Shown: positions 1 to 64,000 of the stretch, one piece after another | Numbering within the stretch: the stretch's first letter is position 1 | How the letters are laid out: the number at the start of each line of letters is the position of its first letter | From: Candidatus Hermodarchaeum yapensis | GTDB lineage: Archaea; Asgardarchaeota; Hermodarchaeia; Hermodarchaeales; Hermodarchaeaceae | Assembly (NCBI GenBank): GCA_016840405.1 | Contig: JAEOSK010000011.1 | Span: 2,634-66,633 of the forward strand | DNA length: 64,000 nt | Direction: 5' to 3' | Made by a program: the position numbers and the translations under genes | The notes under the pieces: generated by a model | Seen by the model: only the letters and a program-made list of their open reading frames with translations | Told to the model about the DNA's origin: nothing | The model's database searches: none

Positions 1-521
1 TACGGAAATGCGGGGTAAACCACGACTAGGAGACTTGTTACGACAAGAATGAAGAGGCGTTCTGATCGGGCAGCAAGTCCCACGTCAGTGTCTGTGACGC
101 CAGCCGCTTGTGCCCGACTGCGTGCATAGCTAACTAGCAAACTCCCCGTTATTGCTAGGGCCACCCACCATACAGTAGGACCAAGTTGTGGTAATGGATT
201 GAGAAGCCACAAGAAAGGGAAAAGCACAATCACGTCAACAAGGCGATCTAGCATGGAATCGAAAAATCCTCCAGTGACTGACATTTGGTTTGTCTGTCGG
301 GCGACTTCTCCATCGACGCCATCTAGAAGCCCGGCACAAAACACCAACAAGGCATAGATGACATACCAGTGAAAGAGGAGGAGAACAATTGCGGCACAAA
401 GACCAAGGAGGAAGGCGAGCACACTGATCACATTTGGCGAAATGCCTAGACGAATGAATCCGCGAGCGACGATTCGAACGAGGGGACCGAACACCCGACG
501 AAGGCGAAAGCGTGAAGGCAT
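1..521 (-). CDS. CDP-alcohol phosphatidyltransferase family protein (N-terminal part; runs off left edge)
   Basis: Not in the ORF track (no stop in window). My translation from ATG at 521 gives MPSRFRLRRVFGPLVRIVARGF.... It contains the family motif 'DGVDGEVARQTNQMSVTGGFFDSMLDRLVD' (DGxxAR..G..D..D) and several hydrophobic helices. Confidence 0.75.
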   Translation of the reverse strand, partial: MPSRFRLRRVFGPLVRIVARGFIRLGISPNVISVLAFLLGLCAAIVLLLFHWYVIYALLVFCAGLLDGVDGEVARQTNQMSVTGGFFDSMLDRLVDVIVLFPFLWLLNPLPQLGPTVWWVALAITGSLLVSYARSRAQAAGVTDTDVGLAARSERLFILVVTSLLVVVYPAFP

Positions 522-542
522 GATTCTCGTGTCTCTGTCTAG

Positions 543-1550
543 TTAATGTAGTGCATTACCTTTTGTGTCTAACACCGCGGAAGTTACTTCAGCATTTGGA
601 GGAACCTGCGTACGAGGGAAGGTGACACAGCGTGACAGCTGGGTATTTGATTCAACAATAGTGTGATCCCCGAGGCTAGTACCATCTCGAATTACACAAT
701 TCGTTCCAATTTTTATTTCAGCACCCAGCAGAAGTGGACCCTCCAACAGCGAGTTTTCCCCTATTGTAAGAGTGTCATTTTCTACAGGACCTGACATCGA
801 AGTGTTCGGAGGAAGATAGGTGCCAGCGGGGACCGGGGTGGGAGGCCAACCTTTGGATAGAATATGGTGATTCAAGGCAACGAGATCAGCTGGGGTGTCA
901 ATATCAAACCATCCCTCATCTGTAACAGGAATTCCCCGAATAGATTGACCCTGAGCGAGCCAGCATTGCAAGAGATCAAAGATTGTTGAAGGTTCCCCTT
1001 TACACGTGGCTAACGTGTGTTCAAAGAATGCAGAAGTCGCTTTTAGTGCGGGTAGCCCAGAATAGTATTCGGGGATAAATGCGGGGGATTGGGTTAATTC
1101 ATGGATATGTTGAGATGAATCGAGTTGGAGGAGCGTGCCTGGCCGACGAGTTTGTGGATCGTATAGAAGTGCCACCTCCTCTGATGTGTTCGTAAGTTGT
1201 TGCAGATTGGTGGCAGAGATGTATAAATCACCGGGGATGAGGATGCACGGAGTGTTGGCTGATAAGTAGGGGAGGACTGACTGGAAGGAAGCTAATGGGC
1301 TGTGTTCCCAGTTTGTTGCTAGCACTGGTCGGATATGTGGAGCCAAGAAGGAATTGGTTAGATATTGTTGAATTTGGTCGCTGGCATATCCCATGGTTAC
1401 GAGTATCTTGGTGATGCCTGTTGTGATGACGGCTGTGAGTAAATAGTCCAGAAGGGGGCGATTGGCTGCAGGGAGAAGCGGTTTGGGATGGTAATCGGTA
1501 ATAGGAATAAGGCGGGAACCACGACCACTGGCCAAGATTATTGCCTGCAC
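543..1550 (-). CDS. Sugar-phosphate nucleotidyltransferase with C-terminal left-handed beta-helix region
   Basis: N-terminus 'MQAIILASGRGSRLIPITDYHPKPLLP' is the NTP-transferase G-rich loop. The C-terminal third has hexapeptide-like repeats. It lies 21 nt upstream of the CDP-alcohol transferase. Confidence 0.75.
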   Translation of the reverse strand: MQAIILASGRGSRLIPITDYHPKPLLPAANRPLLDYLLTAVITTGITKILVTMGYASDQIQQYLTNSFLAPHIRPVLATNWEHSPLASFQSVLPYLSANTPCILIPGDLYISATNLQQLTNTSEEVALLYDPQTRRPGTLLQLDSSQHIHELTQSPAFIPEYYSGLPALKATSAFFEHTLATCKGEPSTIFDLLQCWLAQGQSIRGIPVTDEGWFDIDTPADLVALNHHILSKGWPPTPVPAGTYLPPNTSMSGPVENDTLTIGENSLLEGPLLLGAEIKIGTNCVIRDGTSLGDHTIVESNTQLSRCVTFPRTQVPPNAEVTSAVLDTKGNALH

Positions 1551-1578
1551 AGATGGAGCCTCGAACAGATTTTATGCG

Positions 1579-2244
1579 ATGGATGTTCTCTACATTAGTG
1601 GTGGCAACTCAAAAATGACTAGGCGTCTGACAGTCAACCCGGAGAATCCGGAGTCAGATGTAATCCAAGAGGTAGTGAATCTCATTCGAAGTCGTGGAAT
1701 TGTCATTCTCCCGACAGATACTGCTTATGGCTTGGCGGGGAACCCAGCAGATGCCACCATTGTCAATCGTGTATTAACAATAAAAGAACGAACCGATAAA
1801 CCGGGGATGCCACTTCTAGTAGGAAATATTGCGCAAGCTCTTTTCCTTGGCAAATTCACACCGGTTGCTCAAACTATAGCCACCCAATTTTGGCCTGGAG
1901 CGCTCACACTCATTGTTCCCGGACGTCGACCATTCCCACCAGGAATTTCAGGACCAGATCGCTCTCTCGCACTTCGGATACCCAACCATCCTGTAGCCAT
2001 CGCAGTCATCCATTCACTGGGTTATTCCATTATTGGAACTAGTGCTAACAAATCCGAATTACCTAGCCCTCGAACTGCTGATGCAGCCGCAGAACAAGTG
2101 GGATCCTTAGTTGATCTTATCATCGACGCAGGACCCACTCACCATGATGCTGATTCTACCATCATCAATTGCACAGTTGAACCACCAGTAATCATTCGCG
2201 AAGGGGCTATACGAGCTGCAGAGTTAGACCCATTTCTTGAGTGA
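1579..2244 (+). CDS. tsaC: L-threonylcarbamoyladenylate synthase (Sua5/YrdC/TsaC domain)
   Basis: 'VILPTDTAYGLAGNPAD...IKERTDKPGMPLLV...FWPGALTLIV' is typical of the YrdC fold. The start may instead be Met13 (1615). Confidence 0.85.
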   Translation: MDVLYISGGNSKMTRRLTVNPENPESDVIQEVVNLIRSRGIVILPTDTAYGLAGNPADATIVNRVLTIKERTDKPGMPLLVGNIAQALFLGKFTPVAQTIATQFWPGALTLIVPGRRPFPPGISGPDRSLALRIPNHPVAIAVIHSLGYSIIGTSANKSELPSPRTADAAAEQVGSLVDLIIDAGPTHHDADSTIINCTVEPPVIIREGAIRAAELDPFLE

Positions 2245-2305
2245 GAAGAAAACCTGTAGTCCGTTGACAGAGAAAAACGGTTCCTGAAGATTTAAAAACG
2301 GAAGC

Positions 2306-2854
2306 GTGCACCCATTGAGCCATATGCTGTCGGTCAATGATGAATTTAATTTGCTAATATCCTGTCGACGGTTTCAAGAAGCCGAAAGTTGTCAAGAGCT
2401 GCGGCGGATTATCGACGAGGATCCGACTCTGGGAACGCTTGAATGGTGTAAAATGACAGGAATCACATGTCTTGTGGTTGGAAAAATCAGTCTAGATGCA
2501 CACGAGTTTGTGATAAAATTAAATAAAATTGTCCATCGAATGCCTTGGATTATCAAGGATTTGCTGAAAATCCATCCTATTGATTTAGTGGTTGAAAGCA
2601 CCTTTGATGGAATTCGAGCGGGGAGTAAGAAACTAGCTAAAGGCATGACGAAATCCGCGAAGTTTCGTGTAAACTTGAACCGCAGAGATACTGGTTTGGA
2701 CCGAGATAAATTATTACATGAAATCGCCACGCAGTTTCCAGGAAAAGTTGATCTCGAAGCATATGACTGGGTTGTAGGTGTTGAAATTCTAGGACCAGTA
2801 ACAGGTCTTGCCTTGCTCCGAGAAGACGAAATTGTGACACTTCGTCGTCCTTAA
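2306..2854 (+). CDS. THUMP-domain RNA-binding protein
   Basis: About 180 aa. The C-terminal 'FRVNLNRRD...VDLEAYDWVVGVEILGPVTGLALL' resembles the THUMP domain end. Family assignment is from memory. Confidence 0.55.
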   Translation: MHPLSHMLSVNDEFNLLISCRRFQEAESCQELRRIIDEDPTLGTLEWCKMTGITCLVVGKISLDAHEFVIKLNKIVHRMPWIIKDLLKIHPIDLVVESTFDGIRAGSKKLAKGMTKSAKFRVNLNRRDTGLDRDKLLHEIATQFPGKVDLEAYDWVVGVEILGPVTGLALLREDEIVTLRRP

Positions 2855-3459
2855 CGAGAAATTGCGAGAAGCGCACATCGATCATATACAAGTTTTTGTA
2901 GCGCCGCTATTCGATCTTCAGAACTCTCCGAAATCATTATCGCATCGAGTTCTCTTGCTGTAATTTGATAAGCGTCTTGAATGGCTTGTTCCTTCTTTTT
3001 TGAATTTATTTCTAACACGACTGGATCATCGGTTACATTAGCAAGATGTAAGAAATCTTGATGAACATTTTGAATCTTTGTGATGCTCTCACCAATGATT
3101 ACCCCACCAAGGTGTAACGTGGATTCTGTAATCCCTAATAGGTTCAACGCTTGAGAAATTTGACGTTGAGCGGCAGCAAATCGAAGGAGTTCCATGGCAA
3201 GGGTTGAAGCGCGCTGCGTACCGCGATGAAACGCGGTTAAAGCATGGATTGCAGCGAAGAGTAAATGTTTGGGACTAGCTACAGTATCGGCATTGACTAA
3301 TTGAAATGTGGCATCATGATCGAATGCAATCCGTTGAGCTAATTCCACGAGGTCAGAAGATGCCCCTGATTTTGCTAGAGTGCCACCAAATATGCCGATC
3401 TGGTGAAGCATCGGACCAATGCGTGTTTCTTGGAGAAGTAGAGATGTCATCTTTTTCAC
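2851..3459 (-). CDS. cgi121: KEOPS subunit Cgi121
   Basis: 'FQLVNADTVASPKHLLFAAIHAL' and 'MELLRFAAAQRQISQALNLLG' parallel M. jannaschii Cgi121 'FQILNADVVATKKHVLHAINQA' and 'MEILVRASGQRQIHEAIKIIG' (recalled). Confidence 0.8.
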   Translation of the reverse strand: MKKMTSLLLQETRIGPMLHQIGIFGGTLAKSGASSDLVELAQRIAFDHDATFQLVNADTVASPKHLLFAAIHALTAFHRGTQRASTLAMELLRFAAAQRQISQALNLLGITESTLHLGGVIIGESITKIQNVHQDFLHLANVTDDPVVLEINSKKKEQAIQDAYQITARELDAIMISESSEDRIAALQKLVYDRCALLAISR

Positions 3460-3488
3460 CTGAAGATTGGGAAATCATTTGCAACTGA

Positions 3489-4280
3489 TTAGAAGGGGAA
3501 GGTCCAGAAAAACCAATCTGGTAGGGGTGAAGGAAGCATGGTTCGAAGGATGAAAGTTACGTAGAGCCCAAGTAGCAGTAATAGGAGTGAATAGATCATG
3601 AGGGCAAAATCACGTTTTCGCAACTTAAGACCATACAGGCTAGTCCGTGATGCTGTAGAACCGAAGGCACGGGATTCAAGGCTTTCTGCCACTTGAAGAG
3701 CGCGGCGTATTGAGCTAACGATAACAGGAATTAGGATGGGAATATAGTTACGAACACGTTGGAGGATGTTGCCGCTTTCTAATTCAAGACCTCGCGACAT
3801 TTGGGCGTCACGAATGGTTTCCGTTTCTGTAGCGATGGTGGGAACATAGCGTACAGCCATGGAGAACGCAAAGGCGAATTCGTAGGGTATGTGCATTTCT
3901 ATGAGGGCTTGGGCGAAGTCGTCGGGATGGACGGTTAGAAAGAAGATGGAAAATGCCGTCATTAATGCTGTGAGTCGTAGAACGGTGGATACCGCGAAGG
4001 AGAAGCTGATAAAGTATGAGTTTATGATGAGAATGAACCCTGCGAGAAAGGCAAGCCCCTTGAGGCTTCGGGACCATTGCCCGATGGACTTAGCTAGGAG
4101 GACAAACGGAAGCATAGATAGTATGATGATTAAGAGCGGGAGGAGTTCCAGAAAGAGCATAGCAAGAACGGAAAAACACACCGCCATGAAAAACGTAGTG
4201 CGGGGATCGAGGCCGTGCATGAAGGTGTGCTTCTGCTTAAACCGAAATGCTTCAAAGATAGCAGCCATGTGACGCTTCAC
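3489..4280 (-). CDS. ecfT: ECF transporter transmembrane (T) component
   Basis: Polytopic membrane protein of CbiQ/EcfT type with 'AQMSRGLELESG' (Arg-containing coupling helix region). It overlaps ecfA by 4 nt. Confidence 0.8.
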   Translation of the reverse strand: MKRHMAAIFEAFRFKQKHTFMHGLDPRTTFFMAVCFSVLAMLFLELLPLLIIILSMLPFVLLAKSIGQWSRSLKGLAFLAGFILIINSYFISFSFAVSTVLRLTALMTAFSIFFLTVHPDDFAQALIEMHIPYEFAFAFSMAVRYVPTIATETETIRDAQMSRGLELESGNILQRVRNYIPILIPVIVSSIRRALQVAESLESRAFGSTASRTSLYGLKLRKRDFALMIYSLLLLLLGLYVTFILRTMLPSPLPDWFFWTFPF

Positions 4281-5104
4281 CTAGACCTCCGGAGTATTTG
4301 ATTAACCGCCTTGACTGCTTCAGTAAGTGTCAAGAGATCAGTAGGAAATCGTGGTTCATGTTCAGCGAGTTGGTGGGCAAACTGGGTGAGTTGCGGAGGT
4401 AAAAGGCGTGCCCGTTCTAGAATTGAAAGATTACTGAGAATTTGTCGAGGGGTTCCATCAGCAATAAGTTCACCCTGTGATAAAACGACAATACGGTCAA
4501 CGGCTTTGACAGCAAATTCAACATCATGAGTGACGAGCAATAGGATATGATTTGATTTGCGAAAAGAGGCTATAAAGTCAAGAAGTTTTTGTTTTTGCAG
4601 CGCGTCTTGCGCCTGAGTCGGTTCGTCTAAAATGAGCACCTGCGGTTCGACGCACAATACAGAAGCGAGAGCTAACCGTTTTCGTTCACCACCACTCAGC
4701 AGGAATGGAGATTGGTCCTGATACTTTGTGAGTTCAAACAGTGTCAGAAACCGATTCACCCGTTCATCAATTTCTTCTTTTGAAAAGTTTAGGTTTCGCA
4801 GCCCAAAGCCGATTTCCGCTTGAAGTGTGTCAGCAAAAAGTTGGTGATCCGCATTTTGGAATACAAATCCGACTTTTCGCGCAAGTTGTGCGGTGGATGT
4901 CTTGCGAGTATCAACGCCTTCGAGGTAAACTGTGCCACGTGTAGGTTTCAGCAGCCCATTGATATGCTTGGCCAAAGTGGTTTTTCCTGCACCGTTTTCC
5001 CCCATTAAAGCAACAGTTTCACCAGGTTGTATTTGCAGACTGAGGTTCCGAAGAACGGGTTGATTAGGTTCGTACTCGAACCAGACATCGTCAAAGAATA
5101 TCAT
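4277..5104 (-). CDS. ecfA: ECF transporter ATPase
   Basis: Walker A 'GENGAGKTT', signature 'LSGGERKRLALA', Walker B 'LILDEPT'. Confidence 0.9.
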   Translation of the reverse strand: MIFFDDVWFEYEPNQPVLRNLSLQIQPGETVALMGENGAGKTTLAKHINGLLKPTRGTVYLEGVDTRKTSTAQLARKVGFVFQNADHQLFADTLQAEIGFGLRNLNFSKEEIDERVNRFLTLFELTKYQDQSPFLLSGGERKRLALASVLCVEPQVLILDEPTQAQDALQKQKLLDFIASFRKSNHILLLVTHDVEFAVKAVDRIVVLSQGELIADGTPRQILSNLSILERARLLPPQLTQFAHQLAEHEPRFPTDLLTLTEAVKAVNQILRRSR

Positions 5105-5940
5105 TTGCGAAGCTCCTGCAAGATCGTTTTCACCGCTTGGTCAACTGAGAGGTCAGTGGCCGCGCGGATATTGGGATGCTTTATACGTTTCAAAAGCTGG
5201 ATTATGGGGGGCACAGCTACTCCAACCTTAGCAACGGTAGGTTTGTTGATAACCTGACTGGGTGGACCCTTGGTAAGTATGCGTCCTTCTGCTAAGACAA
5301 CGAGTTCTTGGATGTGTGGGAGCACGAGTTCCAGTCGATGTTCAATTAATAAAATCGTTAGCCGCATATCCCGATTTAACTGGGCAAGCAGTTCTAAAAC
5401 TTCAAATGCTGAAAGAGGGTCAAGGTTAGCCGTGGGTTCATCTAGGACGAGGATATCCGGTTGGAGTGCTAAAACGGCTGCAATAGCAACGCGTTGCTGT
5501 TCGCCACCCGATAATTCGTAGGGTGCTTTATCTCGAATATCTTCAAGATGAATTTGTTGTATTAGAGTTTCAACTCGGTGGCGAATTTCATTACGGGGAA
5601 CTCCGAGATTCTCTGGACCAAATGCCAGTTCCCGTTCCACCGTTGGAGCAATTAATTGATTTTCTGGATTCTGAAATACTAAACCGACTTTCTGCGCTAG
5701 CTCATGTGCGGGGTGTTCTTGAGTATCTAAACCATGGACTTTGACTGATCCTTCAAGGGTCCCAGGATGAAAATGCGGAATTAACCCATTCAAACATCGG
5801 GCGAGAGTAGTTTTTCCACAGCCGCTGGGTCCAACTAGCCCGAAAAACGCCCCTTGAGGGATAGATAGAGAAATATTGTCTAAGACTTTGGTGTCGGAAG
5901 TCGAATACGTGAAGGAGAGCTGGTCAATTTCAATGCTCAC
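5101..5940 (-). CDS. ecfA: ECF transporter ATPase (second copy)
   Basis: Walker A 'GPSGCGKTT', signature 'LSGGEQQRVAIA', Walker B 'LVLDEPT'. Confidence 0.9.
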   Translation of the reverse strand: MSIEIDQLSFTYSTSDTKVLDNISLSIPQGAFFGLVGPSGCGKTTLARCLNGLIPHFHPGTLEGSVKVHGLDTQEHPAHELAQKVGLVFQNPENQLIAPTVERELAFGPENLGVPRNEIRHRVETLIQQIHLEDIRDKAPYELSGGEQQRVAIAAVLALQPDILVLDEPTANLDPLSAFEVLELLAQLNRDMRLTILLIEHRLELVLPHIQELVVLAEGRILTKGPPSQVINKPTVAKVGVAVPPIIQLLKRIKHPNIRAATDLSVDQAVKTILQELRK

Positions 5941-5946
5941 ACTGGG

Positions 5947-6984
5947 TCACCCAACGGCACCTGAATTCGGGGTCGTGTGGGATGTGTCATGATGGTCTTT
6001 TAGAGTTTTCCGGAGCAATTGTAATGCTAACCCTAAGGCATGATCGCTGGATGCCTTTCCATTAGCCCCCGCCGCTGAGGGATGGCCTCCTCCGGCACCT
6101 CCAATCAATTCACCCAGCGGCTCCATTACATCCTTGGCGAGATCTAACCCGTAATCACGGTTTACAGCGGAGTTGCATCGCGAGCTTACGCGAACTTCAT
6201 CCTTTTTCATGGCACAGGCAATAGCGATGTCTGCCCCTAACCCAATAAGGGCACGACTTGCACTAGCCTCATAGGAACGGATCGTTGTTGCAGCGATTAG
6301 GAGTCCAAATTCATCGTACACGACTGTTCGTTTTGCCGCCTTTAACCGGGCAACCCGCTCGGATTTGTCCAGTGGTGTAGAAAGAAGATTCAGAACGCGT
6401 TTAAAGTCTGCACCGTAGTGGAGTAATGAGAGAAAATGTTCAAAGGTCTTGTTTGTGGCGATATGAAAATGGCGGGAATCATATACAAGACCACAGGCTA
6501 GAAGCGTTGCCACATCAGGCGAAGGTGAATGGTCGCTAGCTTCCCAAATCTGTAGCACTAGTTCTGCTGTTGAACATATTTCATCATCATAAAGGCTGAA
6601 GTCAACGAGTTTGGGAAGATCCTTGTGCGGCACGTGGTGGTCAATGCAAAAAGTGGTAACATCTTTTTTTGGGAGATAAGGGGCTAGAGTGCCCATTTGT
6701 TCGACATTATTCAAATCGATCAAGATTATTGTAGAATGTAAGGCAAGATTTTGGGGAGTGGCAAGGGGGAGGTTGAAGGCGTTGGCTACATTTTTTGCGC
6801 TTCGATTGAGACTTTCAGCGAATATTTGAACGTTAATTTTAGAACGAAGTGTGAGGAGATTTGCTAGGGCGGCTGCACTTCCCACGGCATCAGGATCAGC
6901 ACTTTGGTGCATGACAATTGCTGCTGAGTCTTTGATGTGGTCTGTAAGTGTTGTAAGTAATTGAGAAGGGGATAATTGTTTCAA
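5947..6984 (-). CDS. DHH/DHHA1 phosphoesterase (NrnA-like)
   Basis: 'HQSADPDAVGSAAALA', 'IDHHVPH' and 'GGGHPSAAGA' motifs. Confidence 0.8.
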   Translation of the reverse strand: MKQLSPSQLLTTLTDHIKDSAAIVMHQSADPDAVGSAAALANLLTLRSKINVQIFAESLNRSAKNVANAFNLPLATPQNLALHSTIILIDLNNVEQMGTLAPYLPKKDVTTFCIDHHVPHKDLPKLVDFSLYDDEICSTAELVLQIWEASDHSPSPDVATLLACGLVYDSRHFHIATNKTFEHFLSLLHYGADFKRVLNLLSTPLDKSERVARLKAAKRTVVYDEFGLLIAATTIRSYEASASRALIGLGADIAIACAMKKDEVRVSSRCNSAVNRDYGLDLAKDVMEPLGELIGGAGGGHPSAAGANGKASSDHALGLALQLLRKTLKDHHDTSHTTPNSGAVG

Positions 6985-7037
6985 GGGATAGACCCGCCAT
7001 CATTTTTGTGATGCCGGTGGCAGGCTTGGATTTCGTA

Positions 7038-7403
7038 CTAGCCTGCGGGGGCAGGACCTGGTTGACCTAGCATTCCTCGGAGGGTTTCTTGGAGAGTTTC
7101 GAATTGTTTCCGTAATTGGGCTTCCTGTTTTTCTAGTGATTTCACTCGAACTTCCAAGGCCTCGTTCTGTTCCTCCAAGGCTTTTTTCGCACTGGCTTTA
7201 GTTGTCTTAAAGAGTAATGGACCAGCGGCTTGATAGACCACACTCTTTGCGGTAAGGCCCTTCACCTGCTCAAGGGCATTATTGGTTTCGGCAAATTGCT
7301 GTTTGACTTGGACCAGCAAGGCGGTTACATATTGTAAACTATCACGTGTTTGTTGAACTCGCGCAAGTTGTTGGCGAACACGTGGTGGAAGTTCTTCACC
7401 CAT
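7038..7403 (-). CDS. pfdB: Prefoldin beta subunit
   Basis: 121 aa coiled-coil protein with 'PPRVRQQLARVQQTRDSLQ' at the N-terminus and beta-hairpin 'VYQAAGPLLFKTT'. The position after pcc1 is conserved. Confidence 0.8.
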   Translation of the reverse strand: MGEELPPRVRQQLARVQQTRDSLQYVTALLVQVKQQFAETNNALEQVKGLTAKSVVYQAAGPLLFKTTKASAKKALEEQNEALEVRVKSLEKQEAQLRKQFETLQETLRGMLGQPGPAPAG

Positions 7404-7692
7404 TTTTCATCACCGTAAATTGGTGTACACCATCAGCCACCAAATACAATCGCACAAGCGAAGTGGCGGCGGCACGAAGCGCCGTAACGTCCTTGGCAGC
7501 AAGGTGAAACACTAGTTGATTCTGATTGGACTTAACCAGAAGCGCAACTCTTTTTGAATCTATCGACGCAAATTCTGGTTTTAGGGCAGCAAGGACTGCA
7601 TCCCGGTTTGCGGGATTTTTTGCATGGAGTGTTATGGTAAGCTTGTATTGTTGAGTTTGTGCTGAATTCGAGTTCCCGGGAGGAGTTACCAT
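7396..7692 (-). CDS. pcc1: KEOPS subunit Pcc1
   Basis: About 98 aa. 'LVFHLAAKDVTALRAAATSLVRLYLVA' matches the Pcc1 C-terminal pattern (I..A.D..ALR....S.LR). It sits between Brix and prefoldin beta, the conserved context. Confidence 0.7.
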   Translation of the reverse strand: MVTPPGNSNSAQTQQYKLTITLHAKNPANRDAVLAALKPEFASIDSKRVALLVKSNQNQLVFHLAAKDVTALRAAATSLVRLYLVADGVHQFTVMKNG

Positions 7693-8246
7693 CGTTTATG
7701 ATCTCCCATTGGTTTGGTTAGGAATTGTTTGGTTACTATTGAAGGCCCTAGTGGTTGTTGTTCATCCAGAGACAAAAAATCTATCGACTTGTATTGAGCA
7801 ATTCCCACCCGTAGCAGTGCTGCTTTCCCTTTCTGTGTTGGAAGTTCTTCGCGAGTAGAATACGGCACATCTATTGCCTGTGCTAGTAGTTTAGCTTTAT
7901 TTTGGTCAGGTGAGGAATCGGGTATGACATACAGATTTTTGATTCCACTTGTGGGTTTAACCTTGCTTTCTCGAAGTAATCGGGTTGTTTTTATTATGAT
8001 GGTGGGAGGTTGAAATTCCCAGATTTCACCGTTAAATTCAAGAAATCCAAGGCGCCCCGGGTTTCCATGATAGGCTCCAACAAGCATTATTCGCGTTGAA
8101 CCAAGATTCTGTGCTGTATCACAGAACTCACCAAAGCTTTGTTTGCCTCGAGTAAAGCGAATGGACCCTGGAATTACCCGAGAGAGTTCTTTAATGAAGC
8201 TACGAATACGTTGAGTGGGTTTACGAGTCGTCCCAATGGCAATCAC
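7686..8246 (-). CDS. Brix-domain (Imp4-like) ribosome biogenesis protein
   Basis: 'MIAIGTTRKPTQRIRSFIKELSRVIP' is a typical archaeal Brix N-terminus. The context is conserved. Confidence 0.75.
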   Translation of the reverse strand: MIAIGTTRKPTQRIRSFIKELSRVIPGSIRFTRGKQSFGEFCDTAQNLGSTRIMLVGAYHGNPGRLGFLEFNGEIWEFQPPTIIIKTTRLLRESKVKPTSGIKNLYVIPDSSPDQNKAKLLAQAIDVPYSTREELPTQKGKAALLRVGIAQYKSIDFLSLDEQQPLGPSIVTKQFLTKPMGDHKRW

Positions 8247-8530
8247 TATGTTCGCCCGCTCGCAGAGCGTTCACGAAATGACCGGAGAATTTTCTGAGCG
8301 TCGGTAGCAGGAACATAAGCTCCACCTGTGTAGGTATGACCACATTTACGACAGGTCCAGATTCCGGTTGATAAGCGACGAACCGCTTTAGTTTGACAGC
8401 TGGGACATTTATGCAACATTTTCATGTTGGCTTCAATCTTTGCTACTCGCTGTCGAAGTGTGACTCCATATCGAGCGCCAAAACGCCCTGCTCGTCCTGC
8501 TTTCTTTGTTCGACCCATGGAATTACTCAC
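8246..8530 (-). CDS. rpl37ae: Ribosomal protein L37Ae (eL43)
   Basis: '[17 protein letters not shown]' followed by the zinc ribbon 'CPSC...CRKCG'. The likely start is Met5 (8518). Confidence 0.9.
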
Positions 8531-9327
8531 CGTTGGGGAAGCTGTTTACGCATCTTTTTAACAATTTTGCTCGCGCGTTCAATGGCATCAGTAACTTCCT
8601 GATATGTGAAAGGAACCCCACCAGACTTCTGCATCGAAGAGATGGTGTCATCACCATCAATAGCAATGGAAATTCGACCGTCCATGACATTCTCTTCTTC
8701 CAAGGTGGGATCAGCAACAAGTGTCCCATCAATTTTCGCAAAGGTGACCGTAAGTGGTGGTGGACCCATTTCGAGAGGAAACGTTTCTTCCAGTACTTCA
8801 GCTGTGCCGTCCTCAGTAACATTGACCTTTGGAAGTTTAGTGTTCATCAGAGCGCCGATTGCCGCCAGGGATGCCGCATCAATGAGATTACCATGGTCTG
8901 CAAGGATATACAAGTCTAACATGACCAAGTAAACGTGCTCACCAGATTTGATACATAAGGAAGACCGTTGAATCGCACTTGAATGGCGAATTCCACGATC
9001 CACCACTCGCGCTAATTCGATGGCTTGTTCACCAGGTGGACCCAACTCAAATTCAGGAGAAGCAATGGGAAAGAGTTCAGCGGAGGTAATAACAACTCCT
9101 TCATCAGGAGTGTCAGGGAAAGGCCTTCCGACCTGGATTTTAACACCAGCAAGTACTCGACTCTTACCTAACCACGCTTCAGAAGAACCCTCAGCCTTGG
9201 AAATAACGTCTTGAGTTAATTTGGTTGGTCGAATTTCATCAAAACCTCGACCGTCAACTCGCTTTCCTTCGCGTAGTAGCGTACTGATTCGTTCTCGATC
9301 AATTTCTGCAACTATTTTCATTATCAT
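8527..9327 (-). CDS. rrp42: Exosome subunit Rrp42
   Basis: RNase PH fold from '[34 protein letters not shown]'. The ATG at 9327 abuts the rrp41 stop (TGA, 9329-9331). The first 74 codons of the ORF-track 340-aa ORF are an alternative-frame read of the rrp41 tail. Confidence 0.9.
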
Positions 9328-9328
9328 T

Positions 9329-10288
9329 TCACTCCGTCTCTTTTGGTGATTCAGTTTTCTTCTTTTTCGGCGTTTTTGTTTTCTTTGTCGTCTTTGTTTT
9401 TTCTTCGGCCTTCGCAGGGGTAGTCCGTTTGGTGCGTTTTCGTGTTGGTTTGGGCTCTTCTTCTTTGGGCTCTTCTTCTTTGGGCTTTTCTTCTTTGATT
9501 TCTTCAACTTTCTCAAGAAGTTCTGGTGAAACTTCAGCGATTTGATCACGAATCTTAGCGTATTTCTTTAAGAGAACTTCTTTTTGCATTTCGTGAATCT
9601 GGTGGATGCCTTCTTCAGCCATTTGAAGAGCAGTGGCTAATTCTTTCTTCGTGAGTTTACCATCCATCTGGAGAAGGGTAATTTCACCACGCTCGGGAGC
9701 CATTACTGTGGGAACATCTGCATCCCCAATTTTGTCTTCGATATCACTTAAATCTACAGCGATTTTCCCGTCGATTTTCCCTGCAGCGACTCCTGCAACG
9801 AGCCCTCGCATTGGAATGCCAGCATCTGCCAGGGCAAGAGCTGCCACTGTAGCACTGGCACACCGTGACCCCCCATCAGCCTCGAGGACTTGTATAAAGA
9901 CATCAATGGCAGCGCGGGGATACATTTTCAGGAATAGCATAGGTTCAAGGGCTTGGCGCAGAACCATAGAAATTTCATGCTCTCGACGACTAGGAGCGGG
10001 GCGTTTCCGGTCAGAAACAGAAAAAGTCGCCATACGATAGATGACCCGGAGCAGGGCACGATCTGATTGGGCTAAATGCCGTGGATGCAGTTCACGTGGT
10101 CCATACACCGCTGCGACGATTTTGTTCCTTCCATGTTCGATGTAAGCAGATCCATCAGCTCGGCTGAGGTTTCCCACTTCCAAGTGTATGGGACGAAGTT
10201 CATCGAGTTTTCGTCCATCCGTTCGAAGTCCCTTCCCATCAATTAGTGGTTGTTCTGCTTCAGCTTTCTTATCACTCATCTTTTTCAC
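9329..10288 (-). CDS. rrp41: Exosome catalytic subunit Rrp41 with K/E-rich C-terminal tail of about 70 aa
   Basis: 'GLRTDGRKLDELRPIHLEVG...ADGSAYIEHGRNKIVAAVYGP' is an RNase PH domain. The tail reads 'EEKPKEEEPKEEEPKPTRKRTKRTTPAKAEEKTKTTKKTKTPKKKKTE'. Confidence 0.9.
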   Translation of the reverse strand: MKKMSDKKAEAEQPLIDGKGLRTDGRKLDELRPIHLEVGNLSRADGSAYIEHGRNKIVAAVYGPRELHPRHLAQSDRALLRVIYRMATFSVSDRKRPAPSRREHEISMVLRQALEPMLFLKMYPRAAIDVFIQVLEADGGSRCASATVAALALADAGIPMRGLVAGVAAGKIDGKIAVDLSDIEDKIGDADVPTVMAPERGEITLLQMDGKLTKKELATALQMAEEGIHQIHEMQKEVLLKKYAKIRDQIAEVSPELLEKVEEIKEEKPKEEEPKEEEPKPTRKRTKRTTPAKAEEKTKTTKKTKTPKKKKTESPKETE

Positions 10289-10982
10289 CTTTCATATCAG
10301 CAAGCTTTGCACTAATGGTTTCACGAACGCGATCAGTTAATCCGCTAGTATGGGCTTCGCGTTCAATTTGACGAATTGCGTCAATAGTTATGTCAACACG
10401 GTCAGGACTCCCCTTCATCCAGACAACACCATTTTGTCCAACGACTATGTCGGTTTGGAGTTCGGATTTCAACATATTAATCATCGAACCCTTCCGACCA
10501 ATCAGTCGCGGTACACGAGCAGGAGTAATCGTCATGAGAACTCCTCCACGGATTTTTCCAAGTCCACGGCCTCGTGTCGTGATTAGGGGGTCCCGCGTTC
10601 GATCTGCAGCAATTATTTCAGCTACAACAGATTCACCGAGATCATACCATCTTCGAAGGTTTTCCTTTGCATGCGTCGCATCGCGACGAGAGAGGGCATG
10701 CATGACTGGGAGCATCGCAGGATATGGACTATTTATGTCCACAAGCCAGCCATTTAGGGTCACTTCAACAACTTTTCCGATGACAATGTCTCGGACTTTA
10801 GGAGTATATTGTCCCTGTAAGGGAACGACATAGATGGTTTTTCCTTTCATCTTTGCAAGTCCAATGACGGCTGCAAAGACTTGCTCTTGTTCTTTGTAGG
10901 CACCATCGCCTTGACGATAATCGCCTTCAGCAAGTAGTTGGCCAGGAACCACAATGTCTTGTTGTTCAAAATAAATTGACAT
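10272..10982 (-). CDS. rrp4: Exosome cap subunit Rrp4 (S1 + KH)
   Basis: 'VVPGQLLAEG', the S1 region 'GKVVEVTLNGWLVDINSPYPAMLP' and the KH region 'IGRKGSMINMLK'. Confidence 0.9.
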   Translation of the reverse strand: MSIYFEQQDIVVPGQLLAEGDYRQGDGAYKEQEQVFAAVIGLAKMKGKTIYVVPLQGQYTPKVRDIVIGKVVEVTLNGWLVDINSPYPAMLPVMHALSRRDATHAKENLRRWYDLGESVVAEIIAADRTRDPLITTRGRGLGKIRGGVLMTITPARVPRLIGRKGSMINMLKSELQTDIVVGQNGVVWMKGSPDRVDITIDAIRQIEREAHTSGLTDRVRETISAKLADMKGEKDE

Positions 10983-10996
10983 GTGAGTTTTTCCTC

Positions 10997-11770
10997 CTAT
11001 ATTGATTCTTTTTTGAGTATCTTAATTTCGGCGCGTCCACGGGTAAGGTTGTTCAAAGCATCTATGAGTTCACCGCGGAGGCCACCTGGAACCTCGACGA
11101 TGGCAATCCATGAGCCATCTTTTTGCCACTCATCCTTTGCGATGGTTCCTAATCGTTCGACAATTCCGTAGGCTTTGGGAGCAAAGTCTGGAGGGACTTT
11201 TACCGCTAATTGTTGGATTTCCATCCGAATAGGAATAACTGGTTGCAGGGATTTAACGACGTCCCGGACTTGCTCTTCTGCAGTCCGTGTGGAATCAATC
11301 ACTATATGAGTTTCTTCCATTGCGGACTCGATTCGTTTAGGTGGATGGGGGAGCCCGGTTTTAGGGTTGATGCAATTTCGGACGATAATATCAATAACCT
11401 GTCGTCGTCGCTTCTCCACCATTTCACGGCGTTGTTCTGCCGTGAGTTGAAGTGAACCATTTTCCAATATTTGCTTGGCTACCTCAAGCTCATCTGTAGT
11501 CCCAAATGCCTCTTCTAAAGCTTCAACCGGCGATTTTTTCCCCCGAAGGGCATCCTCATAGATAGTTTCCCCAACTAGCACCTCTCGGAGTTCAATTTCT
11601 TCACCTTGTTTGTAGCTCCAGGCTAGTTTGGGATCCACTACAATTTCAAAGCGTTTTCCATGGGTTTCAAATCGCGCTAGAACAGCATCACCTAAATCGA
11701 CGCGTTTATCGCCACGCATTCCTCCGGTTCCTGACATTACAGCTATCACTCCTTCATGGGGTTGTATCAA
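10997..11770 (-). CDS. sdo1: SBDS/Sdo1 family ribosome maturation protein
   Basis: 'VLARFETHGKRFEIVVDPKLAWSYKQGEEIELREVL' is typical of the SBDS N-domain. The position between psmA and rrp4 is conserved. Confidence 0.85.
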   Translation of the reverse strand: MIQPHEGVIAVMSGTGGMRGDKRVDLGDAVLARFETHGKRFEIVVDPKLAWSYKQGEEIELREVLVGETIYEDALRGKKSPVEALEEAFGTTDELEVAKQILENGSLQLTAEQRREMVEKRRRQVIDIIVRNCINPKTGLPHPPKRIESAMEETHIVIDSTRTAEEQVRDVVKSLQPVIPIRMEIQQLAVKVPPDFAPKAYGIVERLGTIAKDEWQKDGSWIAIVEVPGGLRGELIDALNNLTRGRAEIKILKKESI

Positions 11771-12479
11771 AAAGGGCTTGCACAGACTTCTCGTCTAATA
11801 GTGTGAACCGCTTATCTTTAGTCATTACTTTTGCAGCCATAAATCCCTCTGGTCGTAGGGGCGAAGCGGCTGTTGCCTTATGTACCCGAAGAGCTAATTT
11901 CAGGGCGCCCTCCACATTCAAATCAGATCTATACTCGCGTTCTAACATTGCATTCATTTCATCTGCTCCATTACCTACGGCTTGAGCCTTATAGCTCCAA
12001 AAGGTGCCAATAGGCGTAGTCATATAGAGTTGGGGCGCTGAATCAACTCCGACCATTAACGTTGAAACGCCATACGGTCGGGTGCCTCCCTGTTGAGTAT
12101 AGGATTGGACATGATCGCTTAGTTTCTTTCCAAGAACTTTAACTGAAATAGGCTCACCAAACGTTAGTTGATGGATTTGTGCCAATTCACGGCCGTAGGT
12201 TACCAGAGTACGTGCATCACCAGAAAGCCCAGCAATGGCTGCACCAATTGCATCGTCAATTGTGAAGATTTTATCATTATGATTAGGTTCCTGAAGAACG
12301 TGTTTTCGGAGGACCGCAGTGAGTACAACGCCATCGGTGCCACGAATACCAAGAATTGGAGTGCCCTTTCGAACCGCTTCGAATGCGTATTCAACCTGAA
12401 AGAGGCGTCCATCAGGACTAAATGTGGTTAGGGCGATATCGTAGCTCGCTGTCTGGCTTTGCAATGAGGGTGCCTCCAT
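11754..12479 (-). CDS. psmA: Proteasome subunit alpha
   Basis: 'YDIALTTFSPDGRLFQVEYAFEAVRKGT'. I place the start at ATG 12479 (MEAPSLQ...) rather than the ORF-track GTG at 12524. Confidence 0.9.
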   Translation of the reverse strand: MEAPSLQSQTASYDIALTTFSPDGRLFQVEYAFEAVRKGTPILGIRGTDGVVLTAVLRKHVLQEPNHNDKIFTIDDAIGAAIAGLSGDARTLVTYGRELAQIHQLTFGEPISVKVLGKKLSDHVQSYTQQGGTRPYGVSTLMVGVDSAPQLYMTTPIGTFWSYKAQAVGNGADEMNAMLEREYRSDLNVEGALKLALRVHKATAASPLRPEGFMAAKVMTKDKRFTLLDEKSVQALFDTTP

Positions 12480-12560
12480 CAACGTCTCATAAGAAGGGAA
12501 GTGTGTTGGCCCTCTTACTTTCACGTTACATCTTACAGTTTTGCCGTTTAGGAGCAGCGC

Positions 12561-12568
12561 CTTTAAAA
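12561..12568 (-). promoter_or_regulatory. Candidate TATA box (TTTTAAAG on minus strand) upstream of psmA
   Basis: Minus strand reads 'aagaataaaaTTTTAAAGgcgctgc', an A-rich BRE-like stretch followed by a TATA, about 80 nt upstream of the psmA ATG. Confidence 0.35.
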
Positions 12569-12614
12569 TTTTATTCTTGACTGCCTCTCAGGCTCAAGAA
12601 TGAACAAAACACAC

Positions 12615-12995
12615 CTAGTCCTGAACAAGGTGGATATAATAGACGATCCCAATGCAAAGTAAGGCCGTAAGGAGCGCAGCAAGCCCACCAAACCCAATAA
12701 AGGCAATAACAACGATGATTATCCAGATCAATACAACTTCAAACCATCCAGCCGTGTCTCCATACCATTCACGAAGGTTTCCAAGGAAAACTATCAATCC
12801 GATGAACATGATCGTCAAAAAAAGAATTGCCAAGATCCCTGTGACAACTGGCCCGAGTAGTTCCAGAGAAGGAAGCAGGGGACTAGTTGGGATCACCATT
12901 AGCGCAATGAAAATGCTGAAGATTATAACTGCGAACAAACTAATGAGTAATGTTCGCCGAATGTACCGACGCTCTCTACCTTTGTCTGACGACAT
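12615..12995 (-). CDS. Small integral membrane protein, unknown function
   Basis: From 'MSSDKGRERRYIRRTLLISLFAVIIF...' there are 3-4 hydrophobic helices. The upstream part of the 217-aa ORF overlaps the divergent JAMM gene and is probably not coding. Confidence 0.45.
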   Translation of the reverse strand: MSSDKGRERRYIRRTLLISLFAVIIFSIFIALMVIPTSPLLPSLELLGPVVTGILAILFLTIMFIGLIVFLGNLREWYGDTAGWFEVVLIWIIIVVIAFIGFGGLAALLTALLCIGIVYYIHLVQD

Positions 12996-13081
12996 TGACA
13001 ATAGCAGCCTCACTTTCACGGGCTTGGGATGCGATGACTCAAAAGGTGAGAAGCTTAAAAGTCTTTGGCTGTGGGTTCCCC

Positions 13082-13513
13082 ATGCCAGTACACCGTATCT
13101 GGACAATACGCATAACCAGACCACAACGCCGACAATTATACCGAATTCGGCATCGCGCCACACCCCTTGAAGGCGTCGCTTTACTTTTTGGGATATATGA
13201 GGATGCCAACACTGCAGTCCGTGTAGTAAGAATCGATGAAATGGAAAATGTGGCTCAATCCAAAGCAACCTTTGCGATCGACCCAGAGGAACAGTTTCGG
13301 ATTATTTCCGAAGCAGAGAATCAGGGATTAGTACAGGTAGGAATATATCACTCCCATCCTGCACCACCTAAACCCTCTGGTTGGGATCTAGAATACATGG
13401 CATATAATCCCGTTGTTTGGATTATTGATGGTGTATCAATAATTGCCCGACGAATGAAAGCCTATCAACTCATTGAGGGAAAACTGCATTCAGTTCGAAT
13501 TCAAACCGTTTAA
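13082..13513 (+). CDS. JAB1/MPN/JAMM metalloprotease (stand-alone)
   Basis: 'EGVALLFG' (the E...G region) and the JAMM motif 'HSHPAPPKPSGWD' (HxHx7Sx2D). Start chosen at Met45 of the ORF-track ORF. Confidence 0.8.
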   Translation: MPVHRIWTIRITRPQRRQLYRIRHRATPLEGVALLFGIYEDANTAVRVVRIDEMENVAQSKATFAIDPEEQFRIISEAENQGLVQVGIYHSHPAPPKPSGWDLEYMAYNPVVWIIDGVSIIARRMKAYQLIEGKLHSVRIQTV

Positions 13514-13692
13514 TTAGTAATGACAAGAGGTGGGGGCTCTCGGCTCGTCGCGAGATCGTCATAGCACAAGGCTCAGTATGGAGCGGCGGGGCTTCACTGA
13601 ACCCCGGAAAGTATGAAGGCTACGCGAGCTTTATCTGTTTTGGCACTCAACTCAAACCTGCATCTGACAGTCTTTTAATCAAGAGAAAACAG
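13514..13692. ncRNA. Unassigned GC-rich convergent intergenic region; possible small RNA
   Basis: A 179-nt spacer between two converging stop codons. It contains local stems (TCTCG..CGAGA at 13538-13555; GGGG..CCCC at 13587-13604). I could not place any tRNA, C/D or H/ACA signature. Confidence 0.25.
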
Positions 13693-14049
13693 CTATCTGT
13701 GTTTCCTAGGTTTGATTACATCTCGGGCATCGAGTTGTGGAAGCAAAGATACTGCTTTTCGAATCGTCCCACTTATTCCAACGACATGAAGCAGAAGCGG
13801 AGTTGAATTACAGTTTGTCATTGCTGCGAGGGCAGCCCGCAGAGGTTCCACCTGATCATGTTGGCACCGAAGAATCGCAGCGTGTGATTCTTGACGATAA
13901 GCGATTAACCAAAACCCGATGCGGCTAACACCTAATTCGCCATATAATTCCTGTAACTGTTGCCAAACTGCGTTCCGAAAAGTAGATTCTGAGGGAAGTT
14001 TCTCCTTCGTGTGAAGGCGAACCGCTAGATACCGGCGTCGAGAACGCAT
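13693..14049 (-). CDS. rnp2: RNase P protein component 2 (Pop5)
   Basis: 'RRRYLAVRL...' N-terminus and 'HVVGISGTIRKA' match the Pop5 patterns 'KKRYIAF' and 'GVSGTIKRL' (recalled from P. horikoshii). Confidence 0.75.
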   Translation of the reverse strand: MRSRRRYLAVRLHTKEKLPSESTFRNAVWQQLQELYGELGVSRIGFWLIAYRQESHAAILRCQHDQVEPLRAALAAMTNCNSTPLLLHVVGISGTIRKAVSLLPQLDARDVIKPRKHR

Positions 14050-14051
14050 AT

Positions 14052-14738
14052 CTAATCCTTCCTCCTGTGCGGCTTCGATGAGCCCGAATTCATTGAGGTT
14101 TGTAATTTCTTAATCAGCTCTAATGGTCTTTGTAAGATTGCATTCTTCGCTTCTGTCTCAGGAATGCTAGCCAGATAACCCAGTGCTGCAAGATCACGGG
14201 GAGCCCTTAACCCCCAATAATCTGTTGTACCGCTGGTTAGAATTAGGTTACATTTTGCTCGAAGCAAATGGTCTATTGCATTTTTCATGACCCGCATGAG
14301 CCGGGAACGGGCTGGTCCTTTATTGGAAAGAAGCTTCTGAAGGCAGATTTCAACTGGCTTGTCATTGTTGGCTAATGCTCGAGAGATTTGAGAATCAATA
14401 ATTGTGAAATCATCTAAGTCTTGGAGCATTATCATATCGACTTCAGGAATTTCTGCTGCAGATAACCAGACAGGTTTTGTGCGACCATGAATGACAAGAA
14501 GAGCAGCCTGATTACGTTGATTCTTCACAAGACTCCGCAGTCGGGTAGCACTCCGAGGTGTTAAGGTTACCCGCTGAATGATATTCAAATCCTTTTCATG
14601 GAATCTTTGACCGAGAGGTCGGGATGACTCAAGGGCAAAACCAGCAAATTCAAGTTCTCGAACCAAATCAAGAAAATGCTTAACGTCTGAATCACTCTGC
14701 CGTTGCGTTAAACGAACATCAAGATCATAGGTTCGCAT
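14052..14738 (-). CDS. rnp3: RNase P protein component 3 (Rpp30)
   Basis: 228 aa starting 'MRTYDLDV', of TIM-barrel size. The position between DUF54 and Pop5 is conserved. Confidence 0.7.
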   Translation of the reverse strand: MRTYDLDVRLTQRQSDSDVKHFLDLVRELEFAGFALESSRPLGQRFHEKDLNIIQRVTLTPRSATRLRSLVKNQRNQAALLVIHGRTKPVWLSAAEIPEVDMIMLQDLDDFTIIDSQISRALANNDKPVEICLQKLLSNKGPARSRLMRVMKNAIDHLLRAKCNLILTSGTTDYWGLRAPRDLAALGYLASIPETEAKNAILQRPLELIKKLQTSMNSGSSKPHRRKD

Positions 14739-14750
14739 GCGTTTCCCCTC

Positions 14751-15263
14751 CTAAATGAGTTTGAATTGACGACAAAGGCTTTGCAGTTCATCAAGAGTAT
14801 TTTTCGAACCTGCAAATCGGATTACCAGACGCAGTGAATCACCCTGGTTTAATATGCGTAAACGTCCTTGATAAGATTCCTGCTTATCAAACCGTAGAAA
14901 AATGTGCCTTTTCTTGTTGATACGACTCTCGAAGGTTTCAGCGATTTCCCTTCGATCTTCTACAAGGAGTCGATTTCCAATAGACTGCACAACAAGTTTC
15001 ACTTGCTTACGTTGGTCTAAGCATATTTCCAAACGAATAATTGGATTATGAAAATGACCGCGAACTTTATTCCGCTTGAATTTTAATAAGGCATGAACCT
15101 CTTCGGGAAACAGATTGGTAATTGCTGTTTTGACTTTCTCTTCATCCTCAGTTGCATGCACTAGTGCTTGTACATCAATTCGAGCTGGCCCCCGTTCCGA
15201 TACGGACACAGGTTCGTCACTTCCCAAAAGGAATTTAGTGCAATTACTTTCCTCTTCGACCAT
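14751..15263 (-). CDS. Exosome-superoperon RNA-binding protein (DUF54/COG1325-like)
   Basis: Assigned from the conserved position between rpl15e and rnp3 and from its size of about 170 aa. Start set at Met20 to limit overlap with rpl15e. Family call is from memory. Confidence 0.5.
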
Positions 15264-15819
15264 ATTTCCCGATACTAGGACGAAGCTTCTCGGCGCCCTT
15301 TCCCTTGTGGCGTAGACCACGTGAAGTTTTACCTGCAGGAGTTAATCCTCGAAATACTCGACCCTTTTGAACTGGTTCACAAATCCAATTAATCCGCTGA
15401 TCAGCTTGGATTGCGGGATGAGAAGGGTCAACCAAGACTATCTCATACCAGAGACTCTTTCCATCCTCAGCGATATAGTAAGAACCAAGCACTCGTAGAT
15501 TCGGGAATTTTCGGGACGCACGTTCCTCAGCAATCCATTGCCGGCTACGACCAGGTGTAATTTTCACCGTTCCCATCTTCTTTGGTTTCCGACCCATCGT
15601 AGGTCGTGGTTTCCGGCGAGAACCGCGAGTTATACGCTGGCGAACTACAATGAAACCCTGCTTTGCACGATACCCAATTTGACGAGCACGATCAAGTCGA
15701 GTAGGTCTACTAATGCGGTTAGTTGCAGGCTCTTTTCGCCACTCAATTAGCCGCGTGCGAATCAGGGCTTTCAATTCTTTATCATGGCTAGCATAGAGCT
15801 CGCCAATGTGTTTGTACAT
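15244..15819 (-). CDS. rpl15e: Ribosomal protein L15e
   Basis: 'MYKHIGELY...IEWRKEPA...[23 protein letters not shown]'. Confidence 0.9.
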
Positions 15820-15884
15820 CGACGTAGACGCCTCCGCGTAATAAGGGATAGCGAACCGCCATTGTATATAAAATTGTTATGCTA

Positions 15885-16844
15885 CTACTTGAGAAGTGCT
15901 AATAACTTCTCAGCGATAACCATGGAATTCGCTCGTGAAGCTTCATTGGTCTGAGCACCGATATGAGGGGTTGAAACAACGTTTGGTAAGGCAATGAGCT
16001 TTTTGAGTAGCTCGTTGGAAAAGGGAGGTTCTTCTGTAAAGACGTCGATGCCTGCCCCCCCGAGATGGCCATCAACAAGGCTTTGGTACAGGGCGTCCTC
16101 ATCAACCACGCCCCCTCGAGCGGTATGGATTAAAATTGCTCCTTTTGGCATTGCAGAAATTTCTCGCTTTCCGATGAGTCCACGAGTTTTAGGTGTTAGA
16201 GGTACATGTACTGTGAGGATATCAGAGACTGAAGCCAATTCGTCCGAGGATAGAAACTTGACGCCCAGTTTCTCCATAACCTCAATCCGTTCAGGCATGA
16301 TGTCAAAGCCAAAGACTGACATCTCAAATGCCAGAGCACGTTTTGCAACTTCTTCTCCAATGAAACCAAACCCCCAAATGCCCATTCTTCGTCCGCGAAG
16401 CTCGCCACCTTTACTTTGCTTCTTCAACCATTGCCCTTGTCGAATTCCTTGATCAGCAAACGCTACCTTACGAATAACAGCAAGGGCTAATGCGAAGACC
16501 AGTTCAGCTACTGACACAGAAGGTCCTTCGGGAGAATTTATGACAGTGATTCCATTCTCCTTGGCATAGGCTAAATCAACATTATCCAGTCCAACGCCAG
16601 ACCGAGCAATCACTTTCAATGATTTGCCGGCTTCAATAACATCTCGAGTCACCTTTGTGCGACCACGAACGATGATCGCATCATACTCCCCAATTGTTTT
16701 TACTAATTGGTCTTCCGTGATATCTGTCTGAAGAGCGAGATCAAATCCGGCTTTTTGTAATTGCTCAACAGCATCATCATGAATTGTATCTGCAACCAAT
16801 ATGCGACTCTTTGCCACTTTTTTCACCCTTTTTTCTTTGAACAC
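15885..16844 (-). CDS. D-isomer-specific 2-hydroxyacid dehydrogenase (phosphoglycerate dehydrogenase-like, no ACT domain)
   Basis: NAD fold '[14 protein letters not shown]', catalytic region '[15 protein letters not shown]' and 'PHIGAQT'. Confidence 0.85.
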
Positions 16845-16934
16845 ATTGCTTTTCTAATCGGAACTAGCATTTTCATCTGCGAATGCTGCTATCGCTCTGA
16901 TTTATTTGTTGTCGTTATTATTAGAGCATGGAGT

Positions 16935-18152
16935 TTGGTTGTCTTGCTGATAGGAATCGTTGGAAAACCGTCATCGGGAAAGAGTACGTTTCTTAACGCA
17001 GCCTGTCGTACTGCAGCTAAGGTGGGGGCATATCCCTTTACTACCATTGAACCAAACCCAGGTACAGCCTATGTCCGCGTTGATTGTATCTGCCAAGAAT
17101 TTGAGGTTGAATGCAACGCTAAAAATTCCATCTGCCGAGAAGGAGTTCGCTTAATTCCGGTCGATATGCTTGATGTAGCAGGGCTTGTCCCAGATGCCCA
17201 CAAGGGTCGTGGGCGGGGTAATAAGTTCCTGGATGATCTCCGACGAGCCGATGCGTTTATTCACGTCGTTGATGCATCTGGATCGCTCGATGCTGAAGGT
17301 CGTGATGTAGAACCAGGATCTTGGGATCCCAAACAAGATGTTGAATTTTTGGAACGAGAAATCAGTATGTGGCTTGTCCAAATTTTACAACGGGATTGGC
17401 GTCGTCTCTCACGAAGAGCTGAAACTGAAAAAATGAGTATCAGTACCCTATTGGGAGAGAAACTTTCAGGATTACAAATACTTGAGACAACCATCAAAGA
17501 GGCGCTTCGAGATGCACAACTACAAACCGATAAACCCACGGAGTGGACTGACGAAGAGTTGGAAGTTTTTGTACAGAAGCTTCGGCATCGAGCCAAGCCC
17601 ATGGTGATTGCTGCGAATAAAATTGACCGAGCTCAAGCAGACCATTATTTCGAATCACTGAACCAACTCACTGATGAAACCGTTATCCCTTGTTCTGCCG
17701 CAGGAGAACTAGCTCTTCGAAACCTGAGTGAAAAAGGTATCATATCCTATCAGCCAGGAGCAAACCAATTTGAGATTCTCCAATTAGAAAAACTTGGAGA
17801 AGCCGAACGGAATCAATTACAACGTCTACAAACCGAAATCCTCGACAAATATGGTTCCACTGGAGTACAACAAGTACTGAATACTGTTGTTTTTGAAATC
17901 CTTCAACTCATCCCCGTATACCCTGTCGAAGATGCAAACAAACTCAGTGATCACGATGGGAACATCCTTCCCGATGTCTATCTTGTCCCAAAGGGAACTA
18001 CAGCCCGTCAACTCGCCTATAAAATTCATACAGATCTTGGCGACACCTTCATTCATGCCCTTGATGCAAGAACGAAGAAACGCCTAGCTGATAATTATGA
18101 ACTCCAAGCCAATGATGTCATCCGGATTGTTGCAGCAGGAGCCACTCACTAG
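16935..18152 (+). CDS. Obg-like GTPase/ATPase (YchF/DRG family) with C-terminal TGS domain
   Basis: P-loop '[13 protein letters not shown]', '[11 protein letters not shown]', 'DVAGLV', 'AANKID', and a TGS-like end '[21 protein letters not shown]'. No in-frame ATG lies near the P-loop. TTG at 16935 or 16944 is the likely start. Confidence 0.8.
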
Positions 18153-18155
18153 CAA

Positions 18156-18587
18156 CTAGCCTTCACGTTCATAATAGCCCCAAGACTTCTTAGAACCAAA
18201 ACTCCGTACTCCTTGAGTTTGGAGCTGCCGTCGCAGCTCTTTTGCATGAATCGTAGTAATCTCACCTCGTTTTTCTAAAAAGTCGATAATTTGCATGGCC
18301 TCCTCATCGGTTGCACAGCGTCTTAGGAAATCGACTACGTCAGGAGAGTGGCTTGAAAAACGAGGTTTATCGGTAGTAATTGACTGCTGCGTGCGATTCG
18401 TTTCATCCCACCGAACGCCTTCTATCAAGACCTCGGATGTAGAGGACTTCATTTCCTTAGCTAAATGGGGTAACCGTTCAAGCAATTGTTCAGTGAGATC
18501 TTCACCTTCATCAGCTAGAGCATCGTTATTGTTAGGTTCAGAAGGAGTAGGTTTTTCCTTCTTGGATGGTTTTTTCTTCGAACCCAT
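18156..18587 (-). CDS. Hypothetical protein (K-rich then acidic N-terminus, helical C-terminus)
   Basis: 143-aa ORF with no strong overlap. I recognise no motif. Confidence 0.45.
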   Translation of the reverse strand: MGSKKKPSKKEKPTPSEPNNNDALADEGEDLTEQLLERLPHLAKEMKSSTSEVLIEGVRWDETNRTQQSITTDKPRFSSHSPDVVDFLRRCATDEEAMQIIDFLEKRGEITTIHAKELRRQLQTQGVRSFGSKKSWGYYEREG

Positions 18588-18616
18588 TTTGGATTACCCC
18601 GGCATGTTGAATTTAT

Positions 18617-20179
18617 TCAAGACTGTTCTAGCTTGGAAAACTGCCGCAATAAAGTATTTCGCTTTGTGCCTACATCGATTCTATCCCAGGGGAAATGAAC
18701 CTCAGTAGAATAGTCCGCTGTTGCCAGAGTCTCAAGATTTAGGTCTAGCCCTTTAGCTGTTTGAAACCATGTTCCCGCTGTCCTTGTTGGTTTCCGGGCA
18801 ACTGAATTAAGTAGTGGAGCAATCTCGCTAGTACCTCGTGAAAGAGCTGCCTGTATGACAGCCCAGCGTGGATTTGGTAAATCCAGTTGGATACGTCCAT
18901 ATCGTCGAAGTCTTTGAAGGTGTCGAAGGCGCTTCTTCAAAGTGTTTAACGGTGTAAGACCAACCCATTGGTAAGGCGTATGTGGCTTGGGTATGAAGGG
19001 TGCCACGCTCACATGAAGTCGATGACGGCGATCAGAGAGCTCAAGGAGATTGACACAAAATTGCTGTATGGCTTGAATATCGTGATCCGTTTCAGTAGGC
19101 AATCCAATCATGAAGTATAACTTGAATTGATTAAACCCTGCTGCTAAAGCCTCACTGAAAATCTGCTTGAATGTGTCATCAGGAATTGCTTTTCCAATAA
19201 CCGTTCGCAGTTGCTCTGATCCTGCTTCGGGTGCGAAAGTTAGCGTTCGTTGTCCCCCTTCATAGATAGATTTGAAGATGTCTGTATCACTGACATCAGC
19301 GCGAAGGGAAGGAACGGAGAGTTGCTTGCCCTTACTCACAATGCCTGCTAACAACTCCTTCAAGTCTGAATGATCAGTGAATCCAGATGCTAGCAATGCA
19401 ACTTTGTCTACTCCTGTGCAGTCAGTTCCCTCTTCAACAATGTGAGTTAGGGTCGAAAGAGACCGCTCCCGACGAGGATTGCACTGGTAAGTTGTCAAGC
19501 AGAAATCACACCTGCGATCGCACCCCCGAGAAATTTCCGCTAACAAACTTTGCCCAAAGATAGGTTCGAGCTCAGGAGGATAAGGAGGATCAGGTAGAAT
19601 CTGACAAGTTGGGTGAAAAGCAGCATCTAAATCTTTGACAAATGCGCGCTGTACTGTCATCCTCTCTGGTAGAAAGAAATGAGGACCCAATGACGAATCA
19701 AAATCAGTTTGGCTATTAGCTTCTAAAAGAGCATTAAGCAGTTCTTGGTAAACGGGTTCGATATCACCAATTTGAAAGATATCTACAAAGGGTAGCATAG
19801 GAAACGGATTCGCTATGACACAAGGGCCGCCTGCGACAACCCAAGGCCGTTTTCGGTCAGCAGCTAATGGAGAAATTCCCGATTGTTGAAGCATTTCAAC
19901 TGCATTGACGAAATCATTTTCAAATTGTAACGAAAACGCTACCACATCAAACTTTGATAGTAATTGACCTGATTCTAGAGACTGGGCTGGCTCGCCAGGA
20001 ACATGAAATGCCCGTTCACAGGCAACGTCAGGATGCTGGTTGAAGAGGATATACAGGAGATGGATAGCAAGACTTGTCATCCCAACGCGATAGGTGCTTG
20101 GGTAACAAAGTGCAATGCGTAGTTGGACCTTTCGCCAATCCTTTTGCACAACATTGCGTTCTCTTAACTGAACAGGCAT
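18617..20179 (-). CDS. B12-binding-domain radical SAM protein
   Basis: Radical SAM cluster motif 'CDRRCDFC' (CxxxCxxC). The N-terminal ~130 aa resemble a cobalamin-binding Rossmann-like domain. Confidence 0.8.
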   Translation of the reverse strand: MPVQLRERNVVQKDWRKVQLRIALCYPSTYRVGMTSLAIHLLYILFNQHPDVACERAFHVPGEPAQSLESGQLLSKFDVVAFSLQFENDFVNAVEMLQQSGISPLAADRKRPWVVAGGPCVIANPFPMLPFVDIFQIGDIEPVYQELLNALLEANSQTDFDSSLGPHFFLPERMTVQRAFVKDLDAAFHPTCQILPDPPYPPELEPIFGQSLLAEISRGCDRRCDFCLTTYQCNPRRERSLSTLTHIVEEGTDCTGVDKVALLASGFTDHSDLKELLAGIVSKGKQLSVPSLRADVSDTDIFKSIYEGGQRTLTFAPEAGSEQLRTVIGKAIPDDTFKQIFSEALAAGFNQFKLYFMIGLPTETDHDIQAIQQFCVNLLELSDRRHRLHVSVAPFIPKPHTPYQWVGLTPLNTLKKRLRHLQRLRRYGRIQLDLPNPRWAVIQAALSRGTSEIAPLLNSVARKPTRTAGTWFQTAKGLDLNLETLATADYSTEVHFPWDRIDVGTKRNTLLRQFSKLEQS

Positions 20180-20342
20180 CTACACCAAGCCAACTTCGTG
20201 TATCCCTTAACACTTCTAGTATAGTATAGTTCTCTTCCTAGCCCAGTTTCCCCGTTACAAAAGCTTGCCGACTTAACGGTAGTGGATGTTGAGTAACCTC
20301 TGGAGTCGGACTAATGAAAAAACAAAAGGATGAAACGCGAGT

Positions 20343-20627
20343 TTAATCACTTGAGAGGGATACAAGCGAGTGGAGTGAAGGAGATTCGACTGCTATTCGC
20401 CCCTTCATTGATTCGAGCTCTGCGAGAAACGTTCGCAATGCTTTTGCTCGCTTGAAAACACGGACTATACCTAGTTCAGTGATTCGGAGTACCGCTACTC
20501 GGTTCATCACTTCCACATAGATACCACCGAGATACAGATCATGCTTCAAGAAGATTCTCCGCCCTGATTCATTCTCTGCATTTCGAGCTTTCCAAAAACC
20601 CTGCCGCTGAAGTGTTCGAGCAAACAT
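20343..20627 (-). CDS. Hypothetical protein
   Basis: 94-aa ORF in an otherwise non-coding 680-nt gap. No recognisable motif. Confidence 0.3.
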   Translation of the reverse strand: MFARTLQRQGFWKARNAENESGRRIFLKHDLYLGGIYVEVMNRVAVLRITELGIVRVFKRAKALRTFLAELESMKGRIAVESPSLHSLVSLSSD

Positions 20628-20857
20628 GCTAGCCAGACCCGAACTAATAGCGTATCAAACGCTAATAAGCCTTACCGGTTCGCTTTCCTAGAAAACCGTT
20701 TTAAGTCGGTTTAATTTCTAACGAAAAACCCCTAGTTCCACGTTGGCTTTCAAACCTAACTTTAAAACAAACTTACAGAAACAAAGGTTGTATAAAAAGC
20801 GGTTAATATCCAGATAACATGCGCGCGCATAAAGGGGGTAATATCGACTCGCTGAAT

Positions 20858-21448
20858 CTAAGCCGAGGCTGTAGGTTGAGTAAGCAGTTTGCTTTTTCGA
20901 ATTTCACTCTTGCGCAGAGGAAAGATAGTCTTTGCTTTGTTGTAAATGTCACTACCAATTTTTCCAAGAACGCATTCTTGAATGAAGGCATCAAAGTTGA
21001 GTCGTTTTGCCCGTTTGGTGATTACGTCTTGCATGACTGAACGGATGGCAGATTGTTGGGTGGTTTTTGCTCGTCGCAGGGGAAAGGCGATAGCGTAGAT
21101 TCGAATCTTGAATTCGTCTTTAGTCGTCACATCAAAGATGCCATCAATACGGCTGCTGCCGCGACGAACTAAACTGCGGAGATAATCTCTGGTGAAGTCG
21201 TGACCAGCAAAATGAGTATATGCTTTATCACCTTTCACATCGTCTATTTGGAAGTAAAGTTTGATGTGAATTTGGTTAAAGTCTCCTGAGATAGCGTAGA
21301 GTGTGGTTTCTACCTTTCGACCAACGAGGATCTTAGCGTTTGCGGCGGGAGTTTCCCCTATCTCAACGTTGCCGAATGAGGAGGGAGCAACCATCATGTA
21401 CCAACGCTTTTCTCGCCATTTGTCACGAACTCGAGATGGACGGCTCAT
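20858..21448 (-). CDS. rps3ae: Ribosomal protein S3Ae (eS1)
   Basis: 'KWREKRWYMMVAPSSFG...GRKVETTLYAISGDF...THFAGHDFTRDYLRSLVRR'. Confidence 0.9.
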   Translation of the reverse strand: MSRPSRVRDKWREKRWYMMVAPSSFGNVEIGETPAANAKILVGRKVETTLYAISGDFNQIHIKLYFQIDDVKGDKAYTHFAGHDFTRDYLRSLVRRGSSRIDGIFDVTTKDEFKIRIYAIAFPLRRAKTTQQSAIRSVMQDVITKRAKRLNFDAFIQECVLGKIGSDIYNKAKTIFPLRKSEIRKSKLLTQPTASA

Positions 21449-21503
21449 TGTTGGTTACCTTGTCTTGTATTGATGACGCGTGAAGGGCAAAACTTGGTCG
21501 CGG

Positions 21504-23000
21504 CTATTTAATTGTTTCCTCATTGTTACTATCTTCGTCGGAGGGTTTCGCCGCTTTCATTCGACCAAGTTGTTTCGTAAGGATGCGTTCGATGACTTGG
21601 AGAAATCGTTCTTCTTGGCCACGCGGAATGGTCGCACCAGCAGCAATATTGTGTCCACCCCCTTCGGAGCCACTTCCAATTTCTTCTGAGGCGAGTTTCA
21701 TGGCTTCACCAAGATCCGCTCCAGCGTCAACTATCCGTCGAGTGGTTCGACCCGAAACTTTGACTCGTCCATCACGTGAATAGACGAAGGCAATAACGGG
21801 CTTTGACCAGTCTAATATTCGGGAGTTCAGGGCCATCCCTGCTATGGAACCAACGATTGTATCAGGTACTTTGCTTTTTGCGTGAAAAGTTTGAATCAAT
21901 TTTCGGGCAACAACGGCGTCAGCATCTTCAGTGAGCCACTGTAGTCCCAAAGCTAGTTGTTCACGATATTCCTTCAAAATACTCTCAGCTTTCCGATAGA
22001 AGGCTCCACGATTGCCCATACAAATTGCTACCCCAATTCCGCCTTGATCTGACCGCCCAGTAGCGTTGAGGAGCGTGGCAAACATGCGAGCATCACGAAG
22101 GTAGCTTCCTTTTTCTTCATTTTTTAAGGTATAGACAACACCGATGAGTGATTGAGCTTCACGCGGTGGGATATTTTGCTTAAGCATGTAGGTTATAAGA
22201 GAAGAATTGAGTTGCCGTTTCTCTTCCTTTGATAAAGAAGCAATTGTTCGTAATCGGTCACCCTCACGAAGTTCAATATCAAGGTCAGCGAGAAAACTTA
22301 GGGCACCTTCGGGATTACTACTAATGCCGGGGATGAAAGGATCACTTGAATATTGGAGCGCAATATGAATGGGTCGTGTTTCACGTCCAAAGATTCGTAA
22401 GTCAATGGATTGATCGATAACATCTGCAGCAATGGCATCCTCAACAATGATTTCTTTGTTCAAACCGATGAACGAATGTTGTTTGCCACGATCTTGAATA
22501 TCTCCTAGGGCGCCGACTACGGCTAACGCTGCCAGGTCTTCATTTGACCCACCCAGATGTCGTGCAGCTAGGTAAGCAACACCAGCCCCTGAAATTTCGT
22601 TGGTTCCATCGAAACCACATAAATGGGGATTAAGCTGGCGAAAATTTGAAGGTAATCTATTCTGATCTGGTGGATGATGATCTAAGATTACAACCTCTCC
22701 TTTGCCCAATGCCTCCTGGATGTGTGGAAGTTGACCACTACCCAAGTCACAGAATATATAACGGCTTAATCCATGAGCGGCAAGTTCTGAAAGAAAAACT
22801 TGGTCAAGCTGACGAGTGATCCGAAGATGAAATGGTGCGTTTCGCCGAACCAGTGCTGAACCAATAATACCTGCGGCTGATATGCCATCAGCATCGAGGT
22901 GAGAAATAACAAAAATGGGCTCGTTGGTTTCAATCCAGTCATTAATTCGACTCGCCGTCAGGTCTGCGAGTTCTAAGAGGCGATCCAAATCTTTTGTCAA
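21504..23000 (-). CDS. RecJ-like DHH phosphoesterase (archaeal Cdc45/GAN-type)
   Basis: 'ISHLDADGISAAG', 'ILDHHPP' and 'GGGHNIAAGA'. The location between rps15 and rps3ae is conserved. Confidence 0.8.
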   Translation of the reverse strand: MTKDLDRLLELADLTASRINDWIETNEPIFVISHLDADGISAAGIIGSALVRRNAPFHLRITRQLDQVFLSELAAHGLSRYIFCDLGSGQLPHIQEALGKGEVVILDHHPPDQNRLPSNFRQLNPHLCGFDGTNEISGAGVAYLAARHLGGSNEDLAALAVVGALGDIQDRGKQHSFIGLNKEIIVEDAIAADVIDQSIDLRIFGRETRPIHIALQYSSDPFIPGISSNPEGALSFLADLDIELREGDRLRTIASLSKEEKRQLNSSLITYMLKQNIPPREAQSLIGVVYTLKNEEKGSYLRDARMFATLLNATGRSDQGGIGVAICMGNRGAFYRKAESILKEYREQLALGLQWLTEDADAVVARKLIQTFHAKSKVPDTIVGSIAGMALNSRILDWSKPVIAFVYSRDGRVKVSGRTTRRIVDAGADLGEAMKLASEEIGSGSEGGGHNIAAGATIPRGQEERFLQVIERILTKQLGRMKAAKPSDEDSNNEETIK

Positions 23001-23026
23001 GGAAATCAGCCGGCAACCTTCTAAGC

Positions 23027-23482
23027 CTAGCGAATGAGAAGTGCGGCTTGCTCTGGTGTATATCTCCAGTCAGCGGGGAGAACACCACGTCGACGATAAT
23101 ATTTCACTAGGCGGCGAATTTTACTCTCAATAAGGCGAAGGCCATACCGAGAGTGAAGGTCCTTTTTTGAATCTTCCAAGTGTCTTCGAAGCGTAACGGC
23201 TCGACTGATAAGGTGGAAAAGATCTTCTGGGACTTTCAAGGATTGCTCGTTCTGGTTAAGAATTTGGGTTATTGTTTTCCCGGTAATTGCTTTTACAAGT
23301 GGAACACCATGTTGATCGCGGAGAATCAGCCCAATCATTGAGGGTTGGTGGCCTTCTTTTGCTAACTTCACTACGAGTTCTTCAACCTCTTCCGGAGTTC
23401 GTTGACACCAATCAGGAGTTTCCAGCCTAATTGGGCGTTTGGAATGAGATTTTCCCTTTTGAGAGGAATGCATTCGAGCCAT
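23027..23482 (-). CDS. rps15: Ribosomal protein S15 (uS15)
   Basis: '[17 protein letters not shown]' N-terminus and '[29 protein letters not shown]'. Confidence 0.9.
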
Positions 23483-23596
23483 TCAGTACACCATGTAATC
23501 ATTCTGTTTTCTGGACCAAGATGCTGGTACTATTTTGTAGCACCGGAGAGCAGGTAAGAACAACGCTATTTAAGAATATCCCTGTTGTGTGCCGAA

Positions 23597-24163
23597 TCAA
23601 CTCTGTTCTAAAAGCCAATTTGCAAACTTAGCTAAAGATTTGGCACGGTGTGAAATACGGTTTTTCATTTCTATTGACATTTCCGAATACGTTGAACCAT
23701 CGCCTTCTTTGGGAATGAAGATTGGATCAAATCCCCAATGGGTTCCACGAATCCTGCGAGAGATTGTTCCATCAGTTTTTCCTTCAAAGAGTCGAATTTC
23801 TTCTTTAGGTGCCCCATACGCAATGACACTGCGAAACATTGCTGTGCGATTCTTGACACCTTCCATCAGTTTGAGGATTCCTGGGTTACTTATTGTGTGA
23901 AGGACGTAAGACGAGTAAGGTCCTGGAAACCCATTATAGTGATTGATGAACATCCCAGCATCTTCAACAAAGAGTGGTTGATCAGCTTTGAGTAAAGCCT
24001 GTCTACAGCTATCGCGAGCGATTTCATTCAACGAATTTGACTGGATTTCTATTGGGCGAGCTGGATATTGCTCAATAGTAATTCCAACTCGTTTCAGAAT
24101 GTTTTGGGCTTCGGCAAATTTGTTCTTATTCCCTGTGACAAAGAGTAACGAACTTGAAGTCAT
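23597..24163 (-). CDS. Non-canonical purine NTP pyrophosphatase (Ham1/RdgB)
   Basis: 'LLFVTGNKNKFAEA', 'FVEDAGMFI' and 'FGFDPIFIP'. Confidence 0.85.
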   Translation of the reverse strand: MTSSSLLFVTGNKNKFAEAQNILKRVGITIEQYPARPIEIQSNSLNEIARDSCRQALLKADQPLFVEDAGMFINHYNGFPGPYSSYVLHTISNPGILKLMEGVKNRTAMFRSVIAYGAPKEEIRLFEGKTDGTISRRIRGTHWGFDPIFIPKEGDGSTYSEMSIEMKNRISHRAKSLAKFANWLLEQS

Positions 24164-24169
24164 ATTGTT

Positions 24170-24841
24170 TCACCGTATGCGTTCAGAGATGTATCTTCCT
24201 CGACTTTCAATTGCTCGAACCTTTCGAAAGACGGCTGAGGCGTCTTTCCCGTAGGAGGACTTGTATCCTTGCTCAAATGCAGTATAACAAGTCTCCCAAT
24301 GTGAGTAATGGGTGCTTCGAAGAGCTTGTCGAAGTAAATGTAAATCGGTTCCAAAGTCTTCGGTGTTTTGTGTCATCGTGGCTAACCCAAAGTCAATGAA
24401 ATAGACGATATCTTGGGAAGGCAGAAGTAGATTCGATGTGGTCAAATCACCATGTGTGAGTTGATGTTTATGAAGCCGAGCAACTGCTTTGCCGATTTTT
24501 TTGAAAAGCCTTCGTCGGTCTTTTTCACTGAGTGTGGGCAACTGCTCTTTAACACGTGGTCCACTGATAAACTCCATATGAATGGTTGCGGTATCGGGGT
24601 TGACGTGGAAAATTATTGGAGTGGCAACACCTGCCCGCCGCGCTGAGGAAAGTGATCGGGCTTCGCGTATTGTTCTTTCACCACGAATTTTCAAATCAAG
24701 TTGTGGTATCCGATATGGTTTTTGAATGCGATGTTTTCGAACCACGGGGTATCCATACCAATCCTCTAAAAACAGGGACGCTTCTGCGCCTTTTGCGATT
24801 AGCTTTGGCATCAGTGGTTCATTCCCCCCAAGGTATGTCAA
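24170..24841 (-). CDS. bud32: KEOPS kinase/ATPase Bud32
   Basis: 'LIAKGAEASLF...VVRKHRIQKPYRIPQLD...RTIREARSL', catalytic 'LTHGDLTTSN' and 'FIDFGLA'. It overlaps kae1 by 23 nt. Confidence 0.85.
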   Translation of the reverse strand: MTYLGGNEPLMPKLIAKGAEASLFLEDWYGYPVVRKHRIQKPYRIPQLDLKIRGERTIREARSLSSARRAGVATPIIFHVNPDTATIHMEFISGPRVKEQLPTLSEKDRRRLFKKIGKAVARLHKHQLTHGDLTTSNLLLPSQDIVYFIDFGLATMTQNTEDFGTDLHLLRQALRSTHYSHWETCYTAFEQGYKSSYGKDASAVFRKVRAIESRGRYISERIR

Positions 24842-25805
24842 TCTGATCCAGTCTCCATTTAGGGCGAACTTTACTTTTGGAGAGAGGAGTTGTTGTTTTT
24901 GCGTGGAGCATCAGCAACCCGTTGTAGGCAATCATAGACCCATTATCACCTGCATATTTTGGTGGGACTGATGCAAATTTGGCGGATTGTTCCTCCGCCA
25001 CGAGAGCAAGCATCTCGCGTAATCGCGCATTTGCTGCAACACCTCCGGTGACAATAACTTCTTCACGACCTGTATGGGCTAAAGCCCGTTCGACTACTTC
25101 AGCCACCATTGCAAATGAGGTTTCTTGGAGACTATAACAAATGGTTTCCAGTGGCGAACCATTTGTTAAGAGGCGTTTTGCGGCAGTTAGGAGACCAGAA
25201 AATGCGAGGTCCATGCCTTTAACCGTGTACGGTAACTCCTGATATTCACCTTTAGCTTGTTTAGCTAGTTGTTCGATTTTGGGTCCACCCGGATGCGTAA
25301 GATTAGCCGCACGCGCAAATACATCTAACATATTTCCCAGGGCAATGTCTAAGGTTTCCCCAAAGATTCTGTATCGCCTAGCTTCCAACATGGTAATTTG
25401 GGTATTTCCTCCTGACAAATATACAACAAGAGGTTTCTCTGCTTTGCAGAAGTAACGAGCTTGTTCAATGTGAGCTACACAATGATTAACCCCAAGAAGA
25501 GGAACCCCAAGGGATTTTGCAAGGGTACGGGCCATGACTGCCCCGATTCGGAGTGCAGGGGGAAGTCCAGGTCCTTGGGCATATGCAATCCCCTTCACTT
25601 CAGTGAGGGATACACCAGTTTCGGAAAACACATCTTGGAGAACAACATGCAATTGTTTTTGATGGTGTTCAGCAGCTTCTCGGGGATGAATTCCTCCCAC
25701 TTCTGGTACATACACTGATTTACAATCAGCAAGGATTCGCCCTTCTTCATTCACAACGCCAATCCCGAGTGTGTGTGCAGTGCTTTCAATACCTAAGACA
25801 ATCAT
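24819..25805 (-). CDS. kae1: tRNA N6-adenosine threonylcarbamoyltransferase Kae1
   Basis: 'MIVLGIESTAHTLGIGVV', 'GPGLPPALRIG', 'VNHCVAHIE' and 'VTGGVAANARLREML'. Confidence 0.9.
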   Translation of the reverse strand: MIVLGIESTAHTLGIGVVNEEGRILADCKSVYVPEVGGIHPREAAEHHQKQLHVVLQDVFSETGVSLTEVKGIAYAQGPGLPPALRIGAVMARTLAKSLGVPLLGVNHCVAHIEQARYFCKAEKPLVVYLSGGNTQITMLEARRYRIFGETLDIALGNMLDVFARAANLTHPGGPKIEQLAKQAKGEYQELPYTVKGMDLAFSGLLTAAKRLLTNGSPLETICYSLQETSFAMVAEVVERALAHTGREEVIVTGGVAANARLREMLALVAEEQSAKFASVPPKYAGDNGSMIAYNGLLMLHAKTTTPLSKSKVRPKWRLDQIDIPWGE

Positions 25806-25890
25806 TGGTATCAGACCAGATTAGGAGATGACGGCTAGAGGCAATTGAAGGCATCGACTAAAAGTGTTCGTTCTTTCAATGATGCTGAAC

Positions 25891-26091
25891 CTATTCTTCC
25901 TTCGGTTTCTCTTTTTTCGAAGGTTTGAATTCCGTAAATCCACAACTACCACAGTGGAACCGATCAGCATGTTCAGCCATGAAGGTTCCTTCTCCACAAC
26001 GTGGGCAAGAGCGGCGTTTGCGCTCGAGTTTGCCATCCTTTCCTTGCGCATAATATTCATGAGTTTTTGTCGTCGCTGTTCACCTTTCCAT
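25891..26091 (-). CDS. rps27ae: Ribosomal protein S27ae (eS31), with irregular 5' end
   Basis: Not in the ORF track. The minus-strand frame gives '[62 protein letters not shown]', a classic S27ae zinc ribbon. The only in-frame ATG (26091-26089) is followed by GAA AGG TGA (TGA at 26082-26080). Confidence 0.7.
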
Positions 26092-26109
26092 ATGATTCTA
26101 AAATGAGTT

Positions 26110-26661
26110 TTAGGGAGCATCCTTTTCTTTCGGAGGTTTCTTAGTTCCCTTCTTCTTTTTAGGAGCAGCTTCTGCTTTTTTCTCCTCTTTCTTGGCAGGT
26201 TTCGGTTCCTCTTTGACGGGTTCCTCTGCTGCCTTCTCCTCCTTAGGTGGTTTCGCTTCTTCCTTTGCTTCTTCTGGGGGTTTCTCCTTCTTTGGTGGTT
26301 TCTCCTCAATCTTCTCCTCTGGGGCAACCTCCACTTCTTCCTTAGGAGCAGGTGGGGCAGGTACCGCCGGAGGAGCTTCTTCTGTCGAGTGGCGCTTTAT
26401 AATATGATTCTGTTCCTGAGCTAGGGCTTCTTCTTTTGAAGCATACAGGTGAGCAAGGCCTCGTGTCGACGATTGGCCAAATAGTCCCTGTAATTTGATA
26501 ACATATAGTTGATTTGTTTGACAATTCATTTGCGCTGCAAGTTTGTCACGGACATCTAGACGTGGGGGGGTTGCTGTCCCTGTGTGTTCGACGAGGAAGG
26601 TGATGTCCTGACGTTTGAGGAGCGAATTCTCATGTTTTTCTTCAATCTTGATTTTCATCAT
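26110..26661 (-). CDS. rps24e: Ribosomal protein S24e with P/E/K-rich C-terminal tail of about 85 aa
   Basis: 'MKIKIEEKHENSLLKRQDITFLVEHTGTATPPRLDVRDKLAAQM'. The tail reads 'PAVPAPPAPKEEVEVAPEEKIEEKPPKKEKPPEEAKEEAKPPKEEK...'. Confidence 0.85.
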   Translation of the reverse strand: MMKIKIEEKHENSLLKRQDITFLVEHTGTATPPRLDVRDKLAAQMNCQTNQLYVIKLQGLFGQSSTRGLAHLYASKEEALAQEQNHIIKRHSTEEAPPAVPAPPAPKEEVEVAPEEKIEEKPPKKEKPPEEAKEEAKPPKEEKAAEEPVKEEPKPAKKEEKKAEAAPKKKKGTKKPPKEKDAP

Positions 26662-27205
26662 TTTGCACCATTTGTTGTAGTATGGTGTCAACCGCCTGTT
26701 TGTGTTCTGATGCCACTTCGATGACAACGATTCCCTGATCAGGGAGACCATAAACGACAGCGGAGCCAAGGGGCGCAAGCGCCACCGCAGGTAGTGCCGT
26801 TAGGTCCTCCTCGCCCTCTATTAAGAGTTTCGCAGTTTTCCCAGTTTCGCCCAACATAAGGGATTGTTCAATAGCAATCCACACTTCAGGACGAATTTCA
26901 GCAGCAGGATTAGTTGCATGAAACGTGACATCAGTTTGTAGGTCGTAGTCCAAGGGATCGTGCCGTTTTGTTTTTCCGTCTAGAATGGAAAGTGTTGCTT
27001 GACAATTTACCTTTGCTAGGTTGATTGATACGAGATCACCCACAGCAATTACAGGGTTTAATTTCCGTTTACGGATGTGTGAGCAGGCATCTTCGGCTGC
27101 TCCTAATTCTGAACGTGAGAAAAGTTGCCCTTTGGGACCCTTGAGCGTTTTTCGAAGATGTTCAGGGAGTATTAAGGTGAGCTCTCGTAGCTGCTTTGCA
27201 GCCAA
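26642..27205 (-). CDS. GTP-dependent dephospho-CoA kinase family (DUF359)
   Basis: 'VIAVGDLVSINLAKVNCQATLSILDGKTKRHDP' fits the DUF359 pattern (GD.v...D.kt.R). The location between spt4 and rps24e is conserved. Family call is from memory. Confidence 0.7.
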   Translation of the reverse strand: MAAKQLRELTLILPEHLRKTLKGPKGQLFSRSELGAAEDACSHIRKRKLNPVIAVGDLVSINLAKVNCQATLSILDGKTKRHDPLDYDLQTDVTFHATNPAAEIRPEVWIAIEQSLMLGETGKTAKLLIEGEEDLTALPAVALAPLGSAVVYGLPDQGIVVIEVASEHKQAVDTILQQMVQNDENQD

Positions 27206-27217
27206 CTCAATAACCTC

Positions 27218-27406
27218 TTAACGTACTTGGAGGGCGTACTCTCCGGGTTTGGTAATGTTAAGCTTTTGAGCAATCATAGACTTGTCAGGGTCAAAAATGA
27301 GGACGAGCCCCGAAAAGCTCGATGAGAGATTGGTACTTTTACAAATTGGACAATGCGATTTCGTAGTCATTACGTGGCAGGATTTGCAAGCTTTACGTTT
27401 TGCCAT
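27218..27406 (-). CDS. spt4: Transcription elongation factor Spt4 (RpoE'')
   Basis: 62 aa with zinc ribbon 'CKSC...CPIC'. It immediately follows rpoE'. Confidence 0.8.
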   Translation of the reverse strand: MAKRKACKSCHVMTTKSHCPICKSTNLSSSFSGLVLIFDPDKSMIAQKLNITKPGEYALQVR

Positions 27407-27454
27407 TTTCTTTCGCTCCTATTTCAAATCGACTCGAGGGAAGAGACTGCAGGA

Positions 27455-28063
27455 TTATTTAGATTTGTCCTTTCCTTCTTTCTTTTTCTCCGCTTTTCGT
27501 TTGGATTCAAGCAGTTTTGCGATTTCTTCCTTAATCCAATCTAACTTTCCAAGAAAAGGTTGTCGCATTGTCAGTCCTAATTTCCCACTGCGTGCCCCAC
27601 CATCAATACTCACAGCGACAATTCGTGTTCGGACAAGGTCACCTTCTGTGATAACACGACCGGTTTCCTTACCAACTAGGGCCGCACTTCGAGGATCATA
27701 GGAGAAGAAGTCATCGGTTATTTGACTAACATGACAGAGCCCATCCAGAGGTCCAAGTCGAATAAAAGCTCCAAAATCAACGACTTCTACGACTTCACCT
27801 TGAGCAAGGTAATTTACTTTGGGCTCAAAAGTTAGGATTTTGAGCGTGACATCATGATAGGTGGCGCCATCCCCAGGAATAATTTTGCCTATTCCAATAT
27901 TGAGAACATCAGTGACCGCAATGACGAACCCGAAGTCGACATCAATGATGCCTTCGTATTGTTCTCGAAGAATTTCTTCAGCGACTACGTACAAGTCCTC
28001 ACTGAATCGGTTTGGCGGAATTCGCACATGCCCTTTAATGGTGACAGCTTGGTAGATATTCAT
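27455..28063 (-). CDS. rpoE: RNA polymerase subunit E' (Rpo7) with short K-rich tail
   Basis: 'MNIYQAVTIKGHVRIPP', the S1 domain 'GEVVEVVDFGAFIRLGPLDGLCHVSQI', and the tail 'ESKRKAEKKKEGKDKSK'. Confidence 0.9.
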   Translation of the reverse strand: MNIYQAVTIKGHVRIPPNRFSEDLYVVAEEILREQYEGIIDVDFGFVIAVTDVLNIGIGKIIPGDGATYHDVTLKILTFEPKVNYLAQGEVVEVVDFGAFIRLGPLDGLCHVSQITDDFFSYDPRSAALVGKETGRVITEGDLVRTRIVAVSIDGGARSGKLGLTMRQPFLGKLDWIKEEIAKLLESKRKAEKKKEGKDKSK

Positions 28064-28144
28064 GCCTCCGATTTCGGAACGGTTACAAGAGGGGCTGATA
28101 AGCTTTTCTATTCTATGGGAAAGCAGGCGTTTCCTGTGTTGTTG

Positions 28145-28588
28145 TTATTCGGTGAGGGCGAGAACAGCGAGTTTTCTTAAAAAAATGACGCGAGACCCTT
28201 GTTTTTTCAATTCACGACGTAATTCACTGTCGTTTGTGGCGACAAGTGCACCGGTTTTAGCGGAGTATCGAAGAAGGGCAGTATCTGCATCCATTTCTGG
28301 GGTTGGATGAGCCATGTTTTCCACGATTATACAGTGGAGGTCTATTAGTTCGAATGAGCTTCTTGCTGCCCGCTTCTCTTTTTCAGATCCTTTCAGCTCA
28401 ATCCATTGTAATTCTTGGAGAATTTGGGGAAGCACTAGAAATATGACGGTTCGACCGATTAGTTTCGGGATTTCTTCAAAAATATCAATGCGCCGTTGAA
28501 AGGGAAGGAGGAGAAAGTTGGTATCAAGTAAAACATTCGCACCTTGACTAAACGGATGTTTATTCCTCAATGACGGTGCCCCATCCAA
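28145..28588 (-). CDS. PIN-domain protein (Fcf1/Utp24-like)
   Basis: 'VLLDTNFLLLPFQRRIDIFEEI' and 'LVATNDSELRRELKKQG'. The location downstream of aIF2gamma is conserved. Confidence 0.75.
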   Translation of the reverse strand: MDGAPSLRNKHPFSQGANVLLDTNFLLLPFQRRIDIFEEIPKLIGRTVIFLVLPQILQELQWIELKGSEKEKRAARSSFELIDLHCIIVENMAHPTPEMDADTALLRYSAKTGALVATNDSELRRELKKQGSRVIFLRKLAVLALTE

Positions 28589-29825
28589 TCAACCGCCACC
28601 TCATTTCTATCTGCCGACTAATTGCTACGCGTTGACCAGGTATAATCGCAACAGGTTTCCGAAGTGTAAAGGTGGTTTTGTTTTTGCCTGCAATTTTTGT
28701 AATTTCCCCGACAGTTGCGGAAGAGCCGACAATAAGCATGAGCATCTCATTGAGTTTGATATTTTGCACAGCCACCTGGTCGACGGCACCCACAACACGT
28801 TTCAATAAATGGGTTTCGAGGGTAATCTGTTCCACAATGGAAGGGAGTTGCCCAGTGGGTCCCGCGAGATTACCAATTAATGAATCAGCACGAGTCAACG
28901 CAGGATCAAGTTTTGTTCCAACGCCAATTAAACCGCTGGGATGAGCAGTTTTCAAGGATTTCCCTTGACCAGTTTGGATGCTCGTTACAGAGGTAAAAAG
29001 GGGTGCGTATGAAAGGGAGGATTTTTCCTTTTTCACGGGAATTCCGGGTCGAATTTCCAGTTCATCCCCTACGTTCACCTTTCCTTGGATAATTGTCCCA
29101 CCGATAACACCGCCCCGTAAATCTTCGGGTCGTGTGCCAGGTTTGTTGACATCAAATGAGCGAGCAACATAGAACAATCCAGGTTTATCTAAATCCCTTT
29201 TTGGTGTAGGAATAACCTGTTCAATTGTTTGGATAAGATAGTCAATATTGGTACCAAACATAGCAGAAATTGGGATAATTGGAGCATTTTCAGCAATAGA
29301 CCCGGCTACAAAGCTTTTGATTTGATTATAGTTGTTCATCGCTTCCTTTTCAGAGACAAGTTCGACTTTGTTTTGTACAATTATGATTTTATTAACCCCA
29401 ATAATTTCCAGAGCTGCTAAATGCTCTCGTGTCTGTGGTTGAGGACATTTCTCATCAACTGCAATGAGTAATAACGCCCCATCCATTAGGGCGGCACCTG
29501 AAATCATTGTAGCCATTAGGACTTCGTGTCCTGGTGCATCCACCAATGATATTCGCCGCAACGGTTCTGCAGATCCCCCGCATTTCTGGCACTTTGAAGT
29601 TGTTGAGTATGCAGCGGCTCCTTTGCATTTTGAGCATTTATAAAAAGTCACATCAGCGTACCCTAATTTGATTGAGATCCCTCGACGAATTTCCTCAGAA
29701 TGACGATCTGTCCATTCACCAGACAATGCCCTAGCCAAAGTGGTCTTCCCATGGTCAACATGTCCAACTAGTCCGATATTGACTTCAGCTTGTTTGGGCA
29801 TCGTTTTTTTCGCGGACATAATCAT
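28560..29825 (-). CDS. eif2g: Translation initiation factor aIF2 gamma
   Basis: 'VNIGLVGHVDHGKTTL', the zinc knuckle 'CSKCKG...CQKCG', 'DAPGHE' and 'QNKVE'. Confidence 0.95.
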   Translation of the reverse strand: MIMSAKKTMPKQAEVNIGLVGHVDHGKTTLARALSGEWTDRHSEEIRRGISIKLGYADVTFYKCSKCKGAAAYSTTSKCQKCGGSAEPLRRISLVDAPGHEVLMATMISGAALMDGALLLIAVDEKCPQPQTREHLAALEIIGVNKIIIVQNKVELVSEKEAMNNYNQIKSFVAGSIAENAPIIPISAMFGTNIDYLIQTIEQVIPTPKRDLDKPGLFYVARSFDVNKPGTRPEDLRGGVIGGTIIQGKVNVGDELEIRPGIPVKKEKSSLSYAPLFTSVTSIQTGQGKSLKTAHPSGLIGVGTKLDPALTRADSLIGNLAGPTGQLPSIVEQITLETHLLKRVVGAVDQVAVQNIKLNEMLMLIVGSSATVGEITKIAGKNKTTFTLRKPVAIIPGQRVAISRQIEMRWRLIGWGTVIEE

Positions 29826-29862
29826 TCTTCATCTCATTTGGGTTCAGGTTATTTTCTTCTTT

Positions 29863-30252
29863 TTAGGATGAGCTCTTTTCAATTAACTCAAGGAGATCAG
29901 TTTCTCCGTGAGTGACAATTTTCACATTAACTTGCACGATTTCATCGGTAATCTCGTTTCCACGGACACGGCGACGACGACGTTCTCCCTTATTTTGCGG
30001 TTGATAGCCGATACCTCCACTAAGCAGTGGACGCTTGCGAACTGCACCGTGAACATCTGGCCGCATCGGTGCACCGTCGCCATCACTTCCACCGGTAATT
30101 TTGAACTGATATCCACCCAGCCCTAGGGAACTACCCTCTACTATTTCGCCGATAAGTTTTCCATGGAGCGTTCGGCTATATTGTTCACTGAGTTCAAGTT
30201 GGGTGGTTTTGCCACTTTCAGGGTCACCGATGACTAAACGGATGCGTGTCAT
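29863..30252 (-). CDS. rps6e: Ribosomal protein S6e
   Basis: 'GYQFKITGGSDGDGAPMRPDVHG...RPLLSGGIGYQP'. Confidence 0.9.
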   Translation of the reverse strand: MTRIRLVIGDPESGKTTQLELSEQYSRTLHGKLIGEIVEGSSLGLGGYQFKITGGSDGDGAPMRPDVHGAVRKRPLLSGGIGYQPQNKGERRRRRVRGNEITDEIVQVNVKIVTHGETDLLELIEKSSS

Positions 30253-30398
30253 ATTTGAATCCTCAATGTGTATGTTTAATAGCGTCCTTTTCCAAAGGAG
30301 CGCAATGGCAGGGTCGTAGCTTGGGGTAAGCGCTTATCAATTTTACCGTCAAATGAGAGAATGTTTCTCGGAGAAGAAAAGTCCTAAGATTGGTGTCT

Positions 30399-32180
30399 CT
30401 ATACACCCCAAAAGGGCTGGACGTATTTTCGTTTTAATTCCAGGAATTCTTGTAAGACTTCCAATTCATCAGAGGTCAGTTTGTCCTTGAATTCTTGATT
30501 GAGTCGGATTACCATGCCTTCGGGAAGATCGATGTATAGGATATCTCCTTCATCGATTTGCCGGCCAACAGTAACGCCTCTGATGGAAACGGCAACCTCG
30601 GCACCAATCCGTGCTTCGGAAATGGTTTCTCCTTTATCTTGAATCTGTTGAATGTTGCCAATTCGCTTATTTTCAGGTGTGATGAGTTGGCTTTTTGCTT
30701 TAATACGGCCTGCAACAACTTTTACACCTACAACAGCAGGATTACTTTGGCGGAAGACATAACCAGGCATTAATTCGATTTTTCCGGGAAACGTAAGTTC
30801 CTCTAGCATAGCTTCTTCCAATTTTCGTCGTTTATCAGCCACCCAAGTCTCATATTGATCGACAAGGTCATAGATTATCTGACTTTGGAATATTGGTACA
30901 CCCTGCGCGTCGGCTTCAGTCGCAGCATCCGGCAGCGGTTTGGAGTTGAAAGCAAGAATCACCCCCAAGAAAGGATCAGCATCAGCAACCGTGGAAACCT
31001 CCACCACGTCCTTTTTGGAAATATCTCCAATGTCCGCCCGACGAATGGGAATTTCACGTTCACGAAGAAACTCAATGAGTGCTTCTAAGGACCCCAGTGT
31101 ATCAGCTTTCAAAAAAATACCAATTTTATCTGTTTCAATCCGAACGGCTTCCATATCCTGGATAATACGCTCTCTTGCAGAGATTGCTTCTTCTTCAGTG
31201 TTAGCCACAAAAAGCCCTGCTCCAGCAATCGCATTATCTAAATCAGGAGCTGCAATTTTGATACCTGCAGCGGCAACGACTTCTTTCACGGGAGAAAATC
31301 GTTCCCGGGGATCCCGAATTTCATCAAGCGGTTTAGGCATTAGAAGGGCTCGAGCATGGGTGGTTATTGGTTCTGGGAGCCCACCAACTACAATTGTGTC
31401 ACCTTTCTTCAGAACACCATCATAAATGATAGAATCAATGGTGACGCCTAGCCCAGATTCTTCCTTTACTTCAAGGACAACACCTTTTGCAGGACCTGAG
31501 GTTACTTTGAGTTGTTTTTTGAAGAATTGTTGGGCTAACCCCACTAAAACCAAGAGTAAATCCGACAAGCCCTCTCCAGTTTTTGCGCTTGTAGGAACGA
31601 TTGCCACTGTTTTAGCGAAATCAGTGATGCGATCATATCGATCAGATTGAAAATCTTCCCGTGAAAGCTCTCCCATGACTTCGTAGATTTTTTCATCTAG
31701 TTGTCCTCTGACATATTCGGATTGGGCGGCTATCGATTGGGAGATGACCCATGTTTCTTGGGGTTTCCACCCTGGTAGTCGATCAACTTTATTGAGTGCA
31801 ATTATGAAAGGTGTTTTGCGAGCGCGGAGAATGCGAAGAGACTCATAGGTTTGGGGTTGGAGGCCATCTACAATATCAACGACCAAGATTGCTATGTCAG
31901 CCACTGCGCCTCCGCGTTTACGAAGGTTAAAGAATGCAGCATGACCTGGCGTATCAATAACGAGAAGTCCAGGAAGAGTAAGTCGGCGTTTGAACGATTT
32001 CATGAGAGGCCCGACTAGTTCTTTCACGGTTGAAATCGGGAAAAAGCTCGCTCCAATTTGTTGTGTGATTCCTCCAGCTTCTCGGGCTTGAACCCCAGTC
32101 CCACGGATTTTATCTAGCAGGCTCGTTTTTCCAGTGTCAATATGACCCAACATGGTGACAATTGGTTGGCGGATTGGCAT
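30399..32180 (-). CDS. infB: Translation initiation factor aIF5B (IF-2)
   Basis: 'RQPIVTMLGHIDTGKTSLLD', 'IDTPGHAAF' and 'ALNKVD'. At 593 aa there is no intein. Confidence 0.95.
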   Translation of the reverse strand: MPIRQPIVTMLGHIDTGKTSLLDKIRGTGVQAREAGGITQQIGASFFPISTVKELVGPLMKSFKRRLTLPGLLVIDTPGHAAFFNLRKRGGAVADIAILVVDIVDGLQPQTYESLRILRARKTPFIIALNKVDRLPGWKPQETWVISQSIAAQSEYVRGQLDEKIYEVMGELSREDFQSDRYDRITDFAKTVAIVPTSAKTGEGLSDLLLVLVGLAQQFFKKQLKVTSGPAKGVVLEVKEESGLGVTIDSIIYDGVLKKGDTIVVGGLPEPITTHARALLMPKPLDEIRDPRERFSPVKEVVAAAGIKIAAPDLDNAIAGAGLFVANTEEEAISARERIIQDMEAVRIETDKIGIFLKADTLGSLEALIEFLREREIPIRRADIGDISKKDVVEVSTVADADPFLGVILAFNSKPLPDAATEADAQGVPIFQSQIIYDLVDQYETWVADKRRKLEEAMLEELTFPGKIELMPGYVFRQSNPAVVGVKVVAGRIKAKSQLITPENKRIGNIQQIQDKGETISEARIGAEVAVSIRGVTVGRQIDEGDILYIDLPEGMVIRLNQEFKDKLTSDELEVLQEFLELKRKYVQPFWGV

Positions 32181-32355
32181 TCATGGCACCTTCTTTGACA
32201 AACTGGAATACTGGGAGCAATGGTCTCTCGTTTGGTGGGACAAGATTGCGATATTTAAGGCTTATGTAGTTAGATTCCGAACCCATCTAGAATTATTCCA
32301 CCTAGAGAAGGTTTTTTGTAAACGAAGCCAATTGTGCCTGCACAAGGTGTTTCCA

Positions 32356-33024
32356 ATGGAACAAACTCTGCTGGTGCTAAAACCGGACGCGACAATGAGA
32401 CGCGGTGTTAGTGCTGCCATCTTTGAACAAATTCTGACTGCGCTTCCGGATATAACGATAAAAGGTTTCACAGAGATGGCCGTACCACAACATATAGCAG
32501 AAAAACACTACGCCATCCATCAAGGAAAATTCTTCTATCCTTGGTTGCTGAAATTTATCCAAGTTGGTCATGTGATTGCAACAGTGTTAGAGGGGAAACA
32601 TATCGTCGCTCGTCTTCGCGATGTTCTTGGGGCCACTTTTGTTGAGAAGGCTAGCCCCGAAAGCCTTCGTGGAAAATATGGTCTAGTGGGCGGGGTAAAT
32701 GTTGCTCACGCCTCTGATGAACCTGAAAATGCAAAAAAAGAAGTAGCTCTTTGGCAACACGAAACGAATCTGGATCTTGCTCAAGACGGATTTGAACCTA
32801 TCAACGCGTATATTGTTAGGTGGAGAGAGACACCAGTATTGGCCACTTACGATATTCGTCAGATCTGCCAGGAATATGCTCAAGAGTACTCAAATCGAGA
32901 ACTTCACCAAACTCAGATAACAGACTTCTTAGTGGAAGAATGCCCAGAATGGCCTCACCAGGATCTCCAAAAACTTGCAGATGCAATTTTGGGGAATATG
33001 GACCTGGACCGAGATAAGTCATAA
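32356..33024 (+). CDS. ndk: Nucleoside diphosphate kinase with ~85-aa C-terminal extension
   Basis: 'MEQTLLVLKPDATMRRG', 'EKHYAIHQGKFFYPWL', 'LRGKYG' and the active-site region 'NVAHASD'. Start chosen at Met69 of the ORF-track ORF, whose upstream part overlaps infB. Confidence 0.8.
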   Translation: MEQTLLVLKPDATMRRGVSAAIFEQILTALPDITIKGFTEMAVPQHIAEKHYAIHQGKFFYPWLLKFIQVGHVIATVLEGKHIVARLRDVLGATFVEKASPESLRGKYGLVGGVNVAHASDEPENAKKEVALWQHETNLDLAQDGFEPINAYIVRWRETPVLATYDIRQICQEYAQEYSNRELHQTQITDFLVEECPEWPHQDLQKLADAILGNMDLDRDKS

Positions 33025-33076
33025 GCACTTCGAAAACAATTGCATCTAACGACTTGGACCCAAGAAGTGTTGTCCC

Positions 33077-33466
33077 CTATTTTCCTTCTTTGGATTTTGA
33101 TTTTTTCTCTGTCTTCTTATCTTTGGGCTTTGACTTCTCTTTCTTCTTCTTCGCCTTAGTCTTCGCCTTAGGCTTCGCTTTAGGCTTTGCCTTAGGCTTC
33201 TCTTCCTTCTTCTTCGCCTTAGGCTTCGCTTTAGGCTTTGCTTTCACTTTTTTCCTAGCCTTGGCAGCTTGAGCACGGCGACGAATCCGTTCTTCATACA
33301 CTTCTGTCCATTTGAGGCGGCGAGCTCTTCGTTTTAGATAGATTTCACTTCGACGACATTTACTTGAACAAAGATACAGGAGGCTACCATCACCCTTCAC
33401 GTAGATAGATCCGGTTCCGGGTTCGACATCTGTCCCACAGAATGAACAGGTGTATTTTTTGACCAT
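33077..33466 (-). CDS. rpl24e: Ribosomal protein L24e with K-rich tail of about 65 aa
   Basis: 'CSFCGTDVEPGTGSIYVKGDGSLLYLCSSKCRR'. The tail reads 'KARKKVKAKPKAKPKAKKKEEKPKAKPKAKPKAKTKAKKKKEKSKPKDKK...'. Confidence 0.9.
   Translation of the reverse strand: MVKKYTCSFCGTDVEPGTGSIYVKGDGSLLYLCSSKCRRSEIYLKRRARRLKWTEVYEERIRRRAQAAKARKKVKAKPKAKPKAKKKEEKPKAKPKAKPKAKTKAKKKKEKSKPKDKKTEKKSKSKEGK
33161..33241. repeat. Direct repeat inside the rpl24e tail
   Basis: The 30-mer cttcgccttaggcttcgctttaggctttgc occurs at 33161-33190 and again exactly at 33212-33241 (period 51 nt). It encodes (K/A)KPKAKPKAK. Confidence 0.85.
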
Positions 33467-33490
33467 TCATATTCCCATCCTTGTTGACGG

Positions 33491-33706
33491 TTAGGGCGTT
33501 CTTATCTTTCGAGCCTCGCGTTCTGTTTCACGGAGTAACAGGATGTCGCCTTCTCTGATTGGACCCTTCACATTGCGGGTGAGGATGCGACCTTGATCAC
33601 GCCCTTCTAGTACACGAACTCGCACTTGGATGATTTCTCCGGTGAGTCCAGTTCGACCTACGACTTGGACTACTTCAGATGGAATACCCGCGTCTTCTTG
33701 ACTCAT
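33491..33706 (-). CDS. rps28e: Ribosomal protein S28e
   Basis: '[56 protein letters not shown]'. Confidence 0.9.
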
Positions 33707-33730
33707 TTTTGGGTCACCAGTTCAGGTTCC

Positions 33731-34108
33731 CTATTTTTGTAGATCCTTTAGTTTCTTGGTTAGGTCATCGATGAGCCGTTGTGCTTCACCGGCTTCAATG
33801 ATGGCTGCAGAGGCAGAAGGGACATCAATGCCAAGTGCAGAACCAAGTTTGTTTTTGCTGGCAACGAAGATGTAAGGAATATTCTTTTCTTCACACATAA
33901 TTGGAAGATGAAAGATGATTTCTGGAGGATCTACATCTTCAGCGATGGCAACAAATTTTGCTATAACTCGTTCAACGGCTTTGGTTGTTTCGTTGGTTCC
34001 TTTACGGACCTTACCCGTATCACGAGCGACTTCAACTATCTCATATGCGATATCTTGCAGTTCTTTTGGCGCAGTAAATTTTACATGGGGTTTTGACAAC
34101 AAGAGCAC
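33731..34108 (-). CDS. rpl7ae: Ribosomal protein L7Ae (K-turn binding)
   Basis: '[50 protein letters not shown]'. The ORF-track start is GTG. A TTG 6-9 nt downstream of GAGGTG is equally possible. Confidence 0.9.
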
Positions 34109-34197
34109 CTCATTGCTTATTCATCGGGTCTTGTCGAGGCCAGCAGCCGATAATTATCGACCCGTGGCTGTGGCGACTGAGTAGCAATCGACACGGC

Positions 34198-34204
34198 TTT
34201 TAAA
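34198..34204 (-). promoter_or_regulatory. Candidate TATA box (TTTAAAA on minus strand) upstream of rpl7ae
   Basis: Minus strand reads 'gaaaaagcTTTAAAAgccgtg', about 90 nt upstream of the rpl7ae start. Confidence 0.3.
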
Positions 34205-34242
34205 GCTTTTTCCTCTCACACTATACTCTGACAAAAACAAAT

Positions 34243-35379
34243 CTAACGAATACTCCGCATCGCAAGTTCTTCGAGGTTATGTCCACGGAGTTCAAGCCAA
34301 TTACGAGTAGCCCCCTGAATAATGAGTGGTGTTTTTGTGAGGTCTTCAAGTGTTTTGGCACCAACGAGAAACATTGTCGCTTTTAGTCCTTGGATAAGAG
34401 AGGCCAAATATACTTGAACTGCTTTGGCATTGAGCATTGCAGGAGAAAGAACGGGAAGTGCAACTCCTCCAACAGTAGCACCCAGAGCGATAGATTTCGC
34501 AATATCTACGCCTGTTCGAATTCCACCTGATGCAATAACTGGTATTGATAGATTCTTTTGGGTAACTTCAAATGTAGCAACTGCAGTGGGGATGCCCCAG
34601 TCTGTAAACCAGCGACCAAGTGTGGCTTTCAGGGCATCTTCAGTTTTTGCACGCTCAACCTCGACAGCGGGCCAGCTTGTGCCCCCCAGTCCTGCCACGT
34701 CAATGGCTTTTACTCCTGCTTTTGCAAGTTGTTCAGCGTTATCAGGATTTATTCCAGCACCTGTTTCTTTTGCAATAATGGGAGTTGAAAGACTTTTTGT
34801 CAATCGTCGAAGGGCTTGAAGTACTCCTGAAAAGTGTGCTTCACCTTCGGGTTGTATAGCCTCTTGGGCTGCATTGAAATGGATGGCAAGGGCATTGGCT
34901 TCTAGCATTTTGATGGCGATTTCAGCTTCTTTAACATCATACCCTAGTGAAAGTTGAGGAGCACCGATATTTCCAATTATGAATGCTGTAGGAGCGTTTT
35001 CACGTGTGACGCTAAAGGATGGAGCGAGAGTCGAATCTTCTATTGCTGCACGTTGGCTTCCCACGCCCATGGCTAGACCTAAGGCTTCTACTGCTTGAGC
35101 AATATGATGGTTAATTGGTAAGGCTTCCTCATGGCCGCCTGTCATTGCTGTAACCATGATGGGAGCCTGAAGTTTATACCCGAGGAAGGTACACTGAAGA
35201 TTCACGTCATCGAGGTTAATTTCAGGTACTGCATTATGGATTAGCGTAATATCATTAAAGCCCGCAGGAGTGTTAGATTCTATTTCTCGGTCTAAGCAAA
35301 TTCGAATATGCTCTTGTTTCCGATCTTCAGTGCGTGTTCCTTTTTTCTTTGTATCCGATTTCATTCGTGTCGTTACCAA
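34243..35379 (-). CDS. fni: Isopentenyl-diphosphate delta-isomerase type 2 (FMN-dependent)
   Basis: 'RKQEHIRICL', 'MTGG', 'GVGSQR' and 'ASGGIRTGVDIAK' (TIM-barrel FMN enzyme). Confidence 0.85.
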   Translation of the reverse strand: MVTTRMKSDTKKKGTRTEDRKQEHIRICLDREIESNTPAGFNDITLIHNAVPEINLDDVNLQCTFLGYKLQAPIMVTAMTGGHEEALPINHHIAQAVEALGLAMGVGSQRAAIEDSTLAPSFSVTRENAPTAFIIGNIGAPQLSLGYDVKEAEIAIKMLEANALAIHFNAAQEAIQPEGEAHFSGVLQALRRLTKSLSTPIIAKETGAGINPDNAEQLAKAGVKAIDVAGLGGTSWPAVEVERAKTEDALKATLGRWFTDWGIPTAVATFEVTQKNLSIPVIASGGIRTGVDIAKSIALGATVGGVALPVLSPAMLNAKAVQVYLASLIQGLKATMFLVGAKTLEDLTKTPLIIQGATRNWLELRGHNLEELAMRSIR

Positions 35380-35447
35380 AGCTAAACCCCCTTGAAGAAT
35401 GAAGAGAGTTCCAATTGAACATCAACAATGTGTTAGTGCTATGAGTG

Positions 35448-35843
35448 TTACGGGAGTTCTACCAACCCGTTTGTTGCGTCAACTCGAAGTTTCTGACCGG
35501 TCTTGATTTTCTCAATTGGAATTCGATCAATGGCAGGGATGTCACTGATAATACAACCAACGGCAACAATGGTTTCTGTTTCCTGGTTTATAATGGCTAC
35601 TGGTCCCTTCCCCGTTTTCGCCAGCTGGTACAGGACATAAGAACCAACAGTTGACCCTTTTCCACGGGGAAACACGAGAACCTTACCTGTGATTGATTGC
35701 CCTTCTAACTCATGATCTTTTTCGACTATTACACCTGTTTCAGGATCCACTCCGCCGTAGAAGGAAAGGCCTTGAGTAGTAACTAGGGCTTCTCCGGTGA
35801 CCTCACCCGGGGAGATTTTTCGACCCTCAAATTTTGTGGTCAT
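35448..35843 (-). CDS. Aconitase X swivel-domain protein (phosphomevalonate dehydratase small subunit)
   Basis: DUF126-type 'GEALVTTQGLSFYGGVDPETGVI...GKVLVFPRGKGSTVGSYVL'. Its start ATG (35843-35841) overlaps the large-subunit stop in an ATGA arrangement. Confidence 0.8.
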   Translation of the reverse strand: MTTKFEGRKISPGEVTGEALVTTQGLSFYGGVDPETGVIVEKDHELEGQSITGKVLVFPRGKGSTVGSYVLYQLAKTGKGPVAIINQETETIVAVGCIISDIPAIDRIPIEKIKTGQKLRVDATNGLVELP

Positions 35844-37042
35844 TCTGCGAACGCCTCCTCTATGCATTCTTCGAGTGAGCAGTGTTTGGTTTGGAATTTG
35901 TTACGTCCCCGGCCATAATAACAACCTTTTGCGGAGTCTGTACATAATCCTGTAAATCGACCCCTAATGGGAGCCACAACACAACAGGTATCACAGGCGA
36001 ACTTGATTCCGGTCGCTTCGATGATTTTTGTATAACCCATTCGGTCAGCAACTTGTTTTGTTGGTCGTGCTGTTGTAATCCAGGTTTCTTTCTTCACATG
36101 TTTTCCTGCTACAAGTTCAGCGATATGACGTATTTCACGCAGTGAGGCATGAGGACAGCCAATACTCACAAAGTCAATCTTGGCGTCTTCTTCGTTCAGT
36201 TCCTTTTCAGCTTGTGCTAAGTCGTTTTCACTGACAATGATGTTTTCTTTGGGAATCTTGGTCCTGTTGGGAGTTACCCCGTCCATGTGAAAGAGTGCTG
36301 TGCCCCCGTATGTGGCAATTGAGGCACAAAAGGATTTGAGTTCGTCAGTGTTTGCTACAGAAATGCCAGTGATATAAGGGATAGTCCATTCAGCATTAGC
36401 GTCAAGGATGTCTCCAATGACTTTTCCTAAAGTTCCAAATTGAGCTGTTCCAGATATTGAGGGTTTCACAGTAATTATTATGTGAGCTTGGCGATTTTTC
36501 TCGAGATGATAACCATACTCTGGTGTAAATCCAGTTATGGCTGCAGCCAATGCACTGGGACCACCTTCGCGGTTTGTTTTTGCCCCAATTACCGAGTTGG
36601 CAAAACACACTGCACTACTTTCAGCCCAGGCGATGTGTTCTCCAAAATGGGGAAGATTACCCACTAAATATGGTGTACAGGTACAAGTTGTGATAATGCC
36701 CATCTTCGCAAAAGCATCGATTACCCGTTCTTGATTCTTGGCAAATTCTGGATCAATACCTAATACCCGCCAATTTTCGAGATCCATACCAGCAGGGTTG
36801 AGTGTTGTTAGGACACGAACCTGTCCATCTTCAGCCATTTGTGCAAGCCAGTCTAGCCCTGGTTCACCCAAATTTGCGTAACTTACACCAGCGATTTGCA
36901 CTGAAGTAACAGGAACCATACGTTCTGCTTCGTATATTTCACCGAGTGCGTTGAGAATTTCCATACTTTTCTGAGCAGCGTAACCATGTTTGCCTTGTAA
37001 CATCTCTTGATGGAGTTTAGTTAGTTTCATATCGCGAATCAC
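35840..37042 (-). CDS. Aconitase X catalytic-domain protein (phosphomevalonate dehydratase large subunit)
   Basis: DUF521-type, 400 aa, with conserved Cys-rich regions 'TTCTCTPY' and 'IGCPHAS'. It is adjacent to the UbiD-like gene and mvk. Confidence 0.8.
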   Translation of the reverse strand: MIRDMKLTKLHQEMLQGKHGYAAQKSMEILNALGEIYEAERMVPVTSVQIAGVSYANLGEPGLDWLAQMAEDGQVRVLTTLNPAGMDLENWRVLGIDPEFAKNQERVIDAFAKMGIITTCTCTPYLVGNLPHFGEHIAWAESSAVCFANSVIGAKTNREGGPSALAAAITGFTPEYGYHLEKNRQAHIIITVKPSISGTAQFGTLGKVIGDILDANAEWTIPYITGISVANTDELKSFCASIATYGGTALFHMDGVTPNRTKIPKENIIVSENDLAQAEKELNEEDAKIDFVSIGCPHASLREIRHIAELVAGKHVKKETWITTARPTKQVADRMGYTKIIEATGIKFACDTCCVVAPIRGRFTGLCTDSAKGCYYGRGRNKFQTKHCSLEECIEEAFAE

Positions 37043-38349
37043 TCCTCGAGGTACTTCTTCAAATCAACTTGAGGAAAGCTTGCCTTGGCAAAGGTTTTCC
37101 CTTTCTCGACTTTCAGAGGAGCAGTAAGATCAAAACCTAATTTGGTCGTAAGGTAGGTTCCAGGCTCAGAGCTGGGATCCAAACTACTTCCTCGTTCTTT
37201 CTCTTTGACAACGAGGTCAACATCTCCTTGAAACCGGGTGGCCATAGCCCATTCCACGTCATAGGGATCATAGATGTCGATATCCTTATCGACAATATAG
37301 GCGTGTTTGAGACTTCGGTGACCTTCAAAAGCGCCTTCAATGGCAAGTTTACCGTCTTCTTCGCGGTGTTTATCGATTTGAATTACCGCATGGAGCCAGC
37401 TGCATCCACCAGGGTCAATATTCACATCTAAGCAGCGAACACCCTTCTCGTTGATCTTACGGAAAATGGTTGGTTCCCGAGGCATTCCCATGAGTACCTT
37501 ATGCTCAAAGGCACCCGGTAGAAGAGCCTGCCATATTGCATCTCTTCGGTGTGTGATACAAGTAACTTCAAAGAGGGGTTCATTTCGGATGACATCATAG
37601 GTTTGAGTTAAGTCAATGAAAGGACCCTCGTCATGTCGTTTATCCCTGTATACTTTACCTTCGAGGACCCACTCACAATCAGCGGGAATGAGCAAATCTG
37701 AGGTTTGCGCTTTCACCACCCGAATAGGCTCTAAGGCATTGGCTATTTCAAGCTCGTTGATGCCAATTTCGACACTAGTAGCAGCTGCAACCAAGATGTT
37801 TGGTGAATTACCGATACAAAATGCAACATCCACTGTTCCAAGGTCTTCCATGAAAGTGTGAAAATTCCTTTTGGCAACGACGCGTGTGCTCATTGTATCC
37901 TTCTTAATTTGCATCGCTCGGTGGAAGTCAAGGTTTTGTCCATATTTGGGATGCCCGGCCACAACAACAGCTGATGAGATATACGGGCCACCATCTCGCT
38001 CGTTGTGAAAGACAATAGGCACCTTGTCGAGGTCAACCGTTTTTTCAACAACTTCTTGACAGGGAGCAACCTTGACCTCTTCAGGAGCGGAGCGGTCTTC
38101 AATGGCTTTGCTAAGAGTGGGAATAATTTCACTTGTAGATATGCCGAGATAAGAGGCAATACTATCTTTACTACAAAAGAGATTGCCCATAATTCGGAAC
38201 TCCGAATCTTTCACGTTTTCAAAGAGGACTGGTTTTGGTTCAACTGTTTTTAATATTCCAGCAGCTTCTAATCGTTTTGACACTGGTTTTGCTATTTTTA
38301 GAAGAGAACCTTCTTTCCCAAGTTTTTTTAGATGTTCTCGCAGACCCAT
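37039..38349 (-). CDS. UbiD-family decarboxylase (anhydromevalonate phosphate decarboxylase candidate)
   Basis: 436 aa with a UbiD-like architecture ('GGPYISSAVVV', 'NLDFHRAMQ'). It sits between mvk and the AcnX genes. Confidence 0.8.
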   Translation of the reverse strand: MGLREHLKKLGKEGSLLKIAKPVSKRLEAAGILKTVEPKPVLFENVKDSEFRIMGNLFCSKDSIASYLGISTSEIIPTLSKAIEDRSAPEEVKVAPCQEVVEKTVDLDKVPIVFHNERDGGPYISSAVVVAGHPKYGQNLDFHRAMQIKKDTMSTRVVAKRNFHTFMEDLGTVDVAFCIGNSPNILVAAATSVEIGINELEIANALEPIRVVKAQTSDLLIPADCEWVLEGKVYRDKRHDEGPFIDLTQTYDVIRNEPLFEVTCITHRRDAIWQALLPGAFEHKVLMGMPREPTIFRKINEKGVRCLDVNIDPGGCSWLHAVIQIDKHREEDGKLAIEGAFEGHRSLKHAYIVDKDIDIYDPYDVEWAMATRFQGDVDLVVKEKERGSSLDPSSEPGTYLTTKLGFDLTAPLKVEKGKTFAKASFPQVDLKKYLEE

Positions 38350-38370
38350 TACTATTCACCTCTCAAGTTT

Positions 38371-39309
38371 TTAGACTCCAATTCTATATCGCCAGGCTGA
38401 AAAGCCCCGTTGTTTGATTATACCAAACACATTATTTTGGAGATCCCGTCCAGGCGTCAATGCTACCATATTGCCACCACGTCCAGTACCCGTTAATTTG
38501 GCACCCCACGCTCCTGCTTGCCGAGAGACGCCCACGAGTTCCTCTAACTCAACACAGGAAACCCCAATTTCAATTAGCAGATTATGGTTTTGATTCATGA
38601 GTAAACCAATTAGTTGGAGATCCATGTCATCGAAGCCTTTCCGTGCAGTTTCAGCAATTTCTGCATAATCCTCAGCGATTTGATCCCACCATTTGGTTTT
38701 CTCTTCTTTCAGTTTCCGTACATCACCGACCACTTCTTTTGTGCTAGCCGTGATGCCAGTGCTGGCAATTACTATGTCCGTAGGTTCCTTCAGTTTGATT
38801 GTTTCAATGGTAGGGTCTCCACCGTTGAGATCGCGTTTATACCAGACGATTCCACCAAAAGTCGCAGCGGTATTATCAATACCGCTAGGAGTGCCATGAT
38901 AGCCTAGTTCGCCCTCATAGGCACATGCGTTGACTTTATTGTCATCCCAACCTAGCCTGAATTCGTCGCTTAGCGCCCGTGCAATGGCGGTACAGCTTGC
39001 AGCACTTGCTCCGATACCACTGGCACAGACAAGTTTGCCACCGAGTGTAATGTGAAGACCTTCTTGACTAACATCAATATCAGCAAAACGGAGAATATTG
39101 TCAATGGACACTTTTTGCTCATTCAATTTCTTTTTCTTGTATCCAGGGACCGCGGGACGATTATCGGTGATTTTCCAACCGGGTTCTGAAATTCGTCGGA
39201 CTGTTGCAATTGTGGTGGATCCTACGGCGGCAGCTATTGCCGGAAACCCATAGACAACAAAATGCTCACCAAAGAGGATGACTTTACCAAAACCTGAGCC
39301 TCTGCCCAT
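38371..39309 (-). CDS. mvk: Mevalonate kinase
   Basis: 'GKVILFGEHFVVYG' and the GHMP motif 'SGIGASAASCTAIA'. Confidence 0.9.
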   Translation of the reverse strand: MGRGSGFGKVILFGEHFVVYGFPAIAAAVGSTTIATVRRISEPGWKITDNRPAVPGYKKKKLNEQKVSIDNILRFADIDVSQEGLHITLGGKLVCASGIGASAASCTAIARALSDEFRLGWDDNKVNACAYEGELGYHGTPSGIDNTAATFGGIVWYKRDLNGGDPTIETIKLKEPTDIVIASTGITASTKEVVGDVRKLKEEKTKWWDQIAEDYAEIAETARKGFDDMDLQLIGLLMNQNHNLLIEIGVSCVELEELVGVSRQAGAWGAKLTGTGRGGNMVALTPGRDLQNNVFGIIKQRGFSAWRYRIGV

Positions 39310-39477
39310 TGTTATTTACCTCCTGAAATGAAATTGTAATCGGAACTAGGCATTTTCGCCTGATTTCATTTGGGGAATTACGAGTCGTTTCCGAGCTAGG
39401 CGCTTAATAGCCTTTCCATGGTTTGTTGAAAGAAGTAGAGACGAGAAAAATGATTTGAAAGAAGGAAAAAACTGAGT

Positions 39478-40092
39478 TTAGCTTTCTATACGGCGTAGGA
39501 TAGCTTCAAAGTCTTCTACTTTGAATGGGAATTCAGCTTCAGGAGCGAGCTGACCTCGTTCTCGAAGAATTTGTCGGGCTAGAAGCCAGTAAGTCAAAGA
39601 TAGGGATTTACGACCTTTGTTATTGCAGGGAACTGCGAGATCAATATATTGAAGTGAATTATCAGTATCAACGAGGGCAATGATGGGTACACGAATTTTT
39701 GCACCCTCTCTGACCGCTTGAGCATCAGCCCTAGGATCTGTAACTAAAAGAATCGTTGGTTCAGTGTACTGTGGAAGTCGGGGATTTGTGAATGTACCAG
39801 GAATGAATCGTCCGGAGAGTGGTGTTGTGCCAGTTACTGTACAGAAAGTTTGGATAGGCTTTTGTGCATATTGCCGGGCTCCAACCACTGCAACCGTAGC
39901 TGGATCTGCGCGAGCTAGCATTCGAGATGCGACGCGAATACGTTCATCGAATTTGCGAATATCAAGGACGTAGAGCCCGTCTTGGCGTACTCTGTAGATA
40001 TACGGTTCCATGGTAACGGTTTTGACCTGCGTCCCAATGTGAATTCCAGCCGCCAAATATTGGTCAAGTGCAACGAGAAGATCTTCTGTCAT
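39478..40092 (-). CDS. rps2: Ribosomal protein S2 (uS2)
   Basis: 'YLAAGIHIGTQVKT...YIYRVRQDGLYVLDI' and 'LLVTDPRADAQAVREA'. Confidence 0.9.
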   Translation of the reverse strand: MTEDLLVALDQYLAAGIHIGTQVKTVTMEPYIYRVRQDGLYVLDIRKFDERIRVASRMLARADPATVAVVGARQYAQKPIQTFCTVTGTTPLSGRFIPGTFTNPRLPQYTEPTILLVTDPRADAQAVREGAKIRVPIIALVDTDNSLQYIDLAVPCNNKGRKSLSLTYWLLARQILRERGQLAPEAEFPFKVEDFEAILRRIES

Positions 40093-40094
40093 GG

Positions 40095-40295
40095 CTAGGA
40101 CCGCTCCGCAAATTGTAAAATATCATCAATGATGTCAACGTGGCTAAGTAGCATTCTTCGACAACAATAGCGGTTCAAACCCATTGAATCCAAGACAGCA
40201 GCAGGATCTTCACCTTGTCGAACACGGCGACTGAAGTCTTCCCATTTATCGGCAACAAGTCGACCGCACGTGAAACAACGAATCGGAATAATCAT
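40095..40295 (-). CDS. rpoN: RNA polymerase subunit N (Rpo10)
   Basis: '[19 protein letters not shown]...[12 protein letters not shown]'. Confidence 0.9.
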
Positions 40296-40311
40296 CTTTT
40301 AACGCTCCATG

Positions 40312-40728
40312 CTATCGATAGCTCTTTTGTTTTTTGGCGCGTGCGCCAGGACCACCAAATTTCTTCTTTTCTTTTCGGCGCGAGTCTCCAGCCATAAGTG
40401 TTCGATCATATTCAACGAACTGTCGTCGGAGATCGGCACTTTTTGTAAAGTCAACTAAACCGCGAGCAATTGCTATGCGAGAGGCTTGAGCTTGTCCCAT
40501 CACTCCGCCGCCACGGACATTTACTCGAATATCAACATTGGACTTAACTTTATCACTAGCAAGAAGCAAAGGTTCTTCGATGATGTATCGAGCGATTAAT
40601 GGGGTAAAATTCTCAATCGGTGTCTTGTTAATAAAGACTCGACCGGTGCCTTCACGTATGGTTGCACGGGCGATGGCCGTTTTCCGTTTTCCAGAACTGA
40701 CGACTATTTTCATGTTAATCCCTTCCAT
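40312..40728 (-). CDS. rps9: Ribosomal protein S9 (uS9)
   Basis: 'GKRKTAIARATIREGTGRVFIN' and the C-terminal 'GGPGARAKKQKSYR'. Confidence 0.9.
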   Translation of the reverse strand: MEGINMKIVVSSGKRKTAIARATIREGTGRVFINKTPIENFTPLIARYIIEEPLLLASDKVKSNVDIRVNVRGGGVMGQAQASRIAIARGLVDFTKSADLRRQFVEYDRTLMAGDSRRKEKKKFGGPGARAKKQKSYR

Positions 40729-41180
40729 CCAAGTTCACGGGCAATTTCACCTAAATAGATTGTACGACGCCCTTTTCTTTCATATTCAGATAGGTCAAGT
40801 TGACGTTTTGTTTTGATTCCTTCAGGAGCGCCAACGTAAACACGAAGACGTTTCATAGCTTTCCGTCCTCGATCCTTTTTCCATGGCACCATGCCACGAA
40901 TTATCCTTCGAAGCAAACGGTCAGGGTGACGGGGATGTAAAGGACCCTTCCACGGGGCAGTTAGAGTTCGAATTCCAAGACGTTCCTTGTATTCTAAGAT
41001 AAGGCTTGATCGGTCGCCGGAAAGAACTGCTTTTTCAGCATTGATAACTATGACATGTTCACCTTGAAGAAGCTCTTTGGCAACAACACTGGCTAAGCGC
41101 CCAGCAACCGTGTTGTTTGCATCAGCTAATAGGGGTTCAACGGATTCCGGAGTTTCTTTTACTGCAGATTGCTTAGCCAT
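40710..41180 (-). CDS. rpl13: Ribosomal protein L13 (uL13)
   Basis: 'GRLASVVAKELLQGEHVIVINAEKAVLSG' and 'IRGMVPWKKDRGRKAMKRLRVY'. Confidence 0.9.
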   Translation of the reverse strand: MAKQSAVKETPESVEPLLADANNTVAGRLASVVAKELLQGEHVIVINAEKAVLSGDRSSLILEYKERLGIRTLTAPWKGPLHPRHPDRLLRRIIRGMVPWKKDRGRKAMKRLRVYVGAPEGIKTKRQLDLSEYERKGRRTIYLGEIARELGWKGLT

Positions 41181-41192
41181 TCAAAGTCCTCC

Positions 41193-41552
41193 TTAGTTAA
41201 TGAGCTTGACATTCTTTCCTGTGGGATTCATTTCCATGAGTTCCTCAAGTGTGAAACACTTCCCACCTTGTGCTTCGATTTTTGCACGTGCCTGCGCAGA
41301 GAAATCGTAGGCCGCCACCTGAAGTTTGTCCACGACTATACCATCAGAGAGAACCTTTCCGGGTATGACCATTACTTGACCCTTTGTGTAATGACGTTGA
41401 AGGTCACCGATATTAACGGTTACACGATTGCGACGAGCAGTTTGGAGATCCTCATAAAGAGTTCGCCAAATACGACCACCCGGGTTCCGAGATTGCCGTT
41501 TAAGTTTGATAATAAGGCGCCGACGAGTTTCATCAGGTGATTTTGTCTTCAT
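41193..41552 (-). CDS. rpl18e: Ribosomal protein L18e
   Basis: 'IWRTLYEDLQTARRNRVTVNIGDL' and 'VAAYDFSAQARAKIEAQGG'. Confidence 0.85.
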   Translation of the reverse strand: MKTKSPDETRRRLIIKLKRQSRNPGGRIWRTLYEDLQTARRNRVTVNIGDLQRHYTKGQVMVIPGKVLSDGIVVDKLQVAAYDFSAQARAKIEAQGGKCFTLEELMEMNPTGKNVKLIN

Positions 41553-41564
41553 AATCTATCACGC

Positions 41565-42491
41565 TCACTTGCTCTTTTTTTTCTTAGGTTTTGAGGAAGC
41601 TTTTGTCTTGGTAGTCTTTGCCTTCTTCTTGGCAGGCGCCTTCTTTTTTGCAGGGGCTTTTTTCTTGGCAGGCACTTTCTTCAGCGGGGGAGCTCGTCCA
41701 GGGAGAAGTGATATTAACTCTTCGTACTTCTTGCGGATGACATCGAAGCTTTTTTCCATGATTTTTTCGGGAGGAAGGGCACCTGTTGATTCTATTGTTA
41801 CAAAGAAGCTATTTTCATCATAGGTGACCGTGATAGCTTTTACATCGCAAGTTTCAACACAAAGATTGCATAGAGTGCAATTTAATTCGTCGACTACCAC
41901 GGCTTTTTCATTTTGCATTTTAAAGACCTTTCTGAAACAGGCCGTCACACACTCTTTGCAGCCATAACATTTGCCAGTATCCACTTTGACACTGGGGATC
42001 ATCTTGTATGCCATGGTAGAGACAGGTTGCCATTTAGCATGATCTTGTCCGATACCCAATCGAGCGTACGCTTCAGCGACAATTCGTTGGCCCTTAGCAA
42101 GTTTTGCAATAGGGATTTTATCGCTTATGGGAATCGTTTCAGGATCTTGTGGCTTTAAGTCCCCAGTTGTAGCGATATATCCATCTTCAGGCGCTTCAAC
42201 TTCCATGGTGAATCCAGCTTGACAAAGATGACAGCCCACGCCTTCACAAGTACATTCCTCCGGGCGGACGTATTGATCGTAATTAGTTTTGAGAGGCACT
42301 AACCCGAGACGATGAGCGATGATTTCATCAAAGATGGGGGATTGATTCTCAAGAATCACTACTTCCTCTATTGCCATAGTAGGGGTTTCAGCGATTATGA
42401 TTCGGCGGAGGGCATTCATTAGACCTGGACGTACATTTTCAATGCGTAATTTGAGTGTGTCTTCCGTTTTTTCAAGTACAGTCACTTTCAT
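41565..42491 (-). CDS. rpoD: RNA polymerase subunit D (Rpo3) with ferredoxin-like 4Fe-4S insert and K/A-rich tail
   Basis: 'LRIENVRPGLMNALRRIIIAETPTMAIEEV', the clusters 'CYGCKECVTAC' and 'CTLCNLCVETC', and the tail 'KKVPAKKKAPAKKKAPAKKKAKTTKTKASSKPKKKKSK'. Confidence 0.9.
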   Translation of the reverse strand: MKVTVLEKTEDTLKLRIENVRPGLMNALRRIIIAETPTMAIEEVVILENQSPIFDEIIAHRLGLVPLKTNYDQYVRPEECTCEGVGCHLCQAGFTMEVEAPEDGYIATTGDLKPQDPETIPISDKIPIAKLAKGQRIVAEAYARLGIGQDHAKWQPVSTMAYKMIPSVKVDTGKCYGCKECVTACFRKVFKMQNEKAVVVDELNCTLCNLCVETCDVKAITVTYDENSFFVTIESTGALPPEKIMEKSFDVIRKKYEELISLLPGRAPPLKKVPAKKKAPAKKKAPAKKKAKTTKTKASSKPKKKKSK

Positions 42492-42529
42492 ACCTAATCG
42501 CCTCGATTTTTTACCCTCGCTAATGCTTC

Positions 42530-43219
42530 TTACACTCTTCGACCACGGCGACCTCCAGGACGACGAGTACCGTCATGAGGCATTGGAGTTACTTCTTCGA
42601 TTCGTCCAATACGTAAACCAGCCCGCGCCAAAGCACGAATGGCAGCTTGAGCGCCTGGACCAGGCGTTTTGGGACCATGTCCTCCCGGGGCTCGGACCTT
42701 GATATTAACTCGTGTGATATCTTTATCCATTGCAGCTCGAGCAGCACGAAACGCGGCTTGCATTGCAGCATAAGGAGAACTCTCATCGCGGTCTGCTCTC
42801 ACAATCATTCCACCCGATGCACGGGCAATCGTTTCAGCACCGGTTATATCAGTGATATGCACGATGGTGTCGTTATAGGAACTGTAGATGTGTGCGACAC
42901 CCCATTTTTCCTTACTATCTACAGGAGTAGGTGTTCGGGCACGCCCACCTGAACGAGGCGGTCGAGATCGGGTTCGCCTGCGGGGTTTTTCGTCTTCAGG
43001 AGCTTTAGGTGCTTCAGGTTTTTTAGTGGCTTCTTTCTTCGGAGGCGCCACCTCTTCTTTCTTAGGAGTTTTTTCTTTTGGAGGAGATGTGACTTCCGTG
43101 GGTTCCTTCGTTTTCTTTTCTGGTTTCTCCTCCGCTTTCTTTTCCGGCTTCGCTTCTGCCTTCTTTTCCGGTTTCTCCTCAGGCTCCGATTTTGTTTTCT
43201 TTTCTTTCGCCATAATCAA
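42530..43219 (-). CDS. rps11: Ribosomal protein S11 (uS11) with K/E/P-rich N-terminal extension of about 95 aa
   Basis: The core is '[33 protein letters not shown]'. The N-terminus reads '[36 protein letters not shown]...'. Confidence 0.9.
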
Positions 43220-43260
43220 TCAGCACCCAAAAGTAATCCACTTTGCACTAGCATAACAAA

Positions 43261-43986
43261 TTACGAAGTGGTTTTCTTCTTCGATGAGGGTTTCTTTTCT
43301 TTTGCAGGAGGTTTTTCCTCCTCCACTTCCTCTACTTCTTCCACATCCTCAATATCGATTTCATCGTCAATTGGTACTTCCTTTATGTCGCGGATTTTTT
43401 CAATTTTGACCTCAATACGTTCTAGCTTCTCAACGGGTTCTTCAGGCGGTTTTGTAGGTGGTGTGACGGGTTCACCCGTAGGTAGTTCGGGATGATTGGG
43501 TTGTCGGTAGGGACTATCAGGAGTGTATGCGAGTTTCTTTTCCTGATCTCGATGCATGAGCATTCCAGGAGAAGTGACACGATGTTTATCTAAGGAAATA
43601 TGTCCATGTACAATTAATTGACGGGCATGATGCATTGTTTTTGCGAGGCCTTGTCGTACAACTTGGGTTTGTAATCGACGTTCTAAGATATCTCGAATTG
43701 TAAGATTCAAAATGTCATCCATTTGGGATTTCTCATCAATTAGTGACAGCCGATTTACATGATTTAGTAATTCTTTCTCTCGTTTTCCCCGTGATTCAAG
43801 GGGTAGGGCTACAAGATCCCGAGCGGTACCTCGAAATCGGGCAAGCATTGTTCGATGTCGCCAGAGTTCGCGTTTATTTCGGAGCCCATATTCTCCTACA
43901 TAAATCAGCTCATCCGCTAGACGCGTCTTTTGCCAAGGATGCCCCGGTGCAACATATTTTTTCTTGGGTTTCCGTATGCCGCCCAT
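43261..43986 (-). CDS. rps4: Ribosomal protein S4 (uS4) with acidic/K-rich C-terminal extension
   Basis: 'GGIRKPKKKYVAPGHPWQK', the S4 domain 'RRLQTQVVRQGLAKTMHHARQLIVHGHI', and the tail 'DDEIDIEDVEEVEEVEEEKPPAKEKKPSSKKK'. Confidence 0.9.
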   Translation of the reverse strand: MGGIRKPKKKYVAPGHPWQKTRLADELIYVGEYGLRNKRELWRHRTMLARFRGTARDLVALPLESRGKREKELLNHVNRLSLIDEKSQMDDILNLTIRDILERRLQTQVVRQGLAKTMHHARQLIVHGHISLDKHRVTSPGMLMHRDQEKKLAYTPDSPYRQPNHPELPTGEPVTPPTKPPEEPVEKLERIEVKIEKIRDIKEVPIDDEIDIEDVEEVEEVEEEKPPAKEKKPSSKKKTTS

Positions 43987-44000
43987 AACCTATTCGCCTT

Positions 44001-44453
44001 CTAAGCTCGTCGCTTCCGTGAAACGCCAACTGTCCTTCCTCTTCGACCTGTTGTCCGAGTACGCTGTCCTCGAACTTTCAAACCTAAGCCGTGGCGGACA
44101 CCCCGCCAGTTTTTCGTTTTCATAAGATAGTCGATATCCATTTTCAACTGGAAGTCAAGATCCGCTCCGATGAGATGCTTATTGTTTCCTGAAGTCATAT
44201 CTTTCTGTCGATTCAACATCCATTGAGGAATACCATGTTTCGAAGGGTCTTGGAGGACCTCCTCGATTTTTGCCACTTCAGCGTCGGTGATGTAACCCGC
44301 GCGTTGGTCTGGGTTTAACTTGGCAACCTTAACGATAGCCCGGGCTAATCGACGACCAACTCCTTTAACAGCGCTTAAAGCCCTGTCAAGTTTCTGGCTA
44401 CCGTCAATATCGGTACGAGCAATTCGGATGATATGTCGATAGGAAGATGACAA
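44001..44453 (-). CDS. rps13: Ribosomal protein S13 (uS13)
   Basis: 'HIIRIARTDIDGSQKL...LSAVKGVGRRLA'. GAGGTG lies 8 nt upstream of the ATG. Confidence 0.9.
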   Translation of the reverse strand: MSSSYRHIIRIARTDIDGSQKLDRALSAVKGVGRRLARAIVKVAKLNPDQRAGYITDAEVAKIEEVLQDPSKHGIPQWMLNRQKDMTSGNNKHLIGADLDFQLKMDIDYLMKTKNWRGVRHGLGLKVRGQRTRTTGRRGRTVGVSRKRRA

Positions 44454-44605
44454 TTTAGCACCTCAGGTAGCATTAGCTCTGAGCTACGGCAATCGAAATA
44501 CAGAACCGCTTAAAAATGTGTTGCCTTGACTTGCCATACTAACTCCGAATTCTGATAGCAAATCTCCAAGTTGACCTTCAGAGAAAAACAGCTTTATCTA
44601 AATCT

Positions 44606-44612
44606 TTAAAGG
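44606..44612 (+). promoter_or_regulatory. Candidate TATA box (TTTAAAG) for tRNA-Ser
   Basis: 'aaatcTTTAAAGgtgctgtacaggaaatgaacgccaa' ends 24 nt before the first tRNA nucleotide (44637). Confidence 0.4.
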
Positions 44613-44636
44613 TGCTGTACAGGAAATGAACGCCAA

Positions 44637-44751
44637 GCCGCGGTAGCCAAGTGGTTTACGGCGCAGGCCTGGAAATTCTCGATTACTAAACGAGAACCAA
44701 TCAGCCTGTGACCCCTGGGTCGCACGGGTTCGAATCCCGTCCGCGGCGCCA
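44637..44751 (+). tRNA. tRNA-Ser (anticodon GGA) with a 28-nt canonical intron (44675-44702) and encoded CCA
   Basis: Acceptor GCCGCGG/CCGCGGC. D-loop with GG. Anticodon stem CAGGC/GCCTG, loop CT-GGA-A. Long variable arm GACC-CCTG-GGTC. T-arm ACGGG-TTCGAAT-CCCGT. The intron after position 37 forms a bulge-helix-bulge: central CTGG/CCAA, bulges AAA and TCA, inner helix TTCTCG/CGAGAA. Confidence 0.9.
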
Positions 44752-44791
44752 TCTCCTTGTTTTGGAAATAATATCTGCATGAAGCATGTGT

Positions 44792-47467
44792 TTAGGATTT
44801 TCGTCGCCAAGCTGTCGGATATGTACCTGTAGACATAACTACTCTCGCCGTATCCGCAACTATTCCTGACTTAGCTTCTAGAACCTGTTTGGTTGCCATC
44901 AGCGCAGTCGCTAACGCGACCAATTCACCTTTTTGGGTCATGAGGGCGACGGAGTCACCCGGTTTGATATCTGCATGTAATTGTAACACTCCAATTACAG
45001 CAAGATTTGCGCCATGACAGATAGCATTAACAGCAGAATCACGTATGATGATCTGCGCAAGATGTTGAACTCCCTCTTCAAGAGGACGAATATAACGGCG
45101 AAGGAGACGGTCTTCCTTATCTTCCTGCCAAAAATGAAAAGCATCAACCAAATCATAGAGCGAGATAAAATTAGCATCTTCTTTAAAGGGTCCAGTGCGT
45201 GTGCGACGGAGTTCAGCCATATGCGCTCCACCGCCAAGAACCTCACCGATATCGTAACAATTACTTACAAAAGCAGCACCATTCAATGCAAAATTATGAA
45301 AGTGATCTACTGTGATATCATAGACATAACCAAAATCCGGAATTGTTTTCTTAATCGTTTTGATTTTTTCCAGAAAATAATTCGCCCCTATTTGTCTTTG
45401 TAATTCTATTAAGTCAGAATCGTCTTTAGGTATTAAAGCAAGTAAAGATTTTACCAATCTTGACAAAAGGCGTCTTGTTGGTCTTTGACCAGATAGGAGT
45501 CTATTAAATGCTCCTCCCCTGTATATTGAATTTAGTGATAACCCATATTTCTGAATTATATTTTTAATATGTGCTACACAGGAGAGAGGCATTAAGTCTT
45601 GAGATCCATATGAGGTGTATCGTGAAAACTGTGTATCAAATTGCTCAAGCTTTTTCATCTTTTGTGGATGTTTGCATTTCATTAATTGGGAAAAGCGAAT
45701 CTTATCAAAAGGCGATTTAAGTACTACATGATACTTCAGGACTGAATCACTCTTATCGAACGTTGGTGACAAGCTCTCATATATCTTTGAACGAATTCCA
45801 AGGCGTTTTAGTAGTAGAAATATTTGCACTGCAACATGTTTGTAAGCCGTTTCATATGCGATTTGTGTATAAGGTGAATTTGTTTTAATGCTAACTGTGC
45901 CATCGCCATCAAAATATCCCGATAAGAAACTGGAAATAAGATTTTTTGAAAGCGAAGAAAGATTTTCTAAATGCATGGTTTTCTTTGGGCTAGTAATTCC
46001 TAATTTTTTCGCTATCCCTGCAAGTACTGGGTTGTTGACCGTTACAATAACAGTCCTAGATATCTTAGTTTGAGTAATTTTGCTTGACGGGAATAACCGA
46101 TTCACAATTGAAATAAATGTTTCAATAAGTTCGATTTCTGTGTTTGTGAAAATAACTCTTGTAGGTCGAACGCATTTCTTTTCCTGCACTATACTGCCAT
46201 CAGACGCTACCAATCCTAGCAAATAGAGAAGTTCTGAATTAAGTTTTTTATCAGTGATTGCGTAATACGCACCTCTCTCTCCTTTGAAGGCTTCAGTCAA
46301 TTCGCATACTGAAAACCAATCTAACTCAGTTTCTTCACAAACCTGACGGAGATATTTAATTCGGATGCCCCTTTCTGGTTGGAGAAAGATTCGACGATCT
46401 ATTCCCAAAATTCGACAGGCTTTGGTTAGACTCCCATATGACCTTGAAAGGGATTTTTTACATTGTTTTTTCAGTTCGTTTCCAAAGCAAAGGAAATCAG
46501 AATCTAGTAACTCGATAAGATATGGAATTTTATCAGATTTTAGAATTAATTCGCGAGGACTAAAAACAAAGTTTCCTGGAACGACATCTTTTGCATCTAT
46601 CAATAATGGTCCATTGATATCGTCTATTAGTATTTCATGGTCAGGCGTAACGAAGAGGGTAATACCCGAATCGAGTTCGAGTTCAACCATCTCAGAAGGG
46701 GCAGGTAATCTTTGGATTCCGGTTATTGAAGAAGATACAACTTTGTGTTCGTTAAGACTCAAAGAGACCGTCTCTAAGGTTTTCAAATTAAATTGATTGG
46801 AATTGGTAACACCTAGGCTTGAGTCAATGATATCAGAGATTTGATGGAGTCCTCCATTTTGTAAAAAGAGGAATGAGGAAGGAGCAACACATAGTTTTCG
46901 AATATAGGTGCCCGCTTGACAGCCAACTTGAAAGAGCACGTCTTGCCCGTCGATTTCTAGTATATCTAAATAGTAAATCTGTCTTGTGCGGAGTCGTCGT
47001 TTGACGGAAGAGCGGAGGGGAGGACGTTGATAGATGGTTCCGACAAATTCTGCGGCAGCCTTTCGAATGTTATCTTTGGATTCTTGTTGATGGAGTCGCA
47101 GAATGCAAACATATTCTTTGCCAGCTTTTAGCAGAACATTGGCAATTTTCGTAGCGTTTCCTAACATGACAGGTAATACACCGGTTACCTTTGGATCCAA
47201 TGTTCCGGAATGCCCTGCGCGATTAAGGCTTAGGATTCGCTTAACCCAAGATACCACTTCATGGCTGGTGGGTCCTGGAGGTTTTTCTGGGCCTGTAAAG
47301 GGTTATTGACCCCTTCAGAACAAGCTATCCAGATTGATTATACCATTCTGAAATAATTCAGGAATGGTTCGCGTTCCAGGGACACGACCATAGGTGGGAT
47401 TTGTAGTATCTTCGGCGCGCGTTACCATTTTCCGCTGTTTGTCGGCAGGTAGCCGCGGTTTTGTCAC
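44792..47467 (-). CDS. cbf5: tRNA/rRNA pseudouridine synthase Cbf5 (TruB family, PUA domain), interrupted by a 42-nt intron-like insert and an intein
   Basis: Exon 1 (47467..47327, GTG start 9 nt after GGAGG) encodes 'TKPRLPADKQRKMVTRAEDTTNPTYGRVPGTRTIPELFQNGIINLD'. Exon 2 begins 'KPPGPTSHEVVSWVKRILSLNRAGHSGTLDP...GTYIRKL', then the intein, then 'CYDIGEVLGGGAHMAELRRTRTGPF' and the PUA region. The conceptual mature protein is 333 aa. Confidence 0.85.
45260..46891 (-). mobile_element. Intein (544 aa) with LAGLIDADG homing endonuclease domain inside cbf5
   Basis: It starts 'CVAPSSFLFL' (Cys1, TGT 46891-46889), has block B 'TPDH', two LAGLIDADG motifs 'LLYLLGLVASDGS' and 'FLSGYFDGDGT', and ends 'VYDITVDHFHNFALNGAAFVSN' followed by +1 Cys (45259-45257). 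The flanks rejoin to 'GTYIRKL-CYDIGEVLG', the conserved Cbf5 core. Confidence 0.85.
47285..47326 (-). other. Candidate bulge-helix-bulge-type pre-mRNA intron in cbf5 (42 nt)
   Basis: The in-frame insert AGCTTGTTCTGAAGGGGTCAATAACCCTTTACAGGCCCAGAA (minus strand) carries TGA and TAA between '...GIINLD' and 'KPPGPTSHEV...'. Exon CUGG pairs with intron-3' CCAG. A 3-nt bulge AUA lies at the 5' site. Inner helices are GCUUGU/ACAGGC and GAAGGG/CCCUUU. The 3' site lies in the A-run after CCAG. Confidence 0.65.
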
Positions 47468-47505
47468 GTCCGATGACCTCCTCTGCCCCTAAGGGCGAGT
47501 CGGTA

Positions 47506-47781
47506 TTACTTCTTTTCTTTCCCTTTCATAAAGGGTGTCAGTTTTGCGCTGGTGATTGCCTTCGCGATGTCTTTGTCTTCCGCTCCAGCTTTGATATCGA
47601 CCTTCTTCGTTGTTATTTCGAGATGATCCACATTGGATCGTCGTCGACGAATTCCTGTTACTTCTGGAGGTCCCGAAATTAGAACGAAATTTTTGTCGAT
47701 ACGTTCCACAATAACACATTTCTTTCCTGTTTCTCGACCGTGTGTTTTTACACACACTCTTCCAACTTCAAATAAACTCAT
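47506..47781 (-). CDS. rpl14e: Ribosomal protein L14e
   Basis: KOW-type 'EVGRVCVKTHGRETGKKCVIVERIDKNFVLISGP'. The position between cmk and cbf5 is conserved. Confidence 0.85.
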   Translation of the reverse strand: MSLFEVGRVCVKTHGRETGKKCVIVERIDKNFVLISGPPEVTGIRRRRSNVDHLEITTKKVDIKAGAEDKDIAKAITSAKLTPFMKGKEKK

Positions 47782-47834
47782 AGGGATTGCACCTCCACCG
47801 GTGGACTGTCAGCTGTTGAGTTGCCACGACAGCT

Positions 47835-48389
47835 TCATTCGATTGTCGTTCCGGAGGATGCGAGGTACGCCTTGACCGCTGCTATACATATATTTATCGT
47901 CTCAACTGCGTTCCAACGTTCCGTGTTAATAATTAGGTCAAATAGCCGGGTATCGGATACCTCGATGCCGTAGAATTCTTGAAATCGACGTTGTTCGCTC
48001 TCTTCACGGTCTCGCGTTTCAGTTAGAGTTTCTTCATAATCGCGCTTTTCTCGATTAGCAATCCGAAGTGCCCTCACTTCTAGCGGAGCCCGGAGATAGA
48101 TTGTAAGGTCTGCGAAGCGCCTAGCTACCCACCCAGCGATGTATGCATCAATAACGACATTTCCTTTCTCGGCTTCGCGTTGAGTCCGTTTGTCAATTTC
48201 TTGATCAATTGTTGGATCTTTTTCTGCAAGTTGACTTAAATCTACCAAGGTTATACCCTTTTCCTTGGCTAGCTGACGGAAAATCATACCAGCAGAAATA
48301 TAACGGAGGTTGAAGGCGTCAACTAATCCCTGAGCAACCGTTGTAGTGCCAGCACCATGCAACCCACTAACCGCAATTGTGATGGGCAT
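47835..48389 (-). CDS. cmk: Cytidylate kinase (archaeal type)
   Basis: P-loop 'ITIAVSGLHGAGTTTVAQGL' and 'ISAGMIFRQLAKEKG'. Confidence 0.85.
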   Translation of the reverse strand: MPITIAVSGLHGAGTTTVAQGLVDAFNLRYISAGMIFRQLAKEKGITLVDLSQLAEKDPTIDQEIDKRTQREAEKGNVVIDAYIAGWVARRFADLTIYLRAPLEVRALRIANREKRDYEETLTETRDREESEQRRFQEFYGIEVSDTRLFDLIINTERWNAVETINICIAAVKAYLASSGTTIE

Positions 48390-48406
48390 GCCAACACCTT
48401 CAATTA

Positions 48407-49072
48407 TTACATTCCTGACCCCATTCCAGGCGTCATACTAGTTCCAAGGATTTTCTGGATGACCATATTCATTGTGAAACTGCAAATAATATACCAGTAG
48501 ACGTAAGTCAGCCCCATTCCACCATCTGGAATGTACATGCCCGCTGTACCCGATGGCCATTGAAAGAGTTGCCAACCAAATCCGTTGCCAAACGGTCCAA
48601 GAACCGAAGCAAAATTCAGAGGAGAGTAGAGCACGGGACCATAAACCGGAAAAGACCACGCATCAGGTCCAGGGGGAACAATGAAGATTCCATTCATGAT
48701 TGTAAAGGTGAGCATGAATGGTATAATGGTGAATAACATAGGCATACAGGATTGTTTACTGACATCAGTTTGGAGTTTCATAATGTAGCGTTCCCGACGC
48801 TTAATCTTCAATTCAAGTTTCCGTTTTGTTTTAGGATCAGTTACTTCTTTAGCCTGCTTTTTCATTGCATTCCATTCATTGATTGCTTCGCGAGAACGTT
48901 TCAGACGGTCAAAGTCAACAAAATGGCGATTTACCAAGTTCGATGTCAGGGAGATGATTACACTAATCAACATGACGACAAGCGCTGAAAACGGCGGATA
49001 AGCCCACGCGCCCAAGGCATTTCGTAATATTATTGCCAAATCAATGAGAGGATTCCATTGCACAATCATCAC
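48407..49072 (-). CDS. DUF106 membrane protein (YidC/Oxa1/EMC3-like insertase family)
   Basis: Three TM segments with the cytosolic coiled coil 'EWNAMKKQAKEVTDPKTKRKLELKIKRRERYIMKLQ'. The position between adk and cmk is conserved. Confidence 0.75.
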   Translation of the reverse strand: MMIVQWNPLIDLAIILRNALGAWAYPPFSALVVMLISVIISLTSNLVNRHFVDFDRLKRSREAINEWNAMKKQAKEVTDPKTKRKLELKIKRRERYIMKLQTDVSKQSCMPMLFTIIPFMLTFTIMNGIFIVPPGPDAWSFPVYGPVLYSPLNFASVLGPFGNGFGWQLFQWPSGTAGMYIPDGGMGLTYVYWYIICSFTMNMVIQKILGTSMTPGMGSGM

Positions 49073-49656
49073 ACCTTCAAGAGTAAATCGGCAAACGCGG
49101 TTGCTGCTTCCTCAGCTTTACCCTCTATGTTCTTAAGAATCATGACGGTAGCCCCCGTCAATGTACCCACAGCCACCGCAGCGGACCGACAGAGCAACTG
49201 ATGGGTCTCAATATTATCAATTAGCTGCTCATCTCGTGTCCGTGTGGCATCTTTAGCCCGACGTTTCGCGATATTTACTGGATCAGCTTCCACTAAGACT
49301 ATCGAAGCTGGACGAATCGCTTCAGCGACCCATTTGGGTAAGCCGATGAGAAAGCCACCATCCGCTGTCTGAATTAGTGTATGTGTATCCACAACCACGA
49401 CTTGTGAACGGCTCATCGCAGCAATTCGTTCTCCTGCAAGTTTCTGCACTTCACGTTGTTTCTTGACAGGAAGCTTCCGAAGATCATCCCGATTTTCAAC
49501 AAGACGTCGCTTTTGGGCAATTTCAAACATCACAGACCCATATGTGATGAGCGACACGTTCACTCGATTCTCAACTTTGCGAATCCCATCAGTAACGACC
49601 GTTGTTTTCCCCACACCGGGGACACCACTGACGACCACGACTTTGCGGACTTGCAT
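49069..49656 (-). CDS. adkA: Adenylate kinase (archaeal AdkA type)
   Basis: 'VVVVSGVPGVGKTTV' and 'VVVDTHTLIQTADGGFLIGLP'. Confidence 0.85.
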   Translation of the reverse strand: MQVRKVVVVSGVPGVGKTTVVTDGIRKVENRVNVSLITYGSVMFEIAQKRRLVENRDDLRKLPVKKQREVQKLAGERIAAMSRSQVVVVDTHTLIQTADGGFLIGLPKWVAEAIRPASIVLVEADPVNIAKRRAKDATRTRDEQLIDNIETHQLLCRSAAVAVGTLTGATVMILKNIEGKAEEAATAFADLLLKV

Positions 49657-49750
49657 TTATTTGCCTCCACCAAAACGCTGGCTCCATCTAGGTCTCAACC
49701 TTAAGAGCTTTTCGCGCTTAGTTAATGTCCACACCTTGATAACCACTAGG

Positions 49751-51322
49751 CTACTCTATTCCAAGTATACCACGCATCATAGGATGCATCTCGCCTAGTT
49801 GTTCCTTAGCGAGGATTTCGAAATATTGCCGCATGATGCCTACAGCAAGTAATATTCCGATACCACTGCTTAAAGTTCCCATTAGGTCTGCGCCAGCTGC
49901 AAGTGCGCCGATGAGAAGACCACCAAGGATAGCTACAACAGGGATGTATCGGTTAAGGATTTTCTCGATGACCGCAGGTGATCGGCGGAATCCCGGGACT
50001 TGCATGCCCGCTCCGATTAGTTGTCGTGATACATCGCGTGGTGAGATACCTGAAACGTCAATCCACAGCCTGGCGAATCCAGCACAGAAGAGCATCAGGA
50101 ACAGGGCATAGCCTATGGCTTGGAGCCATCCGAGTTCCCCAAACAGCGCAGGGATTCCCACGGGTGGTGTTAGAAACCAGACAAAACAGATGGGATTGGG
50201 CGCGAGATAATTAGTGCCTGTGGGCTGGTTGTAACTGGAAATTAATTGGAACCAGAATGCCAGGGGGTGGGCTCCCGGAGACCCAGGAGCGAGGTAAAGG
50301 CCGAAGGCGGGGTTAGTCCAAAGGATTTGGGTGATGAAAAGGATGTTGGCATAAAGGGCTTGGGTGAAGATGACGGGGATGTTGGAAACGTAGAGGAGTT
50401 TGATGGGGTATTGCCCTCGGAATCCGCGGTACCGAGCGTATTGGAGGGGGATGTTCACGCGGTAGGATTCCATGAAAATGACGAGAACAAAGACGACGAA
50501 AGTGGTGATGACTCCAAATAGGCTAGCCCGTGGATTCTGAGGTCTGAACCATATGGTGAAGAGGTTTGCTACATAGCCCGTTTCATTCGTTACTGGCTGG
50601 TAGATTGCGAGGGGGTCCCAACCAGCAGATGCCCAGGCCCCCATGTTTTGGAGTAGATAGGGGAAGATACCACCGTACGTGAGCTGTGTTGGGACTGTTA
50701 CGATATCCTGACCCTGTGGTGGGAGGATGGAGAACATGCCCCAAAGGATTTGTGTGCAAACGTTGGCCATGATGAAGAGACTAACACCGCTACCAAGTCC
50801 CCAACCCTTCTGCACGGTCTCATCCATGAGGATGACGACGATACCAGCGAACATGAGCTGGATAAATACGAGAACAGCACTCGTGAGAAAGAGCTCAGTT
50901 CCCAATTGCCCGTAAGCCCCTGCCCAGATATAAGCAAAGGCTTGGAATGCTGTCATGAAGATGGCAAGGACTTTTTGAGCTCCGGTGTAGAGTGACCGCT
51001 GGTAGGGATCAGACATATCCACACGGATGAGTTGTGAGCCAACGAGGAGCTGCATGATAAGCCCTGCAGTTACAATGGGTCCAATGCCAAGCTCCATGAG
51101 TGTACCACGTGTGGAAGCAAGAATAGTACGAAGCCAGTAGAAATAATCAAAGCCTAATTCCTGGCTAATACCGTACAGGGGCAGATTCGCCATGATGAGG
51201 TAGATTACTAAGATAATGGCAGTCCAGGCGAATTTTTCTCGGAATGAAACCTTGCGGTCAGGTCCCTTAACCTCTGGCATGATACGAATCAGTGGACGTA
51301 ACGCGTTGAGAAAACGACTCAT
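49751..51322 (-). CDS. secY: Preprotein translocase subunit SecY
   Basis: 'IMPEVKGPDRKVSFREKFAWTAIILVIYLIMANLPLYGI', 'GTLMELGIGPIVTAGLIMQLL' and ten TM segments. At 523 aa it is longer than usual. Confidence 0.95.
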   Translation of the reverse strand: MSRFLNALRPLIRIMPEVKGPDRKVSFREKFAWTAIILVIYLIMANLPLYGISQELGFDYFYWLRTILASTRGTLMELGIGPIVTAGLIMQLLVGSQLIRVDMSDPYQRSLYTGAQKVLAIFMTAFQAFAYIWAGAYGQLGTELFLTSAVLVFIQLMFAGIVVILMDETVQKGWGLGSGVSLFIMANVCTQILWGMFSILPPQGQDIVTVPTQLTYGGIFPYLLQNMGAWASAGWDPLAIYQPVTNETGYVANLFTIWFRPQNPRASLFGVITTFVVFVLVIFMESYRVNIPLQYARYRGFRGQYPIKLLYVSNIPVIFTQALYANILFITQILWTNPAFGLYLAPGSPGAHPLAFWFQLISSYNQPTGTNYLAPNPICFVWFLTPPVGIPALFGELGWLQAIGYALFLMLFCAGFARLWIDVSGISPRDVSRQLIGAGMQVPGFRRSPAVIEKILNRYIPVVAILGGLLIGALAAGADLMGTLSSGIGILLAVGIMRQYFEILAKEQLGEMHPMMRGILGIE

Positions 51323-51414
51323 GCCATCAGCCCCATATCATTCCAAGTTTTTTTGTTTCATTTTTGTGAAAATTGATGAGAGCGGAGGGTGTGAAGGTTT
51401 AATTGTGTTGTGGT

Positions 51415-52059
51415 TCAGGTCTTCGATTTACTTTTTGTAGCTGTCGCTCGTTTCGATTTTGCCTTCGTGGTTGAGGATTTTGCTTTGGTCGTGGATTTGG
51501 GTTTTGGTTTTGCTGCAGTCTTTGGTTTCGGTTTCGGTTTTGCAGCAGCTTTTGGTGTAGGCTTAGGTTTCGGTTTAGGTTCAGCCTTCAGTGAGGGCGC
51601 CTTGTGCGTAGTAGGTTCCTGGATTGTGCCATTTACTTTCCCCCCTGCTGCTTTGATTTTCTCAGCAGCGCGATGAGTGAAAAGTGGCGCCGTAATTGCA
51701 AGAGGAATTGAGATTTTACCAGCACCAAGCACTTTATCGAAGCCATGTTCTTCTAGATTGATAGCGATTGGAGCATCTTTTGTGGCAGGTTTACCAGATG
51801 TAAACCGTGGGAGTTGTCGCACGACGTCTCCAACATTAATGGTGTTATGAGATTGGCGGAGTTTTCCATATCGATGAAAGCCGTGTTTTCCGAAACGATC
51901 AGGGGTTTTAGCGGTGACATAAGTCCAATGATGTTTCTTTCCACCAGTTTTTCCTTTACCGCCTCGTTGACCGCCTTTTCGATGTTGTCCAATACGTCCA
52001 TAACCATGAGTGCGACTACCTCGATGTTGGCGAACACGTTTGGATTTACGTACAGTCAT
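51415..52059 (-). CDS. rpl15: Ribosomal protein L15 (uL15) with K/P/A-rich tail of about 65 aa
   Basis: 'RKSKRVRQHRGSRTHGYGRIGQHRKGGQRGGKG'. The tail reads 'KAEPKPKPKPTPKAAAKPKPKPKTAAKPKPKSTTKAKSSTTKAKSKR...'. Confidence 0.9.
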   Translation of the reverse strand: MTVRKSKRVRQHRGSRTHGYGRIGQHRKGGQRGGKGKTGGKKHHWTYVTAKTPDRFGKHGFHRYGKLRQSHNTINVGDVVRQLPRFTSGKPATKDAPIAINLEEHGFDKVLGAGKISIPLAITAPLFTHRAAEKIKAAGGKVNGTIQEPTTHKAPSLKAEPKPKPKPTPKAAAKPKPKPKTAAKPKPKSTTKAKSSTTKAKSKRATATKSKSKT

Positions 52060-52079
52060 AATGATTCTCTCCGTCTCGT

Positions 52080-52637
52080 TTACCTCTTTTGAATTTGAAT
52101 CTCTAAGATTCCATTGTTGAAATTAACTTGTGCCGAGTTGGGATCAACCGGTGCTGGAAGGTCAAGATTTTTGGCATATTTTCGGTCTTCGGTATCAACG
52201 TGGATTGCCACACTATAATCTGAAACCTTGACGCGAAGATCATCTCGGGTTATACCTGGAAGTTCTGCCACGATAATGATATCTTCATCTTGTTCCATTA
52301 CGTCGATTAGGGGTTCTCGTTCTTTCCGCACCATGGGTGGTCCTCCCTCTGGATTGAGATTACCAAATGGGTTTAGCCGCATCTTACCGTCGGGTCCAAC
52401 AGCCGCTGAGAATCCCCAGACCATTGGATTCTTCTGTAGATGTTTCAGAAGTTCTTCGAATTGGTCTTGGGCTTCAGTACCAAACAAATCCTCAGGATTA
52501 GTATCAGCGAACATTTTCATCATTTCTTCAAACATGCGTTGAATAGCCTCAAACTGCATATCGAAGGAGTCGTCATCCCACCAGCGTTTCCGTTTTTTGC
52601 GATCGTCTTCTTCAGTTGGCAATTTCATTCCTTCCAT
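52080..52637 (-). CDS. Hsp20/alpha-crystallin family small heat-shock protein
   Basis: Alpha-crystallin domain 'IDVMEQDEDIIIVAELPGITRDDLRVKVSDYSVAIHV...LDLPAPVDPNSAQVNFNNGILEIQIQK'. It is on the same strand as L30 and L15, with gaps of 16 nt and 20 nt. Confidence 0.8.
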   Translation of the reverse strand: MEGMKLPTEEDDRKKRKRWWDDDSFDMQFEAIQRMFEEMMKMFADTNPEDLFGTEAQDQFEELLKHLQKNPMVWGFSAAVGPDGKMRLNPFGNLNPEGGPPMVRKEREPLIDVMEQDEDIIIVAELPGITRDDLRVKVSDYSVAIHVDTEDRKYAKNLDLPAPVDPNSAQVNFNNGILEIQIQKR

Positions 52638-52653
52638 TTCGGTTAATTGTAGT

Positions 52654-53148
52654 TTATGACATCCGTTTCAGGAGCCCGTTGATTTCAGCTCCACGATATC
52701 CCAACTCTCCTTTCTGTTGAACGGTGCGTTTTATGCTCCTTTTAAATCCCTTCGATGGAGGGTGCAAACGAAATACTTTCTTCAGTCTAGGGAGGGTCGT
52801 GAGTTCTTCTTGCAATGCTATGAGTGCCTCGGCGTATTTGTCAATCGTTTTGTATTTGGTGTATTTTGACACGTAATGATCGGTAAGCGGTTTATCTCCT
52901 GCAAGTCGACCACGTCTCTTCAGGAGGCGGGTTAGCGTGGGGGCATCAATTTCTCCCCACGTTAACGCATCCTTTGCTTTTTGCAACATTCCAACATAGG
53001 TACTGCGTTTATCGATGACCACAGCATGGTTCACACGGCTGAGGTTTAACTGTAACAAGGTTTCCTTAGCTTCTTGACGTAGACCGATACTACTACGTAT
53101 CCGGACCACAGCAACAAGTGCATTGTCTTCTTTCGATTCTTTTGACAT
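52654..53148 (-). CDS. rpl30: Ribosomal protein L30 (uL30)
   Basis: 'LVAVVRIRSSIGLRQEAKETLLQLNLSRVNHAVVI'. Confidence 0.9.
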   Translation of the reverse strand: MSKESKEDNALVAVVRIRSSIGLRQEAKETLLQLNLSRVNHAVVIDKRSTYVGMLQKAKDALTWGEIDAPTLTRLLKRRGRLAGDKPLTDHYVSKYTKYKTIDKYAEALIALQEELTTLPRLKKVFRLHPPSKGFKRSIKRTVQQKGELGYRGAEINGLLKRMS

Positions 53149-53149
53149 C

Positions 53150-53803
53150 TTATTCTTCTCTCCGTGTCCAATCTCTAGGAGTCATGATTCTGTTGGTTTC
53201 TTTCAACGCACCAAAGACTGATCGAGCGAAGTTCAACGTCGTTCGTGTATGACCACGAGTACGTGACCAAACGTCGTGGATTCCAGCCAACCGTAGAACC
53301 ACTTTAATGGTGTCAGCGGTAACCAATCCAACGCCTTTAGGCGCTGGTAAGAGGGTAATTCGAACACTACCTGTCTTGCCCTTTACTTGAAAGGGAACCG
53401 AATGGGGATCTTGACACCCGCATTCCCAACTTCCACAACCTCGGCGAACTGAGACTATATTGAGTTTCGCGCGAAGAATTGCTTTACGGATGGCAGGTCC
53501 GATTTCCGGTGCTTTGCTTTCCCCAATCCCAACAAAACCGTTTTCATTACCGACAATTACAGTTGCTTTGAAACGGGATTTTTCGCCTGCGTCAGTTTGT
53601 TTTTGTACCAGGTTAATATCGATGACTTCTTCTTGGAGACCCGGAAGGAGCACATCAATAATTTCAGGTTCCTTTATTGGTACGGCTAGTTGAAAGAGAT
53701 CCTCAATGGAGGTAATCTCTCCCGCCTTGACCTGATGTCCAACTTTGGTGACAGGCTCCCATTCTTCAACGACAAATTGGCGGGGACGTTGACGTCGACT
53801 CAC
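53150..53803 (-). CDS. rps5: Ribosomal protein S5 (uS5)
   Basis: '[32 protein letters not shown]' and '[17 protein letters not shown]'. Confidence 0.9.
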
Positions 53804-54408
53804 GTTGTTGACCTCCTAGAACTGAATTTTGATTCAATTTTCTTTTTCGTGGTATCGTACAAAGTGGGCAGTTTAGTTAGATCCACACGTCCCTTCGAAA
53901 TATCTCCAAATTGACGTTTGAAGGTCGAAGGTTGATTGTCACTCAAATCCTTTGCATAATTGGCGATATGTTCTCCTCGAATCCGCTTCTCCTCGGGGAA
54001 CATCTTATCTGAACAGGGAATAGTAATACCTGAATCGATTACACCTCGCACAGCGGAGAAGATTCGTGATCCAGGAATAGGCTTTGTCAATCCAATATCC
54101 ACAATCGCAGCAGTGACTCCATTGTTGATTGCACGGTGACCAGCCAGGAAACCTGTTAGATAAGCCGCAGGTACGTTTTTGATACCAGCAGTCCAACCAA
54201 ACTGTTTCAATTGTCGTGAATCAGCTACTGCAACGCTCCGATCACCCTCAGGGAGAGCTTCCATTAGTTGAACAATGATTCTAGTACCTGTCTTCCTGAC
54301 GACTAACCGAGGTCGTCCTGAGCCGACCATACGGCGTCTTGCGTGATAGTCAGTTTTACTTTCTCGTCGTCGACGAAACGGAACTTTATAACGTGGTCCT
54401 GTTGCCAT
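53800..54408 (-). CDS. rpl18: Ribosomal protein L18 (uL18)
   Basis: '[25 protein letters not shown]...[15 protein letters not shown]'. Confidence 0.9.
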
Positions 54409-54411
54409 TTT

Positions 54412-54873
54412 TTATCGCCTCTTCATTTTATGCTCCTGGATGTAATTGTCGACTCGACGTACGGAAGGAAACACTCCACCCTTCGCAAGCCGATATAACC
54501 GGCGGTAGTCGCTAGGGCGGATAATGCGTCGAGCCCTGAGTTTCTTGAGGTGTCGGCGGATTGCACGTATCTTAATCATCCACCGTTCTTTCCCAGAAAC
54601 CTTCGCCGTACTTTTTCCCTTCCGACTTCCATGCCCTGACCTGAGTCCACGTTTACGCTTTTCGAATAATTCTTTGGCTCGAGCACGGCTTACTCCTTTA
54701 ATTGGTAACTGTCGAATCGCGCCCTCATGGATTAATCGCCGGATGTCATCACGCCGGATAGCCATGGCTACATCATCCAGGCGATTTGGATCAATCCAAA
54801 CCCGATTCTCACCGACTTTGAGAATCTGTGCTGCTAACCTTCGTTGGGAACTGACTTTCATTGTATTGGTCAC
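54412..54873 (-). CDS. rpl19e: Ribosomal protein L19e
   Basis: 'SQRRLAAQILKVGENRVWIDP' and 'SGHGSRKGKSTAKVSGKERWMIKIRAIRR'. Confidence 0.9.
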   Translation of the reverse strand: MTNTMKVSSQRRLAAQILKVGENRVWIDPNRLDDVAMAIRRDDIRRLIHEGAIRQLPIKGVSRARAKELFEKRKRGLRSGHGSRKGKSTAKVSGKERWMIKIRAIRRHLKKLRARRIIRPSDYRRLYRLAKGGVFPSVRRVDNYIQEHKMKRR

Positions 54874-54876
54874 CTT

Positions 54877-55326
54877 CTATAAGATTTCTTCAGTGGAGAG
54901 ATCAAAAAGTTCTCTTACCTCCGATTTCAATTGCGGATTCAGAACGTGAAGACCGAGGTCATCGGCTCGTTCAATAATTGCTAAACGTTTCCGGTCGCCA
55001 ACTCGGTGGGCGATTCGGACCGCATGGATTTTCGGATGTAATCCGTCCATGTCCTTGATGTTGTACACCAGCACTTCTTGCATACCGGAAGGATGAAGCC
55101 CACGCAGTTTCTTGGAACTTCGGTATCCGATTCGCGGCATCGCCGGATGTCCCTTTTCTCGTTTGCGAATCATAGAGTCAATGCCCTTGGGACGCCGCCA
55201 GCCAGTATCTAGACGTTTATACCGCCAACTTTCAGGACGTTTGAATTTCGGCTTCCGTTGATTCAATATACGCTTCTTAGACAATTCCTGTTTGAGCTTC
55301 TCAATCCGTTTGCTTCTCTTCATCAC
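54877..55326 (-). CDS. rpl32e: Ribosomal protein L32e
   Basis: 'KPKFKRPESWRYKRLDTGWRRPKGIDSMIR' and 'GLHPSGMQEVLVYN'. Confidence 0.9.
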   Translation of the reverse strand: MMKRSKRIEKLKQELSKKRILNQRKPKFKRPESWRYKRLDTGWRRPKGIDSMIRKREKGHPAMPRIGYRSSKKLRGLHPSGMQEVLVYNIKDMDGLHPKIHAVRIAHRVGDRKRLAIIERADDLGLHVLNPQLKSEVRELFDLSTEEIL

Positions 55327-55344
55327 ATATCACATCCGTGTTGG

Positions 55345-55908
55345 CTATATCTTCCAGTGTCGCTCACCAAGCTGTTTTTCGTAAACATAAATCCCGTCAT
55401 GGAATTTGCGGGGATCCTTTCTTCGCAGTTTTGTGGAGTGTTGAATATTCGCCGCAGTTTGCCCAACCAATTCGATGTCAATACCTTCTAAAATGACATC
55501 GTCACCTTGAACGGTGACTGTTACACCTTGGAGAATCTTTGCTGAGCGTGGCGCTTTCTCACCATAGAAGTTTTCGACAATTAGTCTGTCGCCATCAACT
55601 TTGACGGTGGGGGGGAAGTGGGCAAAAACCACTTTCATCTTATAAGTGACTCCGTGGATTACACCCAGCATCATATTCTTGATATGAGAAAGGATTGTTC
55701 CCACAAGGGCAATTTGCCGGCTACGAGGATATTCGACTGAAACGTGGATATTATTTCGGATTTTTTTGATGTCGACCTCAGCGTGGGTAAAGTCACGCTT
55801 GAGTTCACCCTTTGGACCCTTTACAGTGATTAGACTATCCTCAACTGTGACTGTGACGTCTTCCAGGATAGGAGTTTGTTGTTCGTGATGGGTTGTTTTA
55901 GGTGGCAT
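55345..55908 (-). CDS. rpl6: Ribosomal protein L6 (uL6)
   Basis: 'VTVEDSLITVKGPKGELKRDF' and 'GVTYKMKVVFAHFP'. Confidence 0.9.
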   Translation of the reverse strand: MPPKTTHHEQQTPILEDVTVTVEDSLITVKGPKGELKRDFTHAEVDIKKIRNNIHVSVEYPRSRQIALVGTILSHIKNMMLGVIHGVTYKMKVVFAHFPPTVKVDGDRLIVENFYGEKAPRSAKILQGVTVTVQGDDVILEGIDIELVGQTAANIQHSTKLRRKDPRKFHDGIYVYEKQLGERHWKI

Positions 55909-55926
55909 GACTGTCAGATCCTGTGC

Positions 55927-56319
55927 TTAGTATACGTAGGCGATTAGTCGTCCTCCATGTCCTTGTTCTATGGCTTCACGATGGGTCATGAAACCCTTGG
56001 GGGTAGATACGATGAGAAAGCCGAATGCACGAGAGGGTAGGAACCGTTTTTCCCAGTCTTCAAATTGGGTGCGTTTAACGGGGTGATGGGGCGAAATTAT
56101 ACCACATTGGTTAATTCGACCTAGTAATTCAACGCGAAGCATGCCGGCTTTACCATCATCGATGAATTCGAATTCGCCAACGTAACCCTTTCGTTGCATG
56201 ATGCGAAGTGCAGCACCAATTTTCCTCGAGGCTGGAGCAATGATTACCTCAGACTTATGAAGCATTTCGTGATTCATGATTGTTGAGAAGGCATCGGCCA
56301 ACGGATTTTTCACGGGCAT
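55927..56319 (-). CDS. rps8: Ribosomal protein S8 (uS8)
   Basis: '[18 protein letters not shown]' and '[21 protein letters not shown]'. The ORF track begins at GTG 56331, but ATG 56319 fits the usual N-terminus. Confidence 0.9.
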
Positions 56320-56333
56320 TATCATTTTCACCT

Positions 56334-56483
56334 CTAACAGTATTTACGAAACCCGAGTTCTTCTGCGACCTCTCGGAAACATCGTCGGCACAGGCCAATA
56401 TTGTAGCTTCGAATAATGGCACGGTGTGTACCACATCGTTTACATTGACGGTGGCCTTTGCCTTGCTTCTTCTCCCTTGACAT
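56334..56483 (-). CDS. rps14: Ribosomal protein S14 (uS14, zinc type)
   Basis: Not in the ORF track (49 aa). My translation is '[49 protein letters not shown]'. Its ATG overlaps the rpl5 stop (TAATG). Confidence 0.85.
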
Positions 56484-57148
56484 TAGAATTCGTCCTCCAT
56501 ATCGGGTGTAGTGAATTGAATCCCCAACTCAGTTGAGAGAACACCCATTGCCTCTGAAGGTGTGATACGATGGCGACGTGGGACTTTGTGGCGCCCTCGT
56601 CGACGGCGTGTAATACGGAATCCTGGTCGCTCAGTGCAAATACACACATCCATCCCGAAGATGCCCAAGGTAGGGTCGTACTTGACTCCGGGAATCTGAA
56701 TGTGCTCAGATATTCCAAAGCAGACGTTACCAGAGTGATCAACAGCGCTCTCGGGAATTCGAAAATCGGTTACATCGAGCGCCCTTTTGGCAAAATCCAT
56801 CGCTCGATCTCCACGAAGTGTGACTTTACACCCCATGGGTTCGCCTTTTCGTAGCCCAAAATCACGATTATGACGCTTCGCTAATACATCCACTGGTTTT
56901 TGCCCTGTTAATTCTTCCAGAATCGTTTTGGCTTTGGCTAATGTTTCGCCGCCAGATCCTAAGGACATATTGATAACGACTTTTGAAATGAAAATTTGCC
57001 GCATGATGTTTTCCTTTTTTGCCTTTGGTGTTGTGGGAGTCTTTTCAGTGGTCTCGGTTTTAGGAGTCGCTGAGGCTGTTTTAGCCTTGGCTGTTGTTGC
57101 GCGACGACGTGTCGTTTTAGCTTTGGTCGTAGTTTTTTCTTTGGACAT
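56483..57148 (-). CDS. rpl5: Ribosomal protein L5 (uL5) with K/T-rich N-terminal extension of about 45 aa
   Basis: The core is '[38 protein letters not shown]'. The N-terminus reads '[44 protein letters not shown]'. Confidence 0.9.
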
Positions 57149-57150
57149 GT

Positions 57151-57891
57151 TTAGCCAGCCTCCGGAATGGATATCAGGGGTTCATCTTCGCCAAGCGGGA
57201 ACACATACCGGATTGCCGTGAGGATAGTTTTGTCTCCTGAACCTTGTAAGGTTCCAAGTTGATTCTCTGGATCAATTTTTGTGAGTTTACCAACAAAGCC
57301 GGTGTGGTCACCACCGGTAATGACCGCAGTTATGCCCTCCTTTAGGGGAACGTGGTTCTGAATTGTTTGATCGGGGAGTTTGATGAGAAGCATATCACCA
57401 GGTCGGTAGGTTTCCTTTGGTTTTGCTTTGGGATCTTTTACAGGTAAGAGGATTGTGCGACCATCGTGGAGGTGTAGTTGAATGTGACCTTTGGCGACAG
57501 TATTTTTCCCTGTGATTTTACAGGGTTTGAGTGCTTGTTCTTTTTTCGTAATCTTTACGAGTTGGATGAGATGTTGAGAATCTGGAACTACACGAAGACG
57601 GGTTTTTGTTTCTGGAATTTCGATGACATCCATGAGTCCGACTGGAAATTTGTAATCCTTTCGTGTTCGTCCATCAACCTTTACATGACCTTGGGTAATG
57701 ACCCGGCGAGTTTCGGTAAGTGTAGTGGTGAGATTTAGCATATCCCGAACTACGACGCCCAAAGGGAGGCTCTCGTGAAGCGGGTGTGCTCCAGGGTTTG
57801 GACGGATTGTAAAGGGATGTACTTTGCGTTTGATTCTCCAATGTCGTGGTGCAGATAATCGTTTCATGTGTTTTCGGGGACCCTTTGCCAT
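57151..57891 (-). CDS. rps4e: Ribosomal protein S4e
   Basis: 'GPRKHMKRLSAPRHWRIKRK' and 'VITQGHVKVDGRTRKDYKFPVGLMDVI'. Confidence 0.9.
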   Translation of the reverse strand: MAKGPRKHMKRLSAPRHWRIKRKVHPFTIRPNPGAHPLHESLPLGVVVRDMLNLTTTLTETRRVITQGHVKVDGRTRKDYKFPVGLMDVIEIPETKTRLRVVPDSQHLIQLVKITKKEQALKPCKITGKNTVAKGHIQLHLHDGRTILLPVKDPKAKPKETYRPGDMLLIKLPDQTIQNHVPLKEGITAVITGGDHTGFVGKLTKIDPENQLGTLQGSGDKTILTAIRYVFPLGEDEPLISIPEAG

Positions 57892-57896
57892 TTTTT

Positions 57897-58283
57897 CTAA
57901 TCCTCCTTTACTTTCAATTCACGTCGTGCGGCGGCTATGCGATCGATTACATCTTGACGCATTTTGTCGATTTTCAACTTGGTAATCATAACATTGGATG
58001 GGTGAATAGGTAGAGAAACGGCAGTCCCATCCACTTTCTCTATTTGGATGTTCTCGATATGGATCCTGAGATTTTTCATATCCACGGTTTCTATATCGCC
58101 CTCTGAGTCTCGGAAAGCTCCACGGGTAATATAAACAGTATCTCCTTTGACGACAGGTATGCGTTTTATTCCATGCTTATCGACAAGCTCAGGAGCTAAT
58201 CGAGCGGTAAGCAACTTATGTCGTCGTTGCCACTGTGCTGAATAGCGTTCTTTTCGCTGTTTTTTTGGTTTTTTCGACGTCAT
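57897..58283 (-). CDS. rpl24: Ribosomal protein L24 (uL24)
   Basis: KOW region 'IPVVKGDTVYITRGAFRDSEGDI'. Confidence 0.9.
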   Translation of the reverse strand: MTSKKPKKQRKERYSAQWQRRHKLLTARLAPELVDKHGIKRIPVVKGDTVYITRGAFRDSEGDIETVDMKNLRIHIENIQIEKVDGTAVSLPIHPSNVMITKLKIDKMRQDVIDRIAAARRELKVKED

Positions 58284-58298
58284 CTTTTCTCATCGTTC

Positions 58299-58721
58299 CT
58301 ATACAATGATACTAGCAACACTGGCTATACGTGGCCAACGTTCAGCGGCTTCCCGGGCGATTGGTCCACGGATTTCTGATCCTTGAGGGTCACCCACTTC
58401 AGAGGTAATTACAATGGCGTTATCTTCGAAGCGAATCCATTGACCACCCTTACGTCTGAATGGTTTTCGTTGGCGAACAATGATGCCACGAAGCACCTGT
58501 CGACGCATCTTGGGTGTACCGGCTTTGCAGGAAACCACTACCATGTCTGCTACACTGGCAGTAGGATTGCGACGGAGGCGGCCGTGGTATCCAATAACCG
58601 AAATGAGTTCTACGATCCTAGCGCCGCTATTATCTGCGACTGTAAGTCTAGCACCAGTGGGTAATCCTCGGCTGATTCGGGTTTTTGAAATTCCTGCAGT
58701 TTTTCGGCCTCGTTTCACCAT
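58299..58721 (-). CDS. rpl14: Ribosomal protein L14 (uL14)
   Basis: 'LTVADNSGARIVELISVIGYHGR' and 'IRFEDNAIVI'. Confidence 0.9.
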   Translation of the reverse strand: MVKRGRKTAGISKTRISRGLPTGARLTVADNSGARIVELISVIGYHGRLRRNPTASVADMVVVSCKAGTPKMRRQVLRGIIVRQRKPFRRKGGQWIRFEDNAIVITSEVGDPQGSEIRGPIAREAAERWPRIASVASIIV

Positions 58722-59065
58722 TATGATTCTTCCTCCTTTTCTTTAAGGCATTCAACGACAACATAGGACACTGTTTTGCTAAGAGGACGACATTCGGCAA
58801 TGCGAACAGTATCTCCCACTTCACAAGGGATACAAGGTGGAAGATGGGCTGCCGTCATAGAGTGGTTGCGTGAGTATCGACGATATTTTTTGATGAATCG
58901 CAGGTAATCTCGACGGACCGTGACTGTACCTTTCATCTTAGTACTGGCGACAATGCCTTTCATAACCCGCCCACGAACAGGCAAGGTGCCATGAAATGGA
59001 CAATTAGCATCTTGGCACTCCTGTTCTGGAGGATTCACTTTTAGACCAATATTACGAGCTACCAT
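58721..59065 (-). CDS. rps17: Ribosomal protein S17 (uS17)
   Basis: 'CPFHGTLPVRGRVMKGIVASTKMKGTVTVRRDY' and 'VGDTVRIAECRPLSKT'. Confidence 0.9.
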   Translation of the reverse strand: MVARNIGLKVNPPEQECQDANCPFHGTLPVRGRVMKGIVASTKMKGTVTVRRDYLRFIKKYRRYSRNHSMTAAHLPPCIPCEVGDTVRIAECRPLSKTVSYVVVECLKEKEEES

Positions 59066-59346
59066 CGTAGTTTTTTCACCCTCCTTAATCGTTCTGCGGG
59101 ATGCCCGAGTAGGGAGTTCCCATCAAGTTGTGCGGTTTCACCATTGGGCAGGAATAGTTTGAAAGTGCTTGTTGCTTTGGGTATCTGCCGATGATGAAGA
59201 CCGTCAAATAATGTGAGCGTTCCATGAGTTTCATCAATAATGTGACCAGTTAGTCTGTTCAAACTGGGATTAGTGGACTGCACCACGGTCGCGGATAGTC
59301 CAATAAGCGGACGGATTGAGAGGCGCTTTGAATAACGGAGCATCAT
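59059..59346 (-). CDS. rnp1: RNase P protein component 1 (Rpp29)
   Basis: 'LIGLSATVVQSTNPSLNRLTGHIIDETHGTLTL...IPKATSTFKLFL'. The position between rpl29 and rps17 is conserved. Confidence 0.85.
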   Translation of the reverse strand: MMLRYSKRLSIRPLIGLSATVVQSTNPSLNRLTGHIIDETHGTLTLFDGLHHRQIPKATSTFKLFLPNGETAQLDGNSLLGHPAERLRRVKKLRW

Positions 59347-59579
59347 GATGTCTCTCCTTCCTCCATGTCAGCAGGAGCTAGACGTGCTTCCTCATTCACG
59401 ATAGTAAGTATCCGGGCGATACTCCGGCGAAGCGCCCGAATGGCACTGGGGTTTTCTATTCCAGCACCAGACATCATTGCCGCTCGTTGTTTCGCGAGTT
59501 CAGCACGCAGTTCGTTTAATTTACGTTTTCTTTCCTCAGGACGCATTTCCCGGATCTCAGTCACCGTAATTATTGCCAT
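59343..59579 (-). CDS. rpl29: Ribosomal protein L29 (uL29)
   Basis: 'EIREMRPEERKRKLNELRAELAKQRA'. Confidence 0.9.
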   Translation of the reverse strand: MAIITVTEIREMRPEERKRKLNELRAELAKQRAAMMSGAGIENPSAIRALRRSIARILTIVNEEARLAPADMEEGETS

Positions 59580-59604
59580 TGCGTTTGTGCCTCCTTCTCA
59601 TACC

Positions 59605-60771
59605 TCACTTTTTTGAAGATGATTTACTTGATTTTGCGGCGGTTTCCTTGCTAGGCTTGGTTTCTGATTTCTTGGCTTTCGATTTCGCAGAATCCTTCTT
59701 GGTTTTCGCCTTGGGTTTTTCTGCCGCCTTTTTCGTTGTCTTAGTTGTAGCCTTGGGCTTTGCCTTAGCTTTGGGTTTCGTCTCAACCTTCTTTTTCTTC
59801 GCTTTCGGCTTTTCCTCTACTTTGGCCTTCTTCGGCTTTGCCTTGGGCTTCTCTTCCACCTTCTTCTTAGCCTTGGGCTTGGGTTTTTCTGGTTCCTTCT
59901 TTTTCGCAGGTGCAGCCTTAGGCTTCTTCTTCGGCTTTGGCTTAGGTTTCTCTGGTTCGGGTTTCTTTTCCAGTGGAGGCACATCTTCAGGCTCAGGTTC
60001 AGGAATTTGGTCTAGTTCCGATTCACTAGGAGTGTCCACTGCAGGAGATGGTTCTCCACTTTCTTCAATGAATTCTTCAATGGGCGGCGCTTCTTCTATG
60101 GGAAGTTCTTCCTCAATGACTTCAATTTCTGAAGCTTCAACCGCTTCAGTGGCAGGAACCGGCGGAATTTCTACTTCACGGTGCATAATTATCGGTCGAT
60201 CCGGAGCAACAGCATCAGGAAGCATTACGCGTATTTGTACGCCCAATATTCCAGGTTTCATAATCGCATAAGCAATGCCGTGACTAACAGCAGTGCGAAT
60301 AGGTTCACCAGTTTTGGCAACGAAGCCACTTCGGAATTTTTGGTATCGGGCTCTTCGGCTGGTAAGCTTGCCAGATATGGAGATTTCCACGCCCTTAGCT
60401 CCAGCCCCGACAATACGGCGAAGAACACCATACGCTGCACGACGGAAATGATCGCCACGTTCCAGGCGTTGAGCTAGTCGTTCAGCCATAATGGCGCCGT
60501 TCAGCTCAGGAACTTCAACTTCACTAACTTCAATTTGTGGGGCTTCCAACCCGAATTCGTGTTCTAAGGTCTCCGTTAATTCACGAACAGTGGTTCCTCG
60601 TCGTCCAATCACCATTCCAGGACGAGAGGCATACACAACTACACGCATACCCAATGGCGTCTTTTGGAGATCAACACCAGCATACCCTGCGCGACGGAGT
60701 TCACGACGTAAGAAATCATTTACTTTGACTTTTAATAACCCTCGATTAATGAAGTGATCTTCAGCTGGCAT
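59605..60771 (-). CDS. rps3: Ribosomal protein S3 (uS3) with ~185-aa bipartite (acidic then K-rich) C-terminal extension
   Basis: KH and S3-C core: 'FINRGLLKVKVNDFLRRELRRAGYAGVDLQKTPLGMRVVVYASRPGMVIGRRG'. The tail runs from 'EVIEEELPIEEAPPIEEFIEESGE' into 'KKPEPEKPKPKPKKKPKAAPAKKKEPEKPKPKAKKK...'. Confidence 0.9.
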   Translation of the reverse strand: MPAEDHFINRGLLKVKVNDFLRRELRRAGYAGVDLQKTPLGMRVVVYASRPGMVIGRRGTTVRELTETLEHEFGLEAPQIEVSEVEVPELNGAIMAERLAQRLERGDHFRRAAYGVLRRIVGAGAKGVEISISGKLTSRRARYQKFRSGFVAKTGEPIRTAVSHGIAYAIMKPGILGVQIRVMLPDAVAPDRPIIMHREVEIPPVPATEAVEASEIEVIEEELPIEEAPPIEEFIEESGEPSPAVDTPSESELDQIPEPEPEDVPPLEKKPEPEKPKPKPKKKPKAAPAKKKEPEKPKPKAKKKVEEKPKAKPKKAKVEEKPKAKKKKVETKPKAKAKPKATTKTTKKAAEKPKAKTKKDSAKSKAKKSETKPSKETAAKSSKSSSKK

Positions 60772-60773
60772 TC

Positions 60774-61235
60774 TTATTCCTCCGTTAATACAACTTCAAC
60801 GTTAACCATTTGTTCATTGAAGGCCGTTGACCGCCCACGCGCCCTTTCTATGAACCGTTTTAGCATCCGACCAGGATAAGCCGAAATATGCGTAATACGA
60901 AGCCGATCAAGGTCCAACCCCTTGTAGTCCGCATTATTCTCCGCGTTTTCTAAAACTCGTAAAATTGCTTTTGAAGCTTTCACCGGATACCGTCCGGAAT
61001 CCGCTTTGTATAACCCTCGTCGATGACCCACCTTCTTGTCATACCGACGATAAGGCACAGCTTGGCGCATGGCTATGACATCTTCGAGGTAAGTTTTTGC
61101 CGCCTCTAACCTGAGCCCACGAAGCTCATTACAAACCTCCCGGGCTGCTTTAGGCGACATACGAACCTCACGTCCTCTAGCCTTGGCAGTTTTGTCTGGA
61201 TCCAAACCAATTATTGAATAGCCGAATTCAGGCAT
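60774..61235 (-). CDS. rpl22: Ribosomal protein L22 (uL22)
   Basis: 'MPEFGYSIIGLDPDKTAKARGREVRMSPKAAREVCNELRG'. Start set at ATG 61235. The 34 upstream codons of the ORF-track ORF lie in the structured non-coding region. Confidence 0.9.
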   Translation of the reverse strand: MPEFGYSIIGLDPDKTAKARGREVRMSPKAAREVCNELRGLRLEAAKTYLEDVIAMRQAVPYRRYDKKVGHRRGLYKADSGRYPVKASKAILRVLENAENNADYKGLDLDRLRITHISAYPGRMLKRFIERARGRSTAFNEQMVNVEVVLTEE

Positions 61236-61269
61236 GGGTATCCAACCTAACGTGGTTAAGTCACTCACT

Positions 61270-61625
61270 TTGCGGGTTGCAGCTACAACGAACCGAAAGC
61301 CACATGACCCTCGGGACTGGTCCGCACTCCCAAACAACGTGAGAGCAGAGGGGGAGAACTACAGTGCCCTATATAAGAATTCTGCTAGTCTGTGCCGTTG
61401 TCCGAAACTTACCCAGCTAGGACACCTGACTGGCGTTCGGTTCCTGCATCATCGACGGGCACTGCCCCGTAGGGCTGTCACCTCCCGCCTCAAGATAGGC
61501 GTTTTCGGTCTCCGCGCAACTCGCGGCGACCCGAGTATTACAGGGTCTGGTTGCCTTTTATAGGTGGCCACTCCACGGGAGAAGTGAAGGGCAGAGGTTA
61601 CCATTCAGCCGGGTTCCTGACCATA
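61270..61625 (-). ncRNA. Candidate large structured RNA, identity unresolved (SRP/7S-like or RNase P-like hints only)
   Basis: About 350 nt without a credible ORF, GC-rich relative to its flanks. Local hairpins lie at 61455-61470, 61486-61501, 61507-61531 and 61564-61576. Nested long-range complementarities are 61481-61491/61342-61352, 61500-61508/61330-61339 and 61543-61547/61306-61310. Several pairs are G-U only if the minus strand is transcribed. Confidence 0.4.
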
Positions 61626-61669
61626 GGTTGCCATCACCGGGAATAAATTCATCAGCAGTCGTTAACCCC

Positions 61670-62176
61670 TTAATGGTCTGCGTCCAATGCCACGGGCTCC
61701 GAGCCCGTTACAATCACGTCTGGAAGGACCTTTCGATGCTTCCGAAGAAATGCTAAATCAGCCTTCTGATCCCGACCCGAATCAGGAAGCAACTCCGGGA
61801 TACTCGCAATACGAGAACCAATCGGATAGAACCGCTTACATTTTTCGCAGCGAAGAGCACCCACATTAATTTCGAGACCATGGAAATATTCGACCAGTGG
61901 CACAACATCCATAGGATCCGGCTTCTGCCGAGACAAACTAGCAAACACTTGCCGCGCCTTCGTCAACCGTTTGTCAAAGGTCTTATCCTTCGAGAGATTG
62001 TGGACAGGTTCCAATGATGGCTCACTTAGCACACCCTTCTGATGATGCACAATCAACTCCCCCGCTAACCCCTTTTTATCCTTCAACCGATTTGTCTCCA
62101 CTTGAACCACATAGGTCGTAAGCGGATGTTCCTTACAAATCGGACAAGCCAAAATATTGAGCAACCAGGGCTTCAT
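61670..62176 (-). CDS. Trm112-like zinc-ribbon protein, long form with central insertion
   Basis: The N-terminal 'LLNILACPICKEHPL' and distal 'LRCEKCKRFYPIGSRIASIPELL' together form the Trm112 (DUF343) knuckle. About 85 aa are inserted between the halves. Start taken at Met12. Confidence 0.65.
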   Translation of the reverse strand: MKPWLLNILACPICKEHPLTTYVVQVETNRLKDKKGLAGELIVHHQKGVLSEPSLEPVHNLSKDKTFDKRLTKARQVFASLSRQKPDPMDVVPLVEYFHGLEINVGALRCEKCKRFYPIGSRIASIPELLPDSGRDQKADLAFLRKHRKVLPDVIVTGSEPVALDADH

Positions 62177-62303
62177 AACACCACCTCTAAAAGACCCACT
62201 CTCATTCACAGTTAGCCCCTATTAAACATAGCTCTTCACTAATCAACACTCAGACTTGCCTCAAGCACGAAGGTTTAAGCCAAATAAGCTCCGAACATAA
62301 ACC

Positions 62304-62888
62304 ATGCCAACGCTCCTTGCCCACATCGCCATTGCAGGCCTTGTCTGTCTAGTTCTCGTCAAGGAGCCCAAGTGGGTACTGCTCCTCGTCTGGGTCGCCA
62401 TTCTCCCAGACTTTGACATCTTCTTTGGACTTCATCGCATCATCTTCCACTCCCTTTTCCTCTTGGTCCCAATCAGCGTCGCCATTATCGGCGTTGCTTA
62501 TCGCTGGTACCCCCAATACAAGGAACCTGCCTTCATCATCGCCTTTTGCCTCCTCAGCCACACCATCCTCGACTGGCTCCAATACTGGAACGCCCTCCTC
62601 TGGCCCATCCCCCTCGCCTTCTGGCTCAACATCCAAATCACCATCCTCCCCACCAGCCCCATCCCCACACCACTCCTCATCATCGGACCCATGATCGCCC
62701 CACTCCACGTCCTCTTCGAACCCAGCACAGGCACCCTCTTCGACCCCCTCACCACCACCTTTTTCCTCCTCTTCCTCGCCGTCGCTATCCTCCGCATCTG
62801 GCCCGACTTCTTCCAACGACTCCGTACACACTCAAACAAAACTAAAGAAACTACAACCCCTGCTGAACCAACCGATACCGACCCTTAG
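62304..62888 (+). CDS. Membrane-bound metal-dependent hydrolase family protein (DUF457/YdjM-like)
   Basis: 'MPTLLAHIAIAG', 'LPDFDIFFGLHRIIFHSLF' and 'SHTILDWL', with multiple TM segments. Codons are extremely C-ending. Confidence 0.55.
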   Translation: MPTLLAHIAIAGLVCLVLVKEPKWVLLLVWVAILPDFDIFFGLHRIIFHSLFLLVPISVAIIGVAYRWYPQYKEPAFIIAFCLLSHTILDWLQYWNALLWPIPLAFWLNIQITILPTSPIPTPLLIIGPMIAPLHVLFEPSTGTLFDPLTTTFFLLFLAVAILRIWPDFFQRLRTHSNKTKETTTPAEPTDTDP

Positions 62889-63990
62889 CTAGCCGCACAA
62901 ACTTGCCTTGTTTAATGAGCTTCGCCATCCGATCCGCTAAATAGGCTGAATACCGATCTGCCACCAATCTCTGCAACATCCCATCCTCTTTCAACTCAAG
63001 CAACGCAATCTCCCCACCTCGCCCTTGAGCAAGCTCGATAATACGTTCACGAATCGCGGCAGCACTCTGCAACTTTTCCGCAAACTCCGCATCCAACAAC
63101 TGCTCCTCCCGCACCACCCTAACCCTCCGCCGCACCAGCCACTCATCAAACCCAATCTCACCCAACCAAAACTGACGATACACAATCAAGTCCTTTACTA
63201 AGAAATCACACTGCTCATACCGCGGCGCCAACTGCTTCGCAAACGCCACCACCATCCCTTCAGAGACCTCGCCCTTTCCCCAACCCACTGCTCTCGCAAG
63301 CGCTACCACCCTCTTCCCATGCATCCACTGCCGCCGCCCCTGCAAATACCCCCGCACCGTCGTCTCCGGCATCCCTACTGCCCGCGCCACCGCAACCGCC
63401 GTCCCAAAACGGTTCAATAACCCTTCACGAAGCTGCTGCCACCACTCAGTTCTCACCACAATACGATCCATTTCACTCCAAACACCATCCATTGTCCGCT
63501 CAAGAAAAGCGACTCCCGCAGGTGTCGTTTTGAAAAACGTCGTAAACTTCTGCTTCTCAACCCTCTCAATCCACCCAAGTTTTCGTAATCGCTGAAACAC
63601 CTTAAACAAAAAATCCTCCCGCACCAAAAACTGTCGTGCCACATCTGCTACCGCCCCCACCTCCCGCAACTCCACCAACGTCAAGAAATCCAAATCAAAC
63701 CCATCCAACTCCCGTTCGCTCCAAACCTCATCACACGCCAACTGAAACTCTAACCGCTCCGCCCGCTCCGGATGCGTAAACCCAATATGCTTCGCATACC
63801 ACAAAAACAACGGTCGATACACATCCAAAATAAACCAACTCCGAAACGGCTTCACCGCCCCCACCGACTTCAGTAGAACCTTACACTCCTCTGAGGTCAC
63901 CGTTGACCCCATCAACTCCACAATTAACCTACGCATCTGTTCAAGAATCGTAGCACCACCCGACGTAAACCGGATACTATGTGCCCCCAC
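62851..63990 (-). CDS. Hypothetical protein with several winged-helix/HTH-like segments
   Basis: 379-aa ORF. It has HTH-like 'TAVAVARAVGMPETTVRGYLQGRR', wHTH-like 'RKLGWIERVEKQKF', and a C-terminal 'KFVRLAKGRYRLV' reminiscent of AbiEi-type N-terminal wHTH. Codons are strongly G-ending. The true start may lie beyond the window edge. Confidence 0.5.
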   Translation of the reverse strand: MGAHSIRFTSGGATILEQMRRLIVELMGSTVTSEECKVLLKSVGAVKPFRSWFILDVYRPLFLWYAKHIGFTHPERAERLEFQLACDEVWSERELDGFDLDFLTLVELREVGAVADVARQFLVREDFLFKVFQRLRKLGWIERVEKQKFTTFFKTTPAGVAFLERTMDGVWSEMDRIVVRTEWWQQLREGLLNRFGTAVAVARAVGMPETTVRGYLQGRRQWMHGKRVVALARAVGWGKGEVSEGMVVAFAKQLAPRYEQCDFLVKDLIVYRQFWLGEIGFDEWLVRRRVRVVREEQLLDAEFAEKLQSAAAIRERIIELAQGRGGEIALLELKEDGMLQRLVADRYSAYLADRMAKLIKQGKFVRLAKGRYRLVQQGL

Positions 63991-64000
63991 ATGCCCATCA

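Follow-up and report, generated by a model that had tools for sequence, protein, structure and literature searches.

What occupies the gap between rpl22 and the Trm112-like gene in the window, by which we mean the whole stretch of 64,000 nt of Candidatus Hermodarchaeum yapensis DNA that was analysed? The gap has 434 nt (61236-61669) and lies between the start codon of rpl22 (ATG at 61235, minus strand) and the stop codon of the Trm112-like gene (TAA at 61670-61672). A sequence-only reading had found no credible ORF in it and had taken its GC-rich part, 61270-61625, for a single structured RNA of ~350 nt on the minus strand, either a divergent or rearranged SRP or RNase P RNA or something new. 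Comparison with related genomes gave a different answer, namely that the gap is a chimera of a 271-nt mobile element and the host promoter and leader of rpl22.

Composition and coding content of the gap

The first part of that description held up well. The GC content of 61270-61625 is 57%, compared to 46% for the whole window, and we likewise found the gap to be without a credible ORF. The 109-aa ORF of the plus strand has no Pfam match and crosses the insertion boundary described below, and both the TTG-start N-terminal extension of rpl22 and a 51-aa minus-strand ORF are located in sequence that relatives either miss or leave non-coding. As for annotation, the mobile element accounts for both the GC-rich island ahead of rpl22 and the spurious ORFs. 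Because rps19 normally precedes rpl22, a decayed rps19 in the gap was also considered, and it was rejected on the stops found throughout all three frames. The true rps19 is on the same strand, ~830 nt past the end of the window.

A DNA search of 40 relatives separated the gap into three behaviours, conserved, dispersed-repeat and unique. The segment 61200-61396 is 72-96% conserved upstream of rpl22 within the same genus, the segment 61395-61531 recurs many times per genome as a dispersed repeat, and the rest of the gap is unique sequence.

The claim of one ~350-nt structured RNA could be kept only in part. A structured RNA is truly present, and it is on the minus strand, but it has only 137 nt and is contained in the 271-nt insertion, the remainder being the promoter and leader of rpl22. 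Similarly, the local hairpins that had been pointed out are real in 61395-61531, where covariation among 53 copies gives six helices and a pseudoknot, but the gap as a whole folds no better than its shuffles (MFE z-score of +0.5 for the minus strand and +0.2 for the plus strand). The long-range pairing proposed between 61481-61547 and 61306-61352 is at chance level, being equalled by 17% of the shuffles, and it would join the insert to host sequence that is present without the insert in sister genomes.

The argument for SRP or RNase P RNA had come from short strings that resemble motifs of these RNAs. These strings did not score. At gathering thresholds, Rfam gave only a tRNA elsewhere in the window, and at E<=10 the region 61100-61800 gave two noise matches alone (mir-981 with 15.5 bits and sR10 with 11.2 bits) and no SRP or RNase P signal. 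Full-length matches to the canonical genes are on other contigs, with Archaea_SRP (RF01857) at G000:C24:22360-22699 (120.8 bits) and RNaseP_arch (RF00373) at G000:C17:9705-10091 (166.2 bits). The sequence-only reading had itself named canonical genes elsewhere, together with a locus scoring below noise, as grounds for giving up the assignment. As both are the case, the SRP or RNase P identity is refuted. A single large RNA, be it divergent, permuted or of a new class, has in our judgement next to no probability, and a false lead is thereby removed: neither SRP RNA nor RNase P RNA is present here in a new or permuted form.

Insertion polymorphism at the Trm112-like gene

Pairwise comparison of syntenic loci showed that the 271 nt are precisely missing from five sister genomes (G005, G002, G011, G014 and G012). 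In these empty sites the Trm112-like stop is joined to ...GGCACAGACTAGCAG, with GGCACAGACTAGCAGAATTCTTATATAGGG found within a few bases after the stop; in the window 271 nt intervene. This makes the segment an insertion polymorphism, the hallmark of mobile DNA. The insert runs from 61665 down to 61395, TTAACGACTGC...GGACAACGG, and the junctions read ...AAGG GG|TTAAC...CAAC GG|CACAG. Since GG is present at both junctions, each boundary of the element can be placed only to within 2 nt. The window copy has no target-site duplication, and the empty sites already hold a G-run or AGAGG. The left flank GGGG (61666-61669, minus strand), directly after the Trm112-like stop, would be the target site and putative TAM (AAGGGG), including the GG crossover dinucleotide. 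The element is co-oriented with rpl22.

The flanks of the sister genomes are 92-95% identical to those of the window, and the absence of the element from genomes so similar argues that the insertion is not old. In G007, the same spacer between the Trm112-like gene and rpl22 contains a full element with a 412-aa tnpB, located 7 nt away. The insertions of G007 and of the window genome (G000) are thus independent events in one spacer. Two such insertions within a few bases, adjoining the promoter of an essential ribosomal-protein operon, could be of interest to transposon biologists.

An omega-RNA scaffold with covariation-backed structure

The dispersed repeat at 61395-61531 (minus strand, 137 nt) is described by a covariance model, R1, for which the window copy (61531-61395) is the top match in its genome with 151.4 bits. 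The genome contains 10 full and 2 partial copies. Within the taxonomic family, 17 of 18 genomes have members of this RNA family; across the phylum, it was seen in 39 of 151 genomes sampled (12 of 52 genera). Phage and plasmid collections gave no match to the scaffold. For the structure we used 53 copies, collected from relatives as well as from the own genome; 26 of them directly follow or overlap the 3' end of a tnpB gene, as Pfam and tblastn confirmed, and 27 have no tnpB upstream. Every copy ends at ...AACGG, and the 24 nt downstream are unrelated between copies; this stop in conservation, followed by copy-specific sequence, therefore marks the boundary between scaffold and guide or flank. 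In the window the end of the scaffold is also the boundary of the insertion. The overlap with the 3' end of tnpB, the stop at the right end and the copy-specific flank together identify the repeat as the omega RNA of TnpB, and on this comparative evidence we assign 61395-61531 to a stand-alone TnpB omega-RNA scaffold. The RNA thus belongs to a known kind, and the suggestion of something new is withdrawn.

RNAalifold on the 53 copies gave a structure of 31 pairs in six helices, and compensatory double changes occur at 18 of these pairs. All helices are on the minus strand, helix 1 pairing 61530-61522 with 61516-61508, helix 2 61499-61496 with 61446-61443, helix 3 61489-61484 with 61459-61454, helix 4 61475-61471 with 61468-61464, helix 5 61440-61437 with 61405-61402, and helix 6 61433-61430 with 61416-61413. 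Helix 1 has a nearly invariant loop, GUUG (61520-61517), that is complementary to CAAC (61400-61397), which is at -6..-3 before the guide, and the two are predicted to form a pseudoknot. For the 31-pair structure, 96.0% of the cells are paired and 123 are double-change cells, compared to 33-50% pairing in slid controls, and none of 500 shuffles matched any of the five measures. With the pseudoknot included, the 35 pairs are 96.2% paired and 20 of them have compensatory changes, slid controls reach 32-48%, and again 0/500 shuffles were as good. Taken alone, the pseudoknot has 97.6% of its cells paired, and one of its pairs shows 7 double changes (GC 42, CG 5, AU 1, UA 1, GU 2).

In the window copy 34 of the 35 pairs are canonical, the broken pair being A36.C86 in helix 2. 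G.U accounts for 120 of the 1849 paired cells, which fits the tnpB-sense (minus) strand and is consistent with the strand that had been read for the RNA before. Furthermore, the match between the window copy and the tail of the protein encoded on C76 involves two reading frames, and therefore the constraint is on the RNA and not on the protein. Taken as a family, these copies document a well-defined archaeal TnpB omega RNA, with a covariation-backed structure, a pseudoknot and a working covariance model.

Cognate TnpB and transposon family

Two of the copies, on contigs C6 and C76, are each entered by an intact ORF, which measures 424 and 409 residues, respectively, from stop to stop. In Pfam both proteins match HTH_OrfB_IS605, OrfB_IS605 and Cas12f1-like_TNB. 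The nearest solved structures to the cognate TnpB are those of ISDra2 TnpB (E=5e-61). The 424-residue frame of C6 corresponds to an intact 421-aa protein in which the RuvC motifs GVDVG, IESL and DRDLNA are visible. In the TnpB of C76, G replaces the aligned RuvC-III aspartate.

In order to place the element in a transposon family, we considered its ends and its gene order. The elements of type A, to which the window copy belongs (see below), have G-rich left flanks (n=12): 10 of these terminate in GGG, one in AGG and one in AAG, so that 11/12 end in GG. Across elements, the left flanks read AAGGGG, GAGGG and AAGGG, with GGG as the last letters of most and GG as those of all except one, and the right ends read ACGG. 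A complete genome of another family (G029) has at locus L092 an R1 match at 298-435 (129.9 bits), with the RNA after tnpB (312-1508), and a tnpA at 1498-2064, a 188-aa Resolvase-domain gene that precedes and overlaps tnpB. This is the canonical IS607 order tnpA-tnpB-omegaRNA. IS607 elements have a strict GG core at both ends and neither inverted repeats nor target duplications, and their TAMs are TGGG or GAGGG/AGGAG (bioRxiv 10.1101/2023.11.20.567912; PMC11061315). The window family has a GG core at both junctions and lacks target-site duplication as well as terminal inverted repeats, and its mobility is seen in the presence/absence polymorphism at a defined site. Given the G-rich flanks with GG, the ACGG ends and the gene order in G029, we filed the element as a non-autonomous derivative of the IS607 family. 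The scaffold gave no match to RAGATH-18 in Rfam and is thus not considered a RAGATH-18 RNA. Related species differ in the presence of the element at a site, yet a Y1 or serine-recombinase TnpA was found neither in the own genome (86% complete) nor in the 18 genomes of the taxonomic family (Resolvase 0/18).

Anatomy of the element

The whole protein-less IS607-type mini-element (61395-61665, minus strand, 271 nt), as delimited by the empty sites of sister genomes and by homologous elements elsewhere, consists of a left part of ~135 nt, in which two TATA boxes are retained, and the complete scaffold, which forms the right end. Among the solo copies there are at least three types of left end, A, B and C. 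Type A comprises 12 copies, namely that of the window and 11 from five other genomes, and its left part of ~135 nt has the order palindrome, first TATA-like box, TTCACTTCTCC hairpin and second TATA box. In types B and C, a left end of ~30 nt with a TATA box is fused straight to the scaffold. Elements of ~270 nt with matching architecture are found at unrelated loci in G009, G001, G005, G007 and G004, and therefore the ~270-nt unit moves as such and is not a product of decay in situ. The left ~135 nt of the window copy has no other match in the own genome. Decayed tnpB coding sequence was tried as an explanation of these 135 nt and rejected, as tblastn found only a 32-residue tail that overlaps the scaffold.

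From the left, and all on the minus strand, the element begins with the terminal motif TTAACGACTGCTGAT (61651-61665), which in an alignment of 12 type-A mini-elements is a degenerate copy of a TTAAC-AGCTG-TTAA palindrome; L043 has the perfect, covarying form, TTAACCGCGGTTAA. The first TATA-like box, GAATTTATTCCC (61639-61650), occupies the position of the left-end promoter of full-length elements, where a TATA box comes immediately after the GGG flank, and its TTTTATACCC block is conserved in type-A elements. A small hairpin, TTCACTTCTCC-CGT-GGAGTGG (61568-61588), has its TTCACTTCTCC block conserved in type-A elements and lies upstream of the second TATA box, CCTATAAAAGG (61554-61564). This second box is centred ~27 nt upstream of the 5' end of the scaffold and is the predicted promoter of the omega RNA. 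A TATA-like 8-mer starting at -40..-24 of the scaffold is found in 25 of the 27 tnpB-less copies, mostly at -28 to -33, compared to 6 of the 26 tnpB-linked copies and 24% of random genome positions.

A weak sR10-like match, with UGAUGA and CUGA strings, would allow the left part at 61601-61659 (minus strand) to be read as a C/D-box sRNA. However, this match, with 11.2 bits and E=4, falls short of the gathering score of 45, it is without a proper D' or C' box, its motifs are not conserved in the homologous mini-elements, and the sequence is unique in the genome. We rejected this candidate as a chance match and consider an sRNA gene here extremely improbable.

We hold it to be highly probable that 61395-61665 is a non-autonomous, protein-less derivative of the IS607 family (PATE/MITE-like) that carries an omega RNA and works in the way proposed below. 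The same identity could also be that of an inert relic, untranscribed, unused by TnpB, immobile and decaying between two genes. The degenerate left-end palindrome of the window copy, from which it follows that this copy may no longer be mobile, would agree with a relic, as would the failure to find a transposase in the 18 related genomes and the slightly lower pairing of solo copies compared to tnpB-linked ones (94.9% and 97.5%, respectively). A decaying copy would not be expected to have the top model score in the genome with all but one of its 35 pairs intact, however, and a TATA box at the right distance in 25/27 solo copies, across three left-end types, also speaks against it. In addition, the insertion is not old, as judged from its absence beside the closely similar flanks of the sisters, and the cognate tnpB on C6 is intact. 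An inert relic is in our view unlikely.

The predicted guide and the predicted rpl22 promoter

The predicted guide, CACAGACUAGCAGAAUUCUU (61375-61394, minus strand), consists of host flank that directly adjoins the 3' end of the scaffold and reaches into the upstream edge of the rpl22 promoter. In the empty sites of the sister genomes a G-run is followed by an exact match of 17-20 nt to the guide. The guide of the window copy has no second match in its own genome, and there is thus no sign of a trans-regulatory role. When 10 guides were searched against the own genome, no convincing second target emerged; there was one 16/16 match, for the copy on C10.

The predicted promoter of the rpl22 operon (BRE and TATA), CAGAATTCTTATATAGGG (61367-61384, minus strand), is nearly invariant in 13 of 14 genomes from two genera. 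It is always located between the Trm112-like gene and rpl22, and the neighbouring sequence diverges; G007 keeps a variant of it, CAGAATCCTTTTATAGTG. This conservation makes it likely that CAGAATTCTTATATAGGG is the BRE/TATA of the rpl22-rps3 operon. The right end of the element is 10 nt from this essential promoter. The 5' leader of rpl22 (61236-61366, minus strand, ~110 nt) has an SD-like GGTTGGAT before the ATG at 61235 and is 82-96% identical across the genus, with conserved blocks at 61317-61346 and 61262-61282 flanking a variable centre. RNAalifold on the leaders of 10 genomes gave just one compensatory pair, and a structured regulatory leader is a possible reading. Taken together, 61236-61394 is assigned to the host as the rpl22 promoter and leader.

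A guide at this position raises the question of domestication, in which TnpB, perhaps in a dead form, would bind the rpl22 promoter together with the RNA in the manner of TldR, or in which the promoters of the element would read into rpl22. The overlap of 61375-61394 with the conserved BRE/TATA, the common orientation of element and rpl22, the G in place of the RuvC-III aspartate in the TnpB of C76, and the two independent insertions in one spacer (G000 and G007) could all be understood in this way. The overlap is nevertheless given by construction, because the guide is the own flank of the element, as in every transposon-borne omega RNA. Moreover, the TAM position at this flank is taken by the right end, ...ACGG, and not by a G-rich motif, five sister species use the same promoter without the element, and the guide has no second genomic target. 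We consider domestication very improbable and continue with the mobile mini-element.

Proposed working of the element

The insertion polymorphism, the family membership, the association with tnpB and IS607, the covariation structure, the promoter motif and at least one intact cognate tnpB are directly supported. On this basis we infer transcription, TnpB binding, cleavage and homing, with the TAM taken from the flanks alone. The second TATA box would drive a transcript of ~155 nt from ~61531, which would cross the scaffold into the host flank, and its 3' 16-20 nt (CACAGACUAGCAGAAUUC..., 61394-61375) would serve as guide. A cognate TnpB encoded at another locus of the genome, such as the 421-aa protein of C6, would bind the RNA in trans. 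The complex would then cut element-free alleles, where a G-rich TAM is followed by the guide match (target CACAGACTAGCAGAATTC), and homologous repair from the occupied copy would restore or spread the element. Repair that restores the element has been shown for other TnpB systems (bioRxiv 10.1101/2023.03.14.532601; PMC10691335). Self-cleavage is presumably avoided because the TAM position at the occupied flank reads ACGG. Mobilisation would need a serine-recombinase TnpA in trans.

A further view is that solo omega RNAs are not merely selfish. They could be trans guides for host or nuclease-dead TnpB proteins like that of C76, or TnpB and omega RNA could alone spread elements by homing where TnpA is undetected. 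We find this quite unlikely; if it were true, a guide on the BRE/TATA of the rpl22-rps3 operon could modulate the transcription of ribosomal proteins.

Comparison with known systems

The archaeal SRP RNA (RF01857) and RNase P RNA (RF00373) are likewise GC-rich and hairpin-rich, and the window RNA differs from them in having no match to either model. TldR proteins, which are nuclease-dead repressors derived from TnpB (bioRxiv 10.1101/2023.11.30.569447), resemble the present case in having a guide on a promoter and in the missing RuvC-III aspartate, as aligned, of C76. In contrast to TldR systems, no gene for a dead TnpB adjoins the window RNA, the guide is the flank of the insertion, and sister species are without the element.

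The omega RNA of ISDra2, known from cryo-EM (PMC10097598), is also a multi-stem RNA of ~120-140 nt that overlaps the 3' end of tnpB and has a pseudoknot adjacent to the guide, formed by nucleotides -5..-3 pairing with a 5'-proximal segment (PMC10097598). The two RNAs have no sequence similarity, however; ISDra2 is an IS200/IS605 element with TAM TTGAT, and the structure of the window RNA comes from covariation alone. The TnpB elements of the IS607 family, such as CboIStron (bioRxiv 10.1101/2023.11.20.567912) and ISFba1 with its RAGATH-18 reRNA (PMC11061315), are closer in their ends. They share with the window family the GG junctions, the G-rich and TAM-like left flanks (RGGG or GAGGG), the absence of target duplications and terminal inverted repeats and, in G029, the order of serine-type tnpA, tnpB and guide. 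The scaffold of the window family differs in that it is not RAGATH-18 and overlaps the 3' end of tnpB, and the window copy is without tnpA and tnpB, tnpA not having been found in the 18 genomes of the family.

There is precedent for stand-alone omega RNAs that are mobilised and act in trans, both in OMEGA systems (Altae-Tran et al. 2021, summary in PMC10691335) and in PATE-like elements of Geobacillus stearothermophilus that bear omega RNAs (Meers et al., bioRxiv 10.1101/2023.03.14.532601), and the RNA of the window element is not of a new kind. Like the element of the window, these have transposon ends, no protein gene and a complete omega RNA, with the cognate TnpB elsewhere in the genome and the adjacent flank as guide. 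The window element differs in its archaeal host, in having ends of the IS607 type and not IS200/IS605 hairpins, and in the own archaeal TATA box of its RNA at ~-30. About half of the studied copies are solo, and such a share of gene-less copies with a TATA box of their own fits guide RNAs and nucleases that circulate as separable modules.

Distribution of the omega-RNA elements

The omega-RNA family of the window, a 137-nt TnpB guide-RNA scaffold, is present in 17 of the 18 genomes of the source organism's taxonomic family and is frequently multicopy. The insertion sites of its elements vary from species to species, despite the fact that none of these 18 genomes, which are 72-91% complete, yielded a Y1 or serine-recombinase transposase. 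Some insertions are shared. The solo element at C18:5353-5493 of the source genome has both its flanks and its guide in common with locus L037 of the related genome G005, and the same can be seen for the solo elements L031 and L038 of two further related genomes (G003 and G009, respectively). Both pairs are orthologous insertions, kept since the divergence of the respective species.

The guide of the copy on contig C10 of the source genome is matched perfectly over its first 16 nt (C10:6202-6217) by a second sequence (16/16 nt, E=0.004) about 8 kb off on the same contig (C10:14133-14148). This second match is preceded by CATTTG and no G-rich TAM-like motif.

TnpB repertoire of the source genome

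The TNB domain of TnpB has 32 matches in the source genome (2.7 Mb), just 5 of which are linked to the omega-RNA family of the window. Therefore, several other TnpB/omega-RNA families must coexist in this genome. One cognate TnpB, whose gene runs into the scaffold, lies outside the window on contig C76 (approximately 410-1636) in a frame of 409 residues (403-aa protein). The frame is intact apart from the RuvC-III motif, which reads DRG where DRD is expected, and the glycine corresponds to the second Asp of DRD in the alignment to the closest solved TnpB-like chain. This copy could be decaying, or it could encode a nuclease-dead TnpB.

The tRNA gene

The tRNA gene in the window (44637-44748, plus strand, 112 nt, 49.8 bits) includes two inserts, one of 30 nt in the region of the anticodon loop and another of 12 nt ahead of the T arm; these suggest that it has two introns.

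The rpl22 neighborhood

The gene rps19 is not missing; it was found just past the window end (C30:67462-67707, about window 64829-65074), on the minus strand like rpl22 and some 3.6 kb upstream of it. Between the two are genes for an HTH protein, a YdjM-like membrane protein (opposite strand) and the Trm112-like protein, the last of which is next to rpl22 in both genera of the family.

In the rpl22 5' leader (window 61236-61366), two blocks, GCTCTCACRTTGTTTGGGAGTGCGGACCAG and CTGCAACCYGCAAAGTGAGTG, are near-invariant; between them is a variable centre that holds a 30-nt insert at locus L059. In the sister genus, the same promoter precedes rpl22, but it is followed by a different leader of equal length. 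The rpl22 leader may be a ribosomal-protein regulatory leader, but the covariation in it is thin.

In the Trm112-rpl22 spacer of the related genome G007 (locus L010, contig C15), a 13-nt direct repeat, TAGCAGAATCCTT, is located on both sides of a full-length tnpB element (339-351 and 1638-1650). The left copy is followed by GGG and has no TATA box, which is kept in the right copy. Such a repeat is unexpected, because IS607 and IS605 elements make no target duplication.
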